Shown here: positions 1 to 64,000 of the stretch, one piece after another
Numbering within the stretch: the first letter of the stretch is position 1
How the letters are laid out: each line of letters begins with the position of its first letter
NCBI GenBank assembly: GCA_963833985.1
Contig: CAWIAD010000002.1
Span: forward strand, 2,560,001-2,624,000
Direction: 5' to 3'
DNA from: an uncultured Planctomycetaceae bacterium
GTDB taxonomy: Bacteria > Planctomycetota > Planctomycetia > Isosphaerales > Isosphaeraceae
DNA length: 64,000 bases
Made by a program: the position numbers and the translations under genes
Notes under the pieces: generated by a model
The model's input: the letters and a program-made list of their open reading frames with translations, nothing else
What the model was told of the DNA's origin: nothing
Database searches by the model: none

Positions 1-258
1 CGCGTTCCTCGGCCGGCAAGAGTGACCATCGCGGTGGGTGAAACGTGCGTCTTTCCCGGCTCACCACACGCCACGCGGCCTCCGCGTGGAATCGCCCAGC
101 GGTTTATGGAGCAGGTTCAATCACAGGTTGCACACCTGTCCGGAGAGTCCGTGCCCGCACCACGCCGACGCCCGGGTGAGGATCTCCGTGATCGACTTCA
201 TCACACCCGGCTGGCTGAAGCAGAGCCGTCAGCTCCCGCCCGACCTGCTGGACCCTGA
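1..258 (+). CDS. 3' end of a gene truncated by the window edge, possibly a lysophospholipid acyltransferase
   Basis: Frame is open from base 1 (RVPRPARVTIAVGE...FMEQVQSQVAHL) to TGA at 256-258. This resembles the C-terminal tail of PlsC-type acyltransferases, but the catalytic motif is outside the window. Confidence 0.35.
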   Translation, partial: RVPRPARVTIAVGETCVFPGSPHATRPPRGIAQRFMEQVQSQVAHLSGESVPAPRRRPGEDLRDRLHHTRLAEAEPSAPARPAGP

Positions 259-436
259 CAGCCTGGCATGAACCTGCGTGGGACCCGTGGAGCGCCTCCG
301 TGGAGATGGGTCAATATGGGCGTTCGAGGCATGCTCGCGCTGTAGATTCAAGGGCTTCCTGGAACACATCCTGCGGAGCCGAGTTTTTCACCGGAAAATG
401 GGATCCATGCGCGGTTCGATGAGGTGTCGAACGACT

Positions 437-3282
437 TCAGCGGCGCGTCGACTGGGCCAGGCTCGCGCCTCCATGTGCTTTCTCGAGCGCCCTGGAGAGG
501 AAGTCCGCGAACACTTCGGGTGCGTTGTAGCCGCCCATCGCCGAGACCAGCTTGCCATCGGGCGAGAGCACCACGTAGAACGGGTTCGTCGCTTCCTGCG
601 TGAGGTCGAGCTGGAGGTTCTGGTTCTTCGTGGCCAGTTCCCTGCGCTGGGCCGAGCTGAGCGTGCCGATCTCCACGAAGTCGGTGTAAAGCTGAATGGT
701 GACGAACTGGGAAAGGAGCTTGACCACTTCGGGCCTGGGCAGCACGCGATACTCCATGAGCCGGCAATTGGAGCAGTTCACGCCGGTGAAGTCGATCAGG
801 ATGGGCTTCTTCTGCTCGGCCGCCAGCTCCCTGGCCTGCTCGAAGCTGAGGCCCCAGACGACCCCGTGCACCTTCTTCTCTTCCCGCTCCGCGACTGCCG
901 GATCGGTTGACGTGGCCTTGACCGCGACGGGACCGGCGGCCTGCGTGGCGCTGCCGCTCGAGCCCGCGACGACCGTCTGGGCCGGTGCGCTGAACTCCGC
1001 GGCGTCCGGCGGCAGGATGCCCACGATCACGCGGTCCCAGAGAAGGCCTTGCGGGGGCCTGCTGAACAGCGCAGGGGCCATGTAGAGCGCCAGTCCCAGG
1101 AAGAGCGTGCCGAAGACCATCCGGCCGGGTCCCACCTTCGCCACGTCATGATCGTGGTCCGTGCGGAAGAAGCCCAGCAGGTAGAACCCGCAGACCGCCG
1201 ACAGCACGACCCAGGCGGTCACGACGACCTGGGCGTCGCACCAGGCGTTCTCGGCGGTCACGAAGCCCAGCTCGGCGGTGTTGAGAAACTTCAGGGCCGC
1301 GCCGATCTCGACCAGCCCGCCCACGACCTTCACCGCGTTCATCCAGTCACCGCTGCGCGGCAGGCTTGCCAGCAGTCCCGGGCTCAGCGCCAGCAGCAAG
1401 AACGGCAAGGCCAGCACGGTGGAGAACGTGGCCAGGCCGAGGATCGGATAGAGGAAGTTGCCGTTCGCGGCCATGATCAGCAGTCCCCCCACCACGGGGA
1501 ACGTGCAGGTGAACGACGTGATGGTCAGGGTCAAAGCCATGAACACCACTCCAACAAGCCCGCCCCGGCTCTCACCGCGCGCCGAGGCATTGAGCAGGAA
1601 GTTCGGCAGGCGGATCTCGAAGAGCCCGAGCAGGCTCAGGCCGAAGGCGATGAAGAGCGCGGCGACGCCCAGGTTGAGCCACGGGTTGTTGGCCAGGTTT
1701 TGCAGGAATGAGGGCGAGAACGCGAAGGAGAAGAAGACGCCCACGGCGGTGAACACGGCGATGATCGCCAGGCAGTAGGTGATCGCCAGGCCGGTCGTGC
1801 TCGTCTTGCCCTTGCCGTCCTTGCCCCCCTGTCCCTGCTTGACGAAGAAGTTCACGGTGATGGGAACCATGGGCCAGACGCAGGGCATGAGCAGCGCGAA
1901 GAGCCCGCCCAGGGCCGATGCAAGGAGGAACGGCACGAGCCCCTCCTGCGCCTTCCGCGCGATCTCGCTCACCGGCGGTGCCGGCACGGGGGCAGGAGCG
2001 GGCGCGGGCACGGGTGCGGGCTCCGGCGCGGTCGCCGCGGTCGATGGGGTCCCAGCGCCGGGGCCGGTTGAGGAGCCGCCCGCGGGGGCTGCCGTGGCAG
2101 GCTGCCGCGCTGGAACGGGGGCCGCGGCCACCGGTGTTCGGGCGCTGGCCGGGGCCGGCGGTGCCGCGGAACCAGAAGCTGGCGGCAGGATGTTCAGGCT
2201 GACGTCGGCCAGTGTCCAGCGGCCCGGCGGGAAGCACGACTGGTTGGTGCAAACCTGGTACCCGGCCTGGCAGCGCAGCGTCCGCCGCCCAGGCGCTGCG
2301 TCCGGGGGTATGGTCAGCGTGGTGCTCCAGGCGACCTCGTTCTCGAAGTATTCGATGACCTGGTTGTCGAACGCCGGCTCGGGTTTCGCCTCGGGCGGAT
2401 GGTCGGGCTTCCATTCCCCCGAGACCTTGAGACCGGCGGGGTCGAAGAAGTCAAACGTCGTGGGAATCGGCCCCGGCTGGCTCTGGTTTTCCTTGCCCAC
2501 GGCGTAGATGTGCAGGCCGGGCTCGAGCCGTACGGCGATCTTGTACGTGACCGAATCGCCGGGCCGCGCCTCGGCCGGCTCGACCGACGGCGTCATGGTG
2601 ACGCCCTTCGACCGGATCCGCTCCGAGCTATCCTTCTGCGCGGGGGCCGGAGACTTGAGTGCGGTTTCCTGTGCCGGCTTCGGCGGCTCGGCCGCGGCAG
2701 CGGTGGAACCCAGGACGGTGAGCGTGGCTTCGGGCAGCGTCCACCGGCCAGGAAAGCTGCAACTCTGGGCATTGCAGATCTGGTAGCTGGCCTGGCAACG
2801 GATCACCTTCTTGCCCGGGGCGATGCCGGCGGGGACCTTGAGCGGAATACTCCAGGTGACCTGATCCTCGAAGTACTCGAAGACCTGGTTCTCGAAGGCT
2901 GGTTCGGCCCTGGATTCCGGCTTGCGGTCCGCCTTCCAGCCGCCCGCGACCTCCAGCCCGCCGGTGTCGAAGAGGTCGAAGACCGTCTTCCGTGGGCCGT
3001 CCCCTTCCTGGGTCTTCGCCTGTGTGTAGACGTGCCATCCGGGATGGAGCCTGGCCGTGATCTTGAGCGTGACCGTGTCGCCCGGACGTGCCTCGGCCGG
3101 CACGATCGAAGTCGTCAACTCCACGTCCTTGGGCCGGGCGCGCGTCGGGCTGTCCTTCTGGGCCGGCCGGGGAGGCTCGTCCCCCGCGCGGTGGCAGGAC
3201 CGCCCAACCAACCGCAGACCAGCACCAGGCAAGCCACCACGTGACCGACATGGAAACGACTGCCGTGTGGACGGAGAGCCAT
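437..3282 (-). CDS. dsbD: Protein-disulfide reductase DsbD-like (two N-terminal DsbD-alpha-like domains, CcdA-type membrane domain, C-terminal thioredoxin); one apparent indel near 3183
   Basis: LMPCVWPMVP and TSFTCTFP membrane cysteines; DFTGVNCSNC thioredoxin motif. The signal peptide MALRPHG...PATARG starts at ATG 3282 in another frame and joins at a G homopolymer. Confidence 0.85.
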
Positions 3283-3665
3283 GGCGAGGATCCTCAGAAA
3301 ACCGGGCGGCGACCCGCGACCGTGGGAGCGGCTTGACCTAGCTCATGTTAAGGCGTTCCTGCCGCGGGGACAAGGCAAGCAGCCGCGCGGCCATGCCTCG
3401 GTGTGCGCCATTCCATGAATCGTCGGCGACCTGAAGACGGCTCGTGGTACTGGATTCCAATCTTGTCGCTTCAATCATGATCGATGTACTTCTGTACTGC
3501 GCAGTGCACCGGTTCGCATTGACCGGTGGCCGGAAGTTGCCTACCATGCCCGCCCGCTCCGGCTGGTTCACACCCTGCGCCTCTCACACCTGTGCCTGCG
3601 ACCGCACGGAGCCCGACCATCTGCGTCAGAGCCGGTTGTTTTTCTCGTCCGCGAGACACGATCCG

Positions 3666-4322
3666 ATGCGCAAGCTGCCGTTGGCCCTGATGTTCCTGAC
3701 GAGCGCGGGAGTGGCGAGCTGGCTGGTCCTGCTGGATCGTCAGAACCGGCTGCACTGGGACCACTGGGATGTGGTCAAGCCGGGAGTCCTCTACCGCAGT
3801 GGCCAGCTCACGAGCGCCCAGCTCACCGAGGCCGTCAAGCGCTACGGTCTGCGTACCGTGGTGAACTTTCAATTGCCCGGTAAGGAGATGGAGACCGAGC
3901 GCGCCCTGGCCGCCAGCCTGGGCATCGGCTTCGTGAATCTGCCGATGCCTGGCGACGGACTCGGCGAGGAGACCCAGTTCCGCAAGGTGCTCGAGATCCT
4001 CGACGATCCCGAGCGGCAGCCGGTGCTGGTGCACTGCGCCCGGGGAACGTGCCGCACCGGCTCGGCCGTGGCTCTGTACCGCTACGAGCGCGACGGCTGG
4101 ACCATTCAGGACGTGGCGGCGGAGCTGCGGCGCCAGACCTATCGCGACGGTCACATCGCGGGATACATCTACGCGATGGCCAGGACCAAGCCGTCGCTGG
4201 CACTGCATCATCCGGTGACCATCGAGGACCGCAACGACGTGCGCCCGCGGACGGCGGCGGGACCGCCCCCCGAGGTACCCGCCGGCAACGGCAGGGGGAA
4301 GGAAGTGGCCGATGCACCATGA
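3666..4322 (+). CDS. Dual-specificity / tyrosine protein phosphatase family (CX5R)
   Basis: LYRSGQ and VLVHCARGTCRTG P-loop; N-terminal hydrophobic anchor. Confidence 0.85.
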   Translation: MRKLPLALMFLTSAGVASWLVLLDRQNRLHWDHWDVVKPGVLYRSGQLTSAQLTEAVKRYGLRTVVNFQLPGKEMETERALAASLGIGFVNLPMPGDGLGEETQFRKVLEILDDPERQPVLVHCARGTCRTGSAVALYRYERDGWTIQDVAAELRRQTYRDGHIAGYIYAMARTKPSLALHHPVTIEDRNDVRPRTAAGPPPEVPAGNGRGKEVADAP

Positions 4323-5961
4323 TCTGGCAAGGGCAGGGCTCCTCCGGAGGCGGCGGGTCTTCCGCGTGGACGGGGGACGCATACGCATCGGGGCGTCGCG
4401 CATCGAGACGCTGGCGGCTCCGCTGCTGCTGGCGATGGCCGCTGGATTCGTGCTGCTTGGCGGGGCAAGTCTGGACCTGGGTCAGACGGATGCTCGGCTG
4501 GGAATCGCCGCGGGCGAGCCGCTGGGGCCGCTGGGCCAGGTGTTCGGCTCGTGGGCACCGGATCTCTGGCCGGCGCGGGTGCTTGCCGGCCAGGTCGCCA
4601 CGTTCCTGGAGGGAGGCAGGCATCCGGGGCCCGGCTCGGTGCTCTGGCCCGCCGCCCTGGCCGCGGCCGCCATCGGCTGGACGATCTCCCGCCGCCTCAT
4701 GGCGGTCTCCGGACCCCGGGCCGGCCTGGCCTTTGGCCTTTGCTGGTTTGGCTGCCTGGGCGCCATCGATCATTCCGGAAGCGCGGGCCTGGAGTTCGTC
4801 TCCGGCCTCGCAATCGTCGCGGCCGTCGATCGCTTGCTGGCACACGGTGCCGACTGGAAGACCGGGACCTGGACGGCCCTTGCGTTCTGCTGTGGAGGCT
4901 GGTCGCCCGTCGTCCTGATCCTGCTCATCGTGCTGGTGATCGGCCGGCGCGAGTCGAGCTTTTCGGCGCGATTGCTGGTTCCCCCGCTGGCCACGGCGGT
5001 CGTCTGGTCGATCTGGGCCTTCCGCTCGGCCTCGGCCGAAGCGTGGGCGGCCGCGCTTGTCTTCCCGCTCACCCAGCGCCCAGACTGGTGGCTGGGACTG
5101 AAGGTGCTGGGCCTGGGTCTGCCCTTCTCGCTGCTGGCCGCCATGTCCTTTTGCCGCGAGGTCCGCGATCATTCCGGCGCGGACGCACGGCGGATGACTG
5201 TCGGGTGGCTGCAAGCGGCACTCGCCTGCACGATTGCCGGCACGGTCGTCCCCGGTCTGTCCCAGGCGGCGCGCGTCCCGGCGCTGGCGGGCGTTCTGGT
5301 GCTTTCCTGTACGGTGCTGGAGGCCGCATGGGCGGGCGCTCAGACCAGGGCGGTCCGCCGCGGGTTCCTGGGCCTGTGCTTCGCCCTGGCCGCCCTCTGG
5401 CTCGTTCCCCTGCTCTATGGCAGCTACCTGTGGCTGGTGGTCTTCCCCTATTACCGTCCCGTCGGCATCGCGGTCGTGCTCGTGAGCCTGCCGGCGCTCG
5501 TTCTCTGCTGGAGTGCCATGGACACAGGCCGCACGCGCCGGGGTGCGGTCGTGCTTGTGCTTTTGACCGTCGCCCTCAAGCTGGCACACTGGGGCTACTA
5601 TGTTCCGGAACTGAACTACCGCTCCGGGCAGGGGCCCTGGGGCCGGGCCATCGGCCAGTGGCTGCTGCCTCAGTGGACGCTCTACACCTTCCATGACTGG
5701 CCGGAGGACCTGGCCTTCGCCACCGGACGGCGGATGCGCCAGCTTCGCAGCCCCCGGCATCTGGCTTTTGAGGAGCCAGGCCACGCCAAGCACGTCTTGC
5801 TGCTCGCCTCCGAGTACGAGCACTGGCCCGAGGATGCCCCCGCCGTGAGCGTGGTCGCCACGTTTCAGGACCAGGACGGCGCCCGGCGCGTGGTCGCTCG
5901 CACCGCAGGAGTGCTGGTGACACCCACCGGCGCGCTGCCCGAAATCGATGCCGATCGCTAG
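4312..5961 (+). CDS. Polytopic membrane protein, ArnT/GT-C glycosyltransferase-like
   Basis: 549 aa with about 12 hydrophobic segments and a soluble C-terminal domain; overlaps the phosphatase stop codon (operon-like). Confidence 0.55.
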   Translation: MHHDLARAGLLRRRRVFRVDGGRIRIGASRIETLAAPLLLAMAAGFVLLGGASLDLGQTDARLGIAAGEPLGPLGQVFGSWAPDLWPARVLAGQVATFLEGGRHPGPGSVLWPAALAAAAIGWTISRRLMAVSGPRAGLAFGLCWFGCLGAIDHSGSAGLEFVSGLAIVAAVDRLLAHGADWKTGTWTALAFCCGGWSPVVLILLIVLVIGRRESSFSARLLVPPLATAVVWSIWAFRSASAEAWAAALVFPLTQRPDWWLGLKVLGLGLPFSLLAAMSFCREVRDHSGADARRMTVGWLQAALACTIAGTVVPGLSQAARVPALAGVLVLSCTVLEAAWAGAQTRAVRRGFLGLCFALAALWLVPLLYGSYLWLVVFPYYRPVGIAVVLVSLPALVLCWSAMDTGRTRRGAVVLVLLTVALKLAHWGYYVPELNYRSGQGPWGRAIGQWLLPQWTLYTFHDWPEDLAFATGRRMRQLRSPRHLAFEEPGHAKHVLLLASEYEHWPEDAPAVSVVATFQDQDGARRVVARTAGVLVTPTGALPEIDADR

Positions 5962-6213
5962 ACTGCATGCGCCTGGCCGAGGCCGCGTCTGCGCCGGTTC
6001 TGTCAAACCTGGAGCGCATGCATGCCTGCGGAATATCGACCGAGGTGGTCACCAGGGCTCGCTTCCATCGTATGTTTCGTGGAGAATTTACGCAAGAACG
6101 ACGGTCAGGCCAACGAATCGTTCTGGGGCATCCAGACCAGAGACGGAACCGCCGGGGAAGCGAGGCTCGGCTAGAGCATACACGCAACTACTGCCTCGGG
6201 AGGTTTCCTGACG

Positions 6214-7116
6214 ATGCTAGCCAGGTTGAAGGAAATGTTCGCGGCCGGCCCCTCGGCGCCGGGAGACGCTCCGCGCAGCCGGGTGGACGTGCAGCGTCGT
6301 TTCACCATCCTCGCCGATGCATCCAGCCAAGGAAGCATGTCGCGCGTCTACAAGGCCTTCGACCGGGAAACCGGGCGCACGATCTGCCTCAAGGTGCAGC
6401 ACCGCGAGAAGAACGCCGCGGCAGCCGCGCGGGCCTCACGCGAGGAGAGCCGGCCCCCGGAAGGTGCCATTGCCATTGCGGTCGTACACCCCCATGTGGT
6501 TCGCACCCTCGAATACGGATCCACGAGCGGGGGCGAACAGTACCTGGTCATGGACTACATTGACGGCCACAGCTTCCAGTACCTGCGCGACCTCAAGCTC
6601 GGCCGGACCGCGCAGAAGGTCGAGTGGCTGGCGCAGGCGGCCGAGGGCCTGGCCGCGGTTCATGCCGCGGGGTTCATCCACCACGACGTGAATCCGCGCA
6701 ACTTCCTGCTGAACCGCGAGCACCAGGTCAAGCTCATCGATTTCGGACTTGCCGTCCCCAACACGGCGGCATTCCGGGGGCCCGGAAACCGCACCGGAAC
6801 CCTCCAGTACATGGCCCCCGAGCTGATTCGCCGCGAACCGATCGACGAGCGTATCGATATCTTCAGCTTCGGCGTTCTGGCCTTCGAGCTGCTCACCGAC
6901 CGGCTCCCCTACGTGGCCACCAACTCCACGGCCACGATGATCCAGCGCATCAACGCCGAACCGCTCGAGGCCGCCCAGGTGAAGCCCAAGCTTTCCGACG
7001 AGCTCAGCAACCTGCTCCGCAAGCTGACGGCGCGGAAGCTCGATGATCGCTGGCCTGCCATGGCCACCGTGGCCGAGGCGCTCCGCTCGGTTCCCCCGAA
7101 ACGGCCCAAAGCCTGA
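6214..7116 (+). CDS. Hanks-type Ser/Thr protein kinase (kinase domain only)
   Basis: GSMSRVYKA, ICLK, HHDVNPRN, DFG, GTLQYMAPE and DIFSFG subdomains. Confidence 0.9.
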   Translation: MLARLKEMFAAGPSAPGDAPRSRVDVQRRFTILADASSQGSMSRVYKAFDRETGRTICLKVQHREKNAAAAARASREESRPPEGAIAIAVVHPHVVRTLEYGSTSGGEQYLVMDYIDGHSFQYLRDLKLGRTAQKVEWLAQAAEGLAAVHAAGFIHHDVNPRNFLLNREHQVKLIDFGLAVPNTAAFRGPGNRTGTLQYMAPELIRREPIDERIDIFSFGVLAFELLTDRLPYVATNSTATMIQRINAEPLEAAQVKPKLSDELSNLLRKLTARKLDDRWPAMATVAEALRSVPPKRPKA

Positions 7117-7165
7117 ACCGGCGGGCGCGGTGCAACGCCCGGCTTCGGCTCGTCTCGCGTCCTCT

Positions 7166-8057
7166 TCACAGGGCCCGCCGGACCGCGTGGATGACCCTCG
7201 GGTGCTTGTGCAGGTCGTGGATCGTCGGCGCGACGCGAAATCGCGCCCTGCGCCTCCAGCAGGGAGCGGACGGGCTGCTCCTGGGCCGTGCCGATCTCCA
7301 GGATCAGGTGCCCCTCGGGCCGCAGCGCCGAGGCGGACTGCTCGATGAGCCGGGCGACCACGCGCAGACCATCGCCCCCTCCGTCGAGCGCTCCGTGCGG
7401 TTCGTGCTCGCGCACGCCGGCCTCCAGCGTCGGGATCACCGTGGTCGGGATATAAGGCGGGTTGGAAACAATGATGTCGAACGCTGGCTCGCCGGCGGCC
7501 GGCTCCAGCAGGTCCCCCAGGCGGAAGTCGATGCGATCCGCCACGCCGTGCCGCACCGCGTTCTTGCGGGCCAGCGCCAGCGCGGACGGGGAACAATCCG
7601 TCGCCACGAAACGGGCCGAAGGATGCTGGTGTGTGCAGGCGATGGCCAGGCACCCCGAGCCTGTTCCCACGTCGGCGGCCCGCGGCTGTTCCATCGCCCG
7701 GGCCAGCTCGAGGAACTCGACGACCACGAACTCGGTCTCGGGACGCGGGATGAGGACGGCGGGCGAGACTTCCAGGGTCAGCGAATAGAATTCCTTGCGC
7801 CCCACGAGGTACGCCACGGGTGCTCCCCCGGCGCGGCAGCGCACCAGCTCGCGGTAGGCCCCGCGTGCCTGCTCGCCCGTTTCCTCGTCGTAATGCGTAT
7901 AGAGCTGTACCCGCTGCCACTCGAGCACGTGCGCCAGCAGAACCTCGGCGTCCAGCCGCGGGCTCTCCGACCCGCGCTTGCGCAGGTAGTCGGTGGTCCA
8001 GGCGAGAAGCCGTCCGATCGTCCAGGGTTCCGTTGCAATCTTCTCGTCGCCGGACAC
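7166..8057 (-). CDS. prmC: Release factor glutamine methyltransferase; apparent indel near 7240
   Basis: SPRLDAEVLL, VLIPRPETE, DVGTGSG and SNPPY motifs; directly downstream of prfA. The C-terminus DLHKHPRVI lies in a shifted frame ending at TGA 7166. Confidence 0.93.
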
Positions 8058-8083
8058 GGAATCCTCCCGATGTCCCACACAGG

Positions 8084-9151
8084 TCACGTGTCGCCAAGCT
8101 GCTCGCGGCGGTCGTGGTCGACGAGCGCCCTGGTCAATGACAGCAGATCGCCCTGGATCACCTGGTCCAGGTTGTAGAGCGTCAGGCCGATGCGATGGTC
8201 GGTGACCCGGTTCTGGGGAAAGTTGTACGTGCGAATGCGCTGGGAGCGATCTCCCGAGCCGATCAAGGTGCGCCGGGCGTGGTCGCGCTGGGACCGCGCT
8301 TTTTCCTGGATCTGGTCGTAGAGCCGGCTGCGGAGGATGCGCATGGCCTTGGTCTTGTTCTTGTGCTGGCTGCGCTCGTCGCGGCAATTGACCACCAGGC
8401 CGCTCGGCAGATGGGTGATGCGCACGCCGCTCTCGGTCTTGTTCTGGTGCTGGCCGCCCGGTCCTCCGGAACGCATCACGTCGATCTGCAAGTCCTCGGT
8501 ACGGATGTCGATCTCGACGTCCTCGGGTTCGGGCAATACGGCCACCGTGGCGGCCGAGGTGTGGATCCTCCCCTGGGTCTCGGTTTGCGGCACGCGCTGC
8601 ACGCGGTGTCCCCCGCTCTCGAACTGGAGATGCCGGAAGACGCTTTCACCGGCAAGGCTGAATGACACCTCGCGAAAGCCGCCCAGCTCGGTCGGCTCCA
8701 TGTCCATGACCTCGAACTTCCAGCCCATGGTGTCGGAGAAGCGGCGGTACATCTCGTAGAGATCTCGTGCGAAGAGCGCAGCCTCGTCGCCGCCGGTACC
8801 GGCACGGATCTCCATGATCAAGGCCGCGTGGTCCGCGCCCGCTTCGCGATCATAGATCAGGTCCCGCAGCGCCTCGCCTTCGGCCGCGTGCCGCTGCCGC
8901 AAGCTTTCCAGCTCGGCCTCCGCGTACGACCGCATTTCCGGGTCTGTCTCGGTTGCGGAAAGTCCCTCCGCCTCGCTGACTTGCCTTCCGAGCTCAAGGT
9001 AGCGCCCGTAGGCCACGGCGGCCTTGGCAAGCTTGCCTCGCTCCTTGGCCAGGGCCGTGACGCGCGCCACGTCGGCCGTGACCTCGGAATCAAGCAACAG
9101 GCGCTCGATCTCGAGGAACCTCTGGTAATCGGCCTGGAGCTTCTCGAACAC
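8084..9151 (-). CDS. prfA: Peptide chain release factor 1
   Basis: [21 protein letters not shown] (PxT), [22 protein letters not shown] start at 9151. Confidence 0.97.
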
Positions 9152-9210
9152 GTGAACGCAAGTCCTGTGACGTCGATTCAGAACCGGCCAGCACACTGAC
9201 GGCGCACGGC

Positions 9211-9270
9211 AAAACCGAGACGGCCCGCCCAGCCGCGTCCTCTCGAACGCGGTGCCGGGCGGGCCGTCTC
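9211..9270 (-). terminator. Putative intrinsic terminator or attenuator between rpmE and prfA
   Basis: Perfect 14-bp inverted repeat GAGACGGCCCGCCC (9217-9230) / GGGCGGGCCGTCTC (9257-9270), followed on the minus strand by GGTTTT. Confidence 0.55.
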
Positions 9271-9288
9271 AGGCTCTGGCAAGCGGCT

Positions 9289-9531
9289 CTAGGCCTTTGT
9301 GGCCTCGGCCTTCTCTTTCTTGGCCTTGCCGTAGGTGCCCATGAACTTCTTGTTGAACTTGTCAACCCGTCCGGCGGCGTCCACGAACTTTACCGAACCG
9401 GTGAAGAACGGATGACACTTGGAGCAAACCTCGACCATGATCTTCGCCTTGGTGCTGCGCGTATTGAAGGTGTTCCCACAACCGCAGGTCACCACGCAAT
9501 CGACATATTTGGGATGGATGCCGTCTTTCAT
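9289..9531 (-). CDS. rpmE: 50S ribosomal protein L31 (zinc-binding type)
   Basis: [31 protein letters not shown]. Confidence 0.97.
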
Positions 9532-9659
9532 ATCAATCCGTCTGGGTTTGGAAGGATCGGACGCATCACCTGCCATGTTCACTACGATGGAGGCCGGAGG
9601 CAGGTTCAACTTCAGAACGATTCATACTATCAGGCAGGTACCTGCCTTCCCAAGAGCAA

Positions 9660-10232
9660 TTATTGTTTCGCACCGGGCGCCTTGGCCCCGTCAAACAACG
9701 CGATCAGCTCTTTTTCCACCTCGTCATAGGTGAACTGGTTATTCGGATCATCCATTGTGAACCGTTTCACTTCCTTGCCGTCAGCACCGAAGATGAAGAC
9801 GGCCGGGATGGTGTTGATGTTCAGCCGGTCAAAGCCGTCACCATAGGTCTCGTCGAGCAGAACGTTGGTGAAGACCGCCTTTTTCTGACGCAGGAATTTC
9901 TCGGCCTCGGCCACCGCCTTGGCGTCGGTAGGGTCGTCCAGGGTCAGCGAGATCACCGCAAGGCCCTTTGCCGCGTACTTCCGGTGCATCTCGATGAGGT
10001 GCGGGAAATTCTCCTTGCACGGCCCACACGTCGTGGCCCAGGCGTCGACCAGAGTGTATTTCGCCCGCCCGCCCGCGGCCAGCCGCTCCTTGAATTGAGC
10101 CCATTTCAGGGTCTCCAGCTTCACGTTTCCGCTCGAAGCCAGATCTTCGGCCGCGAGACGGCCAGCAAGACCGCCGAGCACAATCTGCGCGGTCAGCAAG
10201 CAGGGCGCGAGCAAGACGGCGATCAACCGCAT
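9660..10232 (-). CDS. TlpA-family thiol-disulfide oxidoreductase, secreted
   Basis: Signal peptide; VDAWATTCGPC CxxC motif; cis-Pro loop TIP. Confidence 0.85.
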   Translation of the reverse strand: MRLIAVLLAPCLLTAQIVLGGLAGRLAAEDLASSGNVKLETLKWAQFKERLAAGGRAKYTLVDAWATTCGPCKENFPHLIEMHRKYAAKGLAVISLTLDDPTDAKAVAEAEKFLRQKKAVFTNVLLDETYGDGFDRLNINTIPAVFIFGADGKEVKRFTMDDPNNQFTYDEVEKELIALFDGAKAPGAKQ

Positions 10233-10389
10233 GGCAATTCTCCTGGCGGGATCCTCAGTGAGCAAGGTCGATGGAAGCGTTCCGCGGCGAAAGCAATGGG
10301 CGAGAAGAGCCGCCGGTGGCTTCCGGCGGCCCTTCCGAATTCACGTTGGCGGATCGAGTCGCGAAGCCGAGAGCTGCGCGAATTCGATC

Positions 10390-11007
10390 TCAGTTGCTCT
10401 TCTTGTATTGAATACCGCAACCGATGGCCTTGGTCTCGTCGACCGCGGGGGCCTTGCCGGCGAGGAGTGCATCCACCGCGTCGCGCAGATAATGCTTGGT
10501 GGCCTTCGCCTCGTCCATGACGTTGTTGTCCATCGCCCCCATGTAGCGGATCTTCCGCTCCTTGTCGAGGACGAAGAAGTTCGGCGTGGCCGTCGCACCG
10601 TAGGCGCGGCCAATCGCCTGGGTCTCATCGTATCCGTAAGTGTAATTGAGCTTCTTCTCCTTCGTCATCCGCTCCTTGATGCCCGGCAGACGGTCCTCGT
10701 CATGGCCCAGGTCGACGCAGACGCCCACGAGTTTGACCGGCTTGTCCTTGTAGTCGATCGCGAAATCGATGATCCGGTCATCGGCAGCCTGCACGGCAGG
10801 GCAGTGATTGGCCAGGAAGACCAGGACGACCACGTCTTCCTTCAGGTCGGAGAGCGAGAGACTGGTTTGCTCTCCATTGGGAGCGTAGGCGGGAATGCCC
10901 GAGAAAGTAGGGGCCTGGTCGCCGACCTTGACGGCCTTGTTGTAATGATCGGCGAAGGCGGGAACGCCCAGGGCAACAACCGCCAGGCTGAGAAGAATCT
11001 TCCGCAT
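10390..11007 (-). CDS. Redoxin (AhpC/TSA-like thioredoxin family), secreted
   Basis: Signal peptide; VGDQAPTF, FLANHCPAV, YGATATP, YMGAMD and C-terminal AIGCGI. Confidence 0.85.
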   Translation of the reverse strand: MRKILLSLAVVALGVPAFADHYNKAVKVGDQAPTFSGIPAYAPNGEQTSLSLSDLKEDVVVLVFLANHCPAVQAADDRIIDFAIDYKDKPVKLVGVCVDLGHDEDRLPGIKERMTKEKKLNYTYGYDETQAIGRAYGATATPNFFVLDKERKIRYMGAMDNNVMDEAKATKHYLRDAVDALLAGKAPAVDETKAIGCGIQYKKSN

Positions 11008-11592
11008 CGATGCTCACTCCATTCACAGGGGATGGGAACCACGTGAGCCGGTGACGGACCGACCCATACACCTCAACAGGACGAAACGCGAACGATTGCG
11101 TGCACCCCCGCAGGGACTGGCGCAGCCGCCACGGGAGAGTGGGCGGTCTCCGAAAGAAGCGATAAACCTGTCATTTTCGGACGCCAGAACTTGCTTCGTC
11201 GCGAAATTGAGGGAACTCCTCTTGATCGGATTCGAGTCCAGCTCAGGGTGGATTATAAGCCGCACTCGGCGGGGGTCAACAGCCGGGACAGCCGCCGAGC
11301 CCCGCTCAGGGTGCCGGGCCGCGTAATGCACGCAGGCTGGCGTGGATTGCGGCGGTAGCGTGATCGGCAGGTTCGCAATTGTTCTTTGACAGGCATTCAG
11401 CAGGTTGATGCGATCCTGGATGGCCGGGAGGCCGCTTGTCGTGGGACACGATTCCGCTCGTGTCACTTCATCGATCTGCTGGACCAGGAATGGCACGATG
11501 GGAATCGTACCCCATGAGGAGAGCGGTCAGGCAGGGCTCTCAGCCCCTGGCAAGCGAGCTGCAATCCTGTCCAAAGACTTCTCCGGATCTGC

Positions 11593-12378
11593 TCAGGAAC
11601 GGTGGGCCGCCCAGAGGACGGAGTTCGCGATGGCACGGCGGATCGACGGGTGAAAGAGGATCGGGTAGGACTCTGGTCCGGTGCGGAGATACACCACACG
11701 CCCCTTGCCCACGCTCCAGGTGAGACCGCTCCGGAGGGTCTCGCCCTTCTCCCAGGTGGAGACGAAGACAACGGTTTCCGGCTCGGGGACGGCGAATGGT
11801 TCGGAAAACATGTCGGTCCTGGAGATGGTGAACGGGCCAATCCCGGCGGCGATCGGGTGCTGGGGCGAACGGACGCTCACATATTCGGGGCGGCCGTCCT
11901 CGCGCCAGGGACCGGGCTCGCAGGTCGTGCTCATCATCAGCTTGAACGGCCTGCTGCAACACGAGGCGTACAGGGCGACGAAGCCGAGACGGCCCTCGCG
12001 CACGCGCTTCACAACGGCCGCAGCGCGGTCGGGCGGGACGTCGTCGTGTCTCAGGTGTCCCCACCACACCAGCACGTCCGTGGCATCAAGGGCCTCGTCG
12101 GACAGTCCGGACGATGGGTCTCCCAGTCGTGCCCTGGCGGCGATGATCCCCGGCACGCGACCGAGTTGATCGGCCAGTGCGCCGTCAACGTCTTCGCGGT
12201 ACACCGAGGGCGGAGCCGTCCCTTCGGACCAGACGCGCGCTCTCAAGGGCCGGTCTTGCCCCGGCGTTTCGAAGGCCGGGGCCCGTACGGGGAGCAGAAA
12301 ACCCAGTGCCGGAAGGACTGCGTGCGCACAGCTCAGCGCGGCAGTTCGGCGCACGAACGATCGGCGATCGACGTGCAT
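11593..12378 (-). CDS. ThuA (trehalose utilization) domain protein with Tat signal
   Basis: DRRSFVR twin-arginine signal; RVWSE, DVLVWWGH, GRVVYLRTG ThuA-like motifs. Confidence 0.8.
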   Translation of the reverse strand: MHVDRRSFVRRTAALSCAHAVLPALGFLLPVRAPAFETPGQDRPLRARVWSEGTAPPSVYREDVDGALADQLGRVPGIIAARARLGDPSSGLSDEALDATDVLVWWGHLRHDDVPPDRAAAVVKRVREGRLGFVALYASCCSRPFKLMMSTTCEPGPWREDGRPEYVSVRSPQHPIAAGIGPFTISRTDMFSEPFAVPEPETVVFVSTWEKGETLRSGLTWSVGKGRVVYLRTGPESYPILFHPSIRRAIANSVLWAAHRS

Positions 12379-12672
12379 GGAAGCACCTCTCTTGAACTAG
12401 CTCTGCGTCGCGTTCAGCGCTCGCTTCGGCTCGCGGTAGGCCAGGGGTTCGGAGGGTCGATCAACGGCAGTGGTAAGGCGGGTTCAAGGCATCCTCAATC
12501 CTACTTCAGATATCACACAATCGCAAGCCGGTGAGGCCTGAGCTGTTCCGCTTGACCGTCCCACTCTTTCGCGCTAAGATCCGGCCCGCGAATGGGAACT
12601 GCCGGTCCCGGGAGCCGCATTCCGGCCGCAGGCCTTCATCCCCATCGTACGGCTCACGGAGGAGCACCAGCC

Positions 12673-13377
12673 ATGCGCGACCACAACAAGGCTTTCTGCC
12701 GCCTTGTGGCCGATTCGTTCAATTGTCCCGCCCCGGTCTACGAGTTCGGCTCGTACCAGGTGGAGGGCCAGGAGGGCTACGCGAACCTCCGCGCGCTCTT
12801 CCCCGGCAAGACCTATATCGGCTGCGACATGCGGCCCGGGCCAGGTGTGGACCGGGTGGAAGACGTCTCGGCCGTCAAGCTGCCCGACAGCTCGGCGGGC
12901 ACCGTCTTGTGCATCGAGACCTTCGAGCACGTGTTCGAGGTGAGACGCGCTTTCGACGAGGTCTTCCGAATCCTGCGGCCGGGCGGCGTCTGCGTCATCA
13001 CCACACCGCTCAACTTCCGGATCCACGGCTATCCGGACGACTACTGGCGGCTCACACCGAGCTGCTTGAGGCGCCTGATGTCCATCTACCCGGCACGGGT
13101 CGTGGGCGCCCAGGGGCACTCGCCGTTTCCCCACTCGGTCATGGCGATGGGCATCAAATGGCCGGCCCCGGCGGATTTTACGGCCCGCGCCGCGGCAATG
13201 GTCGCCGGCTATCATGACTGGCTGCAACAGGCGCGGGCTGGCCTGCCCGTCGGCGTCAAGCTGCGCCGAGCCCTGGGGCAACTGTACCGGTCCAAGGGCG
13301 AGCGGTCGCAGATTGCCCAGTACTACTCGGCCAATCTTTCCATCGACATCGACGACCGGCTGGCCCACGCGGGCTGA
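12673..13377 (+). CDS. Class I SAM-dependent methyltransferase
   Basis: YIGCDMRPGPGVD, IETFEHV, RILRPGG, HGYPDDYWR; GGAG SD upstream. Confidence 0.8.
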   Translation: MRDHNKAFCRLVADSFNCPAPVYEFGSYQVEGQEGYANLRALFPGKTYIGCDMRPGPGVDRVEDVSAVKLPDSSAGTVLCIETFEHVFEVRRAFDEVFRILRPGGVCVITTPLNFRIHGYPDDYWRLTPSCLRRLMSIYPARVVGAQGHSPFPHSVMAMGIKWPAPADFTARAAAMVAGYHDWLQQARAGLPVGVKLRRALGQLYRSKGERSQIAQYYSANLSIDIDDRLAHAG

Positions 13378-13458
13378 TTCCAATCACAGCGGGATGATGA
13401 GACGGCACTGCCTCTCGCGCGGACATGGCCGAGATGCCCGGTGCCTGAGGGCGTATGC

Positions 13459-15130
13459 ATGCGTAAATCAATCGATCGTCTCCTTGTTCTCGGGCTGGAT
13501 GGTGCCACCTGGACCGTCCTGGACCCGATGCGTCAGCGCGGGCTCATGCCGAACCTGGACGCGCTTCTGGCACGCGCGGCGCACGGCACGCTGAGGTCGA
13601 TCGTACCTCCGGTCACCACCGCGGCATGGACCACCATGATGACCGGGTGCCATCCTCCCAGGCACGGAGTCTTCGACCACCGCTACTATGATGCGGCCGC
13701 CGGCAGGATGAAGGTCAATCACTCCGGGCGGATCCGCGTACCGACGCTCTGGCAGCAGCTTTCCGACGCGGGCCGCAGCATCGCCTGCCTGAACTTGCCC
13801 GGGCTCTTCCCGCCTCCCGCCATCAACGGCGTCGTGGTCTCGGGCATGGACGCCCCGCACCTGGAAGGTGCCCTCCAGGCCTGTCCCGCGTTCGGCGCTG
13901 CACTCCGCGCCGAGGTCCCGGATTACACGCTCCGCTATTTCTGGAAGCACGCGCCCGCGTCGCTCGATGAGTCGCAGCGCCAACGCCCGGCTCACGGTGG
14001 ATAGTTTTCGCGGCCGCGCCCAGGGAGGGCTCCTTGCCGACCGCCACGTTCCGGACTGGTCCGTGCTGATGGTCCAGTTCCAGAACCTGGACCCATTCCA
14101 GCACCGGGTCTGGCGGTACCTGAACGTCGACGAAACGGGAATCGATGAGCCCGCATGGAATCACGCTGCTGCCGAGGTGATCCGCGGACTCGACGATGCC
14201 ATCGGCATGCTCTGCGAGCTGGCCGATCGCCGGGGCGCGGCGGTGATGGCGGTGAGCGACCATGGCTTCGGGCCCTGCCTGGGTCGAGTCGACGTGAACC
14301 GGATCCTGCTGGACGCGGGCATCGTGCGCCTGCCGAACTGGGCCGGCCACCTCCGCCGGCGTCTGAAGCAAGGGCGCGACCGGCTGCGGGTCTGGAAGGC
14401 GAAGCGGGGCGACCCGACCGCCCGGTCGGCATCATTCGACCAATCGATCTCGTCCCAGTTCCCATTCGACTGGAAGCGCACCCTGGCTTTTGCCCCGCAC
14501 CAGGACACGGCGGCCATGGTCTATGTCAACTCCGTGGCGCGCCAGGGGCCGTCGCGGCATGCCGCCCCCCTGTTCACGCCCCGCCAGATTGACGACGCCT
14601 GCCAGGCGGCCGCCCAGGCACTGCAAGAGGCGCGACATCCCGAGACCGGGGAGCACCTCTTCCCGCAGATCATCCCCATGGCGCAAACCTACCAGCTCGA
14701 CCCGGCACGCGAGGGGTATCCCGACCTGATCGCCATGCCCGCCGCTCCGTACTGGGTGCGCACGCGGCTCTCCGGCGACGGCTCCTGGGTCACGCTCGAC
14801 CCGAACCTGCCCGGTACCCACCGTCCCGAAGGCATCGTCGTGCTGGCCGGTGCGGGCTTGCCGTCGGGCCGGACGCTCCAGGCACAACTGATCGACGCCA
14901 CGCCCACCATCCTCGACCTTCTCGGACTGCCGATCCCGGCCCACGTCGAGGGTCAGCCAATCGCCGCGCACGCGACCGCCCCGACAGACTCCCGCAGCGC
15001 GTTCACTCCCTTCCGTCAGGACGCCGCGGAAAATCCTCTGGATGGTCCGCATCGGCGGCCGTTCGAGTACACTGCCGAGGAGCAGGCGATCCTCGAACAA
15101 CGGCTGGCCGATCTGGGCTACCTGGAATGA
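13459..15130 (+). CDS. Alkaline phosphatase superfamily / type I phosphodiesterase; apparent indel near 13975
   Basis: LVLGLDGATW, LRSIVPPVTTAAW, VSDHGFG, GTHRPEG and C-terminal RLADLGYLE, split over two frames. Confidence 0.85.
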
Positions 15131-15804
15131 CCCAAGGCGCAACTCGCCGCACCATCGCCATCGGCGATATCCACGGCTGCCTGGCCGCACTTGACGCGAT
15201 CCTCCGCGCGGTGGGCCCTCGGCCTGAAGACCAGATCGTCACCCTTGGCGATTACATCGATCGCGGCCCGGACAGCCGGGGCGTGCTCCAGCGGCTCATC
15301 GAACTCTCCCGGCAATGCCGCCTGGCCCCGATCCTGGGCAACCACGATGACATGTTCCTGAGGGCACGCCACACCCCTTCGTCCACGGCCTTCTATAGCA
15401 TGGGCGGTAAGGCCACCCTGGCATCGTACAAGGCGGCATCCCCGCCCGACTTCTCGAGGGTCCCGGGGGAGCACTTCAGCTTCCTCGAGTCATGTCTCGA
15501 CTACTTCGAGACCGAAACACACATCTTCTTGCATGCCTCTTACGTGTCGCACCTGCCGATGACCGACCAACCCTACCTGGCCCTGCGCTGGGAATCGCTC
15601 CGCGACGGTGTTCCCGAACCGCACCAGTCCGGCAAGATCGTGATCGTCGGACATACCTCGCAAAAGAGCGGAGACGTCCTCGACCTTGGCTACATCAAGT
15701 GCATCGACACGTACTGCTACGGCGGCGGATGGCTGACGGCGCTCGACGTGGATTCCGGCCGGGTCTGGCAGGCCAACCGTGACGGGAAGATGCGGCGGAC
15801 CTAG
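15127..15804 (+). CDS. Metallophosphoesterase (PPP-type Ser/Thr phosphatase family)
   Basis: GDIHG, GDYIDRG, GNHD, GHT and IDT motifs; ATGA overlap with the upstream gene. Confidence 0.9.
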   Translation: MTQGATRRTIAIGDIHGCLAALDAILRAVGPRPEDQIVTLGDYIDRGPDSRGVLQRLIELSRQCRLAPILGNHDDMFLRARHTPSSTAFYSMGGKATLASYKAASPPDFSRVPGEHFSFLESCLDYFETETHIFLHASYVSHLPMTDQPYLALRWESLRDGVPEPHQSGKIVIVGHTSQKSGDVLDLGYIKCIDTYCYGGGWLTALDVDSGRVWQANRDGKMRRT

Positions 15805-15948
15805 AGCGGTTTTTGACGGGTTGCAGGCCGTTTCTGACTTCTGGAGAGGGGGGGCAGACATTCCTGTCTGCCAGGGCAAGCCTGCTCCGGCAGGCAGGAA
15901 TGGCTGCCTCCCGGCCTCTGTCTGCGATCCGAGTGAAAACCGCCCTGG
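15801..15948. repeat. REP/MITE-like palindromic element
   Basis: Imperfect terminal inverted repeat CTAGAGCGGTTTT / AAAACCGCCCTGG enclosing an inverted pair of palindromes, GGCAGACA-TTCC-TGTCTGCC (15853-15872) and GGCAGGCAGGAATGGCTGCC (15889-15908). Confidence 0.55.
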
Positions 15949-16177
15949 CTCCGCCGACCGCGGAACAAAGTCGCGCACTGGCCCGACTCAGGTGACGACG
16001 GCTCCCTCCGGGCAATCCTTGCCGCAGGAAGCACGCTCGATCGCTCGTGCCGGTTACCCGCGACCGGATCGGCTGGTACAATCCGTTGCCGCAAGCCAGT
16101 GCGTGAGCGGGCTGAGCCGGAAGCTGCGACATCGTTGTCGTCCATGACAGGTTGTGTCATCGGTCAGGGGTCAGGTG

Positions 16178-16582
16178 ATGCGGGAGGAAGAGAAGTTACA
16201 AGAAGAGCCCACGTCGGGCTGGACGTTCCTGAGCAATCACGGGCACGTACTGCTCTGTATCGACCGCGAGCCGGAGATCCGGCTGCGGGACGTGGCGCAG
16301 AGGGTCGGCATCACCGAGCGGGCGGTGCAGCGGATCGTGGCCGATCTCGAAGCAGGGCGCTACCTGAAGCGGGTGCGCAACGGCAGGCGCAATGTGTACG
16401 AGGTGCATCGCGACGTGCCCATGAGGCACCCTGTGGAGGCGCACCGCGATGTCGGAGCGCTGCTCGCCCTGGCGCTGCGGCCCGGCGAGGCCCCGGAGCC
16501 CATCAGCAACACGGCCAGACCGCCTGCCTCCGCCCCGATGAGGCGCGCGAAGGCGCCCAGGAAACCCGCAGTGACCGGTTAG
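16178..16582 (+). CDS. Winged helix-turn-helix transcriptional regulator (MarR/AsnC-like)
   Basis: WTFLSNHGHVLLCI...RLRDVAQRVGITERAVQRIVADL...GRRNVY. Confidence 0.85.
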   Translation: MREEEKLQEEPTSGWTFLSNHGHVLLCIDREPEIRLRDVAQRVGITERAVQRIVADLEAGRYLKRVRNGRRNVYEVHRDVPMRHPVEAHRDVGALLALALRPGEAPEPISNTARPPASAPMRRAKAPRKPAVTG

Positions 16583-16660
16583 GGTCAATACTGCTGAAAT
16601 ACTGAAATAGTGTTAACGAGAAGGGGGCAAGAGATATGCGAGACACTGGTTCCCACGCTC

Positions 16661-18154
16661 GTACGTGTTTAGCGGCATAGCCTTTGCTGGCCTGAACTGA
16701 CCAGGTGAGATGGTCAGTCCAGCAGGGTGGGCCATGAGATCCTCCGATCGGGCCGAGCTCGAACGCTTGCGTGAAGAAAACCGGACTCTGCGCGCTCGAG
16801 TCGCCGTCTTGGAGCAGACGGTCCAGGAACTCACGGACCAGAATCGACAGCTCCAGGAGAAGCTCGACGAGCAGACGCAGGCCGCGGCTCGACAGGCCGC
16901 CCCGTTCCGGCGGCGCGAGTCCAGGAAGGTCCCCGACGGTTCCAAGAAGCGGCCCGGTCGACCGCGCGGCCACACCGGGATCCACCGGAAGGTCCCCGAG
17001 CATGTCGATGAACATGCCCACGTACCCTTGACCGGCTGCCCACACTGCGGCGGGCCGGTGACCGCAGTGGAGCCGATCGAGCAGTTCATCGAAGAAATCC
17101 CACCGGTCCGGCCCCACGTTCTCCACTTGATCACGTACCGGGGCTGCTGCGCCCACTGCGGCGAGGTGCACAGCTCTCATCCCATGCAGACCTCGACAGC
17201 TACCGGCGCCGCCAAGGTTCAGCTTGGCCCCCGGGCCCATGCCTTGGCGGCCGCATTAAACAAGCAGTTCGGCTTGACCATGCGTAAGACCTGCCGCGTG
17301 CTACAGCTTGTCGCGGGTTTGGTGCTCAGCCCTGGTGGGCTGGCCCAAGCCGTGCAGCGCACCGCCGCGAAGGTCCAGCCGGCCTTTGACAGTTTGGTTA
17401 CCGAAGTCCGTGGCGCGGCCGCAGTGTTCGTCGATGAGACGAGCTGGTATGTCGGGACCCCGGGGTACTGGCTCTGGACGTTCACGACTGCCGACACCAC
17501 GGTCTACCACGTGGACAAAAGCCGCGGCCGACAGGTGGTGCTGGACACTCTGGGCGAGCACTTCGCCGGCATCCTGGTCAGCGACTGCCTGGCCAGCTAC
17601 GAGAACGTGCCGTACCGGACGCACAAGTGCATCGGCCACCACCTGAAGAAGATCGCCGAAGCGCGCGACCGACCGGACACAAAAGATCCAAGCTACCTCA
17701 ACCAGTGGAAGCTACTCTTCACGATGGTCAACGCACTCTGGAAACACCGTGCGGATCTGGGCGAGGAAGAGTTTGCCCGGCAACGTGGCCACCTGGAGGG
17801 GTGGCTGGATCGGTTGCTCAAGGAGCCGCGGACCCAGCCAGGGGACAAGGCAATCCAGCAACGCATCGGCAAGCGTCGCGGGGTGGTCCTGGGGTGCCTG
17901 GACGACCCCGCTGCGGAGCCGACGAACAACCGTGCGGAGCGGTCGCTGCGCGACCCTGGCGTGATTGCGCGGAAGGTGTCGTGCGGGAACAAGACTGAGG
18001 CAGGCAAGGTCGCGTGGGAGCGGCTGACCAGCTTGGCGATGACTTGCCAGCAACGCTCCCAGGATTTCGTCTCCTGGCTGGCCTCGTGCTTGCCCCTCGA
18101 CGCCCTGGTAACCACTGTCCCCACCACTCCTAACCAAGCCCGCTAAACACGTAC
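16661..18154 (+). mobile_element. Complete IS66-family insertion sequence (single-ORF, ISBst12-like)
   Basis: Perfect 15-bp terminal IRs GTACGTGTTTAGCGG (16661-16675 and 18140-18154); 8-bp TSD CCACGCTC (16653-16660 and 18155-18162). Confidence 0.93.
16734..18146 (+). CDS. IS66-family transposase
   Basis: N-terminal coiled coil, PGRPRGH, CPHCG zinc finger, VDETSW, LVSD and TNNRAERSLR. Confidence 0.93.
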   Translation: MRSSDRAELERLREENRTLRARVAVLEQTVQELTDQNRQLQEKLDEQTQAAARQAAPFRRRESRKVPDGSKKRPGRPRGHTGIHRKVPEHVDEHAHVPLTGCPHCGGPVTAVEPIEQFIEEIPPVRPHVLHLITYRGCCAHCGEVHSSHPMQTSTATGAAKVQLGPRAHALAAALNKQFGLTMRKTCRVLQLVAGLVLSPGGLAQAVQRTAAKVQPAFDSLVTEVRGAAAVFVDETSWYVGTPGYWLWTFTTADTTVYHVDKSRGRQVVLDTLGEHFAGILVSDCLASYENVPYRTHKCIGHHLKKIAEARDRPDTKDPSYLNQWKLLFTMVNALWKHRADLGEEEFARQRGHLEGWLDRLLKEPRTQPGDKAIQQRIGKRRGVVLGCLDDPAAEPTNNRAERSLRDPGVIARKVSCGNKTEAGKVAWERLTSLAMTCQQRSQDFVSWLASCLPLDALVTTVPTTPNQAR

Positions 18155-18436
18155 CCACGCTCTGCGTGGGAACACTGGTCAGGACGCTCTGCGTCCCACG
18201 AATCTCCCAGCCTCGGCACGGGCCCGATCGACGCAGAGCGTCGAGGACGGCATTCCCACGCGGAGCGTGGGAACGAGAGACAAACCTCTGCACACACTCA
18301 ACTTACGGCTATTCCTATGGTATTGCAGTTAGGGCGGACTTCCGGACGCGAACGATTCCTCACCGCGCGCGGCAGGTCATCCCGGCTGCGCCGGCGGTCC
18401 GGTCATGCTTGAAAGCGAGGCATTCCGCGAGCGCGG

Positions 18437-18940
18437 TCAGATCAGGTCGAGCCTGCGTCTCGGGCTATGGCTGCGGCTGCATGCCGAGCAGACGCCAGTG
18501 ATGAGGAACCTGTGGCCGGACGGTCGAAAACCGTGTGCCCGGCTCACGGCGTCGCGGATGGTGCGGATCTCGTCATTGCGAAACTCGACCACGCGGTTGC
18601 AGACGGTGCAGTGCATGTGGTCGTGGGCGGGGTAACCGTAATCATGCTCGTAGGCCGTCCGGTTGGTCAGCCGCAGCTCGCGCAGCAGACCGGCCTCGAC
18701 CAGCAGCCGGAGCGTGCGGTAGACCGTGGCCCGGCTGATGGCGTGGCCCGCGTCGTGCACGTCGCGCACCAGCTCGTCGGCGTCGAAGTGCTTGTGGCTG
18801 TCAAAGATCTGCCGCACCAGGACGCGCCTTGGCTCGGTCAGCTTCTCGCCGCGGATCTCCAGAAACTCGCGAAACTTGGACTCGGGCGTTTCCGAGACGG
18901 AGAGCGGTACCAGTTGGTCGGCGGCGGCGATGTCGGGCAC
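18437..18940 (-). CDS. Fur-family transcriptional repressor
   Basis: HKHFDADEL, ISRATVYRTL, HDHMHCTVC and CSAC motifs. Confidence 0.92.
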   Translation of the reverse strand: MPDIAAADQLVPLSVSETPESKFREFLEIRGEKLTEPRRVLVRQIFDSHKHFDADELVRDVHDAGHAISRATVYRTLRLLVEAGLLRELRLTNRTAYEHDYGYPAHDHMHCTVCNRVVEFRNDEIRTIRDAVSRAHGFRPSGHRFLITGVCSACSRSHSPRRRLDLI

Positions 18941-19124
18941 GATGCGTTCCCTGAAGCCTTCGTTCCTGGGCCGTCCGCGGACGACCCGCATCACAGATCA
19001 CAGATCACGAATAACGATTCTTCATTCTAGCCAGTCGCACTCCACCCTTCCAGTCGGCGAAGCGTGATGGCAGCACCAGCGAGAGATTGATCGATTGCGC
19101 AACACGCAACACGTACCAGAGCGC

Positions 19125-20145
19125 CTAGCGGTTGCCGCAGTAGAGCCGTTCCAGGCCCAGGCTTTGCCGCATGTGCTCCACCTGGAATGGATCGTTCACC
19201 GGGTACTGGGGGGGAATGCCCTGGAGCACGGAAGCCACGTCCTGGGCCACCATCGTGGCCATGTTCCGCAGGCCCTCCTCGGTCTGGGCGGCACTGTGGG
19301 GGGTGAGCATCACATCCGGGCGGCCGATGAGGGGATGACCAGGAGGCGGGGGTTCCTCGGCGAAGACGTCGGCGCCGAAGCCCCAGAGCTTGCCCGCGTC
19401 GAGGGCCTCGGCCACCGCACGCTCGTCTACGACCGGGCCGCGGCTGGTGTTGATGAGGATCGTGTTCGGCCCCATGCGCGCGAGCGCGGCCTGGTCGATC
19501 ATCTTCCGGGTGCTGGCGTCGAGCGGCACATGAAGGGTGACGTAGTCGGCTGACTCGAGCAGCAGCCGCATGCTCACGCGCCGTGCTCCCGCGCAGCTCC
19601 ACATCGTCCGGGGCGGCGACGATGTCGTGGTACAGCACCTTCATTGCAAAGCCCCGGTGGGCGATCTCGCCGACCCTGCGGCCGATCCGGCCAAAGCCGA
19701 TGATGCCAATCGTCTTGCCTGCGATCTCGCGTCCGGTCCAGCTCGTCCGGGCCGCGTAGTTTCCCCGGGTCAGCTCCGACATCATCCGCGGGAAATGCCT
19801 GGAGAGCCCGATCATCAGCGCGAAGACATGCTCGCTGACGCTTTGCGTGTTGGCGCCGGGGGTGTAGACCACCTGGATGCCCCGCGCGGTGGCAGCGTCG
19901 ATGTCGATCTGGTCGTATCCCACGCCATGCCGGCCAATCACCTTCAGGTCCGTGCCCCGGTCCATGAGCGGGCCGTCGATCACGCCGCCCGTGCGGATCA
20001 CCAGCGCCGAGGCGCCTGCGACCTCACGCTGGAGCGTCTCCGGGTCCGAGCCGGTGGCCATGCGCAGCTCTCCGGCCTGGCGCAGCAGGGCGATACCCGA
20101 TTCATCCATGTTGTGAACCAGCAAGATCAGCGGGGTTTTCGGCAT
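19125..20145 (-). CDS. D-isomer 2-hydroxyacid dehydrogenase (SerA-like); apparent indel near 19590
   Basis: GRHGVGYDQID, GIIGFGRIG, LHVPL, INTSRG, DVFAEEP and TPHSAA across two frames. Confidence 0.88.
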
Positions 20146-20295
20146 GGTCCGGCTCAATTTCCCTGGGCAAGGCCCGGTTCCTGGGCAGGCAACGGTGAGA
20201 GTTTCTATTATAGGAGAGAGCCGGCGGCTTCGCGCTTGGTTCGCCGGGACGGACTTTCAAACTGGGAAACCTACCGCCAGACCGGCCCGACTTCC

Positions 20296-21529
20296 ATGCG
20301 TTTCGGATCCCGACCCTATCCGAGTGCGAAGCTGGCCGTTGCGGCCGCCCTGTTCGCGTCAATCCTGGTTCGCGGAGCGCTCTGCGCCACGGCCAGCGGT
20401 TCGTCAGGCGACCCGGATAACTACCTGCCACTGGCGCACTCCCTGGCGGCCGGCCACGGACTGGCCTGGAAGGGGCGGCCGACGGCGTACCGGCCGCCAC
20501 TCTATCCGCTTGTCCTGGCACCGATTGTGGCGGCCCTGGGGGCGCGGGCCGGCGCAGGGGTTGCCGTGCTACACGGCGTCCTCGGAGGCGCCACGGTTGC
20601 CGCGATTGTCCTGGCAGCCCGGCGCTGGGGGCTCTCCGGGGGGCGGGTCGCCGTCGCGGCGTGGATTGTGGCCCTTGACCCGGCGCTTGCCTGGCAGAGC
20701 CGTTTCGTGATGACCGAGACCCTCGCGGCCTTCCTCACGGCCGCGGCCATCGCCGTCCTGAGCGGGCCCGGCTGGCGAGGCTGGCTCCCTGGCGGCATCG
20801 TCCTCGGACTGGCTGGCCTCGCGCGCCGAGCATGCTGGCCGGGGCCGCCCTGGTGATGGCGGCCAGCCTGTTCGCCCCTGATCGCGGATTCCGCGCGCGG
20901 CTGGTGCGCACTGCGGGCCTGGTGCTCGGCCTGGTCGCGGTGCTGCTGCCCTGGGTCATACGCAACGCCTGGGTCCTTGGCGAGCCCGTTTGGACCACAA
21001 CTCATGGCGGATACACGCTGAGCCTGGCCAACAATGAGGTGTACTACCGCGACGTCGTGAATGGTCCCCCGGGACGCGTCTGGACGGGCCACGACCAGTG
21101 GCTGTGGTGGGACTCGGTGAACCGCGACACCGCCGGCATGCCCGAGCCGAGTGCCGATCGGTTCTTGCGGAACCGCGCCCTCGCATTGATCGTCGCGCAG
21201 CCGCGCACCTTCCTGCGCGCAGCCTCGAGCGGCTGGGCCGCTTCTGGAGCCTGGCGCCGGCCGGGGCCGTGTACGCGCCCGCCGTGCGCTGGGCGAGCGT
21301 GGTCTGGACGCTGCCACTCTGGGCCTTGCTGGTGCTCGGCCTGGTCCGGCCGAGGCTCTGGCGCTGGCCCCAGGTGGCTGCGCCGCTGATGATTGCCGGT
21401 CTCAGCCTGGTGCACACCGTTTACTGGACCGACCTGCGGATGCGCGCTTCCATCGTACCGGCAATTGCCCTGGTCGCCGCGTCGGCGCAGTTGCCAACGC
21501 GGAGACCGCCTGTCCGCAGCCAGGACTGA
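20296..21529 (+). CDS. GT-C/ArnT-like membrane glycosyltransferase; apparent indels near 20825 and 21225
   Basis: DPDNY, TAYRPPLYP, MTETL, LPWVIRN, TTHGGYTL and RMRA across three frames. Confidence 0.7.
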
Positions 21530-21539
21530 AGCACGAGCA

Positions 21540-23297
21540 TCATTCCACGATGTGGCCGTGGGGCAGGATGTAGCCCAGCGACAGCAGCTTGTTGACGATC
21601 CGATCAACGCAGTCGGCCACCGAAAGCGTGCTGGTGTCGAGGGTCACCTCGGGGTTGAGGGGAGGTTCGTAGGGGTCGTCCACGCCGGTGAAGCCCATGG
21701 GCTTACCCTCGGCGAGCGCGGCCCTTGCCTTCGAGTACATCCCCTTCACGTCGCGCTGCTCGCAGACCTCGATGGGCGTCTCGCAGTAGACCTCCACGAA
21801 GTTATTCCGCGACAGCTTCCGCGCCTCATCGCGGATGGCGCGGTAGGGGCTGATCACCGAGCAGAGCGTGGTGCCGCCGTGCAGCGCCACCATGCCGGCG
21901 ACGTAACCGACGCGGCGAATGTTCGTGTCCCGGTCTTCCTTGCTGAAGCCGAGGCCCTTGGAGAGGTGGGTGCGGATCTCGTCGCCGTCGAGCAGCGAGC
22001 AGTTCCGGCCGAACTCGGCCAGCCGTTCAATGAGCGCGTGAGCGATGGTGCTCTTGCCCGAGCCGGAAAGGCCCGTGAACCAGATTGTCAGGCCCTGCCG
22101 GAACCGTGGCGGGTTGGTCTCGTTGAGGATCTCGGCCACGGCCGGCCTGCTGAACCAATCGGGGAGCTGGAGCCCGCGAGCGAGGTACTTGTCTCGGACC
22201 TCGGTGCCGGAGATGTCAGCGGTTCTGACACCGGCGGGTACCTCGTCGACCGGGCTGTAGCGGTTTTCGTCGGGAAGGAAGACCATCTGCTTGAAGTCGA
22301 CCATCTCCATGCCGAGCTCGTCGGCGAACTTGGCCATCGATTCCTGCGCGGCGTAGGGAGGGTAGAACGGCTTGCCGGTGGAATCGGCTCCGGGACCGGC
22401 GTGGTCGCGGCCGACGATGAAGTGCGTGCAGCCATAATTGCGGCGGATGATGGCGTGCAGCAGGACCTCGCGGGGGCCGGCCATGCGCATCGCCAGCGGC
22501 AAGAGGCTGAGCACCACCGATCCGGGCTCATAGTAGTTGTCGACCAGGGCCCGGTAGCAGCGCACGCGGGTGTAGTGGTCGACGTCGCCGGGCTTGGTGA
22601 CGCCGACGACCGGATGGATCAGCAGGCCGCCGCCAATCTGCTCGGCCGCCCGCTTGGTCAGCTCTTCATGGGCGCGGTGCAGGGGGTTACGGGTCTGGAA
22701 CGCCACGATTCGCGACCAGCCAAGGGACTGGAAATGCGCCCGCAGCTCCGCCGGAGTGCGGCGCAGCTCGACGAAGTCGTAGTGGGGTGGGACGCGGATG
22801 ACCTCGAGCCGGCCGGCGGCCTGGTGCCCGGGATGGCGGTCAAGGTATGCCACCGCGGGATGCTTCTTATCGAGCGTGCCATAGGCATGTTCGGCTTCCC
22901 GGTTCTTATCGATGGCGTAGATTTCCTCGACGTGCAGGAACGCCAGCAGGTTGCCGAAGACGTCGCGGAGGGCCAGGGGTTTGCCCTCCTCGACACCCTT
23001 GCCGGGCGTGACGGGCAGGGTGACGGGCAGGGGCCAGAGGGTACCGTCCGCCAGCCGCATCTCGGCGACGACCCCCTCGTAATCCGCCTTGCCCATGAAA
23101 CCGTGTAGCGGCGAGAAACCGCCCACGGCGAGCAGCTCCAGGTCGCACAGTCCGCGTTCGTCAAGAGTAAGGCTGGCGTGGTCCTTGGACGTCGCCTTCA
23201 TTTCCGCGGCCCGCTCCGGGCTGACCAGTAGGTTGACCAGAGATCCACCAAACGGGGCGTTCAGCTCGGACTTTGTCTTCGCATGGGAACCGTTCAA
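21540..23297 (-). CDS. sat: Bifunctional sulfate adenylyltransferase / adenylylsulfate kinase
   Basis: AFQTRNPLHRAH, MRMAGPRE and GRDHAG (Sat), then WFTGLSGSGKST, LDGDEIR and FTGVDDPYE (CysC). Confidence 0.95.
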   Translation of the reverse strand: MNGSHAKTKSELNAPFGGSLVNLLVSPERAAEMKATSKDHASLTLDERGLCDLELLAVGGFSPLHGFMGKADYEGVVAEMRLADGTLWPLPVTLPVTPGKGVEEGKPLALRDVFGNLLAFLHVEEIYAIDKNREAEHAYGTLDKKHPAVAYLDRHPGHQAAGRLEVIRVPPHYDFVELRRTPAELRAHFQSLGWSRIVAFQTRNPLHRAHEELTKRAAEQIGGGLLIHPVVGVTKPGDVDHYTRVRCYRALVDNYYEPGSVVLSLLPLAMRMAGPREVLLHAIIRRNYGCTHFIVGRDHAGPGADSTGKPFYPPYAAQESMAKFADELGMEMVDFKQMVFLPDENRYSPVDEVPAGVRTADISGTEVRDKYLARGLQLPDWFSRPAVAEILNETNPPRFRQGLTIWFTGLSGSGKSTIAHALIERLAEFGRNCSLLDGDEIRTHLSKGLGFSKEDRDTNIRRVGYVAGMVALHGGTTLCSVISPYRAIRDEARKLSRNNFVEVYCETPIEVCEQRDVKGMYSKARAALAEGKPMGFTGVDDPYEPPLNPEVTLDTSTLSVADCVDRIVNKLLSLGYILPHGHIVE

Positions 23298-23522
23298 TCG
23301 TCTTCCTCCAGAGATCCTGCAACACTTGCCATTGATTCCAGCCGCTTCGATCCCGGCTGGCGAAGCGGGAAAGCCCTATTCTCATGACAACCAGCGGTCA
23401 TCGCCACCCGAACACCGGAACTTTTCTGATCAATGTTTTCCCGCGGCATCATGAATCGGTCCGGGGCGGGTAAGAGCAGTCGACGATGCAAGGATGCAGA
23501 GAGACGGGGGGCATCGTCCTCG

Positions 23523-23942
23523 TCAGATCGTCCATTCGTGGGGCTGGTTCTGCTCGACCAGCTCGGCAATGGTGGTGGCGTCGAGCACGCTCCGCTCCGC
23601 GGCGCGGACGCGCTGCCAGACAACCGAAAGCACCCGCGCGGCGGGCCGGGTCTCCGGCACGGCTCCCTCCGCGGATGGATCGGGACCGTCGATCACGTCC
23701 AGGATATCGCCGAGCGTGATCCGCGCCGCGGGGCGCGACAGCCGGTACCCTCCCGACGCGCCTCGGGTGCTCACCACCAGGCCGGCGGCCTTCAATTGCA
23801 GGAGGATCTGAACAAGGTAGCGCTCGGGGATGGACTGGGCCCGGGAGATCTCGCGGATCCGCAAGGGGGGCGCGTCGCGGCTACGCTCCGCCAGCTCCAG
23901 TAACGCCAGACAGGCGTATTCCGCCTTCGCCGAGATCTTCAT
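23523..23942 (-). CDS. Rrf2-family transcriptional regulator (CymR-like)
   Basis: MKISAKAEYA, YLVQILLQLK, STRGASGGY; lacks the IscR Fe-S cysteines; lies within the sulfate assimilation operon. Confidence 0.9.
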   Translation of the reverse strand: MKISAKAEYACLALLELAERSRDAPPLRIREISRAQSIPERYLVQILLQLKAAGLVVSTRGASGGYRLSRPAARITLGDILDVIDGPDPSAEGAVPETRPAARVLSVVWQRVRAAERSVLDATTIAELVEQNQPHEWTI

Positions 23943-23984
23943 CAGGTACTGGCTCTTCCGCCCTCAACTCCGGCAGGCGTCCGC

Positions 23985-24713
23985 TCAGAGCTGGCTGCTG
24001 TCCAGCGAATGGAGCCCGCATTCCGTCTTCGCCTGGCCCGCCCAGCGCCCGGCCCGCTCATCCTGGCCCTCGGCCACCGGCCGGGTGCACGGCCAGCAGC
24101 CGATCGAGGGATATCCCTGGTCGTGCAACGGGTTGTAGGGAACGCGGTTGGCCACGATGTAGGCCCACACGTCGCGACGCGTCCAGCTCAGGAGCGGGTT
24201 CACCTTCATGAGCCGGAACTTGGGGTCCCAGCCCACCACTTTCGCCTGCGCCCGATCGGTCGATTGTTCGGCCCGGATCGCCGTGATCCATGCATCATAT
24301 CCGACCAGGGCGCGGCGGAGCGGAACGATCTTGCGCTCGTAGCAGCACTGCTCGGAATTCGACACGTACAGCGGACCGCCGTGGATCCGCTCGTAATCCG
24401 CGACCGAGGTCTCCGGCCGCACCATTTCCACCTCGATGCCGTAGCGGTCGACGATCTGGTCCCGCAGCGCCAGGGTCTCGGCGAACTGATAGCCGGTATC
24501 CAGGTTGAAGACCCGGACGCGGGGCTCAACCTCCGCCAGAAGGTGAATCAGGATACAGCCTTCGGGCCCAAACGCCGTTGCCATCGTCAACCGCGGGAAG
24601 TAACGGTCGACGGCCCACTGGAGGATTTCGCTGGGCGTTGCGGAAGCCAGTTGTTCGTTGGCGTCCAGCAGCTCCTCCTCGGCCGGCATCACTTGAACCT
24701 CGGATTGGACCAT
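23985..24713 (-). CDS. cysH: APS/PAPS reductase
   Basis: LDTGYQF, CCYERK, YPSIGCWPC, ERAGRW and KTECGLH. Confidence 0.95.
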   Translation of the reverse strand: MVQSEVQVMPAEEELLDANEQLASATPSEILQWAVDRYFPRLTMATAFGPEGCILIHLLAEVEPRVRVFNLDTGYQFAETLALRDQIVDRYGIEVEMVRPETSVADYERIHGGPLYVSNSEQCCYERKIVPLRRALVGYDAWITAIRAEQSTDRAQAKVVGWDPKFRLMKVNPLLSWTRRDVWAYIVANRVPYNPLHDQGYPSIGCWPCTRPVAEGQDERAGRWAGQAKTECGLHSLDSSQL

Positions 24714-24743
24714 GTTCGCTCCTCCAGAACGGTTCAGTCGGGG

Positions 24744-24781
24744 GCAATGTTACGTTTGTTCGTAAGCAAAGTCAACATTGC
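24744..24781 (-). promoter_or_regulatory. Sigma-70-type promoter of cysH with an overlapping inverted repeat
   Basis: Minus strand reads TTGACT (24775-24770), 17 bp, TAACAT (24752-24747). The 8-bp IR GCAATGTT / AACATTGC overlaps both boxes. Confidence 0.6.
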
Positions 24782-25109
24782 GCCATTGACCGCCAGGCCG
24801 TTTGGTTTTCGGGCAGGGAACACAGAGCACCGAACTCGAAGGGGCAACTCGAAGCAACTCGAAGAACTGGCAACTCGAAGGCAACTCGAAGGGGCCGCCC
24901 ACAGTTCACAACTCGAAAGCAACACGAAGGCAACACGAAGGCGGCAACACGAAGGAACACGAAGGGGCCACCCACAGTACATCAAACGGCGAGCAGGGGC
25001 GCGAAGGGGCCACCCACGGAGGCGAGGAAGCACGAAGGGGCCACCCACCAAGCACGAAGGGGCCACGAAGGGGCCACCCACAGTTCAAGGCTCGAAGCAG
25101 GGAAGGCAC

Positions 25110-25420
25110 TAAGAGGGAGTTCGGAAACTTGGGTGGTCTGGACAGATTTTCTGAATTGAGCAGAATCTTCTCAGGGGAAGGGTAGTCATCGAACAAGGGC
25201 GGAGCCCGATCATGGAGCACGAAGGGGCCACCCACAGTCCATCCAACAGTGTGGGTGGCCCGACTGCACGGGTTTGTGGGTGGCCCGACTGCACGGGTTT
25301 GTGGGTGGCCCCAAGCATGGCCCGGGTTTCAGGGGCTCTTGAACGAGCAGATTGCGGATGAAGTCGGGCTCAACCGCCAGCAGGTCGGCGTGTGGCGGAA
25401 GCGGTGGCGAGATGCCGGAG
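25110..25420 (+). pseudogene. IS630-like remnant broken by motif clusters
   Basis: 25327-25417 encodes FQGLLNEQIADEVGLNRQQVGVWRKRWRDA, a transposase-type HTH. 25110-25214 is an AT-richer segment that begins TAAGAG and ends in an ATG, and may be the left end. Confidence 0.5.
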
Positions 25421-25711
25421 TCACGAAAGTCACGGGGGAACACGAAGGGAACACAAAGGGGCCACCCACAATTCAAGAGGCACGAAGGGGCCACCCACAG
25501 TGAAGGCGGCGTGGGGCCGTCCGTCGGAGTTCGGTGGCGGAGGTGGCGCCTGGAGGCACGAAGGAGGCACGAAGGGGCCACCCACAATTCAGAGGAGGCA
25601 CGAAGGGGCCACCCACAATTCAGAGGCACGAAGCACGAAGGGGAAGCACGAAGGGGCCGAAGCACGAAGGGGCCACCCACAATTCAAGAGGCACGAAGGG
25701 AGAGGCACGAA

Positions 25712-25958
25712 GGGGCCACCCACAGTGAGGGCGGCGTGGGGCCGTCCGTCGGAGTTCGGTGGCGGAGGTGGCGCCTGGCTTGTCGTCGTCGAGCCGCTCG
25801 GTGCTGAGCGCAGGTCGGGGAAAAAGGCAGGCCGCACGGTGCCTCACCGGATCAGAGGTTCACCAGACCGGCATCAGGTAGGCTCAGACGAGGATCCGAC
25901 GGAGCCATACTTCCACCAGCATGCCTGGCCGTAGATGCCCGGGTCCGTGGGTGGCCCC
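25712..25958. mobile_element. ~250-bp non-coding element with 12-bp terminal inverted repeats (copy 1)
   Basis: Bounded by GGGGCCACCCAC ... GTGGGTGGCCCC. Homologous to 27529-27778, and its first ~65 bp are duplicated at 25487-25553. Confidence 0.7.
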
Positions 25959-26048
25959 AATCATCGGTGGGTGGCCCCAATCATCGGGCTCCAAGGATCG
26001 TTTGTCGGGCTGACGCCCGAGGTTGGCAGTCACGAAGGGGCCACACAC

Positions 26049-27528
26049 GAATGCCGCGAAGTTAATTTTAACTAATTGTGCCATTTGATCTTGCGCCATG
26101 GGTGAGGCTCCGGGCATCCTGTGGGAAGTACCAGGACCCACAGTTGCTGGAGGGAGCCCCACCCATGCCGCCTCGCATCATCCCTATTCTCGATCGACTG
26201 CGCCAAGATATCGCCGCGGGATTGTCCCGGGAGACGATCGAAGAAGCCTGCCGCCAGGCGAAACACCGCTGGCGGAATCGCGTTCTCGACCCCGCGACGA
26301 CCATTTATCTGTTCCTTCTCCAGGTCCTTCATGGCAACACGGCCTGTCGCCACGTGGTGCACTTCGGCGCTTGGACCTTCACCGACAGCGCCTACTGCAT
26401 GGCGCGAAAGCGGCTTCCGCTGGCCGTCTTCGACTGGCTCGTGGAGCGGACCGCTGCCGCCGTGCGGACTGCTTCGGATGGCGCGCGGTGGCTCGGGCAC
26501 CGAATCTGGGTCGTCGACAGCTCCAGCTTCTCCATGCCGGACCAACCAGAACTGCAACGTCACTTCGGCCAACCCAGCGGTCAACGCAAGGGCTGTGGCT
26601 TCCCGGTGGCGAAATGGCTGGCCCTCTTCGACGTCACCACCGGCATGCTTCTGCGTTCGAGGACGGCCCCTTTGCGGACCCACGAGATGTCCCAGGTTGG
26701 CCCGATCTCCGACGGCCTGGAGCCGGGAGACATCGTGCTCGGTGACCGCGGATTTTGCTCGTATGCTCATCTGGCGATATTACTGCAACGCGGTCTGCAT
26801 GCGGTTTTCCGCGTGCACCAGCAGCAGATCGTCGATTTCACGCCGGGTCGTCCGATGGCCAGGAGGAAGGGTCCGTACCCCAGGCCGCAGGGTCTGCCGA
26901 GTTCGCGGTGGGTGTTGGCGCAGGGAACCGCAGATCAGATTGTCACATGGTTTAAATCGAAATCCCATCCGAAGTGGATGTCGACGGATGAGTTCGAGGT
27001 GCTGCCCTCCGAGATCACCGTGCGCGAGCTGAGGTACCGGGTCGAGACACCCGGGTATCGGGTGCGCGAAATCACGCTGGTCACGACTCTGTTAGACGCA
27101 TCGACCTACCCGGCGACAGAGCTGGCCGAACTCTACTACAAGAGGTGGAGAGTCGAACTCAATTTTCGTCATATAAAGATTAGCATGAAGATGGATGTTC
27201 TGCGTTGCGAGACAGTCGAAGGGGTTCTCAAAGAGCTGGCGATTTTCAGCCTGGCGTATAACCTGGTAAGATCGGTCATGCTGGAGTCGGCACGCATGCG
27301 CGGCGTTGATCCGGATCGGATCGGCTTGATCGACGCGGTGCGCTGGCTGATCGGGTCCGAAGGGGGTTCTGAGCCCGCGCGGATCGTCATCAACCCATTG
27401 CGCCGTGGACGCGTCGAGCCCCGAGTCGTAAAGCGACGACCAAAACAATACATGCGGATGACTAGGCCCAGATCCGAACTCCGCAAACAGTTGCCAATGA
27501 AGCACTTCTGACTAACTTTGTGGCATTC
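26049..27528 (+). mobile_element. Complete IS4-family insertion sequence
   Basis: IRL GAATGCCGCGAAGTTA and IRR (reverse complement) GAATGCCACAAAGTTA match at 14/16; 11-bp TSD GGGCCACACAC (26038-26048 and 27529-27539). Confidence 0.92.
26165..27511 (+). CDS. IS4-family transposase
   Basis: SAYCMARKRL, VVDSS, LGDRGF, YYKRWRVELNFRHIK (YREK signature) and EPRVVKRRPK. Confidence 0.95.
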   Translation: MPPRIIPILDRLRQDIAAGLSRETIEEACRQAKHRWRNRVLDPATTIYLFLLQVLHGNTACRHVVHFGAWTFTDSAYCMARKRLPLAVFDWLVERTAAAVRTASDGARWLGHRIWVVDSSSFSMPDQPELQRHFGQPSGQRKGCGFPVAKWLALFDVTTGMLLRSRTAPLRTHEMSQVGPISDGLEPGDIVLGDRGFCSYAHLAILLQRGLHAVFRVHQQQIVDFTPGRPMARRKGPYPRPQGLPSSRWVLAQGTADQIVTWFKSKSHPKWMSTDEFEVLPSEITVRELRYRVETPGYRVREITLVTTLLDASTYPATELAELYYKRWRVELNFRHIKISMKMDVLRCETVEGVLKELAIFSLAYNLVRSVMLESARMRGVDPDRIGLIDAVRWLIGSEGGSEPARIVINPLRRGRVEPRVVKRRPKQYMRMTRPRSELRKQLPMKHF

Positions 27529-27778
27529 GGGCCACACACAGTTCAGGGCGGCGTGAGAGCCGTCCGGTGGCGGACGTGAGCTGGGCTCGTTGTCGTCGAG
27601 CCGCTCGGTGCTGAGCGCAGGTCGGGGAGAAGAAGGCTGGCCCCACGGTGCCCCACCGGATCAGCGGAGACCAGACCGGGATCAGACAGGGGTCAGACGA
27701 GGATTGGACGAGGATCAGCTGGGACCATACTTCCACCAGCGTGGCTGGCGGTAGATGCCTGGGTCCGTGGGTGGGCCC
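27529..27778. mobile_element. ~250-bp non-coding element (copy 2, diverged; left end hit by IS4)
   Basis: Shares GTCGTCGAGCCGCTCGGTGCTGAGCGCAGGTCGGGGA, CACCGGATCAG, CCATACTTCCACCAGC and GTAGATGCC-GGGTCCGTGGGTGG with copy 1, in the same order. Confidence 0.7.
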
Positions 27779-27872
27779 GATTATCCCTCGATTATCCCAG
27801 GTAGAAGAGCATGGACGGATCGTCGAGCCGCTCGGCCAGGCTCGGACATGAAACGATCCTCGACGAGACCCC

Positions 27873-27901
27873 TTGCAAGCCGGGTCTGGATATGCCAGAA
27901 T
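27873..27901 (+). promoter_or_regulatory. Possible promoter of the TA operon (nearly leaderless transcript)
   Basis: TTGCAA, 17 bp, then CAGAAT preceded by TGn, ending 9 bp before ATG 27911; no SD. Confidence 0.35.
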
Positions 27902-27910
27902 TAGCCTAGA

Positions 27911-28315
27911 ATGGGCACCGGCGAATCCGAGGAATCAAAGCCGCTCTTCTGGATGGGCTCGAGCCGGAGTGACTTGCGAGAGTTCCCGGAGGAGGTCAGG
28001 CATTCGATGGGCTTTGCCCTCTGGCAGGCCCAGCTTGGCCGCAAGCACCGGGACGCGAAGGTCTTGAAGGGCTATCGCGGGGCGGGGGTCATCGAAGTGG
28101 TCGAGGACCACGATGGGAACACGTATCGAGCCGTCTACACGGTGAAGTTCGCCGCTGCGGTCTACGTGCTGCACGCCTTCCAGAAGAAGTCGAAGAAGGG
28201 CATCAAGACGCCCGTGGCCGAGATGAAGCTCATCCGCCAGCGGTTCAAGGCAGCAGAGGAACACCATGAGGAAAGAAGAGCGGAAGCAGAAAAGCGTGGA
28301 GCCGGTCCCCATTGA
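27911..28315 (+). CDS. Type II TA toxin, RelE/HigB-like (Gp49/DUF891 type)
   Basis: KPLFWMGSS..DLREFP, GFALWQAQLG, TYRAVYTVKF and VYVLHAFQKKSKKGIKTP. Confidence 0.9.
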   Translation: MGTGESEESKPLFWMGSSRSDLREFPEEVRHSMGFALWQAQLGRKHRDAKVLKGYRGAGVIEVVEDHDGNTYRAVYTVKFAAAVYVLHAFQKKSKKGIKTPVAEMKLIRQRFKAAEEHHEERRAEAEKRGAGPH

Positions 28316-28613
28316 GCCGTCGAGCGGGAACGTGTTCGCCGACCTCGGGCTCGACAATCCGCAAGAGCTGCTCGCCAAGGCCGAGCTGGTGCAGCGCATC
28401 GCCGAAATCATCGCCGAGCGGAAACTCACGCAAGTTCGAGCCGCGAAGCTCCTGGGAGTCGACCAACCGAAGGTGTCGGCGCTCCTGCGGGGCAAGCTCG
28501 ATGGGTTCTCCACCGACCGTCTGTTCCGGTTCTTGAACGCCCTGGGCCGTGATGTCGAGATCGTGATCCGGCCGGCGAAACCCTCACAGGAAGCGGAAAC
28601 CCGCGTGGTCTGA
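28266..28613 (+). CDS. XRE-family HTH antitoxin (HigA-like)
   Basis: SSGNVFADLG, LTQVRAAKLLGVDQPKVSAL and FSTDRLFRFL; overlaps the toxin, toxin-first order. Confidence 0.9.
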   Translation: MRKEERKQKSVEPVPIEPSSGNVFADLGLDNPQELLAKAELVQRIAEIIAERKLTQVRAAKLLGVDQPKVSALLRGKLDGFSTDRLFRFLNALGRDVEIVIRPAKPSQEAETRVV

Positions 28614-28803
28614 CCCTGGAGCCTGGCCCGAAGCAAGCCGTTTGAGGACGGGTCGCATCCCACGATCCCATCTGCCGGCATGCCTCACGACCTCCCCACA
28701 GGCAGCCCGAAGGGGCCACCCACAGTTGAGGGCGCGTGCGGCAATCCATGCCGGTGGCGACGATACAGATTCCAGAGGGTCAGGGCCTGCGGCGGGCGCG
28801 GAC

Positions 28804-29463
28804 TCACGGGGCGAGCCAGGCCGGCGTGCGCTGCTCGTGGTTGGTGATGGCAGCATCGAGCAGCAGGGTTTCGGCGATGGCATCCAGGCCGTTGATGAGG
28901 CGGTGGCGCTGGGCCTCGGGAACGTCGATGGGGTAGACGGCGTCGGCCTGGCCGGGCCGGTGCAGCGTGAGCGTCTGGGAAGGCAGATCGATGGTGGCCT
29001 CGGCGCCGCCGGGTTCCATGCCGGCCGCGGCGATCGCGCGCCATTGCGTCTCGGGAAGCTCCAGCGGGAGCAGGCCGTTGTTGTAGGCGTTGCCCTCGAA
29101 GATATCGGCGAATCCCTCGCCCTTGCCGGGTGCGATCACGGCGCGGAAGCCGGCCTGGGCGATGGCCCAGACGGCGTGCTCGCGGCTAGATCCGCAGCCG
29201 AAGTTACGGCCCGCCACAAGGATGCTCGCGTCGGCGAAGCCGTTTCGGTTCAAGGGGAAATCGGCCTCCAGGGGGCCGTGTGCATCGGGATCGTCGACGG
29301 GTGGGGAAGTTCCCGGAGCGTAGCGGCGGTCGGCGAAGAGCAGGGGGCCGTATCCGGTGCGTTCAATCCGCTTGAGATACCGGGCCGGGATGATCAGGTC
29401 GGTATTCACGTCGGTCCATTCGAGGACGGCAATCCGGCCGCGGTGCGTGACAAACGGATCCAC
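28804..29463 (-). CDS. leuD: 3-isopropylmalate dehydratase small subunit
   Basis: VNTDLIIPARYLK, NFGCGSSREHA, FADIF..N..NNGLLP. Confidence 0.95.
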   Translation of the reverse strand: MDPFVTHRGRIAVLEWTDVNTDLIIPARYLKRIERTGYGPLLFADRRYAPGTSPPVDDPDAHGPLEADFPLNRNGFADASILVAGRNFGCGSSREHAVWAIAQAGFRAVIAPGKGEGFADIFEGNAYNNGLLPLELPETQWRAIAAAGMEPGGAEATIDLPSQTLTLHRPGQADAVYPIDVPEAQRHRLINGLDAIAETLLLDAAITNHEQRTPAWLAP

Positions 29464-29477
29464 GAGTGCTTCTCCTC

Positions 29478-30883
29478 CTACCTGGAAAGCATGGTTCGTA
29501 CGTCGGTGAACCGCCCGGTGACGGCCGCGGCCGCGGCCATGGCGGGGCTGACCAGGTGCGTGCGTCCTCCCGGCCCCTGGCGTCCCTCGAAGTTGCGGTT
29601 GCTGGTGCTGGCGGCGCGCTGGCCGGGCTGGAGCCGGTCGGGATTCATCGCCAGGCACATGCTGCATCCGGCCTCGCGCCACTCGGCACCCGAGTCCACG
29701 AAGATGCGGTCCAGCCCCTCCTGCTCGGCCTGGCGCCGGACCTGCTCGCTGCCGGGGACGACCAGCACCCGCACGCCCGCGGCGACCTTGCGGCCCTCGA
29801 ACACGCGGGCCGCCGAGCGCAGGTCCTCGATGCGTCCGTTGGTGCACGAGCCGATGAACACGACATCCACGGGGATCTCTCCGACCGGCGTGCCGGGTTT
29901 CAGGCCCATGTATTCCAGAGCCCGCAGCGCCTCGTTGCGCGCCGGTGGAGCGATCTCCGAGAGATCGGGAATGCGCCCGGTCACATCGACGGTCATCCCG
30001 GGGTTGGTGCCCCAGGTGACCTGTGGAACGAGCGCCGAGGCGTCAATCTGCACGCGCTGGTTGAAGGCCGAGAGATCGTCCGTCTTGAGGGTCTTCCAGT
30101 CCGCGATGGCGTCATCGAGGGCACGGCCCCTGGGTGCGAACGGCCGATCCGTGCGGCTGATGTAATCCAAGGTGGTGTCGTCCGGCGCGATCAGGCCCGC
30201 GCGGCGCCTGCCTCGATGGACATGTTGCAGACGGTCATCCGCCCTTCCATCGACAGTGCCTTGATGGCGGAGCCGTGATACTCGATCACGTGCCCGGTGC
30301 CGCCGCCGGTGCCGATGGTGCGGATGATTGCCAGGATGATGTCCTTTGGCTCCAGGCCTGCGGGGAGCCTGCCGGTCACCTCGATGCCGAGCGACGGCGG
30401 CCGCGGGCCCTGCCAGAGAGTCTGGGTGGCCAGCACGTGCTCGACCTCGCTGGTGCCGATGCCAAATGCGAGCGCGCCGAAGGCGCCATGGGTGCTGGTG
30501 TGGCTGTCGCCGCAGACGATGGTCATGCCGGGCAGCGTCATTCCGAGCTCGGGCCCAATCACATGGACGATTCCCTGGCGGCCGCTCTTGATGTCGTGGA
30601 GCGGAATGTCGAACTCGCGGCAGTTGTCGCGGAGCCGGTCGATCTGCCTGCGCGAGAGCGGGTCGCGAATGTCGATCTGGTTGTCCGTCGGCACGTTATG
30701 GTCAATCGTGGCGACCGTCAGTCCAGGCCGGCGTACCCGCCGGCCGGCGAGGCGCAGGCCGTCAAAGGCCTGGGGACTGGTCACCTCGTGAACCAGGTGG
30801 CGATCGATGTAAAGCAGGGTCGCCTCGGCCGACGACCACACCACGTGGCGATTCCACACCTTCTCGAAGAGCGTCTCTGGCAT
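29478..30883 (-). CDS. leuC: 3-isopropylmalate dehydratase large subunit; apparent indel near 30195
   Basis: [40 protein letters not shown] and [10 protein letters not shown] in two frames. Confidence 0.95.
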
Positions 30884-30896
30884 GCCGGAGGGACCT

Positions 30897-31874
30897 CTAA
30901 CTTTCTGCGGGGTGTGCCGGTGAAAGCGGCGCTGCGGGCAGCGCGGCCATCTCGTCGGCATGGTAGCTGGAGCGGACGAAGGGGCCGCTGGCCACCCGGG
31001 AGAACCCCAGGCCGCGGGCGATCCCCGCCAGGATGTCAAACTCGGCGGGTGGAAGATCGCGCTCGACCGGGAGATGACGCGGCGAGGGCTGAAGATACTG
31101 TCCCAGCGTCAGGAAGTCGCAGCCGGCGGCCCGCAGGTCGGCCAGGGTCTCCACGATCTCCTCGGTGGTCTCGCCGAGTCCGAGCATCAGGCCGCTCTTG
31201 GTCCAGGTGGCCGGGCTGACGTCCTTGACGTGCCGAAGTACCTGAAGGCTGACATTGTACTGGCTCTTGCGGCGCACCTGCTGCTGCAAGCGGGCGACCG
31301 TCTCGAGGTTGTGATTGAAGACCTCGGGGCGGGCGTCCAGCACGCGCTCGATGCAGTCGGCCCGGCCGTCGAAATCGGGCGTGAGCACTTCCACCGTGGC
31401 GCCGGTGCGGCGCCTCACGGCCAGCACGCAGTTGCGGAAATGCGCGGCGCCGCCGTCCTCCAGGTCGTCGCGGGTGACGGAGGTGATGACCACGTGCCGC
31501 AGCCCGAGCCGGAGCGCCGCTTCGGCCAGCCGGTCCGGCTCGTCGGCCGCGACCGCTTCCGGCCTTCCCCGCTTCACCGCGCAGAAACCACAGGGCCGGG
31601 TGCAGGTCTCGCCGAGGATCATGAACGTGGCGGTTCGCCGCGTCCAGCACTCGGAGCGATTCGGGCACCGCGCGCTCTCGCAGATGGTCTCGAGCCCCAG
31701 CTCCGCGACCAGGCTTTTTGTGAAATAAGTGCCGCCGGAGCTGGGAATGGGCCGTTTCAGCCATGCCGGCAGCCGGCGGGTGAGCGGTGCCGGCTCGCCA
31801 TCGGCGAGCACTGCTTCGGCGGCGGGGAGCAAGGGCCACGGGCCGGAATCATCCAGGACTGGGAGCGTAGGCAT
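30897..31874 (-). CDS. lipA: Lipoyl synthase
   Basis: [12 protein letters not shown], radical [18 protein letters not shown] and VRSSYHA. Confidence 0.96.
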
Positions 31875-32583
31875 GCGACAGGACCTTGCGGCGAATCAGG
31901 GGATGCCCGGTATAAACGTGGTGCCGCTCGAGCCCGAAAGCACGTTCCAGGTGGCGGATCAGCGCCTCGCGCACCTTGGGCATGGGCGTCAACCTCTGGC
32001 GGCGTGATTCCATCGAGGTTTGCCGCAGCGCGGCGGGCCCGATGCCGGGCTCCTCGATCACGCCGAACAGGTCGAGAACCGGCCCCACGTTGATCGTCAG
32101 TCCATGATACGCGATCCAGCGGTTCACAGCCACACCGACCGTGGCCACGCGTGCCTGTCCGAGAAAAACCCCCGGCAGGTCGGCGCGCAGGCTGCCGCGC
32201 AGATCGAACTCCTGGAGGACTCCCAGAATGGCTTCATGAAGGCACGACACGTATCCTGTCAGGCTCAGGCCGAGAGGCTCCAGCGGCACGGCGAGATAGG
32301 CGGCCAGCTGACCCGGGAGATGCAGCACGCAGCCTCCCCCCCGGTTCACCCAGTGGGTGCGGATGCCCAGCGAGCGGAGGCCGTCGTCGGTGGCCGCGAT
32401 GTGAGCGCGGCTGCCCGCTCGACCCACGCTGATGGTGGGCGGGTGCTCGCAGAGCAAAAGCGACGCGGTGCCCTCGTCCCCGACCTGGTAGACGATCTTC
32501 CGTTGCAGCATGAGCAGCTCGCGGAGGTCGACGAGTCCCAGCAGGTGAATTTCCAGCGGAGTGGAAACGGGGGACGCATTCAT
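31849..32583 (-). CDS. lipB: Octanoyltransferase LipB-like
   Basis: LCEHPPTISVGR, RGGG..HLPGQL..Y, HGLTINV; adjacent to lipA. Confidence 0.85.
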   Translation of the reverse strand: MNASPVSTPLEIHLLGLVDLRELLMLQRKIVYQVGDEGTASLLLCEHPPTISVGRAGSRAHIAATDDGLRSLGIRTHWVNRGGGCVLHLPGQLAAYLAVPLEPLGLSLTGYVSCLHEAILGVLQEFDLRGSLRADLPGVFLGQARVATVGVAVNRWIAYHGLTINVGPVLDLFGVIEEPGIGPAALRQTSMESRRQRLTPMPKVREALIRHLERAFGLERHHVYTGHPLIRRKVLSHAYAPSPG

Positions 32584-32778
32584 CGGCGATCGGTCCCCCA
32601 GCGAATCGGAGGCCAGGATTCAGGTTCGCAACGGCAGCGGGCCAGACGCCCGTACGGTCAACTCACTCTACAGAGAGACGACTCGGCCCGGCAAGCCAGG
32701 CTGGGCGGAACGTCGGTGGGGCGTCACACGGGCGCTGCCAGAGGCTGCACATGCGGCCGGCAACCGGGCTCGCCCCGG

Positions 32779-33831
32779 TCAGAACTGCTCCGAGCTGATG
32801 ATTTCCCCGGCGTTGACCGTTGCCAGGGCACGCCACGTCGGCAGGCTGACCGTTTCCTTCACGAAATGGACGCTGCCGTCGGCGAAGAGCACCAGAACGC
32901 CGCCAGGATGATAGCTCCGGCTCGTGACCGCGGCGTAGGTGGGGCCGCCGGAAACCTCTGGAATACCGACCAGGTCCAGGTCCACGTTCGAGGGAGCGCC
33001 GAGCTTGGCCCCGTCGTCTTCGGAGAGGATCACCTTGGTGTTCGGCGCCCAGGCCGTGGTGATGCCGCTCTGGTCCACGCTGCCATCTGCCCAGGAGACG
33101 TGTCCGGCCTGCGAGAGCGGGCAGGCGCCGGCGTCGCTGCCCAGAATCGGAGTGACCTGTGTGGGTGACGGGAAATTCGGGTTCCCCGGGTCGATGTTCG
33201 CGATGGACGAGAGCACCCCGCAGCCGGTCCGCTCGTACTGGTGGCTACGTACTTCCGAAGCCAGCATGGTCATGCTGGTGCCATCACGAAAGTCCGCGAT
33301 GGGCCGGCTGCGGATGGGGCCGAACGCCGTCGAGTTCGGGTAATTGCCGAAACCCCCCCAGACATACCAGTCGCCCACGCACCAGCCCAGGGTGGAAACG
33401 GCACTGGTTCCGAAGGTGGCATCGAAGGGCTGCGGGCTCACCTCGCTGGGGCAGACGAACGAGCCGATCGTCTGCGCCGTCACCGTCAGGTTCACGGGCG
33501 CTTGCTGATGCGTCGTGAAATTGATCGCGGAGTACAGTACGTTTTGTTCGATGTAAGGCAGAATCCGCGCGTTGATGCTCCAGCCGCCCACCCACTCGGT
33601 CGTCGTCCCGGAGCCCGACATGTACATGGAAGCCGGATAGACGCCATAGTTCAATTCATATTCGCTCAGCGCAAGGCCAAGCTGCTTCAGGTTGTTACTG
33701 CACTGAAGCCGGCGTGCCGCCTCGCGCACTGCCTGAAGGGCAGGGAGCAGGAACGCCAGGATCACCATGATGATGAAGAGGACGACGAGCAACTCGATGA
33801 GTGTGAAACCTGTTTTCGTGGCACGAGCCAT
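32779..33831 (-). CDS. DUF1559 prepilin-type protein (H-X9-DG)
   Basis: [37 protein letters not shown] and [18 protein letters not shown]. Confidence 0.93.
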   Translation of the reverse strand: MARATKTGFTLIELLVVLFIIMVILAFLLPALQAVREAARRLQCSNNLKQLGLALSEYELNYGVYPASMYMSGSGTTTEWVGGWSINARILPYIEQNVLYSAINFTTHQQAPVNLTVTAQTIGSFVCPSEVSPQPFDATFGTSAVSTLGWCVGDWYVWGGFGNYPNSTAFGPIRSRPIADFRDGTSMTMLASEVRSHQYERTGCGVLSSIANIDPGNPNFPSPTQVTPILGSDAGACPLSQAGHVSWADGSVDQSGITTAWAPNTKVILSEDDGAKLGAPSNVDLDLVGIPEVSGGPTYAAVTSRSYHPGGVLVLFADGSVHFVKETVSLPTWRALATVNAGEIISSEQF

Positions 33832-34364
33832 GTCAGAGTCCACTTCCGCAGGTAATCAGTTACCGAGCGACCTGCTCAGGCTTCGGGGGCGCAATTCCGC
33901 AATCCAAGCAATCTCCGAGTGGTTGGTGTCATAAGCATGCGGTGCGGGGCTGGTGGCCGGGCAAGGATCGGAGCCACGACTATAATCGGCTGACCAGGAA
34001 GAATCCATCGTCTCTTCGTCAATTTCCGAAAGCTTCCAAGGGTCGCTGTCTCCTGGCCGCAAATGTGCTTTTCCGATCAGAGATTGTGCAAGGATGGACT
34101 CGAATGACCGCTAGGTTCGGTTGCGCCAGCCTGGCCGGTTGCAACCTGCATGCTTCAGGAACGATACGGATCGAGGGGCGTACCGAAGGTTGGCCCTCTC
34201 CTGCCAGCTCAGGTGTGCGCTTCGGTGTGCAGAGGGTGGTCATGCGACTTGCCTATCAATGGTGCATGATTGAAAGCTGTCATCATGCCGCAGCGGTGCG
34301 CAAACGCGTCTGGTTCGTGCCGGCTGTTGTGGATCAGCCGGAGATCTGGAGCGGCTGGTGACGG

Positions 34365-35450
34365 TCACGGGGCCTGGATGACGGAGACGCCGTTGAGCAG
34401 GCGCCGGCCCTGGTGTTCGTCGATGTGGAGGTGTTCGAGCAGGCGGAGGCGTAGCAGCTTGAGCAGGGGGTCGAGCGTTGCGGGGTCCTTGTCGGAGAGG
34501 TTGATCATGCCTCCTGCGCGCTTGTCATGCCCGCCCGCTGCGCCCAGGCCGCCGAGCACTTGCCGCAGGACTTCTCCTGCGCCGCTGCCGAGTCCCGCGG
34601 CTCGCAGCGACAGCTTGAGACCCTGATCGAAGAGCCCGATCGCCAGGGCCCAGTTGACCTGATCGAACCGGATGAAGAAATCGGCAATCTCGGCGATGAT
34701 GTCCGGCTGAGAGACTTCACCGCACCAGCTCACGATCACGTCGCGGTAGAGGAAGGCGTTGATCAGGGCGTTCTGGAAGGTCGCGAAATGGCTCTGGGGC
34801 AGCTTGGGGTTGCGGATCCGTGCGAGCAGGTCCTTGTTGGCACGCGGGAAGAGCCAGACCAGGGCGCCATCGTCCAGGGTGCTCGCCTCGCGGGGGTATC
34901 CGGTCGTCTCGGACTCGATCCCGTACAGGAGGGCCGTCGCAAGCTCCGGAGAGACGGTGACCTTCTGCTCGATGAGGTATCCCGTGATCATCGTGCTCGT
35001 GGCGCCGAGATGATACCGGATATCCTGAAACGTGACGCCGTTGAGAGAGCCTCCGGTCTGGTGGTGGTCGATCACGAACTGAGGCTGGAGCTCCTCACTG
35101 TGCCGGCCCGTGAAGGGCTGGCTATCCACCATGATCACCGCGGTCTCCGGATCGACGCTGGCGTTTTCGACGGGAGTCAGGGCGATGGGGATCATCTCCA
35201 CCATGGCGCGGTTCTCGGCCCTGGCGATCATGCCATCGACGGTCAGGACGACAGACTTGCCGGGTTGGCGGCATTCCACGAGCGCCTTGATCCCGAGCAT
35301 GCTCGCCAGCGAGTCGGGATCCGGATTGACATGAGAAACCACAACCAGGCGCCGGTAGACAGCCAGGGCTTGCAGGAAACGGTCCGAGCGGATCTGCCGG
35401 ACGGTTTCAGGCTGGCACTCGGGTTCCCGAGTCTCGGGATCCGTCTCCAT
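34365..35450 (-). CDS. DHH-family phosphoesterase (NrnA-like)
   Basis: HVNPDPDS, MVD, IDHH and GGHDKRAGG. Confidence 0.9.
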   Translation of the reverse strand: METDPETREPECQPETVRQIRSDRFLQALAVYRRLVVVSHVNPDPDSLASMLGIKALVECRQPGKSVVLTVDGMIARAENRAMVEMIPIALTPVENASVDPETAVIMVDSQPFTGRHSEELQPQFVIDHHQTGGSLNGVTFQDIRYHLGATSTMITGYLIEQKVTVSPELATALLYGIESETTGYPREASTLDDGALVWLFPRANKDLLARIRNPKLPQSHFATFQNALINAFLYRDVIVSWCGEVSQPDIIAEIADFFIRFDQVNWALAIGLFDQGLKLSLRAAGLGSGAGEVLRQVLGGLGAAGGHDKRAGGMINLSDKDPATLDPLLKLLRLRLLEHLHIDEHQGRRLLNGVSVIQAP

Positions 35451-35549
35451 CGTTTACCGTGTCCGGGGATCATGGAGAATCAAAGGAGGGCCGATTGGCG
35501 TCCCGTGCGGATGGCCGCAGCTCGCTGCTGCACGGTCATTCAGTTTAAC

Positions 35550-36359
35550 TCAATGATCCGGCTGGGTGCCAGATTGCCCTGGCGGAGTGGTGACCGCCCC
35601 GGGCTGCGCCGGCTCCGTGTTCTGGAGTCTTGCCGGGCCGGTCCCCCGTCCCCGCGCCAGGTCGCGGGCCTTCTTTTGCTCGTAGTACGATTCGATCTCG
35701 CGGACCATCTCGGGATCAAGGTCGGATGCCGCGGCAGGCGGCTGCCCGGTACGTGCATCACCCCCCGTCCGGAATCCGTACTTCACCTCCACCTGCTCGA
35801 TGACCTCGTTCAGCCCCGCGTCAAACCGCGCCTGCTCGCCGGGACTCAACTGCCTGAGCCCCGATGTCCGCGGTACCGGGCGGTTCACCAGTGCGATCAG
35901 GAGCCCGATGCCGATCAGGAGCACCAGCACATTGAGCCAATCTGCCTGCCGGTGCAGCCCCTGGAGCCGGACGCGGCCGCTCTCTCCGGCATCACGCGCG
36001 GCGTTGATGGCCGGCGTGAGCGAGTTGCCCGCATAGAGCATGATCAACGTACCGCCAAGGATGAGCATGGCCTGAATTGCAACAGTGGGCCCTCGATATT
36101 CGGGGTAGCAGAGAGGCACAGCCACGCAGGCAGGCAAGGCGACCGCGCCGCAGATTGCTCCCCATGTGTAGTATACGGGAAAGAACGCGCGGACGAACTT
36201 GCCTGCGCTTTCCGGCCCGAGGACCTTGAAGATCATCGGGGTCACGGCGAACGAGAAGAAAAGGATGCTTCCCGCCCAGGCCGTGAGCGCCACGACATAG
36301 GCCGAGTCAAAGAGCCCGAGCAAGAATTGAGCGGACACGCGGCGGAAACCCCCAGTCAA
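35550..36359 (-). CDS. DUF4149-like membrane protein
   Basis: Four hydrophobic helices, P.IF..L..E.AG..VR..FP.YY, LTPAINAAR; start uncertain. Confidence 0.7.
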   Translation of the reverse strand: MTGGFRRVSAQFLLGLFDSAYVVALTAWAGSILFFSFAVTPMIFKVLGPESAGKFVRAFFPVYYTWGAICGAVALPACVAVPLCYPEYRGPTVAIQAMLILGGTLIMLYAGNSLTPAINAARDAGESGRVRLQGLHRQADWLNVLVLLIGIGLLIALVNRPVPRTSGLRQLSPGEQARFDAGLNEVIEQVEVKYGFRTGGDARTGQPPAAASDLDPEMVREIESYYEQKKARDLARGRGTGPARLQNTEPAQPGAVTTPPGQSGTQPDH

Positions 36360-36699
36360 GTATCAGGAGGCAGGGCGCGGAAATGCCGGACGAGAACGGT
36401 CGCGGCGCTCACCCGGCCCGGCGGCAACGCCTGCCAGATTCCAGGTTATGCGCTGGCAACCGGATCCGCAACCGTCCTCGAGAGCACGGCCAACCCGGCA
36501 GAGCTGGACTCCTGGAAAAACCTGGTAAGACCCGCCACGGCGGCCGCCCCATGGTCCACGAATTCTTTCAAGAGGCTGTTCAGGCAGGGCCGATCTTCCC
36601 GATACGCCACACGGTTTCCCGCGGCTCGTTCAAGAAATGCGCCGGGCGGACGAATGACGATGAGGCGAATGGCCGAGGTCGATGCGAGAGGGACTGACC

Positions 36700-37455
36700 A
36701 TGGGACTGGATCTGGCCTTGGGCGGAATGATCTTGATTTCGGCCCTCCGCGGCTGGATGAAGGGACTCGTCGCTCAGGCGGTACGTATTGCGGGGTTGGT
36801 TGCATGCTTTTATCTGGCTGACCCGGTCCGCGATCTCGTGCGTCCGTCGGTCCTGGGCAAGATGCCGGCGATGGAGCCCGGCCTGCTGGACCGCATTCTC
36901 TGGTGGGTTGCGGCAGTGGTCTCGTTCATTGTCCTGGTCGGATTGACGACCCTGGCCATCCAGTTGACGCGCACGCCGCCTCCGCCCGGGGCACCGAAGT
37001 CCCGGCGTGACGACCAGTTCGGCGGCCTCTTGCTGGGGGCCGCGAAGGGGCTGCTGGTGACCGCGTTCCTCGCGGCCGCCGTGGAAAAATACGGCGCGGA
37101 CGTGGTTCGCAGCAGCCAGTGGGCCCAGCGTCAGACCAACGGGTCATACGCCCTGAAGTGGACGGAACGTTATCAGCCGGTTCCACGAATCTGGTCGACT
37201 CCGCCGGTTCAAAGTTTTGTCCAGCACATCCAGCGGAACGGTCTGGGCGGCGCCATGCCGCCCGAGCTCGACCCCCAGGTCCCGCGCCAGGCGGCCGCCG
37301 AGGGTCAGACCGAGAAGCGGTTTCCCCGGCTCGACATGCCAAACGCGGAAGCCCCACCGAGTGACCAGGCGGCGCCGACGCTTGACCTGGATGCCGACCT
37401 CGCCCATGAGATCGAAGGCTACAAGTCTGAACTGGAGAATCGTCTGCCGCGGTGA
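36700..37455 (+). CDS. CvpA-family membrane protein
   Basis: LDL...SALRGWMKGLVAQ and DQFGGLLLGAAKG. Confidence 0.8.
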   Translation: MGLDLALGGMILISALRGWMKGLVAQAVRIAGLVACFYLADPVRDLVRPSVLGKMPAMEPGLLDRILWWVAAVVSFIVLVGLTTLAIQLTRTPPPPGAPKSRRDDQFGGLLLGAAKGLLVTAFLAAAVEKYGADVVRSSQWAQRQTNGSYALKWTERYQPVPRIWSTPPVQSFVQHIQRNGLGGAMPPELDPQVPRQAAAEGQTEKRFPRLDMPNAEAPPSDQAAPTLDLDADLAHEIEGYKSELENRLPR

Positions 37456-39613
37456 ACGGCGCAGGACCGTGGCATTGCGGCAGCCTCCCTGCGCGGGCCC
37501 GAGCCAGCAGTACGGCAGGTTTCCCCGACGGTCTGACTGACGTTGACCGGACGTCGCGACCGCGGCACACTTCGGTCCATGAACGCCGAAGCCGACAGCT
37601 CCCCGGCGCTCCCGCTGGAACGGAGTTGAAGCCTGACGGCCCAGGACCCGGGCGGTGGCTCCCGTATTGCCTCATCCTGGGCCTCTACTTCACCTTGCGC
37701 GGCTACCACAGCCTGGATGGCGACCAGGCGTATCGCCTGCCTCTGCTGCTGCATCGGCTTGATCCCACGCTTTACGCCAGCGACCCGTTTGTGCGGGCTT
37801 TTGACGCCTTCAATCCGCACAGAGGCTCGCTCCTGGTGCTGGAGCAGATGCAGCGGTGGCTCGGCTTACCCTGCGGACTCGCTTGCCTCTTCGTCGCCAC
37901 CTTTCTCGCCACCTGCCGCGGCTTTGACCGTCTGGCTCGCGCGGCCCGGGCCGGTACCATCGACTCACCCTGGGCCGGGCCAGTCACGATCGTGCTGGTG
38001 CTGGCCGCCAAGGCGGGAAACATTGGCACCAACCACCTCTTCGAGGCGATGGTGCTGGACCGCCTGATGGCGCTTGCGTTTGGCTGGCTGGCGCTTGCGG
38101 CTGTTGTGGCTGACCCGAGACACGGATGGCACCGTGCGGCGCTCTGGATTGGTGCCGCAACGGTGATCCACCCGTCGCTTGGCATGCAGCTCGGGCTCCT
38201 GGTCGCGTGCTCCTACGTCGTCTGGGCGCTGCCGGGCCTGTCCGCAGAAGTCCGCTGGACGCACGCCTTGCCTGCCACGCTTGCCGTGATCATCGCCTGG
38301 CTACCGGGGCTGGCCTTGAATCTGAACTCGGGCGCCTCCTTGCTTGAAGGTTTACCGCCATCGGACTTCTGGACGCTGGCGGTGGAGCTTCAAGGTCCTC
38401 AGCACATGCTGCCGCATCTCTGGCGTATACCGCAGTGGCTGGCATGGGCTTCCTACTTCGTGCTCGCGGCGCCCGCGCTGCGGTACTGGAGCCCGGGGCG
38501 GTTACGCCTGGTTGTGATGCTTGCCGTCACGCTCGCCGGGCTCGGGGTGAGCTGGCTGGCCATCGAGCTGCTGCATGAGCCGCGCGTGACCGTGTTCCAG
38601 CCGTTTCGCATGGCCACCGTGGCTCGCGGCCTCGCCCTGGTGCTGGTGGCCGGCCGGCTGGTCGAGCTCTGGCGGCGTGGAGATTGGCTGGCGCGGGCCC
38701 GTTGTTCACTGATCGCGGTCGGACTGGCGGGCGACTGGACGCTCGCGGTCGTGACGGTCATCGAAACGGCCGCGACACTGGTGGAGGCCCTGCGTGCCTC
38801 CCGGCGTCTCGTCGTGGCAGCCTGGGCCGTGACCTCGGTGTGCGGCCTTGCCTTCCTCGCACGCCATGACACCCAGTCGGGCCACCGGCAACTCGGCATC
38901 GCTCTGGGGGCCGGTCTCGCGGTCTCGCTCGTCTTGCAGGCGCGCCCCCGGCTTGCCTGTGCTTGCCGTCTGCCCCTGCACTGGATGATGCCGCTGGCCT
39001 GGGGGGTGCCGGCATCGCTCTGGTGGCAAACGTCATTCCCCCCGATCATTCCCTGTCGCAGAGCGCGCTGTGCCGCGCGTTGACGGCCCGCTGCCGGTTC
39101 GCGGACAGGCCGGTGGATGATGTCGAGCGGCTGGCAAGCTGGTGCCGCGAGCACACTCCGCCGGAGGCACGGTTCATCGGTCCCCCCGGCCCCAAGACGT
39201 TCCGGCTCTGGTCCCGGCGATCGCTGGCGTTCAACCGGGCCGCAAGTCCCTATCATGCGGCGGGTCTGGCCGACTGGTTCTCCAGGTTCCAGGACCATGT
39301 CGCTCTGCACGCGGCGCCGGAAGTCTTTGTTAGAAAGTATCTCCGGGCAAGGCACGAGCTGGAGTCCCGGTACGATGAACTGGGCGCGGAGGAGCTGGCC
39401 GGGCTGGCGCGGCGACAGGGTGCCGATCATGTGTTTGCCCTCGCGGAGGCGGGTTGCAGCGGGCCCGGCCCGCTGGAGCTCCTGCATCGCGAGGGCCGCT
39501 ACGCGGTCTACCGGGTCGTCCCCGGTCTTCCGGCCGGATCGCCGCGGCCGGTGCCGGCCAGGGACGTCGCCCTGGTCAGGACCAGGACCAGCGATAACGC
39601 AGGCGATGAGTGA
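37452..39613 (+). CDS. Polytopic membrane protein (DUF6798/GT-C-like); apparent indel near 39010; start uncertain
   Basis: DQAYRLP..DPTLY..D, HP..G, PQHM and QPFR, with a C-terminal domain (WCREHTP, FRLWSRRS) in a second frame. Confidence 0.6.
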
Positions 39614-40223
39614 AGTCCGCGGCGTTGATGGCGGCAAGCGCCTGCACCCGCGTGGCGGTCCTTCCAGCCTCTGCCAGTGCGACCGAGCCGGGTGCATCAG
39701 AGCTCAGCTCGAGGCGGCGTTCCGGTTCCTCGGACCCGGTCGTCCGCTGGCTCCAGCGGATGGTCTGTGTGCTGGCGTCCACAAGGTCACCAGACCCGAG
39801 GCGGACCAGGTAGGTCGCGGCCAGGGCCAGGACCGGCTCTCGGCAACGGTCCGCAACGTCGATCTCGAGCACGATCGACGGGTCCCCGTCCACCTGGCGA
39901 TAGAGGGAGACCGCGGCCGAGAAGTGATGCCGCAGCATGTGGCCCGTGAGCAGCACGCACACGCCGCGAAACCGGTCACCGGCAAGCTCGTGGCGCTGAA
40001 GTTCCTGGTAAACCGGGCTCACGATCCGCGCGGGCTCCTCTCGGCCGGGCTCAACCTCGATGGATGAGACCATTGGCGTCGCGGTCCCACCCGCACTCCG
40101 GGGAAGCCACTCGAGCTGGTGCGTCCAGCAGCCGTTGAGCCGGGTGAAACAGAGGCTTGCACCCGGCCCATCGATCACGAAGCGGTCATCGGTCTGGGCC
40201 CAGATGAACTCTTGTTGTGGCAT
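39576..40223 (-). CDS. Hypothetical protein
   Basis: 215-aa ORF co-oriented 27 bp downstream of prfB, with protein-like composition (SPVYQELQ, EIDVADRCR). Confidence 0.65.
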   Translation of the reverse strand: MPQQEFIWAQTDDRFVIDGPGASLCFTRLNGCWTHQLEWLPRSAGGTATPMVSSIEVEPGREEPARIVSPVYQELQRHELAGDRFRGVCVLLTGHMLRHHFSAAVSLYRQVDGDPSIVLEIDVADRCREPVLALAATYLVRLGSGDLVDASTQTIRWSQRTTGSEEPERRLELSSDAPGSVALAEAGRTATRVQALAAINAADFTHRLRYRWSWS

Positions 40224-40250
40224 GGTTGTCGCGGTTCGTGGCGGACCGTC

Positions 40251-41376
40251 TCAGGTATTGGCCAGATCGCCGGTCCCCTTCGCCAGCTTCATTCGCAGGT
40301 AGGATTCGATGAACCCGTCGATCCCGCCGTCGAGCACGGAGCGGGGGTTACCCACCTCGTGGCCGGTGCGGGAATCCTTCACAAGCTGGTACGGCTGGAG
40401 CACGTACGAGCGGATCTGGCTGCCGAAGCTGACATCGCCCTTCTCGTCATATTTCTTCGCGTACTCGGCCTCGCGTTTTTCTTCTTCCATGCGGATCAGC
40501 TTGGCCTTGAGCAGGGCCAGGGCGTTGGCATCGTTCTTGTGCTGCGAGCGTTCACCCCGGGACTCGGCCGCCACCCCGGTGGGGAGGTGGGTGTAGCGGA
40601 CGCCGGATTCGGTCTTGTTCTGGTGCTGTCCGCCGGGGCCGCCGGAGCGGAAGGTGTCCCGCTTCAGCTCGTCGTCGCGGAGCACGATGTCGATCGTCTC
40701 ATCCACCTCGGGAAGAACGTCCACCGAGGCGAACGACGTGTGCCGCCGGGCCGCCGAATCGTAAGGGCTGATCCGTACCAGGCGATGGACGCCGGTCTCG
40801 CCGCGGAGGTAGCCATAGGCGTAGTCACCCTTGATGTGGATGGTCGCCTCGGCGATGCCGGCTGCGCCGCCTTCCTCGCGATCGGTGATCTGAACCGCGA
40901 GCTTCTTGCTCTCGGCCCACATCAGGTACATGCGCATCAGCATCTCGGCCCAGTCACAGGCTTCGGTGCCACCCGCGCCGGCGTGGATCGTCACGAAGGC
41001 ATTGCAGTGATCGTTGGGGCCGCCCAGCATCGAACGCAGCTCAAAGGCCTCAAGATCGGCCACGGCCTGCGCGGCAGCCGCGCGGACCTCTTCGTCGAAC
41101 TCGTCGCCGCCGGCCTCCTCGGCCAGCTCGAGCAGGGCTTGCAGGTCCTCGGCCTGCCTGACCACATCCTCGAACGGCTTCAGAACACCGTTGAGGGTCT
41201 TGAGCTCGGCGATGATGCCCTTGGCGCGGTCCTGGTCGTTCCAGAAGCTCGGGCTCTGCATCTGCTGGTCCAGCTCGCCGCGGCGTTTCTGCTTTTCGCC
41301 CAGGTCAAAGAGAGTCTCGTAAATGGAGGATCCGGTCGATCACACCTCGGGCGGTTCGATTCAGGTCGGCATCCAC
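40251..41376 (-). CDS. prfB: Peptide chain release factor 2 with programmed +1 frameshift
   Basis: AGGAG SD and GTG start at 41376 give MDADLNRTARGVIDRILHLRDSL, then CTT-TGA-C at 41310-41304. The +1 frame continues DLGEKQ... with GAGGTEACDW, VHRLVRISPY and GGQ. Confidence 0.97.
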
Positions 41377-41531
41377 GGCGAATCTCTCCTCGAGAACCAT
41401 TGCGGGCCTGACGCTCGGAGATCAGACGCTCCGCGACCTTGATTAGAGCCGAAGCCTTGAAGTCGGACCAGACCAACTCATAGACTTACGGCGAGCGATG
41501 CAGGTTCAGGCCACAGGGGAACCCGCCTCCG

Positions 41532-42455
41532 ATGCCGCCCGCAGCCACCGTCGCCGGCCGTCTGGCACCCTCCCCCACGGGGGGGCTGCATCTCGGGCAC
41601 GCGCGGACGTTCCTGATTGCCTGGCTGGCGGCGCGGAGCGCGCAGGGGAGAGTCGTCCTGCGGATCGAGGACCTGGACGCCACGCGCGTTCGAGCCAGCG
41701 CCGCGGAGTCTGCCGTGGTGGACCTCAGGTGGCTCGGTCTCGACTGGGACGAAGGCCCTTTTCTTCAGAGCCAGCGCGGCGCGTTGTACGACCGGGCCCT
41801 GCATCAGCTCAGGGCCGCGGAGTTGATCTACCCATGCACCTGCACCCGTTCCGACATCGCCCGGGCCGCGAGTGCCCCCCATGCCGAGGACGAAGCTCCA
41901 AGCTACCCCGGTACCTGCTCCGGCCTCCGCGCCAGCGCCGCGGACGCCCTGGCCCAGCGGCCGTTCGCCTGGCGGTTCCGGGTTCCACCGGGGCCGGTGT
42001 CCTGGGAGGATCAGTTCCTGGGCCCGACCTCGCTGGAGCCATCCCGGCAAGGCGGCGACTTCGTGGTGGCACGCCACGGGTTTGGGCCCGCATACCAGTT
42101 GGCGGTCGTGGTGGACGATGCCCTGATGGGCATCACGCAGGTGATTCGCGGCGACGATCTGGCGCCAAGCACCCCCCGGCAGATCCTCCTCTATCGTGCG
42201 CTCGGAGCAGCCCCTCCGGACTTCGGGCATGTTCCCCTGGCGGTCACTGCCGACGGCCGCCGTCTGGCCAAGAGGGACGGGTCGATCAAGCTGGCCGCCC
42301 TCCGCGAGCAGGGAGTCGATCCACGGCAGCTTGTCGGTCGGCTTGTGCAGTCATGCGGCTGGTCCAGAACCATCGAACCGTCGTGGCCCTCGGCGTGGAC
42401 TTCGCGGTACGATCCCGGCGCCCTGCCGCGTGAACCGTGGGTGGCATGCTGGTAA
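41532..42455 (+). CDS. gluQ: Glutamyl-Q tRNA(Asp) synthetase
   Basis: GRLAPSPTGGLHLGH, LRIEDLD, YPCTCTR, YQLAVVVDD and RLAKR; no anticodon-binding domain. Confidence 0.92.
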   Translation: MPPAATVAGRLAPSPTGGLHLGHARTFLIAWLAARSAQGRVVLRIEDLDATRVRASAAESAVVDLRWLGLDWDEGPFLQSQRGALYDRALHQLRAAELIYPCTCTRSDIARAASAPHAEDEAPSYPGTCSGLRASAADALAQRPFAWRFRVPPGPVSWEDQFLGPTSLEPSRQGGDFVVARHGFGPAYQLAVVVDDALMGITQVIRGDDLAPSTPRQILLYRALGAAPPDFGHVPLAVTADGRRLAKRDGSIKLAALREQGVDPRQLVGRLVQSCGWSRTIEPSWPSAWTSRYDPGALPREPWVACW

Positions 42456-42484
42456 GCGGGCCAGGGCGGAAGGAACGCGGGTCT

Positions 42485-43470
42485 TCAGTAAGAGTCGGCC
42501 GAGATCACCTCGCTGCCGGCTCGTGTGCCCAGGGCCTGGAGGACCATGCTGCTGGGGGAGTAGATGGTTGAACCGTCGGGGCGCTGGCCCGAGTTCCGCA
42601 GCACGCTCTTGAGGAAGTGGACTGAACCGTCGGCGAAGACGGCGTTGGCCCCGCCCGGATGTCGGCTGGAGAAGTCGTCCAGGCCGCCGTCCGGGTCGGT
42701 GTCCGTGTTCAGCACGTTGCAGTGAGCCTGAACCATGGATGCGGCCAGGTAGTAGAGCGCCCCGGTGCGTGGACAGGGATTAGCGGGCCCCCGGCCGATG
42801 ACTCCGTTCGTCGCCACGCCGGCCCACGGGCCGCTGTTGATCGACCAGGCGCGCTCGGCCACCACGATGGTTTGACTGGCGCCGTCGGTGATCGCGGCCA
42901 TGCGGACCGCACTGTTCCGGAACAGCACGCCGTTGCCCTGTCCGTCGTTGTTCAGGCCCGTGGTCGTGTCCGCGAAGTCGTTGCCCACGCACGCGGCGTA
43001 GCTCGTGGGGCCCATGAATGCCAGCACGTTGCCGGCGGAGTCGGTGACGGGGAACGTCCCACCGGGTAATGGATCGGACGGGCAGAGATAGACGTTCTGG
43101 ATCGTCTGGACCACCGTGGAATTCTGAGCGCTTCCACGGCCAGGCCGACGTTGATGGCGGCATGGAGCGGCCCCTGCTCGATCTGGGGCAGGATCATGGA
43201 GCCCCAGCCCCAGCCGGGTGCGGTGTCCGTGGCCCCGTTGATGAAGCGGCTGCGGGCCATGTAGCTCATGGGAAAGGTGCCCACCGTGTCGTGATAGTTG
43301 TTGAGCGCCAGGCCCATCTGCTTCAGGTTGTTCACGCACGAGGCGCGCTGCGCCGCCTCACGCGCGGCCTGCACGGCGGGTAAGAGCAAGCTGATCAGGA
43401 CGGCGATGATGGCGATCACAACCAGCAGCTCGATGAGCGTGAACCCGCGACGGAGACGGAGTTGCTCCAT
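42485..43470 (-). CDS. DUF1559 prepilin-type protein; apparent indel near 43125
   Basis: [41 protein letters not shown] and [18 protein letters not shown]. Confidence 0.92.
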
Positions 43471-43701
43471 GGACCTGTTCCTTCCCTTGACGGCAATGCC
43501 CTGTCTTGAGCCAGCCTCGTACGAGCGCCCGGACGATTGACAAGGCAATCATCGTTCCTTCAGTATGAGATTCTCTAAATTCCAGTGATTCTTGGGTTTG
43601 CGTGCTGGCCTTGAAGGCCCGCGCGTTGCCTGCCGGCGAGAAAACCGCCACGCGTGGCGAAAAAGTCGCCGGGGAATCGGGTCTGGCACGGGTGAGGTCG
43701 C

Positions 43702-45123
43702 ATGCGCTGGTCGATCCGCCAACAGGTGCTGCTGCCGATCGTGGCGATCCAGGCCCTGGCGATCGCGGCGATCACCGTCGCCTCCATGCTGCTGGCGGCG
43801 CGGCGGACCGAGCGGCAGATCATCGAGCGTGTCACCGGTGTGGTCGATGCGCTGGGCGGCTCAGCCTTTCCTCTCACCGAGGGGATCTTGAACCGCATGC
43901 ACAGTCTCTCCGGCGCCCGCTTTGTGGCCTACGGGCGAGACGGCTTGCCGGCGGCCGCCAGCGAACCGGGACTGGCGGCCGGTGCACCAGCGATCGAGGC
44001 CATCCCGGTACGCAGCCAGGAACGCATCGACAGACTGAGCGGCGCGCCGGCCGTGACGATCCGGGGCGAGAGCCATCTCGCCGTGCTCATCGGCCCGCGC
44101 CCGGCCACATCCGGGACCGCGCTGCTGGTGCTTTATCCGGAGTCGAGCTGGCGCGAGGCGCGGTGGGAATCTGCCCAGGTGCCGCTGGTCCTGGGGGCAG
44201 GGGCGCTGGTGCTGCTGGCCTGCGCGACGTCCTGGGTTGCTCACCGCATCAGCGAGCGCGTCCGCATCCTCGAACACCAGGTGGCCCGCATCGCGGAAGG
44301 CGATTTCCGAGAGCTGGCGATCCCCCATAACCGCCCGCGTGACGAGGTGACCGACCTGGCCCGCTCCATCAACCGCATGTGCGTGCAGTTGCGCCAGATG
44401 AGCCAGACGATCCGCCAGAACGAACGCGCCCACACACTGGCGCAGCTCGCCGCGGGGACCGCGCACCAGCTTCGCAACGCCCTCACCGGCGCGGCTGAGC
44501 CTTCAGCTCCACGGCAAGCGGTGCGACCTGGCGCGCACCGACCCCAGCCTGGAGGTGGCCCAGAAGCAACTGGCACTGATCGAGGAGCAGGTGCGGGGGC
44601 TCCTGACGCTTGGCCAGCTCGAGGTCCGGACGCTTGCCGACTGCAAGCTTGTGGCACTCTTGCACGAGGTCGCCGCGCTGCTGGAAGCCACCAGCCAGCA
44701 CGCCCGGGTCTCGCTCCGCGTGGAACCCGGACCGGACGGATCGGACGTCCTGGTTTCGGCCGACGCGCCGAGCCTGCGCCAGCCGTCCTGAACATGGTCC
44801 TCAACGGTATCGAGGCCGCCGGCCCGGGCGGCTCGGTGCTGCTGGCCCTCCGGGGCGGCGGTGCGGCACACACCATCGAGGTGAGCGATGATGGACCGGG
44901 TCCTCCAGAGGACCTCGGAGACAGCGTCTTCGATCCGTTCGTGACCGCCAAGCCCGAGGGAGTGGGGCTCGGCCTTGCTCTGGCCCGCCAGGTGGCCCAA
45001 GCGCATCATGGAAGCGTGTCGTGGGCACGCGAGGGAGGATTCACCCGGTTCCGGCTGACCTTGCCCGGCAATGGCACACCCGGCCACGCAAACGAAGCTC
45101 ATGAGCCATGTCCTGATCGTTGA
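43702..45123 (+). CDS. HAMP-domain sensor histidine kinase; two compensating indels near 44490 and 44785
   Basis: Two TM segments, HAMP (DEVTDLARSINRM), H-box AHQLRNAL, NMVLNG, DDGPG and GVGLGL. Confidence 0.9.
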   Translation: MRWSIRQQVLLPIVAIQALAIAAITVASMLLAARRTERQIIERVTGVVDALGGSAFPLTEGILNRMHSLSGARFVAYGRDGLPAAASEPGLAAGAPAIEAIPVRSQERIDRLSGAPAVTIRGESHLAVLIGPRPATSGTALLVLYPESSWREARWESAQVPLVLGAGALVLLACATSWVAHRISERVRILEHQVARIAEGDFRELAIPHNRPRDEVTDLARSINRMCVQLRQMSQTIRQNERAHTLAQLAAGTAHQLRNALTGAAEPSAPRQAVRPGAHRPQPGGGPEATGTDRGAGAGAPDAWPARGPDACRLQACGTLARGRRAAGSHQPARPGLAPRGTRTGRIGRPGFGRRAEPAPAVLNMVLNGIEAAGPGGSVLLALRGGGAAHTIEVSDDGPGPPEDLGDSVFDPFVTAKPEGVGLGLALARQVAQAHHGSVSWAREGGFTRFRLTLPGNGTPGHANEAHEPCPDR

Positions 45124-46534
45124 TGATGAGGCGAGCATCTGCTGGGCGCTGCGGGAGTTCCTGGGGGACCTCGGGCATACCGTCGATGTGGCGTCGTCCG
45201 CGGAAGAAGGGCTGGAGCTGGCCGGGCGCGGGCCCCCCGACGCCGTGATCCTCGACGTTCGCCTGCCGGGGGTCGACGGCCTCTCGGCGCTGGGCCGGTT
45301 CCGCGAGCTGGCCGGCCCGGCTCCCATCATCGTGATCACGGCGTTCGGCAACCTGGACACGGCGGTCCGGGCACTGGAGGGCGGCGCGTTCGATTACCTG
45401 GTGAAGCCTTTCGATCTCGATCAAGCTTCCTCCGTGATCGCCCGCGCCCTCACCGGACGGCCAGGCCCGGCGGAGAACGACGGCAAGACGGCGGCCTCGG
45501 GCACGCTCACCAGGGCGGAATCTTCGCTTCTGATCGGCCACTCACCGGCCATGCAGGAGCTCTACAAGCAGATTGCGCTGGTGGCGCCGACGGACGTTCC
45601 GGTACTGATCACCGGTGAGAGCGGCACCGGCAAGGAGCTCGTGGCCCGGGCCATCCATCGCCACAGTGCGCGACGGAGCAGGACATTCGTCCCCATCTGC
45701 GTGGCGGCCCTCAGCTCGAGCCTCATCGAACGCGAGCTGTTCGGCCACCTCCGCGGCTCGTTCACCGGCGCCGTTCAGGATCGCAAGGGGGTGCTGGAGC
45801 TGGCGGCCGGCGGCACGGTGCTGCTCGATGAGATCGGCGACGTGCCGCCGGCCGTTCAGGTGAAGCTGCTGCGCACCATCGAGCACCACGAGGTGACTCC
45901 CGTGGGCGATGCCCGTCCCCGGCCGGTGGATGTGCGCTTCCTGGCCGCGACTAACCGGCCGCTGGGCGAGCTCATGGCGTCCGGCGAATTCCGGGAGGAT
46001 CTCTTCTTCAGGCTCAGCGTCTTTCCGATCCGCCTGCCTCCGCTGCGCGACCGGCGCGACGACATCCCGGCGCTGGCCGCCCATTTCCTCAGCCTCTTGA
46101 ACGGGCCGAGCCCCGAGCGGGTCGTGCTCCGCGAGGAGGTGGTCCGAGAGCTGCGGTCACGGCCCTGGCTGGGCAACGTCCGCGAGCTCCGGAATGCGAT
46201 CGAGCGGGCGGCGATCGTTGCCCGCGGCCGCGACATCCACCTTGAGCACCTGCCTCCGCCCGCGGAGCCCGTGCCAGGGCCACCCGCGCCCTCCGCGGTC
46301 GCCGAGGCGATCAGCGGCCAGATCACCGCCTGGTTCGAGCACGAGCGGCATGCAACCAACCAGTCGGCAGCCGCCGAGGCCACACTCTACGACCGGTTCC
46401 TTGCGGTGGTCGAACCCCCGTTGCTGCGGGCACTGCTCAGCCGCAACCAGGGCAACCGTGCCAGCGCGGCCGTCGAGCTGGGCATCCACCGTGCCACCTT
46501 GCGGCAGAAGCTGAAACGCTACGGCATCGAATGA
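45101..46534 (+). CDS. Sigma-54-dependent response regulator (NtrC family)
   Basis: REC domain, GESGTGKE, ELFGH..GSFTGA, LDEIG, GNVREL and Fis-type HTH. Confidence 0.95.
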   Translation: MSHVLIVDDEASICWALREFLGDLGHTVDVASSAEEGLELAGRGPPDAVILDVRLPGVDGLSALGRFRELAGPAPIIVITAFGNLDTAVRALEGGAFDYLVKPFDLDQASSVIARALTGRPGPAENDGKTAASGTLTRAESSLLIGHSPAMQELYKQIALVAPTDVPVLITGESGTGKELVARAIHRHSARRSRTFVPICVAALSSSLIERELFGHLRGSFTGAVQDRKGVLELAAGGTVLLDEIGDVPPAVQVKLLRTIEHHEVTPVGDARPRPVDVRFLAATNRPLGELMASGEFREDLFFRLSVFPIRLPPLRDRRDDIPALAAHFLSLLNGPSPERVVLREEVVRELRSRPWLGNVRELRNAIERAAIVARGRDIHLEHLPPPAEPVPGPPAPSAVAEAISGQITAWFEHERHATNQSAAAEATLYDRFLAVVEPPLLRALLSRNQGNRASAAVELGIHRATLRQKLKRYGIE

Positions 46535-46553
46535 ACGGGTCCCGCCTTTGGGC

Positions 46554-47177
46554 TCATGCCTGATCCACCCTACGGTCAAGGTGTTCGGCCGGTATCCACC
46601 ACGGACCCGGCGCGGGCGGGCGGTAGGGCTCGAGCCGGACGGGACGCAGGCCCCGCGTCCCGCCCAGGTGATGGGCTGGAACCGACCGGACCGGCACGGG
46701 CACAAGCGCTCGGAACAGGCGCTGTCGGGCGCGCACCAGCAGGCCGAGATTCACCGCACCGGCCAGCAGCGGGCCGCCAAACACCCAGAACGCCAGCAAC
46801 CCCGTCCGGGGCAGGCGGATGGAGTGGTTCTGGATACCGGCCTTCAGGAACAGGAACTCCACGAGCAGGCCCATCATCAGGCCCGTCATCACGAGCATGA
46901 ACCGCCAGCGGTTGCATGCAATCCAGTCCAGGGGGGCGAGGATGGTCAGCCAGAGTGCGATGATCCCGGCAACCGCGGGGAAACCCATTGAAAAGTTGCT
47001 CATTGCACCCTCCAGGCTCCAGCAATTCAGTCCAAAGCAGACGCTGGAGATCAGTAAGACCGAGGCGTTCAGGCCGGGCAAGATCGTGACCGGGTAGCTC
47101 AGGGCCGCGGCGCACCAGCGCCAAGCGGTGATCTGACCTCGACGGTGCTTGGCGCTCAAATCCATGCTCGACCCCAT
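46554..47177 (-). CDS. Hypothetical membrane protein; boundaries uncertain
   Basis: Four to five hydrophobic segments in the C-terminal part of ORF 46554..48026 occupy the gap between flanking genes. Confidence 0.4.
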   Translation of the reverse strand: MGSSMDLSAKHRRGQITAWRWCAAALSYPVTILPGLNASVLLISSVCFGLNCWSLEGAMSNFSMGFPAVAGIIALWLTILAPLDWIACNRWRFMLVMTGLMMGLLVEFLFLKAGIQNHSIRLPRTGLLAFWVFGGPLLAGAVNLGLLVRARQRLFRALVPVPVRSVPAHHLGGTRGLRPVRLEPYRPPAPGPWWIPAEHLDRRVDQA

Positions 47178-47360
47178 TCCGGACCGATGGCGCACGCCAT
47201 CATGCGGCGGTCCGCGTTTCAATCTATCGGGATCTGGGCCCGCGGCCTGAAGCCGGAACGCATGAACCGGATGACTGCCCCTCTCCGCTTCGGACCCTGT
47301 CCTACAGTTGATGGTGCTGGGACCCTGCACCCGGTGCGCGAGGCGCGCTGGCCTTGGGGC

Positions 47361-49633
47361 ATGGCCCGGCAGTGCCCACCGCCCCCTCTGGAGCGTCTCG
47401 TGACCAACCGGCGCGGATCGGCCCTGCTCATCCTCTTCGGGCTCACGCTCTTCACCGGAGCGCTCCTGCTCTTCTGCGTGCAGCCGATGGCCGCCAGGAT
47501 GGTCCTGCCGTTGCTCGGCGGCTCGCCGGCGGTCTGGACCACCTGCATGGTCTTCTTTCAGGCGATGCTCCTGGCGGGTTATGCCTACGCGCACGCCTCG
47601 ACGCGCTGGCTCGGTCCGCGCTTTCAAGTGGCGGTCCAGTCCATCTTGCTCCTGCTTCCTCTCGCTTCCCTCCCCTTTGGCATTCCCGCGACCGCGGCTC
47701 GGTCGTTGTCCCCCGGAACGGACCCCACCGGCTGGCTCTTCGGAGTCTTGCTGCACATGGTCGCCTTGCCGTTCTTCGTGGTGGCCACCACGGCTCCCCT
47801 CCTGCAAAGCTGGTTCAGCCGATCCAGTCATCCCGCGGCGTCCGACCCCTATTTCCTGTACATCGCCAGCAACTGCGGCAGCATGCTGGCGCTGGCTGCC
47901 TACCCGCTGCTGATCGAGCCCAACCTGCTGCTGGGACAGCAGAGCCTGGCCTGGTCCGCCGGTTACGCGGCTTATGCCGTGCTGGTCTGCGCCTGTGCCG
48001 CGACCTGGGGCATGGGGCAAGGCCACACAACCATGTCTGCCGGTGCGGTCGGCCGGCGCGCCGCGCCATCGGAGCTCTCAAGCCGGCAGGTCCTCCACTG
48101 GGTCGTCCTCTCGTTCATTCCGACCGGCCTCATGCTGGGTGTGACCGCGTACATGACGACCGACATTGCCGCCATTCCCATGCTCTGGGTGATCCCCCTG
48201 GGCCTTTACCTGCTCTCGTTCATCGTCACCTTCGCGCGGCGTCCGGTGCTTCCGCACGCCTGGATGGTGCGGGCCTTACCGATGGCGGCCGTTCTCCTGA
48301 CGCTCATCCTCAGCATCTCATCCGTGGCGCAGCCGATCGTCCTGCCCGTTCACCTGGCCGCGTTCTTCCTGGCGGCCATGGTGTGTCATGGCGAGCTCGT
48401 GCGGCGCAGGCCCACCCAGGAGCACCTCACGGCGTTCTACCTGGCGCTTTCTTGTGGAGGAGTGCTGGGCGGAGTCTTCAATGCTCTGCTGGCTCCGCTT
48501 CTGTTCGACCGGATCGCGGAGTATCCGCTGGCCCTGGTGCTTGCCTGCCTGGTCTTGCCGCAGGCCCGCGCCGACCGCGAGGAAAGGTCCCGGTGGTTCC
48601 TCGACGCAGCCGTGGCGCTGGGGGTCGGGCTGCTCGCGCTGGGACTGGCCAGGTGGACCCAGGGTCCATCGGCCTCCACGCGGGACGGCCTTTCCGCCAG
48701 GCTCGCGTTCGGGCTGCCAGCAATGCTCTGTTATGCCTTCAAGGATCGTCCGCCGCGGTTCGCGCTGGGCCTCGGCGCCGTGCTGCTGGCTGCCGGTGTC
48801 TCACCGGGGACCTCCGGCCTGGTGCTCTTCCAGGAGCGCAACTACTTTGGGGTTGTCCGCGTCACACGCGACCAGGACGGCCGATTCCACCGCCTGATCC
48901 ACGGCCATACTCTTCATGGCCAGCAAGCGCTCGACCCCGCGCGGCGGTCGGAACCTCTCACCTACTACCACCGCACGGGGCCAGTCGGACAGGTCTTCGA
49001 GACGCTGCAAACGCGGCAGACGGGGTTGAACGTGGCCCTGGTGGGACTGGGCGCGGGGTCTCTGGCCGCCTATGGCCGGCCTGGTGATCGCATGACCTAT
49101 TACGAGATCGATCCCATCGTGGTCCGGATCGCGCGTGATCCAGGCTATTTTACCTTTCTGAGCGGCAGCAGGGCGGGCTCCGTGAACGTCGTCCTGGGCG
49201 ATGCGCGGCTGCGGCTGGCCGATGCGCCCGATCGCGACGTCGACCTGCTCGTCCTGGACGCCTTCAGCTCGGACGCCATTCCCGCGCACCTGCTGACCCG
49301 GGAGGCCCTGCGGCTCTACCGCCAGAAGCTGGCAGAGGGTGGCATGATGGCCTTTCACATCAGCAACAAGTGCATCGATCTGGCACCCATCCTGGGCCTG
49401 CTGGCTCGGGACGCGGGCCTCCGCTGCCTGGTCCGCCGTGACCTGGACCTTCCGGCCGTCGACCTGGAGTCAGGGAAGGAGCCGTCAACCTGGGCGGTGC
49501 TCGCCGCCCCCAGCGCGGATCTGGGCTCCATCGCGGCCGATGCGCCTGGGCCGCACCACGCGTGCCCGAACGGGAAGCCGTGTGGACCGATGACTTCTCG
49601 AGCATCATCGGCCACCTGCGGTGGCAGCCCTGA
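47361..49633 (+). CDS. Fused MFS-like membrane domain / spermidine synthase-like methyltransferase; apparent indel near 49545
   Basis: LPLLGGSPAVWTTCMVFFQ, DPYFLY, CHGEL, HGHTLHG, VGLGAG, YEIDP and LDAFSSDAIP; VWTDDFS C-terminus in a shifted frame. Confidence 0.88.
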
Positions 49634-49787
49634 TCGCGCCGGGCGCCTCGTGGGCCGGAGCGTGTTCCTGCTGGATCTGGCAGAGCCCAGGAAACGGCTC
49701 GACCCGGGCCACGAGCCCGGGTCGGCCTGGAGCTGGTCGGGTCGATAAGCGGTCACGAACGATCCCCCGACGGGAGGACGATCCGGT

Positions 49788-50345
49788 TCAATCCTTCAGC
49801 AGCTTCGGCACGTCTTCCATGATGGCATGGATATCCTGGTCGTTCAGCTCGCCCTTGAAGGCGCGGTTGAACTTGACCTGGTGGTGTTTCCACATCAGCA
49901 CGGTGACGTCCGCATCACGAGCAAGCTCGTAGTCGGGAGGACCGTCGGGGCTTTCGCCGATGGTCAGGGGGACATGCTGGATGCCGGCGTCCTTGGCCAG
50001 CTTCACCAGGGCTTCCGCGGGGTGTTCGCCCTTCTTGGGCGTGAGAACCACAAAGCTCTTCAGCTTGTTGTTTTCGCCGATCTGCGCGTCAATCTGCTTG
50101 ACCAGACTGGCCAAGGGTTCGGAGGTCTTGCGGGCGAAGACGCAGACCACCGGAGCATTACCGTACCTTCAGCGGTAGCACAGGGTTTTACCCTTGTTCG
50201 GCCCGGTGATGTCGTCAACCTCGAACGGGCTGACGGCATCGCCGGGCTTCAAACCAGATTTTGCGGCATCACCCGCGACGATGGTCCCCACCAGGGCGAT
50301 GGAGACCAGCGCGACGGGGAAGCCGACAGCGAAGCGGTATCGCAT
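49788..50345 (-). CDS. Secreted thioredoxin-fold-like protein with an in-frame TGA (candidate selenoprotein, CYRU)
   Basis: ORFs 50169..50351 and 49788..50150 are in the same frame and separated only by TGA at 50171-50169: GKTLCYR*RYGNAPVVCVFAR. AGGAG SD and a signal peptide are present. Confidence 0.75.
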
Positions 50346-50411
50346 GGGCATCTCCTCGAGCTGGACCCGACCAGGAGTCCAGCATCCAGTGTCGATTTCC
50401 GGCCATCCCTG

Positions 50412-52280
50412 TCAAGAGGTCGGGGACGGCACGCGGCCGGCGTGCGGCAGAAGCCAGCCATTCCCGGTGCCGGACCGCTCGGACGCCCGCACAGCCTTAG
50501 CTTGGCCCGTGTGCACGGGCAGGGCGGGAGGCGGCACGTTCCACCAGTCCCAGCGATACGAGGCCGGCGGAGGCAGGCCGATGCCCGGAATTCCCAGGTC
50601 CTCGGGCCGTCTCAGCTTTTGCCGCAGCAGCTCCGCGCTCTGGGCGAAGCGCTGGTGCTTCGCCTCTCGCTCCGTCGAATCGTAACGGGCCACGCAGCCG
50701 TGCTTGTAGTACATGCCCGACTTGACGCACGCTCCGGCCCAGACTCCGTCGTCCACCTGGAAGTGCGCGGCGCACTGCCAGGGGTCCAGGTGCGGAGGGG
50801 CGCTCCCCTCTTGCCCCAGGCCCAGCGCCCGCCGCTCGTAGAGCCGGTCAAGCACGGCCTGCGCCAGGTTCAAATGACTGGCGAAGCTGGGGTGGTGGGC
50901 GTCGTGGCAGATGGCGTCGTCGAGGATCCCATGCCGGCTGCCGGGCCGGAGGACCTCGGAGCCCTCGACCAGGATGCAGTGATGGCGGGCCGCGACCTCC
51001 TTGTAAAACTGCGCGAAGTCGCTGCGGCAGCGGACCGGAAAACCGTCGAGGTCGCGAGCACGGATGTAATGAGCCCGCGCCTCGTCGTAGGCGCCCGCGT
51101 GCTCCAGCAGGCGTCCCAGCCGGAAATGGGCCTCGGCAAAACGCTCCTGGCGGTCAAGCAGCGCTCGATACCGCGCCTGGGCCAGCGCCGAGTCGCTCGC
51201 TTCGGTCGCCCGCGCCTCCTCGAACTGCCTCGTCAGCGCGGCCCGCTCTGCCGCCGTGACGCGCGCCGGCAGGACGGTGCGGTTCGGCTCGAAGCCCGAC
51301 TCATTGCTCGGCGGGATCACCAGGATCGGCACCGCGCCGATCTGCTCGCAGTAGCTGACGATCGCCTCCAGCCGGCGTCGAAAACCGGTGACGATGTCCA
51401 GCAGCTCCGACGGAGTGAAGGCCGGGGCGTCGATGATCTGATGGTCGCGGATGGTCGGGGGCGGCCCGCCCAGACGGTGCTTGCGCACGGTCTCATAGAC
51501 CCACAGGCAAAAAGGCGAATGCAGGCTGAGCTGGTAGGCTGCGCTCAGCAAGGCGCCTTCGGGCGCTTCAGTGTATCCCGCGTCACGCAGCGTTTCGAAC
51601 CGTGAGAGGAATTCGTTGTGGCCCGAGAAGACGATGATGGCGTCGGGCCTTCGCGTCAGTTTCGTGAGCTCCATGTGCATATCTTCCAGGCTCCGTCCCA
51701 GGTTGGCCCGGATGTCCAGGTCCACGTGCCTGCCGGGCCGCGCCAGCTCAAGTTGCCAGCCGACGAGACGGCCCATCGAGATGACCGGATCGTAGGGGTA
51801 GCCCATGGCACTTGAGCCGCCCAGGACCACCAGGGAGAGCGCATCGCCGGCCGGCGCAGGGTCGGCAAAACGCGTGGGAAGCACCGGCATCCGGTGGACC
51901 CAGCCCAGCCAGGCCGCGGCCGCCAGCTCCAGGCACAGGACGGCCAGCACTGCCGACCCGCACACCAGCGCCAGTCTGGCCACAAACCGCCTGCGCTGGC
52001 CGCGCCGGCGGGCCCGGATCACCAGCCAGACCGAGCCGGCCAGAAGCAGCGGAGCCAGGACCACGACCAGCCCGTAGGCCGCCAGCAGCGCCCGCAGGAA
52101 GAGCTCGGTGAGGCGCCGGCCCAGCTCTCTGGGAACCAGCGGGGCCCAGGCGTCCCCGACGAACAGACCGCTGGACAGCAGCGACAGGAAAGCGAACGGC
52201 AAGACCCAGCGCGCCACGTTGCGCCACTGCACGCGCCGCGACGCCGAATCACTACTTTCTGGGTGTGTTCCCTCGGTCAT
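50412..52280 (-). CDS. Membrane-anchored SGNH-hydrolase-like protein with TPR repeat
   Basis: Three N-terminal TMs, VLGGSSAMGYPY, FSGHNEF, AEAHFRLGRLL and DAHHP. Confidence 0.75.
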   Translation of the reverse strand: MTEGTHPESSDSASRRVQWRNVARWVLPFAFLSLLSSGLFVGDAWAPLVPRELGRRLTELFLRALLAAYGLVVVLAPLLLAGSVWLVIRARRRGQRRRFVARLALVCGSAVLAVLCLELAAAAWLGWVHRMPVLPTRFADPAPAGDALSLVVLGGSSAMGYPYDPVISMGRLVGWQLELARPGRHVDLDIRANLGRSLEDMHMELTKLTRRPDAIIVFSGHNEFLSRFETLRDAGYTEAPEGALLSAAYQLSLHSPFCLWVYETVRKHRLGGPPPTIRDHQIIDAPAFTPSELLDIVTGFRRRLEAIVSYCEQIGAVPILVIPPSNESGFEPNRTVLPARVTAAERAALTRQFEEARATEASDSALAQARYRALLDRQERFAEAHFRLGRLLEHAGAYDEARAHYIRARDLDGFPVRCRSDFAQFYKEVAARHHCILVEGSEVLRPGSRHGILDDAICHDAHHPSFASHLNLAQAVLDRLYERRALGLGQEGSAPPHLDPWQCAAHFQVDDGVWAGACVKSGMYYKHGCVARYDSTEREAKHQRFAQSAELLRQKLRRPEDLGIPGIGLPPPASYRWDWWNVPPPALPVHTGQAKAVRASERSGTGNGWLLPHAGRVPSPTS

Positions 52281-52302
52281 CGATCACGCGCCTTCTTGAG
52301 CC

Positions 52303-55278
52303 TCAGAGCGGGACCAGAGTCGTGCCGGCCAGCCAGTCGTGCGGTCCGCGATGACGCCACCGTAGCCCGATCGCCAGGTAGACGGCCAGGAGCAGCACGG
52401 CCCCGAGCCACAGGGCATGTGCCAGGCCGGCATCCTCGGGGACGCCATGCTGTGGCAGGCTCGCGCCGGCCAGCAGGACGGTGGGCAGCATCCAGACCAG
52501 CAGGGCCCGGAGCCCGCAAGCCAGGCGGCTGGCCCGGCGTCCGTCCTTGCGTGCCAGGGCGATGCCGGCCACGGAAAAGCTCAGTCCGCCCCGCGTCAGG
52601 AACGCCCAGACGATCCAGCAGCCGGGAATGGCGGCAAGCAGCGTTAGATTGTTCGGGTACATCTCCGGCTCGAGCTCGAGCACGGGTCGGGAGAGGGCCA
52701 GCATTCCCGCCAGTCCCGGGAGCAGGAATAACCCCTGAATTCCCAGGTGGACCGCGCGGCGGACCAGGCTGATTTCGGCGGGGCGGACCGCCGCCGTGTC
52801 AAGCTCCACGCGCAGGCTCTGGAGCGAGCTGAACGGAGCGCGGGTCTCGGTCAACCGGTCGAGGATCCACCGCGCGTGCTCCGGAACCGCAGCCTGGATC
52901 CGCCGGCCGCTCACCGCCGAGCGCCGGGAGATCCGCCCTGACGCGGTGCCCGGCTCGGGTTGTTCCGAGGCAGCCGGCTGCACGCCGGGCTGGAGCTGCT
53001 GCTTCGCCGGGCGTCTTCCTGAACCCTCCAGTGCCAGACGGGCCACCTCGGCGATGAACTCCAGCAGTTCGTGGTCGCGGCTGCCGCGGGCGAACGAGCC
53101 GCCCGGCAGCTCCCGGGTGGATCCCCCGGCCGGGTCCGGCGCCGCGGGCCTGTCAGGTACCAGCAGCGACCCGGAGTCGGATGGATGGAAGATGTCTACG
53201 AGCTGCACGCCGCCATCCGGCTGGATCCAGACCTGGTCGAGCGACAGCCGGCGCGGCAGCGTGGCATCGTCGCGAGCGGCCTCGAGCTCGGCGGCGAGCT
53301 GGCGGAGCATGGGCAGCACGTCGCCCCAGCCCAGCCCCTCGCTGCCGGCAAGCTCGCCGAGCGGGATGCCCGAGGGCGAGGTGAACGCATCCCAGCGCCC
53401 GCCGGCATGCTCGCCCCCGCCGATCCAGCGCGGGCGGCCATGGCGGCTCAGGGACCGGCGTGCGGGCGACGGCGGCGCCGTCCCTTCCCGCAGCACGATC
53501 CAGACCGGCCGCTCGAGCGTCGAGTCGTGCCCGAGCACGATCTTCTGATCGGGCTGCCAGCGGATCGCCCCGCGCACCAGGTAGGGACCGATCCGGTCCA
53601 GGGCCGGCGGCGCGGTGCTCGTCGTGCTCGTTGCGAGGCGCGAGTCGCTCAGGGCACGCAGCCGCCGGCCAGGAAGGCGCCGCCGGAATCGTTGCGTCTG
53701 GACCACCCGGGTCCCGCTCAGCCACTCGTGAGGGCCTCGAAAGCCGTTCCGCTTGCGCATCGTGGAGACCAGGGCGACCAGCCCCAGCCCCTTGACGATG
53801 CGGCCCAGGGCCCAGAACCTGATGAACATGCCGGCACCTTGGTTGGCAGGCTCCAGCTCAGCCACGAGCAGCGCCGGCAGCTCCGTGAGAGCGACAAACA
53901 CGAGGGTGCGCAGCAACACCCGCCCCAGCCCCGCGGGCCCCCCGCGATCCGCGGCAGTCACGCGCAGGCCCAGCAGCCATTTGCCCGCCGAGGCGCCGGT
54001 GAGGCCTTCCAGGGCGGCGAAGTAGAAAAACCAGATGCCCTGCCGGATCCAGCCGATGACCGCGGCGTTGCGCTCCAGGAACCTCTGCGTCTCGAAGAAC
54101 TCGCCATGGTGGAAGAGTATGATGATGCCGGATAGGGCCGAGTTCACGAGGTACGCCAGGCCAAGATCGATGCAGAAGGCGCCCAGACGCAGGCCGATCC
54201 CGGCCATCGACGACCCTCTGGGAACGAAGGGCAGCAGTGCGTCGTGGAGCTCTTGCAGGCTGCGCCAGCGACGGGCCGGATCGCGCTCCAGGCCGCGGTG
54301 AATGACGGCTTCCAGGGCTCGGGAGATGTCCGGGCGATGGCCGCGCAGGGGCGGCGCGGGCTCCGAGACGATCCGCGCCAGCGCCTCGGCCGCGTCCTTT
54401 GCCTGCACGGGGGGCCTGCCGGCCAGCAGGTAATAGAGCGTTGCCGCCACCGAGTACACATCGGTCCGCTCGTCCAGCTCGTCCCGCTTGATCTGCTCGG
54501 GCGATGCGTACAGCGGCGTGCCGACGAAGCTTCCCGTCCGGGTCAGGTCGGCTCCCCCTTCCAGCGACTTCGAGAGGCCGAAGTCGCCGATCTTCACCCG
54601 TCCCTGCTCGTCCAGGAAACAGTTCGAGGGCTTGACGTCGCGGTGGATCAAGCCGCGATTGTGGAACTGCTGAAGGCCCTCGATCACATCGAAGATCTTC
54701 AGGATGGCGGTCGCGGGATCGAGCGTGCCGGTCGTCTCCACCATGGTCTGGAGCGTCGTTCCGGGCATGAACTCCATGACGATGTACGGAGCACCCTGGA
54801 ACTCGTCGACGGCCAGCACGAAGACGCATCGGGGATGGGTGACCGCGCTGGCGAGCCGGCCCTCCTGGCGAAACCGCTCGACGGCCTCGCGCGAACCGAT
54901 CTGGTCTCGTTTGATCAGCTTCAAGGCCACCCGCTGGGCCTGCGTCTCGTCCTCGGCCTCGAACACGGTTCCCATGCCGCCGGCGCCCAGCTTGCGCACC
55001 AGCCGGTAACCGGCGATCTGCTCGGGGAATTCCTCATCGCCGGAGCTGCGGCCCTCCCGCTGACCGGGCCGGTATTCGGCCGTCTGAGAAAGCGTCGAGG
55101 GCTCGACCGGCTGTGTCGCGCCCGGGTCGACCCCCGACCCGGTGCCCCCGTCGGGCAAAGCCAGGGTCCGCACGGGCCGTTCGGCAACGGCCAGAGAGGA
55201 ACCGCAGTAGGCACAGAACGACGGCCGATCGCCCGAGTATTCCAGGACGCGCCGGCATCGTGGACAATCGATCTGCAT
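52303..55278 (-). CDS. Ser/Thr protein kinase with zinc ribbon and RDD membrane domains
   Basis: CPRC..CAYC, LGAGGMGTV, VALK, HRDVKPSN, DFG, GTPLYASPE; RDD motifs RLGAFCID, GKWLLGLRV and HEWLSGT. Confidence 0.92.
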   Translation of the reverse strand: MQIDCPRCRRVLEYSGDRPSFCAYCGSSLAVAERPVRTLALPDGGTGSGVDPGATQPVEPSTLSQTAEYRPGQREGRSSGDEEFPEQIAGYRLVRKLGAGGMGTVFEAEDETQAQRVALKLIKRDQIGSREAVERFRQEGRLASAVTHPRCVFVLAVDEFQGAPYIVMEFMPGTTLQTMVETTGTLDPATAILKIFDVIEGLQQFHNRGLIHRDVKPSNCFLDEQGRVKIGDFGLSKSLEGGADLTRTGSFVGTPLYASPEQIKRDELDERTDVYSVAATLYYLLAGRPPVQAKDAAEALARIVSEPAPPLRGHRPDISRALEAVIHRGLERDPARRWRSLQELHDALLPFVPRGSSMAGIGLRLGAFCIDLGLAYLVNSALSGIIILFHHGEFFETQRFLERNAAVIGWIRQGIWFFYFAALEGLTGASAGKWLLGLRVTAADRGGPAGLGRVLLRTLVFVALTELPALLVAELEPANQGAGMFIRFWALGRIVKGLGLVALVSTMRKRNGFRGPHEWLSGTRVVQTQRFRRRLPGRRLRALSDSRLATSTTSTAPPALDRIGPYLVRGAIRWQPDQKIVLGHDSTLERPVWIVLREGTAPPSPARRSLSRHGRPRWIGGGEHAGGRWDAFTSPSGIPLGELAGSEGLGWGDVLPMLRQLAAELEAARDDATLPRRLSLDQVWIQPDGGVQLVDIFHPSDSGSLLVPDRPAAPDPAGGSTRELPGGSFARGSRDHELLEFIAEVARLALEGSGRRPAKQQLQPGVQPAASEQPEPGTASGRISRRSAVSGRRIQAAVPEHARWILDRLTETRAPFSSLQSLRVELDTAAVRPAEISLVRRAVHLGIQGLFLLPGLAGMLALSRPVLELEPEMYPNNLTLLAAIPGCWIVWAFLTRGGLSFSVAGIALARKDGRRASRLACGLRALLVWMLPTVLLAGASLPQHGVPEDAGLAHALWLGAVLLLAVYLAIGLRWRHRGPHDWLAGTTLVPL

Positions 55279-55458
55279 CAAGGCTTCCTGGATCGGTTCT
55301 CTGGGCCGGAGATGCGACGTCCGCAACGCGGCCAGACGGAGTCGCTGCGGTCCTGCCGCCTCGGCCGGTTCACCGGGCTCCGTCGATGGCGCGCTGAAAA
55401 ACGCAACTGCCTATCGTTGCGGTGGGCCGCGGAGGCGTCAAGCAAATCGCAAGGTTTG

Positions 55459-55701
55459 TCATCGCGATGGGTCCGGCGGCCCGGGCCGCCTGCTGAGCAA
55501 GCCGGACCCGGCCGAGGGCGGCCGGCTGAAGATCAGCCGGACCTGTTTTCTGGCCAGCACAAGGTACATCAGCGCCATGCAGATCGCAGAGGCGGTGCCG
55601 GTCCTCAGCCGGGCGATCTCCAGGGCCAGCTCGAACGCAAGGGCGAAGACCGCGACCCAGAGCATGATCTTGCCAATGGATACCTGGTGACCCCGGATCA
55701 T
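55459..55701 (-). CDS. Small hypothetical membrane protein
   Basis: QVSIGKIMLWVAVFA N-terminus and two hydrophobic helices; co-oriented with its neighbours. Confidence 0.45.
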   Translation of the reverse strand: MIRGHQVSIGKIMLWVAVFALAFELALEIARLRTGTASAICMALMYLVLARKQVRLIFSRPPSAGSGLLSRRPGPPDPSR

Positions 55702-55717
55702 GCCGGTGCGCCATCCT

Positions 55718-56572
55718 TCAGGGTAAGGCGGCCTCCTGGTGCTTCCAGCTTGCCGCTTCCTCGCCGTCGATCCGCAGGGTCAGGCACTTGGCGCTGCCGC
55801 CGGACTTGATGAACTCGGAGAACTCCAGCGGGCAGACGCCGAACCCGAGGCTCTCCAGCGCCCGCGCCAGCTTGGGGGCGCCTCGATTGAGGATGACCGT
55901 GCGGCCGACGACCACCGCGTTGCAACTGAAGCTCACCGCCTCCTCGGCTGAGACCTCGATGAGCGGGTCGATGCGGTCCCTGAGCACCGAGCGGCCGTAC
56001 TCGTCGAAGGCGCCCGGATAGTACATCGCCGCCCCGGGCGCGATCGGGCAGAAGCAGGTATCCAGGTGGTAGAAGCGAGGGTCCACCAGCTCCATGGGCA
56101 GGACCGGAACGCCCAGCCGCTCGGCAACCCACTGGTGGCTCTTGACGTTGCTGCGGAAGCGGTAGCCGGCGAAGAGCGTGTCGCCGCAGAACAGCGCGTC
56201 CCCGGCACCCTCGAAGTTCATGCCCTCGGGCAGAGGCGTGATTGTGAATCCCTGCTCCCGCGCCCACCGCACGTAATGCAGGCTTTCTCCCTGCCGCACC
56301 CCGAAGCGAAAGTTCGCGGGCAGGAAGAGGTCGCGGAAGACCAGCCCGGCGTTGGCCGTGAACACCAGGTCCGGCAGCCCCGATACCGGCTCCAGCAGGT
56401 CCACCGTCACGCCCAGGTTGCGAAGTGTCCCATGCAGATCCTCCCACTGCGTGCGCGCCAGCACGGGGTCGCTGCCCTGCTGGAGGCTCATCCAGGGGTT
56501 GATCTCGTATTCGATGCCGAAATAATCAGGCGGACACATCAAGATGCGCGGCGATGTGGATGAAGCCGTCAC
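55718..56572 (-). CDS. Amidinotransferase/DDAH superfamily (arginine dihydrolase-like)
   Basis: ILMCPPDYF..YEINPWM, PDLVFTAN, FEGAGD, FYHLDTCF and GGSAKCLTL. Confidence 0.9.
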   Translation of the reverse strand: MTASSTSPRILMCPPDYFGIEYEINPWMSLQQGSDPVLARTQWEDLHGTLRNLGVTVDLLEPVSGLPDLVFTANAGLVFRDLFLPANFRFGVRQGESLHYVRWAREQGFTITPLPEGMNFEGAGDALFCGDTLFAGYRFRSNVKSHQWVAERLGVPVLPMELVDPRFYHLDTCFCPIAPGAAMYYPGAFDEYGRSVLRDRIDPLIEVSAEEAVSFSCNAVVVGRTVILNRGAPKLARALESLGFGVCPLEFSEFIKSGGSAKCLTLRIDGEEAASWKHQEAALP

Positions 56573-56589
56573 GGCGGTGCATCCCTCCG

Positions 56590-57891
56590 CTAGGACACGT
56601 CGCCGGCCGTTGTCGACCCCAGCTCCACGGCCAGGGATCGCACGAACGGCTCGACGTCGGTGACCAGCCCGATGGTCTGGAAGGTTCCCCGGTCGGTCAG
56701 CTTGGTCACCGTGGCCGGGTTGATGTCCACGCACACCACCTTCACCCAGGCGGGCAGCAGGTTGCCCGTGGCGATGGAGTGCAGGGCAGTGGCGATCAGG
56801 AGCGCGAAGCCGACGTCGCGGATGGCCTGCCGCATCCGGTCCTGTGCCGCGAGCGTGTCGCTGATCACCTCCGGCAGCGGCCCGTCGTCGCGGATCGAGC
56901 CGGCCAGGACCAGCTCGACGTTGTGCTTGATGCATTCGTACATGATGCCGGATGTCAGCAGGCCGGTCTCCACGGCACGTGCCATGCCGCCAGCCCGGCG
57001 GATGGCGTTGATGGCGCGGAGGTGGTGCTCGTGGCCGTGCTCGATGGGCTCGCCGCGCTCGATCGAGACACCCAGGCTCGTGCCATAGAGGGCCTGCTCG
57101 ACATCGTGCGTGGCCAGCGCATTGCCGGCGAAGAGCGTCTGGATCCAGCCCTCGCGGATGAGCCGGGCGACGTGGGGCACCGAGCCGGTGTGGACGATGG
57201 CCGGTCCGCCCACCAGCAGCACCTTCTTGCCGGCGGCCCTGGTGGCCCGGATCGCCCCGGCCACGCTCTTCAGACTGACCGACTTGGGCTTCTCGCTGGA
57301 AACCGTGGAGCTCATGAAGCCGAAGAGGGTGGACTCGCGCGGCCGCTCGACGGGCAGCACCCTCACGCCGGCATGGCCGACGACGATCGGCAGGCCGGGA
57401 CCGACGTGGATCATCGGCACGCACCGGGCCGTGCCGGCATTCACGTCCAGCGCGATGCCGCAGTCCATTTCCTGATCCTGAACGTCGACCCAGCGGCTCC
57501 TCAGCCGCACCTGGGTGTGCTGGTTGGTCGTGCTGTAAAAGCCGTCCGGGAAGGCACCCGCGATGTCGGCCGGCACCGCGCGGGCGTCCTCCGCGTGCAC
57601 CGGCGAGGCGCCATGCTCCACCAGGTCGCCGATGATCGCGTCAATTTCCTCCGGGCTGCCGGCACGGATGCCGATCCGGGCGTAGCTCGGGTCCGACCGG
57701 CGTACGCCGATCCGGCACTCCTGGATCTCGAAACTCCCCCCCATCTGCAAGATCCGATCCAGGATCTTCGGCAGGAGCAGCGAATCCACGATGTGGCCGC
57801 GGACCTCAATCTCATCCACCGCTGCGGATGCCGGTGCAGGGTGGGCAAAGCTCGGGCCGCTCGAGGCGGACCCTGGGCCTGGAAGTGTCAT
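56590..57891 (-). CDS. TIGR00300/LOR-SDH-domain protein (ornithine cyclodeaminase-like)
   Basis: GHIVDS, FYSTTN, EMDC, FMSSTVSSE, GNALATHD, AGSIRDDGPLP, LHSIATGN and TKLTDRG. Confidence 0.88.
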   Translation of the reverse strand: MTLPGPGSASSGPSFAHPAPASAAVDEIEVRGHIVDSLLLPKILDRILQMGGSFEIQECRIGVRRSDPSYARIGIRAGSPEEIDAIIGDLVEHGASPVHAEDARAVPADIAGAFPDGFYSTTNQHTQVRLRSRWVDVQDQEMDCGIALDVNAGTARCVPMIHVGPGLPIVVGHAGVRVLPVERPRESTLFGFMSSTVSSEKPKSVSLKSVAGAIRATRAAGKKVLLVGGPAIVHTGSVPHVARLIREGWIQTLFAGNALATHDVEQALYGTSLGVSIERGEPIEHGHEHHLRAINAIRRAGGMARAVETGLLTSGIMYECIKHNVELVLAGSIRDDGPLPEVISDTLAAQDRMRQAIRDVGFALLIATALHSIATGNLLPAWVKVVCVDINPATVTKLTDRGTFQTIGLVTDVEPFVRSLAVELGSTTAGDVS

Positions 57892-57996
57892 TGGCGGCTG
57901 TCCTCTGGTCATCCCGAATGACTGCCAACCGCCAGTCTGTGTGTGAACTGCCCTGATTGCAAGGGCATCTGCGGGGTCACCCTGTATCGGGCCCGC

Positions 57997-58689
57997 TCAT
58001 GCAGCCACGCACTTGCGTGGGCGCTTCCGCATCCAGCCCAGCCTGGCCACTGCTCCAATTGCGCACAGGAGCACGCTGGGCGGCTCGGGAACGGCGGCCG
58101 ACGACACGATGTCCAGTGCCCAGTTGCCGGTGCGCTGTATGCCGGAGGCGTCCCAGAAATAGCCGCTGGCTCCCGCCGGAGTGTTCGGAAACGACAGGGT
58201 GAAATTCGGGTTAGCCGCCTCGGAAAAGCCGTCGGCCAGAGTGCCGCTGGTGCTGCCGGTCGAAAGGTACTCTAAATAAGCATTTGCATAATTGTCGTAC
58301 TGCGTCAGAGCTACCGTGTAGGTCCCCGGGGCCAGCGCGTGTTCGGACAGCAGCGCGTCCCAGTTGCCGTTGTTGTAGTTGATGTCGTCGTTGAAGTCGA
58401 GATACCCTCCACCGGGGCCGAAGAGGGTGAGCAGGGTGTCAAACCCGCCGGCAGGAATGACCTGGCCTGCGTAGTTGGTTCCTCCCAGGAACGACCAGGT
58501 GCGGAGGGTAACGTCCGACGCCGCGCTGAGGGTGAACGTCTCGATCTGGACCTGGTTGTCCAGATTGAACGTCCCGGTGTAGGACACGCCGCCGGCGCGA
58601 CTGCCGCCAGGCCAGGCCAGCACGCCGCAGAGGACAACCGCGGACGCCAGCATCACGGGCGCCGGCACGCGAAAACCATGAGGATCCAT
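57997..58689 (-). CDS. PEP-CTERM sorting domain protein
   Basis: Signal peptide, GGFDTLLTLF, and C-terminal VPEPPS plus TM plus RKR. Confidence 0.88.
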   Translation of the reverse strand: MDPHGFRVPAPVMLASAVVLCGVLAWPGGSRAGGVSYTGTFNLDNQVQIETFTLSAASDVTLRTWSFLGGTNYAGQVIPAGGFDTLLTLFGPGGGYLDFNDDINYNNGNWDALLSEHALAPGTYTVALTQYDNYANAYLEYLSTGSTSGTLADGFSEAANPNFTLSFPNTPAGASGYFWDASGIQRTGNWALDIVSSAAVPEPPSVLLCAIGAVARLGWMRKRPRKCVAA

Positions 58690-59159
58690 TGATGTGTTCT
58701 CCTGAACCATTCCGATCGGATTCAGTCCGGACAGATAAACGAAAACCGCCATGTCGCCCGCGAGACCGTCGAATCTGCTGACCCAAATATCCGGGCTCAC
58801 TTCCGTATCAGGGTCTCCACGCCAAAGGTGGTCGCAAAGGTCGGCAAGAAGCTCGACTTAGAGGCGCCCGGAGTGCGCGGCATCGGCTTAAGAATACAAA
58901 AGGCGGGATCATCCCTTGAAGTCAGACTTCGTTACCAGCGGTCCGCCGAATCAAAGAGAAGAACATGCATGGACCACTTGTGGCAAGAGCCGTTCCACAA
59001 TTCTCGGGAAAACTTCAAAATCATCGCTCTCTACCAGCGCAAGGCAGGGCGCCATGGCCCATGAATGCATCAAATTGTTGCAAAAAAGATTCATGCGAGC
59101 AGACGGCGAGTGATCCAGCGCCCCGGGAACCGGTCCGCTCCGGGGGTTACAGGTCGATC

Positions 59160-60097
59160 TCAGCGCGACGGAGTGGCCGGGCCTTGCAGCGTGGCGGAAG
59201 CCGGTCCTGGTTCGTACTTCAGCTCGCCGGCCGTCACGGGCAGGCTCAGGCGGTTCTGCGGCGGAGCGAGCGGGCAGGTGGAGAACGGGATGTACGCGCA
59301 GGGCAGGTTCGTCGCCTTGTTGAAGTCCAGGATGAGGGTGTCCCCCACGGGCGCCGGAACCACGAGCTGGCGGGCTCCCCCGTGGGTCGTGCGGCCGCTC
59401 GTGCCGTCTCGAAAGACGAACCAGAAGGACCCGTCCGCCTCGCGTGCGGCCTGGAGCTTGTACGTCTTTCCTCCACGCTCGAAGACGGCGTGGCCCGGGC
59501 TGTCGCTCACCTCCGCTTCGCCGACCACCGTCTCGAAGGTCAGCTTCGTCTGCTCGGCCGCGGGGACAAACCGCGCGGTGATCCTCCAGCTCTCGTCGAT
59601 CGGATACCAGCGCAGGCCCGCGAACGTCCGCCGCGCCGGGCTCCGGTTGTCTTTCACCCGCAGGGCGTGCCGGTTGCCTCGCTTCAACAGGATGAGCCGT
59701 ACCTGAGCAATGGCCAGCACGTCGGCCTTGCCATCCGCGTCCGAGCGCATTTCCGTCTCGGTGACCGGCAGGCCGTTCCGGGTAACCGGGACGCCGGCCC
59801 CGGCGCAAAGAGCCCGCGGCCGTCCCGCAAGATGAGACTCCCCGCGACACCAGGCGATCCCTCGGGCAGCATGATGTCGCAGGTTGGATCGCTGCCCAGC
59901 GTCGTCTCGCCCTCGTGCAGCCAGTGCAACCCCACGACGCTCAGCCAGCCGTCCTCGGCCTTGAGCGCTTCCTGCCTTTGCTGGCGGAACCGCGCCATGT
60001 CTTGCCGGTACGCATCGTCTCCCCGCACGGCCGGCAGCAAGCCGCACCCTGCCAGTGCCGCCAGACACCCCCCGATCATCCAATGACGAATCAACAC
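59160..60097 (-). CDS. DUF1684 domain protein; apparent indel near 59800
   Basis: GWLSVVGLHWL, FRDGTSG..T.GGAR and DFNKATNLPCAY..FSTCPLAPPQN in two frames. Confidence 0.85.
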
Positions 60098-60231
60098 GTA
60101 AAGGCCCTCATGCTCGTGGACGGTGGATCGCGGATGGGAGGGTCACGGGTGCCATTGCTTATGCTTATACCAGAAACCAGGGCCGCGCCGCACGAGCAGC
60201 GCGGCAGCCGCCGGCCCGGCCCGTTGCAAGT

Positions 60232-61251
60232 TCAGGGCGCCACATGAAGGGTTGCGGTCAGGTCCAGCGGGGGTTCACCGGCGAGGTCGGTGTGCACGCG
60301 GAAGAGATGCCTCAGGTCGCCGCGGGTGCTTCCCTCCTCCGGTTTGTACACCACCGTCAGGATGTGCGTCGTCTTCTTCGCGGGATCCGCGGGCTGCACC
60401 GCGAAGCCGTCCCCGCTTCCTTCCACGGCCCTGATGGTGAACGGATGCGCGCCGCGGATCAGGAACCGGCCCTGCTTGCCGGCCGCCGAGGTCACCTCGC
60501 CCATCGCCAGAATCGAAGGTGCCGCGCTCAGCTCACCGCGCACGTAAGCCGTCACCAGGATCGGGATGCTCGGGGCCTCCCGATCGTTGCTCAGCAGCCG
60601 GATCTCGTCGCGCAGTGGGCCGGCTGGCGCATCCGGCTTGATACCCACGGTGAGCGCATAGCTCACGTTTCCCTTGGGGTCGCGGCGTGACTCGACCAGC
60701 TGTGCCGAAAGTGCGCGGCTGGCCGAGACCATGCGCTCGAACCGCCATCCCGGCGCACCGATGCGGTCGATCGACAGCACCTGGCTGGGCGTCTGGCCCC
60801 GTGCGACGGTGCCGAAGTCGACCGAGCCGGGGTTCAGGACGATGTCGGCAAGAATGTTCGAGGTGACGCCCAGGCGCACCTCCGCCTCGCGTCCGCCGGC
60901 CGTCACCAGGGTCACGAACAGGACGGTGGCCTTGATGCCCAGGAAGTTGCGCGTGTCCATCTGTGCCTGGATGACCGCGCTGCCGCCAGGCGCCAGCACC
61001 GAGGTGCTCGCCTTGCCGCTGGTGCAGCCGCACGAGGGCCGGAGATTGAGGATCGTCACCGGTTCCGCCAGCCGGTTCGTCATCACGAAGTCGTGCTTGA
61101 CAATCGCCCCGCGTGGCACCGGGCCGAAATCGAACGCACGCTCGCCGAAGAGCGAGTCGGCCCAGCCCGCCGCCTGGACCGGTGCGAGGGCCGGCCCCAG
61201 AACGAAGCATGGAACCACCAAGGCCACGCACAGAAGCCCGCGTCGAGTCAT
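60232..61251 (-). CDS. DUF1573 domain protein (Ig-like, secreted)
   Basis: Signal peptide, FDFGPV, PSCGCT and a second DFGTV repeat. Confidence 0.85.
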   Translation of the reverse strand: MTRRGLLCVALVVPCFVLGPALAPVQAAGWADSLFGERAFDFGPVPRGAIVKHDFVMTNRLAEPVTILNLRPSCGCTSGKASTSVLAPGGSAVIQAQMDTRNFLGIKATVLFVTLVTAGGREAEVRLGVTSNILADIVLNPGSVDFGTVARGQTPSQVLSIDRIGAPGWRFERMVSASRALSAQLVESRRDPKGNVSYALTVGIKPDAPAGPLRDEIRLLSNDREAPSIPILVTAYVRGELSAAPSILAMGEVTSAAGKQGRFLIRGAHPFTIRAVEGSGDGFAVQPADPAKKTTHILTVVYKPEEGSTRGDLRHLFRVHTDLAGEPPLDLTATLHVAP

Positions 61252-61348
61252 CTTCGCCTCCTGCGATCCGCCTATGATCCTCCCAGCGCTCGATGCAACC
61301 TGAGCGCGTCTCCTCTGGTTTTCCTATCGGAAGGATCAGCCGGAGCGC

Positions 61349-62923
61349 TCAGTTTTGCACGCCGCGGGGACTGGCACTGGCGGTCTCGAAATGCCGGCCG
61401 TGCCGGTCCTGAGGATCGTGCTGAAAAGGTGCCGTGAGAGCCAGGCTTTCTGGGGCTCGAGCCGAGCGATTGCGCCGACGATCCCCTGTGATCCGGGCGC
61501 GTGCGTCCGGAGCCAAGCTTGTTCCCGCCTCTCCCTCCTCCTGCCCGTGTCCTCTCTCGCCCCCTCCATTCGCATCCTGCCCGAGGCGCGTGCCCGATTG
61601 GGTTCCTTCTGGCCGCCGATTTCGCTCCGAAACGGCTGTATCCTCTTTGCCAATCTCAACTTGCGTCTCCACCAGATTGGCTTCGTTCAAGATACTCTCA
61701 ATAACTCGTGGAGCACCACCCGTAGGGTGGGTCAGCGCAGCGCAACCCACCGTCTTGCAGACCTTTACGTGCGGGATGCCCCCGCTCGACGGCATTCCGG
61801 CACCATCCCCGTCGTTCCGGCCGTCGCGCGATTCATCGTGTGGTTGACGTGCGACTGGCTCGGGCGCGGGGCCGATCTGTGGCTCATGGACAACCGGCAT
61901 GGGGGGACGGTCGGCCTCGTTGTTGTTGTCGGCGCCGAGCTCGGCTTTTTGCAGGTTCGACAGCGTGGTCAGCGTACGCAGCAGCTCGCGGGTCAGCGCA
62001 CCCTGGTGCCGGCGCAGGACCGCGACGGCCTTGCTGGCGGCGAAGACCGCGCGGTCGGGCTCGGCGTCGGCTTCGATCTGCTCCAGGTCCTCGTGCTCGC
62101 CGAGCCGCGCTTCCAGCCGGTGGATCGCCTCGTCCACGATCGAGCTGAGGACCTCCCAGCCCTCTTTCGGGCTGGCCGGCGGGCGCGACAGGCGCCGCCA
62201 CGGCATCGCGCCGCTGAAATAGGGGCCGGAACTGGCTTTCATGTTGCGGAACAGCTCCCAGAGCTCGCGGCCCTGACCCGGCTCGATCGCATCGACGGCC
62301 TGAAACACGCGGTTGGCGGCCGGGTCGATCATGCCTTCCAGGAAGCTCTTGCCCATGAGCCGCAGGAACCGGTAGTGGTCGGTCTCGCACCATGCGGCCC
62401 GCACGTCGATGAGGTTGCGGAACTCGGACCACCGCGCCAGCAGCCAGCGGCAGCCCTCGGGGAGCTGCTCGAGCCGGGCCAGGAACACGGCGGGCATGTC
62501 GTCGTAGTACTCGGCCTTGCCAAACCGCTCACGCGGGTCGAGGGTGTCCAGCAGCTTGCGGCCCAGGATGTGAGCCTGCTTCAGCCGCGTGGCCTCATCG
62601 CGGTCGCGCTGGCGGTGGACGCGAGCCGCGAGGTAGGCCGTCTCGGCCCGCTCGGCGCGGTCGATCTGCCAGTCGATGCGCGCCGCGTGGCCGACGAGAG
62701 TGCGTTCGACGTCGTTGCGCGGCACGAGTTCAAATGTCCACTGGAGGATCCGTTCGGCGAGCTCCCTGGGATCTTCCTGGGGCAGGACGGGGATGGCGAT
62801 GCGGGCGTTGGCGCCATGCCTCAGCGCGTTGAGCCGGGCGCGGGCCTTGCCTTGATCGCTCTTCGGCCCCGTGCTTTTTGCGGCGTTGCGGCGATTGGCC
62901 GCGATCTGGGCTGTGGTGGCCAC
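61349..62923 (-). CDS. Conserved hypothetical protein (QIAANRRNA-STGP family)
   Basis: MATTAQIAANRRNAAKSTGPKSDQGKARARLNALRHG N-terminus and NEAN motif near the C-terminus; 3' end uncertain. Confidence 0.75.
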   Translation of the reverse strand: MATTAQIAANRRNAAKSTGPKSDQGKARARLNALRHGANARIAIPVLPQEDPRELAERILQWTFELVPRNDVERTLVGHAARIDWQIDRAERAETAYLAARVHRQRDRDEATRLKQAHILGRKLLDTLDPRERFGKAEYYDDMPAVFLARLEQLPEGCRWLLARWSEFRNLIDVRAAWCETDHYRFLRLMGKSFLEGMIDPAANRVFQAVDAIEPGQGRELWELFRNMKASSGPYFSGAMPWRRLSRPPASPKEGWEVLSSIVDEAIHRLEARLGEHEDLEQIEADAEPDRAVFAASKAVAVLRRHQGALTRELLRTLTTLSNLQKAELGADNNNEADRPPMPVVHEPQIGPAPEPVARQPHDESRDGRNDGDGAGMPSSGGIPHVKVCKTVGCAALTHPTGGAPRVIESILNEANLVETQVEIGKEDTAVSERNRRPEGTQSGTRLGQDANGGGERGHGQEEGEAGTSLAPDARARITGDRRRNRSARAPESLALTAPFQHDPQDRHGRHFETASASPRGVQN

Positions 62924-63269
62924 GGAGTTGCTCTTTTTGTTATTGGTGCAGGTCGTGTATGCGGTGTGCAGAGCGGCCCTGGCCGGCGGTTCACCGGAGA
63001 AGCGGCGCGGGGAGCGGCCTCCTCGGCGAGCCAGCGGCCGGTGCGCCGCGATCTGCCGTCTATCTATGAGGATCCGTCCAAAACTGCCCCAGAATCGCGA
63101 AAACTCGGATTTTTGTTTTTTTCCCCGGCCGTCGGGCAAGTGTGTCCTTTCGGCAGGCGATCCTTGCGTGCCGGTGCTTGCACGTGGCCTGCAATCGCAC
63201 GTCCTGGAGTCGCTCCGTCCGGGGCGTCGTGGACATCGTCGCGACCGTTTCCGCCTGAGCCCAGGCCGC

Positions 63270-63972
63270 GAATCGGTGCGTCGTCGCTGCGCTGGACGCA
63301 CCCTGCGCAACAGCTTCCGTCCGGGGCCTTGTGAACATCGCGGCGCTCGCTTCCACGTGGTGTCCGCGAGGTATGGCCACGTGCGTGAGCACGTGGTTTT
63401 CACGGGCGCAGCCTCCAACCTCGGGCGTGAGCCCGACCAGTGAGGAAGCCCGGTTCGCAGATTGGTGCATCGTCGCTGCGCTCGGCACACCCGACGCACC
63501 TGGAGCCCGGGCGCATGGCCAGGTGCGCCAGCGCCATGGACTCTGCGGCGCATGGCCACGAGCGTGAGCACGTGGTTTTCACGGGCGCCGCCTCCAACCT
63601 CGGGCGTGAGCCCGACCAGCCCTTGAACCGGGTCGCCCTCACGGGCGAGGTTGGGGGCTGCGCCCGTCCGAACCACGCCCTCACGGGCGTGGTCGCGGCA
63701 ATGCCACGGGCGTGGTCACGGCACCTCCCGGCTGGGGTGAATCCGTTCCAGACAGCAGCGTCGTCTGGCACCGGTGACCACGGTCGTCAAGGCCGTGGTC
63801 CGGACGGGCGCAGCCTTCACCCTCGGGCGTGAGCCCGACCTGCATCGCGCCGCATCGGACCGATCGCCGGGCCCCCGGTCCGCACGTCCCGCCGCCTGGC
63901 CCGTCTGGCCACGAGCGTGAGCACGTGGTTTTCACGGGCGCAGCCTCCAACCCCGGGCGTGAGCCCGACCTG
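63270..63972. repeat. Cluster of ~62-bp REP/BIME-like repeats
   Basis: GGCCACGAGCGTGAGCACGTGGTTTTCACGGGCGCAGCCTCCAACCTCGGGCGTGAGCCCGACC at ~63376, ~63554 and ~63907; a diverged copy at ~63776 and an inverted copy at ~63634-63694; internal hairpin TCGGGC-GTGA-GCCCGA. Confidence 0.85.
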
Positions 63973-64000
63973 CACATCGGCGCACCACGCTCATCCCCCG

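Follow-up and report, generated by a model that had tools for sequence, protein, structure and literature searches.

Stacked partial copies of an end motif in a planctomycete genome, likely made in trans by a subclass 2.3 RAYT-like enzyme

Irregular repeats in a planctomycete genome (10.16 Mb in two contigs, with DUF1559 proteins and closest homologues in Isosphaeraceae) are stacked partial copies of an end motif, likely made in trans by an enzyme of TnpA-Y1 subclass 2.3 through nicking, copying, and resealing. In the window, the 64,000-nucleotide stretch analyzed here, GGGGCCACCCAC occurs 20 times at no more than one mismatch, always within 24891-28723, against 1.24 +/- 1.33 in shuffled sequence. 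The genes that it accompanies identify it as the motif at the ends of a subclass 2.3 (RAYT-like HUH) element. The observations behind this reading are the link between motif and gene, the polarity of the units, a narrow band of start positions, the same register at junctions with foreign DNA, and no target duplications.

Arrays in the window

The region is a mosaic of two ~250-bp gene-less elements, a hairpin dimer, IS5-type and helix-turn-helix (HTH) fragments, and an IS4 insertion, as follows.

24833..25100, plus strand: array A, 15 restart units, of which four are exact full copies, one is a copy with a mismatch, and the others are truncated
25112..25216, plus strand: left-end fragment of an IS5-type multi-copy element, broken off at the start of a Y1 end
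25217..25262, plus strand: mini-dimer (motif, 15-nt spacer, inverted motif), a 39-nt hairpin dimer (z -4.25)
25250..25320, minus strand: reverse array, a 25-nt unit x2.5, outermost copy with a different flank
25323..25416, plus strand: HTH gene fragment of ~95 nt between Y1 ends (HTH_23, E 2e-5)
25420..25723, plus strand: array B, 13 restart units, the longest reaching 67 nt into the miniature element
25712..25958, plus strand: miniature element 1, non-coding, 247 bp, between two inward-facing motifs, without an Rfam match
25947..25987, minus strand: right end of miniature element 1, with one 20-nt restart
26030..26048, plus strand: left end of miniature element 2, interrupted by IS4
26049..27528, plus strand: IS4-family element (DDE transposase ORF 26078-27511) inside a motif, with an 11-bp target duplication
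27529..27798, plus strand: remainder of miniature element 2, 78% like element 1, with a right-end 11-nt restart at 27778-27798
28705..28723, plus strand: single end motif without stutter, located downstream of a RelE/Gp49-HTH gene pair

An earlier note on this DNA had described a polarized pattern of truncation and restart, and the arrays confirm it. Split at their upstream bases, the 15 units in 24833-25100 and the 13 in 25420-25723 are fronted by AACTCGAA, AACACGAA, or GAGGCACGAA-type bases and run inward for variable lengths, from 1 nt, through the whole motif, to 67 nt. The long unit reported at 25487-25553 is present, matching 25712-25778 across 67 nt with one mismatch rather than the 65 claimed. 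The mirror pattern claimed for reverse ends was also found: 25947-25987 contains two copies of a 20-nt unit, 25250-25311 contains 2.5 copies of a 25-nt unit, and an 11-nt unit lies at 27778-27798. A further claim, that the duplicated flank differs from cluster to cluster, stood only in part. Each array repeats its own flank, but plus-strand ends in the window are preceded by CACGAA/CGAA-like stretches of 6-7 nt, as are related ends elsewhere in the genome, so part of this "flank" moves with the end.

The arrays are nested, with later units carrying the tail of the immediately preceding unit (24841-24891), and array A has no partner end directly after it. The reverse array at 25250..25320 appears to join two different ends, since its outermost copy has another flank. 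Single ends, unlike the dimer, fold no better than shuffled sequences (z -0.27 to -1.48). Rfam gave no match in 24600-28900. The HTH fragment, which we take to be IS630-like, has homologues on soil contigs that continue differently past both of its edges.

The IS4 element was considered as the cause of the stutters and rejected: it was inserted into a motif and is thus a passenger, and duplications are not enriched at the ends of multi-copy elements taken together. CRISPR was rejected by inspection, unique spacers being absent. The IS4 family (the window copy at 26049-27528 and 10 other G000 copies) appears to target Y1-type end motifs; judged by eye and without a chance control, 10 of the 11 sites are of the GGGG(A/T/C)N(A/G) type and the last is TGGGACA, with 11-bp duplications. 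Between the Y1 ends at 27778 and 28712, the window also holds a toxin-antitoxin-like pair, RelE/Gp49-like plus HTH_37 (27911-28613).

Linkage of the motif to a Y1 gene

The motif also accompanies a gene outside the window. An intact 455-aa ORF at C2:551448 is framed by stuttered inward-facing motifs, and a frameshifted copy of the gene at C2:2519136 is framed in the same way. Within the window no Y1 gene was found, as the earlier note had stated for HUH enzymes. The 455-aa protein matched the RAYT model NF047646 with an E value of 4e-10, under the model cut-off, and the Pfam model Y1_Tnp missed this cognate gene (E 0.0065).

Its residues N71-H72-L-H74, W195-E196, Y216-VDLNP, and T236-S237 correspond to the HuH, WE, YVDLNP, and TS tail motifs given for subclass 2.3 in the accessible text of Quentin et al. 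2018 (PMC6006769), with NHLH in place of the table consensus NHYH. The protein also has the long C-terminal region and the core insertions of that subclass (10 aa and ~55 aa), the latter defined relative to the subclass 2.1-like L002 protein by alignment and not by the authors' profiles. Several diverged copies occur in one genome, again as that text describes for subclass 2.3. The predicted structure was of low confidence (pLDDT 50.8), and PDB sequence searches returned only a marginal match to an IS200-type transposase (2xo6, E 0.98).

The association extends to homologues. From the best 80 of the 103 found, 79 loci were assembled and scored with the pattern G[GT]G[CT]CA[CT]CCA[CT], which was written after viewing 19 of the loci. 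In this set, the pattern lies 64-145 nt upstream of the gene at 63 of 73 scorable loci, compared with 1/73 in the wrong orientation and 1/63 in control windows, and it recurs inverted downstream at 24 of 52 loci. The trans-acting HUH (RAYT-type) nuclease proposed in the earlier note is thus borne out by association.

Which enzyme acts on the window is uncertain, because the window ends have diverged from those of the intact element (no BLAST match of at least 35 nt) and their nearest kin adjoin fragments of a second subclass 2.3 family, of ~350 aa.

At most homologue loci in the series L019-L095, a TTGAC -35-like hexamer lies 3-7 nt after the upstream motif; with this placement, the enzyme may shut down its own promoter when bound at the end.

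Distribution of the motif

Genome-wide, 54 exact motif copies fall in 23 clusters, many of them stuttered and with differing outer bases. The exact 12-mer is present in 12 of 13 same-genus relatives, six of which hold 11-84 copies, and the other 27 genomes hold 0-3 copies, near the control level. One genome, 70% complete (G009), has 12 motif copies and no match to the 455-aa protein. A tandem motif pair was found in only 4 of 150 phylum genomes besides the source genome, so heavy stuttering is patchy. Two genomes with such pairs (G173 and G152) encode the Y1 family, and three other genomes tested do not. A metagenome scan for CACGAAGGGGCCACCCACA gave three single matches, without stutter or Y1 gene and apparently due to chance. 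In two of the four gammaproteobacterial records viewed, a related GACA(C/G)-type motif has a duplication immediately outside it, as judged by eye.

This distribution bears on whether the stutters could arise from sequencing or assembly. The two-contig assembly is probably long-read, and four soil read runs hold only 6-12% of the window's words, leaving the arrays and the ends of the intact element uncovered. An artifact is nevertheless extremely improbable, as stutter occurs at 4/26 motifs on contigs named k127/k141/k147/NODE (presumably from short-read assemblers), at 2/16 motifs in isolate genomes, in G004, G002, and G173, and upstream of homologues in two complete gammaproteobacterial records. 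Within the source assembly itself, the ends of 172 other multi-copy elements are not enriched, with duplications at 8 of 344 (22-nt window), about the background.

Several individual sites merit mention. In an Aeromonas record (L277:930-1130), sequence resembling part of the element's own gene lies before the upstream end; it may be a very long truncated unit after which a restart occurred. A 24-kb stretch at G000:C2:488000-512000, in which 20 motif copies are interspersed among fragments of Y1 genes, is apparently a rearrangement hotspot. REPIN-like 43-bp dimers, consisting of a motif, a 19-nt spacer with a small internal palindrome, and an inverted motif, lie at G000:C2:490540, 492056, and 1452757, and G011 has several pairs 31 nt apart.

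Start and end positions of the units

Seeded parsing yielded 195 distinct junctions, of which 136 were clean (gap of -5 to +3); the 59 dropped had mostly longer gaps and otherwise long overlaps inside perfect repeats. Starts of the clean units were confined to a band from -6 to -13 (median -9, SD 1.9), whereas ends spanned 0 to +45 (SD 8.5), with a concentration at 0 to +5 and +2 the commonest value. About three quarters ended no more than 7 nt from the motif edge, and 24% ran farther inward with the start unchanged. Outward extension by more than 7 nt past the seed occurred at 1 of 136.

The seed pushes starts to -6 or farther out, which is why a seed-free test matters. Using only the innermost motif copies, we recorded the position where an adjacent tandem duplication begins. 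Starts at -13..-6 were found for 16/76 copies in the source genome, 18/103 in relatives, and 12/74 at homologue loci, totals that include chance matches of the relaxed pattern, with three records in both outside sets. No set had a start at -5..+2, and starts at +3..+34 numbered three, three, and zero, respectively; random positions gave 24/3000. Polarity and start offsets, raised in the earlier note for this locus, therefore hold genome-wide and in relatives. Its proposal of re-initiation at a fixed site agrees with the narrow register of starts, but that register is a band and not one site.

The same band recurs where ends meet other DNA. Y1 ends in the source genome are also located at breaks in other mobile DNA, and ends abutting DNA that is intact elsewhere in the genome have the break mostly at -5 to -14 among alignments reaching the motif neighborhood. 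This survey drew on the 28 of 131 ends with any match, several of which were other Y1 ends or distant breaks and one an IS at the motif edge. For example, the IS5-type fragment in the window, whose element carries DUF4096 in its intact ORF, breaks off 7 nt ahead of the motif, or 9 nt if microhomology is counted, a break at -7 for the end at 25224, and all 8 intact copies continue differently there. Near-identical ends at distant loci often have 8-11 outer bases in common. The outer 6-11 nt move with the end. Target duplications of the kind expected of a DDE-type IS or MITE (at least 8 nt in common at paired ends) were seen in 0/26 cases, and empty sites could be reconstructed for 0/13 units.

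Shared register and shared outer bases would also be expected if units were re-inserted, that is, if tyrosine-linked strands peeled from ends joined a 3'-OH near other ends in a self-targeted, one-ended transposition. The hybrid array with two different flanks (25250-25320) agrees with such an origin. Nested capture of the preceding unit's tail (24841-24891) and repetition of each array's own flank instead fit local copying, and we regard re-insertion as quite unlikely.

Clean periods are mostly 9-14 nt with a peak at 11-12 nt, lengths that would also result if the same enzyme made a staggered double nick (at about -9 and +2) whose overhangs were filled and rejoined, giving a target-duplication-like copy without an insertion. 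The commonest end at +2 fits this alternative, which explains the three quarters of units ending near the motif edge equally well. In addition, the genome has two Ku genes, and single extra bases at junctions are A in 11/20 cases against 5.8 expected, as in polymerase run-off at a template end, although this expectation comes from genome composition and the flanks are A-rich. Staggered nicking seems unlikely, given that 24% of clean units continue inward for over 7 nt, to as far as +45, from the same start, and that paired ends lack target duplications.

Microhomology was absent at 40 junctions, which argues against ordinary slippage, and 1-3 extra bases were present at 40. At exact junctions, the base after the presumed nick was A in 18 of 39 (p 0.12), and no strict dinucleotide was found at starts or long ends. 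The end peak at the motif edge and the period peak of 11-12 nt could reflect a host polymerase that stalls at a motif-bound protein and slips back by about one helical turn, the Y1 protein being a roadblock only. Such slippage would fix the end of each unit, whereas the start is the fixed side here; it leaves foreign junctions in the same register unexplained, and microhomology is not needed at the 40 exact junctions. We consider it very unlikely.

Proposed mechanism

Units that keep their outer boundary and vary at the inner one fit nicking of the GGGGCC strand ~9 nt outside the motif, followed by inward extension. The GGGGCC strand is the expected one because a nick on the other strand would copy the flank outward, a pattern that is absent. 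HUH enzymes hold the 5' side of a nick as a 5'-phosphotyrosine and free the 3'-OH (Ton-Hoang et al. 2012, PMC3333891, accessible text). In the likely nick-copy-reseal route, the subclass 2.3 enzyme would cut the GGGGCC-bearing strand at 6-13 nt outside the motif and free a 3'-OH, from which host polymerase would copy inward while displacing the strand ahead; the new end would then be sealed to the old strand still linked to the tyrosine. One copy would be gained per round, with its start set by the nick and its end by where synthesis stopped. Stops would fall mostly within 5 nt of the motif edge, perhaps where bound enzyme acts as a block, and sometimes tens of bases farther. Joining of the tyrosine-linked end to a 3'-OH elsewhere would move the end and its 6-11 outer bases to a new place. 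We infer the nick and its strand, the polymerase step, the resealing, and which of the Y1 genes in the genome acted on the window.

Against this route, characterized Y1 enzymes act on single-stranded hairpin substrates and cleave at fixed dinucleotides, and the stutter junctions here show no strict nick dinucleotide. Biochemistry on subclass 2.3 was not found in the literature searched, nor was a description of substrate or mechanism for subclasses 2.1 and 2.3. A more general idea, offered tentatively as something possible that falls short of probable, is that TIR-type Y1 enzymes (2.1 and 2.3) would be motif-anchored nickases that cut at a measured distance and not at a guide-selected dinucleotide. 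Their elements would be moved by a nick-primed replicative route undescribed for any IS family, and stutters would be an in vivo log of aborted rounds. If so, stutters would reveal cut site, strand, and run length ahead of biochemistry.

Relation to described systems

The earlier note had recognized no described system that leaves this scar. The enzyme class and the framing of Y1 genes by terminal inverted repeats are already known (TIRYT, subclasses 2.1 and 2.3; PMC6006769; PMC3733652, as far as accessible), and it is for the scar itself that no description was found. In the open text searched, neither a subclass 2.3 end motif nor a polarized stutter was found; the motif may be listed in ISfinder, in subscription papers, or among the figures and supplementary files of PMC6006769 and PMC3733652. 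The accessible part of PMC6006769 reports no identifiable REP-like flanking structures for subclass 2.3 and gives, for the two common subclasses 2.1 and 2.3, species shares of 14.9% and 2.9%, respectively. Unlike in that description, the elements here have a short non-hairpin end motif, occur in planctomycetes, and show polarized stutters and gene-less miniature derivatives.

TIRYT/TIRtron elements (Di Nocera et al. 2013, PMC3733652, accessible text), which mostly equal subclass 2.1 (PMC6006769, accessible text), share with the present ones a Y1 gene between inverted repeats and the occurrence of repeats as singles, dimers, and clusters. GGGGCCAC resembles the TIRtron consensus GGGGWSAS, itself held by most but not all TIRs; both GGGGCCAC and NGTGCCAY differ from it at the W position, C in GGGGCCAC, and the motif here is only ~12 nt. 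Truncated, polarized copies of ends, as seen here, go unmentioned in the accessible text of PMC3733652.

Nicking and priming by host polymerase from a 3'-OH, with attack on the first tyrosine-linked 5' end adding a unit, are also steps of the model proposed for TnpA-REP amplification of BIMEs (Ton-Hoang et al. 2012, PMC3333891, Fig. 7B; PMC8266576; accessible portions). A REP hairpin with GTAG, cleavage at C|T, and a second cut are all required in that model, which adds whole units (PMC3333891). In contrast, the present ends lack a GTAG hairpin, neither boundary has a fixed dinucleotide, and the point of truncation varies from unit to unit. The palindromic hairpin with 5' GTAG of REP/REPtron systems (subclasses 2.2 and 2.5) is likewise absent, with no GTAG at the motif, and CT stands at 0/39 exact start junctions, an indirect read-out of C|T cleavage as CT is rare in the flanks. 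If the preferred reading holds, the stutters give genomic support for nick-prime-rejoin amplification, hitherto only proposed for REP/BIME arrays.

IS91-type rolling-circle or one-ended transposition involves an HUH Y2 enzyme, nick-primed strand displacement, no target duplication, and one end more constant than the other, with dissimilar ori and ter ends. The elements here have a Y1 enzyme instead, and their two ends carry one motif in inverted orientation.

For subclass 2.3, the present data supply an end motif, predict where and on which strand the nick falls, and offer a ready assay. A nickase-ligase with a 12-nt binding motif and a cut ~9 nt away could also serve as a tool.

Stutter in additional Y1 families

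The source genome has two further Y1 families with different motifs, and these stutter likewise. In the ~350-aa subclass 2.3-like family, a motif lies upstream of 14/17 gene starts, and 12/25 innermost motifs are duplicated from -13..-4. In the subclass 2.1-like family, 9/10 innermost motifs are duplicated in the start band.

At gene starts of the ~350-aa family (G000:C2:1522218 and about 16 others), GGACA[TG]GCAA stands 73 nt upstream and is heavily stuttered. Hairpin repeats downstream of these genes are unrelated to it, which suggests that the family moves by one end. The subclass 2.1-like (TIRYT) genes have very long polarized stutters of up to 22 units at both ends (L002:980-1440 and 2170-2620; L004:1180-1440 and 2170-2640). 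Four more Y1 genes of the same genome (L001, L005, L006, and L007) are accompanied by conventional hairpin REP arrays, of the GTAG type and others.

Follow-up and report, generated by a model that had tools for sequence, protein, structure and literature searches.

What builds a short intergenic island in which a single motif recurs between pieces of mobile DNA and an intact toxin-antitoxin (TA) pair? The question is raised by a window of 64 kb (the whole stretch of DNA that was analysed) in which all 20 copies of the motif GGGGCCACCCAC, allowing at most one mismatch, lie inside 24891-28723, whereas 100 shuffles of the window gave a mean of 1.24 copies and a maximum of five. The island occupies 3.9 kb between two housekeeping genes, leuD and cysH, and the spacing of the motif within it is irregular, from 7 to about 2,700 nt; the separate sites are fewer than 20, the majority of the copies being stacked partial copies of one end. 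The island is a row of co-oriented, non-autonomous copies of a TIRtron-type element, that is, one bounded by terminal inverted repeats (TIRs) and belonging to a subclass-2.3 HUH Y1 transposase, and it may serve as an integron-like gene collector.

A sequence-only reading of this DNA had proposed that one motif partitions the island, and the counts above bear it out. The three cargoes which it located between a reverse and a forward motif (an IS630 piece, a 23-bp repeat and the TA pair) are indeed placed there, and the motif does close the island at 28709 (Table 1). Its inventory was right for these three cargoes but left out the IS4, the IS5 end, the glycosyltransferase-like scrap and the end of a second TIR family. 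It had also pointed to the leuD-cysH interval of relatives, which turns out to be short in six of them and to carry other loads in four; in one relative (G007) that slot contains a DUF4062 gene bracketed by canonical TIRs that face outward, with a UPF0175/DUF3368 pair after it.

Table 1. Parts of the island in their order along the window.
Feature	Position	Strand	Remarks
Stutter block 1	24833..25109	+	15 partial copies of the element's 'A' end
IS5-family left end, 104 bp	25113..25216	+	8 full copies elsewhere; 3-bp target on left
Minimal unit	25217..25323	+	Forward motif 25224-25235; three reverse motifs 25251, 25276, 25301; 11-nt outer leader
IS630 transposase gene piece (HTH region), 92 bp, internal	25324..25415	+	
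Stutter block 2	25416..25705	+	Partial A-end copies, 14 anchors including unit A's own
Unit A, non-autonomous TIR element	25701..25989	+	Forward motif 25712; reverse motifs 25947 and 25967
Short spacer ending in 23-bp repeat piece (26004-26026)	25990..26026	+	
Unit B	26027..27798	+	IS4 inside its forward motif; reverse motif 27767-27778, one 11-nt stutter
Intact IS4-family element, 1,480 bp	26049..27528	+	Terminal inverted repeats, 11-bp target duplication
50-bp host-gene scrap	27796..27845	-	Matches both copies of a host gene at 88% identity
Toxin gene	27911..28315	+	Pfam Gp49/DUF891; first gene of pair
Antitoxin gene	28266..28613	+	Pfam HTH_37; true start may be 28296
End of second TIR family, 70 bp	28627..28697	-	Canonical GGGGACA type; about 9 weaker copies elsewhere
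Lone A end closing island	28701..28757	+	Motif 28709-28734; 47 nt before leuD stop codon

On sequence grounds, the motif is the terminal inverted repeat of a TIRtron-type element with a subclass-2.3 HUH Y1 transposase, and not a site of a new kind. Elsewhere in the host genome, at C2:551448-552812, it flanks on both sides an intact gene for a 455-aa Y1 protein. Among the close metagenomic homologues of this gene, the motif lies upstream at exactly -131 in all 11 that have enough upstream DNA, and downstream in three of five; among genomic homologues it adjoins the Y1 gene in six of seven close ones versus none of seven distant ones. The Y1 gene of the same clade nearest to the island is 65 kb distant and frameshifted, and none lies within it, so that the link between island and enzyme rests on this association of motif and gene; by it, the Y1 enzyme is likely to have built the island.

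The 455-aa protein carries NHLH, WE, YVDLNP and TS together with long insertions, and it falls in subclass 2.3 as judged by these signature motifs, its family scores being weak (E 0.0065 for Pfam Y1_Tnp and 4e-10 for NCBIfam, neither passing its cut-off). The AlphaFold model was unusable (mean pLDDT 46.5), and a profile search of solved structures returned nothing meaningful. Nor was an autonomous parent with the interior of unit A found among the relatives or in the collection scan: the extended end of unit A was recovered in none of 120 relatives, 30-50-bp weak matches alone occurring in five of them, and the four matches of the collection scan, isolated and in unrelated taxa, were taken as chance.

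The nearest published systems, all compared here through the consulted parts of the papers cited, share some of these traits. In TIRtrons/TIRYT, a Y1 HUH gene stands between terminal inverted repeats and not between GTAG REPs, and most TIRs fit GGGGWSAS, some of those listed falling outside the consensus (Di Nocera et al., 2013, PMC3733652). The TIR-flanked Y1 gene of the motif's parent element, the presence in the genome of dimeric or clustered free TIR units, and a motif opening with GGGG are all held in common with them. The island motif, in contrast, reads GGGGCCAC, with C at the W position, and does not match the consensus; moreover, one-sided stutters, a cut position, arrays running in one direction and passenger TA genes are features of the island that the portion of PMC3733652 covered does not describe for TIRtrons. 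With TnpA-Y1 subclass 2.3 (Quentin et al., 2018, PMC6006769, Table 1) the enzyme shares NHxH, WE, YVDLNP and TS, a long inserted protein and several copies per genome. As far as the consulted part of that paper goes, it found no REP-like flanks for the subclass and assigned it mainly to Chromatiales and Alteromonadales, whereas the Y1 gene described here comes with a conserved end motif, with mini-elements and with arrays.

The mobile DNA in the island records where its ends were joined to other sequences. An intact IS4 occupies 38% of the island and sits within a motif; its DDE transposase gene (26165-27511; NCBIfam transpos_IS4_1, 203 bits, above cut-off), its terminal inverted repeats and its target duplication (26038-26048 and 27529-27539) mark it as a member of the IS4 family, and all 11 copies in the genome lie within GGG-type TIR motifs. 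Repeat replacement of the IS1272 type (PMC5678879, consulted in part), an idea weighed for IS4 copies lacking a duplication, is inapplicable to the island copy, which has one. The IS5 left end breaks off 7 nt short of the next forward motif, or up to 9 nt if microhomology is counted, and retains its own target, so that it inserted in the island and was then trimmed in place. The IS630 piece matches, at 97% identity, a stretch inside a complete IS630 gene in genome G024, no donor having been found in the host genome; judged against each of three independent donors, its left joint lies exactly 11 nt beyond the reverse motif, and on the right the joint precedes the first partial end by about 12 nt. 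The 23-bp piece, a repeat that occurs downstream of a different Y1 gene family and again at 63.4-64.0 kb, is joined 10-11 nt before the next forward motif. The host gene matching the 50-bp scrap presumably encodes a glycosyltransferase-like protein.

The dateable joints with other DNA thus fall 7-12 nt outside the motif, in line with the earlier expectation that cargo boundaries coincide with it. A homology break at -12 to -7 was found in 12 of 106 motif-flanking windows versus 2 of 1,500 random ones, the 12 joints not being independent and about seven of them being joints with foreign DNA. The stutters have a polarity of their own. Those of block 1 start 8-11 nt before the motif position and stop after 0-12 or more motif bases; one copy in block 2 matches the start of unit A at 99% identity over 78 bp, and the three reverse motifs of the minimal unit form a 25-bp tandem. 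Altogether, 29 partial ends share a common 5' start and vary at their 3' end, and the duplications are restricted to the outer side of each end. Such one-sided partial ends show the polarity expected from HUH 5'-phosphotyrosine chemistry (PMC8266576, consulted in part). That the stutter blocks are an artefact of assembly, a reading suggested by their being known from assembled sequence alone, is very improbable, since one-sided stutters also flank homologous ends in genomes G002, G004 and G011 and the joints with known donors are base-exact.

The same observations bear on a passive origin, in which mini-elements, IS elements and TA modules would accumulate in a neutral intergenic slot, with duplications and deletions due to homologous recombination and polymerase slippage, the Y1 enzyme delivering single units only. 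The slot does vary without the motif in four relatives, IS4 and IS5 came in via their own enzymes, and several stutters are perfect short tandems, extendable by slippage. However, neither slippage nor RecA predicts that joints to unrelated DNA should keep to a constant -7 to -12, or that duplications should be confined to the outer side of each end with a common 5' start, and we regard this origin as unlikely.

We consider it probable, with some reserve, that the array of mini-elements was built by the Y1 enzyme, through a nick 7-12 nt outside the motif and the re-joining of the held end elsewhere. The enzyme would cut the GGGG strand and hold the 5' end of the element as a phosphotyrosine, to be handed to a 3'-OH for which sequence specificity would not be required. 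Short displacement synthesis before re-joining would leave stutters, while longer synthesis would yield a neighbouring unit in the same direction; joining to a distant end would delete flanking DNA or splice it in, as the IS5 and IS630 scraps may illustrate. The IS4 would be a later arrival targeting one motif. A comparable chemistry is described, in the consulted part of Corneloup et al. (2021, PMC8266576), for TnpA-REP, which cleaves outside a short recognition signal, forms a 5'-phosphotyrosine and transfers strands, and the REPtron, REPIN and BIME systems associated with it likewise comprise non-autonomous two-ended units. Unlike these, the island has no GTAG foot, end hairpin or evident fixed CT cut, and it has genes between its units: unit ends form no local hairpin, and the two ends pair only across about 250 nt.

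The distribution of units over the genome agrees with local copying. The unit A family, of about 157 bp, has at least 21 copies, the island unit A adding an extension of about 105 bp, and units A and B share 78% identity in 269 aligned columns. The boundaries lie at about -11 to +146, a span over which the unit has been copied alone (a pair 98% identical). Flanks inspected unsystematically showed no evident target-site duplication at unit ends. Neighbouring units, which make up four further arrays besides the island, are co-oriented in all 13 pairs genome-wide. With regard to replication-strand bias as a possible cause, orientation agrees with the sign of the local GC skew at 6 of 13 loci, a skew too faint for replichores to be delimited. 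Of 15 units, 12 have a neighbouring unit as their closest kin, so that copying in place fits better than import.

This kinship weighs against a more elaborate reading, in which successive A ends, cut on the same strand, would release a single-stranded circle of unit plus gene or genes that re-inserts at an A end, the unit acting much as an attC and the arrays being reshuffled. The strict co-orientation speaks for such a cassette system, and intact TA pairs stand in 5 of the 12 inter-unit segments genome-wide, about 25-260 bp from unit ends. Furthermore, two units 98% identical bracket a BrnT-type pair, a module of a unit plus 170 bp is duplicated inside one array, and two arrays terminate in a lone A end. 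The slot of G007, with its TIR-flanked gene and adjoining pair, can be read in the same sense, as can similar rows in G011, the clusters there being hand-picked. Nevertheless, among 25 unit ends (400-500 bp flanks) no module of unit plus gene is common to two loci, 10 of the 15 unit loci are single and arrays are just 2-4 units long, the IS5 scrap arrived alone and was trimmed in place, and the motif is found at 1 of 29 homologous TA loci, while 6 of the 49 TA markers of the genome are near units. Such a system is conceivable but improbable on this evidence.

In the island, the toxin is presumably RelE/HigB-like; the 80 bp upstream of its gene are conserved in relatives, and the promoter scan found no strict sigma-70 site ahead of it. 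The left homology of the pair to relatives ends about 55 nt short of the motif, and on its right stands the other TIR end, itself 14 nt from the last forward motif of the island. A PADLOC defence scan returned nothing beyond one weak HTH match. The TA enrichment of inter-motif segments for which a test had been suggested is visible genome-wide: TA markers occur at 5 of 15 unit loci, whereas 2 of 31 IS loci have one and random windows do so in 1.7% of cases, the excess over IS loci being borderline (p 0.029, or 0.065 without the island locus). The pair as a dedicated cassette of the motif was rejected, given the rarity of the motif at homologous loci and the absence of a clear excess of canonical GGGGWSAS, present near six of them versus three in distal windows. 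In an array formed by the Y1 enzyme, as favoured above, DNA between direct copies would be prone to deletion, and addiction would retain those segments in which a TA pair is intact.

The outcome looks like an integron array lacking a dedicated integration site, and it invites comparison with systems described in the consulted parts of PMC11551772 and PMC10132070. In sedentary chromosomal integrons TA pairs stabilise the array (PMC11551772), and there, as here, co-oriented imperfect palindromic units stand between accessory genes; in pdif/dif modules and the IS1202 family (PMC10132070), likewise, sites of recombination type have TA modules between them, and an IS family seeks out the site in one fixed register. 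The direct repeats that set TA modules apart, a trait of superintegrons and dif modules too, could suggest a degenerate attC or pdif array, a CRISPR or a row of catalogued IS ends, and sites in the same direction do separate accessory genes, TA genes included. Yet the units contain no attC core pair on either strand (regular expression for a general consensus) and no match to a general consensus of the 11-6-11 XerC/XerD site; no IntI or attI lies beside the array, the nearest of 13 tyrosine-recombinase matches in the genome being about 354 kb off. The repeats and spacers lack the uniformity of a CRISPR, the spacing is irregular, an Rfam search gave no match, and the motif follows a clade of Y1 genes. 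Also unlike integrons, the arrays carry broken IS scraps as cargo, and unlike pdif modules the enzyme is likely of the HUH type and the element hunting the site is an IS4, whose target duplication measures 11 bp. This family of readings is largely refuted already and scarcely credible. The sequence-only reading was therefore correct in setting the motif apart from attC and pdif, and its picture of a capture array survives as regards the joints at the motif and the recurrence of TA arrays, though not as regards the motif itself, which is the TIR of a Y1 element of a named kind.

Y1 transposases associated with TIRs occur widely (PMC6006769, subclasses 2.1 and 2.3), and in the consulted parts of PMC6006769 and PMC3733652 no substrate, cut site or role was found for them; a literature search, with most subscription papers outside its coverage, found no description of Y1/TIR-driven cassette arrays. 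The locus offers candidates for each: an end signal of 12 bp, a window for the cut that lies 7-12 nt beyond this signal, a strand and a minimal substrate of 157 bp, with, as a candidate outcome, local duplication, trimming, the splicing of passenger DNA and the retention of TA pairs. Should no circles exist, a common type of messy intergenic island would still be explained, and TA-rich arrays of direct repeats would be possible without an integron. If cargo-bearing circles do exist, they would constitute a second route to integron-like arrays. Were the cassette reading true, this would be a gene-cassette platform in which HUH chemistry replaces the tyrosine recombinase, and it might explain why hosts keep subclass-2.3 and related Y1 enzymes.

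GGGGCCACCCAC, which a sequence-only reading of this DNA had put forward as a possible capture or recombination site building an array like those of integron attC or pdif modules with a toxin-antitoxin (TA) cassette, instead brackets an HUH tyrosine (Y1) transposase gene, tracks close homologues of its product, and fits the terminal inverted repeats (TIRs) of TIRtrons/TIRYT in the available part of PMC3733652, differing from their GGGGWSAS at position 5. The host genome (G000) holds 54 exact copies in 17 clusters, one of which encloses an intact 455-aa gene, its copies being forward on the upstream side and reverse on the downstream side. The protein scores weakly against Y1_Tnp (E 0.0065) and REP_Tyr_transpos (E 4e-10) and contains NHLH, WE, YVDLNP and TS, a set matching the signature that Table 1 of PMC6006769 gives for subclass 2.3. 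The association of motif and enzyme extends beyond the host: the motif adjoins the gene in 6/7 genomic homologues at 52-71% identity, against 0/7 at 42-48%. Eighty metagenomic Y1 loci were collected and the 47 reaching a gene end were scored; the motif stands at exactly -131 in 11/11 close loci with sufficient upstream DNA and downstream in 3/5, and distant loci carry it upstream in 7/30 and downstream in 10/32, a variant being present upstream in all nine distant loci inspected. Five congeners have 20-121 copies each, versus 1-3 of the reversed control. In distant homologues (stretches L131-L171) a TTGAC hexamer ~70 nt ahead of the start codon directly follows the left motif, which thus may have a second role as operator of the transposase gene.

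Within the window, G000:C2:2560001-2624000, all 20 copies of the motif (≤1 mismatch) fall at 24891-28723, in the island between leuD and cysH; in 100 shuffles the mean was 1.24 and the maximum 5. The island delimited by the sequence-only reading is real, and its IS630-like piece, 23-bp repeat piece, TA pair and closing motif lie where they had been placed, but four further components had been passed over (table) and the motif was in part misread. Units A and B are non-autonomous TIR mini-elements of a family with at least 21 genome copies. Two unit copies separated by 10 kb share 98% identity over -11 to +146 and differ in their flanks, and hence the unit moves alone. Units are co-oriented and locally related: neighbours ≤20 kb apart point the same way in 13/13 pairs, and the neighbour is the closest sequence for 12 of the 15 units having one. 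Unit A pairs end to end in folding (z -2.5); an autonomous parent with its interior was not found among 120 relatives and Y1-homologue loci.

With leuD and cysH positioned in 40 relatives, 20 stretches from 15 genomes were compared. In ten genomes a single stretch carries both genes, in the same order, the gap being ~0.1-0.5 kb in six (G002, G005, G008, G009, G010, G020) and 3.9-13 kb, filled with unrelated DNA, in four (G003, G007, G012, G024). The island's TA pair and clusters of the motif are absent from all 20 stretches; the island is therefore inserted into a slot of variable content, and its TA pair is not syntenic in relatives. In G007 the same slot is independently loaded: canonical GGGGACA-type TIRs, facing outward, enclose a DUF4062 gene, and a UPF0175/DUF3368 pair comes next.

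Joints coincide with the motif, as had been supposed: homology breaks within 60 nt in 28/106 motif-flanking windows genome-wide, 12 of them at -12..-7 (not independent; ~7 are joints with foreign DNA), versus 17/1,500 random windows, with two at -12..-7. Donors in G024, G007 and G103 match the IS630 piece over exactly 25324-25415, which places the left joint 11 nt beyond the reverse motif and the right one ~12 nt short of the first partial forward end; no donor was found in the host genome. The 23-bp piece ends on the right 10-11 nt before a motif. The IS5 end breaks off 7 nt short of one but still has its own 3-bp target at its left side, and hence was inserted in place and then trimmed. Two stutter blocks, made of stacked one-sided partial copies of the forward-motif (A) end, comprise 29 such partial ends; they begin 8-11 nt ahead of the motif position and run through 0-12 or more bases of the motif.

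All 11 IS4 copies of the host sit in GGG-type TIR motifs in a single 11-bp register, eight in canonical GGGAC/GGGTC types and one in GGGGCCACCCAC. Related IS4 occur at 28 loci in other genomes, 24 with a readable end, and 16/24 have GGGAC/GGGTC at the target by a by-eye count. This target choice gives independent support to the motif as a TIR end.

Features and their coordinates (L, fetched DNA stretch; C2, host contig)
Location	Feature	Observation
Window 17897-18144	Presumably IS66-type fragment	84% identical to DNA cut 9 nt outside A end at G000:C2:3039359
Window 18150-18275	46-bp inverted repeat pair	Another REP-like family
Window 26049-27528	Intact IS4, 1,480 bp	Omitted from sequence-only reading; with 10 further G000 copies and those on L204-L232, targets TIR ends belonging to several Y1 families in an 11-bp register; 3 G000 copies between two inverted TIR ends without duplication, as if interior replaced or recombined out
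Island	IS5 left end	Omitted from that reading
Island	Host-gene scrap, 50 bp	Omitted from that reading
Island	End of second TIR family	Omitted from that reading
Island	TA pair	Gp49/HTH_37
Another inter-unit segment	TA pair	Phd/PIN
Another inter-unit segment	TA pair	TacA/GNAT
Another inter-unit segment	TA pair	PemK/MazF pair
Another inter-unit segment	TA pair	BrnT/HTH
Window 63358-64000	"REP family"	Repeat downstream of second, multi-copy Y1 family (~10 loci, e.g. G000:C2:802187, C2:1522266); its upstream end has own motif AAGGACA[T/G]GCAA with locus-specific stutters
G000:C2:490540-509112 (L001, L002)	Larger same-direction array of sister unit family	PEP-CTERM, LRR, ankyrin, Uma2, PIN, DUF2442 between units
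G000:C2:551448-552812	Y1 gene, intact	Stuttering ends on both sides; outer leader of right end holds an IS
G000:C2:2519136-2520501	Y1 gene, frameshifted	Stuttering ends on both sides
G004, L092 8-864 and 2339-3671	Very long stutter arrays	~30 and ~50 copies, flanking Y1 gene on both sides
G007, L024 1891-6096	leuD-cysH slot	Transposase-like ORF interrupts DUF4062 gene between canonical TIR ends
G011, L235 2599-5976; L237 424-9524	43-bp hairpin-sized units with the motif	Same-direction rows; pRiA4b-ORF3, aspartyl-protease, PIN amid them

Among the 12 inter-unit segments (between same-direction units <3 kb apart), five hold a TA pair, four other genes and three scraps only. The genome-wide test for TA enrichment that had been suggested gave a borderline excess over IS loci: with 49 markers from six Pfam families, a marker lies within 1 kb of 5/15 unit loci versus 2/31 IS loci (Fisher p 0.029, but 0.065 without the island locus; labels are provisional for four of the six IS families), and in 1.7% of random windows of equal size. 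The island resembles a small integron array in layout, and a true circle-based cassette system might be envisaged; this is nevertheless unlikely, given that only 6/49 TA markers lie near units, that the motif occurs at only one of the 29 homologous TA loci compared, which come from 27 other genomes, that homology of the island pair to relatives ends ~55 nt from the left motif with the end of another TIR family on the right, and that no unit-plus-gene module was found at two loci.

As for known systems, the motif is, as the first reading held, unlike attC and pdif, and the island is not an integron: the nearest tyrosine recombinase is ~354 kb away, there is no attC core pair, and the pdif site test, by the definition in the available part of PMC10132070, was negative. 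A CRISPR array, suggested as a negative control, was ruled out for the motif units.

Sequence comparison rather points to Y1-driven re-copying and trimming, with TA pairs retained by selection, as the probable origin of the island; a passive hot spot seems to us less likely even than a cassette system. The motif-enzyme association, the unit boundaries, the polarity of the partial copies, the shared orientation and the kinship of neighbours are observed, and the enzymatic steps are inferred from them and from HUH chemistry. HUH enzymes hold the 5′ end, leaving a free 3′-OH that can serve as a primer or attack the tyrosine link (PMC8266576, in the portion available). The enzyme would cut the GGGG strand 7-12 nt outside the motif; extending the flank and then re-joining it would yield one-sided partial copies with a common start, like those observed; longer extension runs would give a same-direction neighbouring unit, and joining to a distant end would trim or splice DNA. 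In integrons, TA pairs stabilise deletion-prone arrays (PMC11551772, in the text available), and comparable selection would enrich TA pairs between units.

The literature searched yielded no description of such arrays. This TIR may be among those in the supplementary data of PMC3733652 and PMC6006769; the available text of PMC5581495 contains nothing on cargo. By membership, the island belongs to TIRtron-type mini-element arrays, its units being mini-elements of subclass 2.3, for which PMC6006769, in its accessible part, reported no flanking repeats. The island is a variant of an already described kind of system, the variant itself being new.
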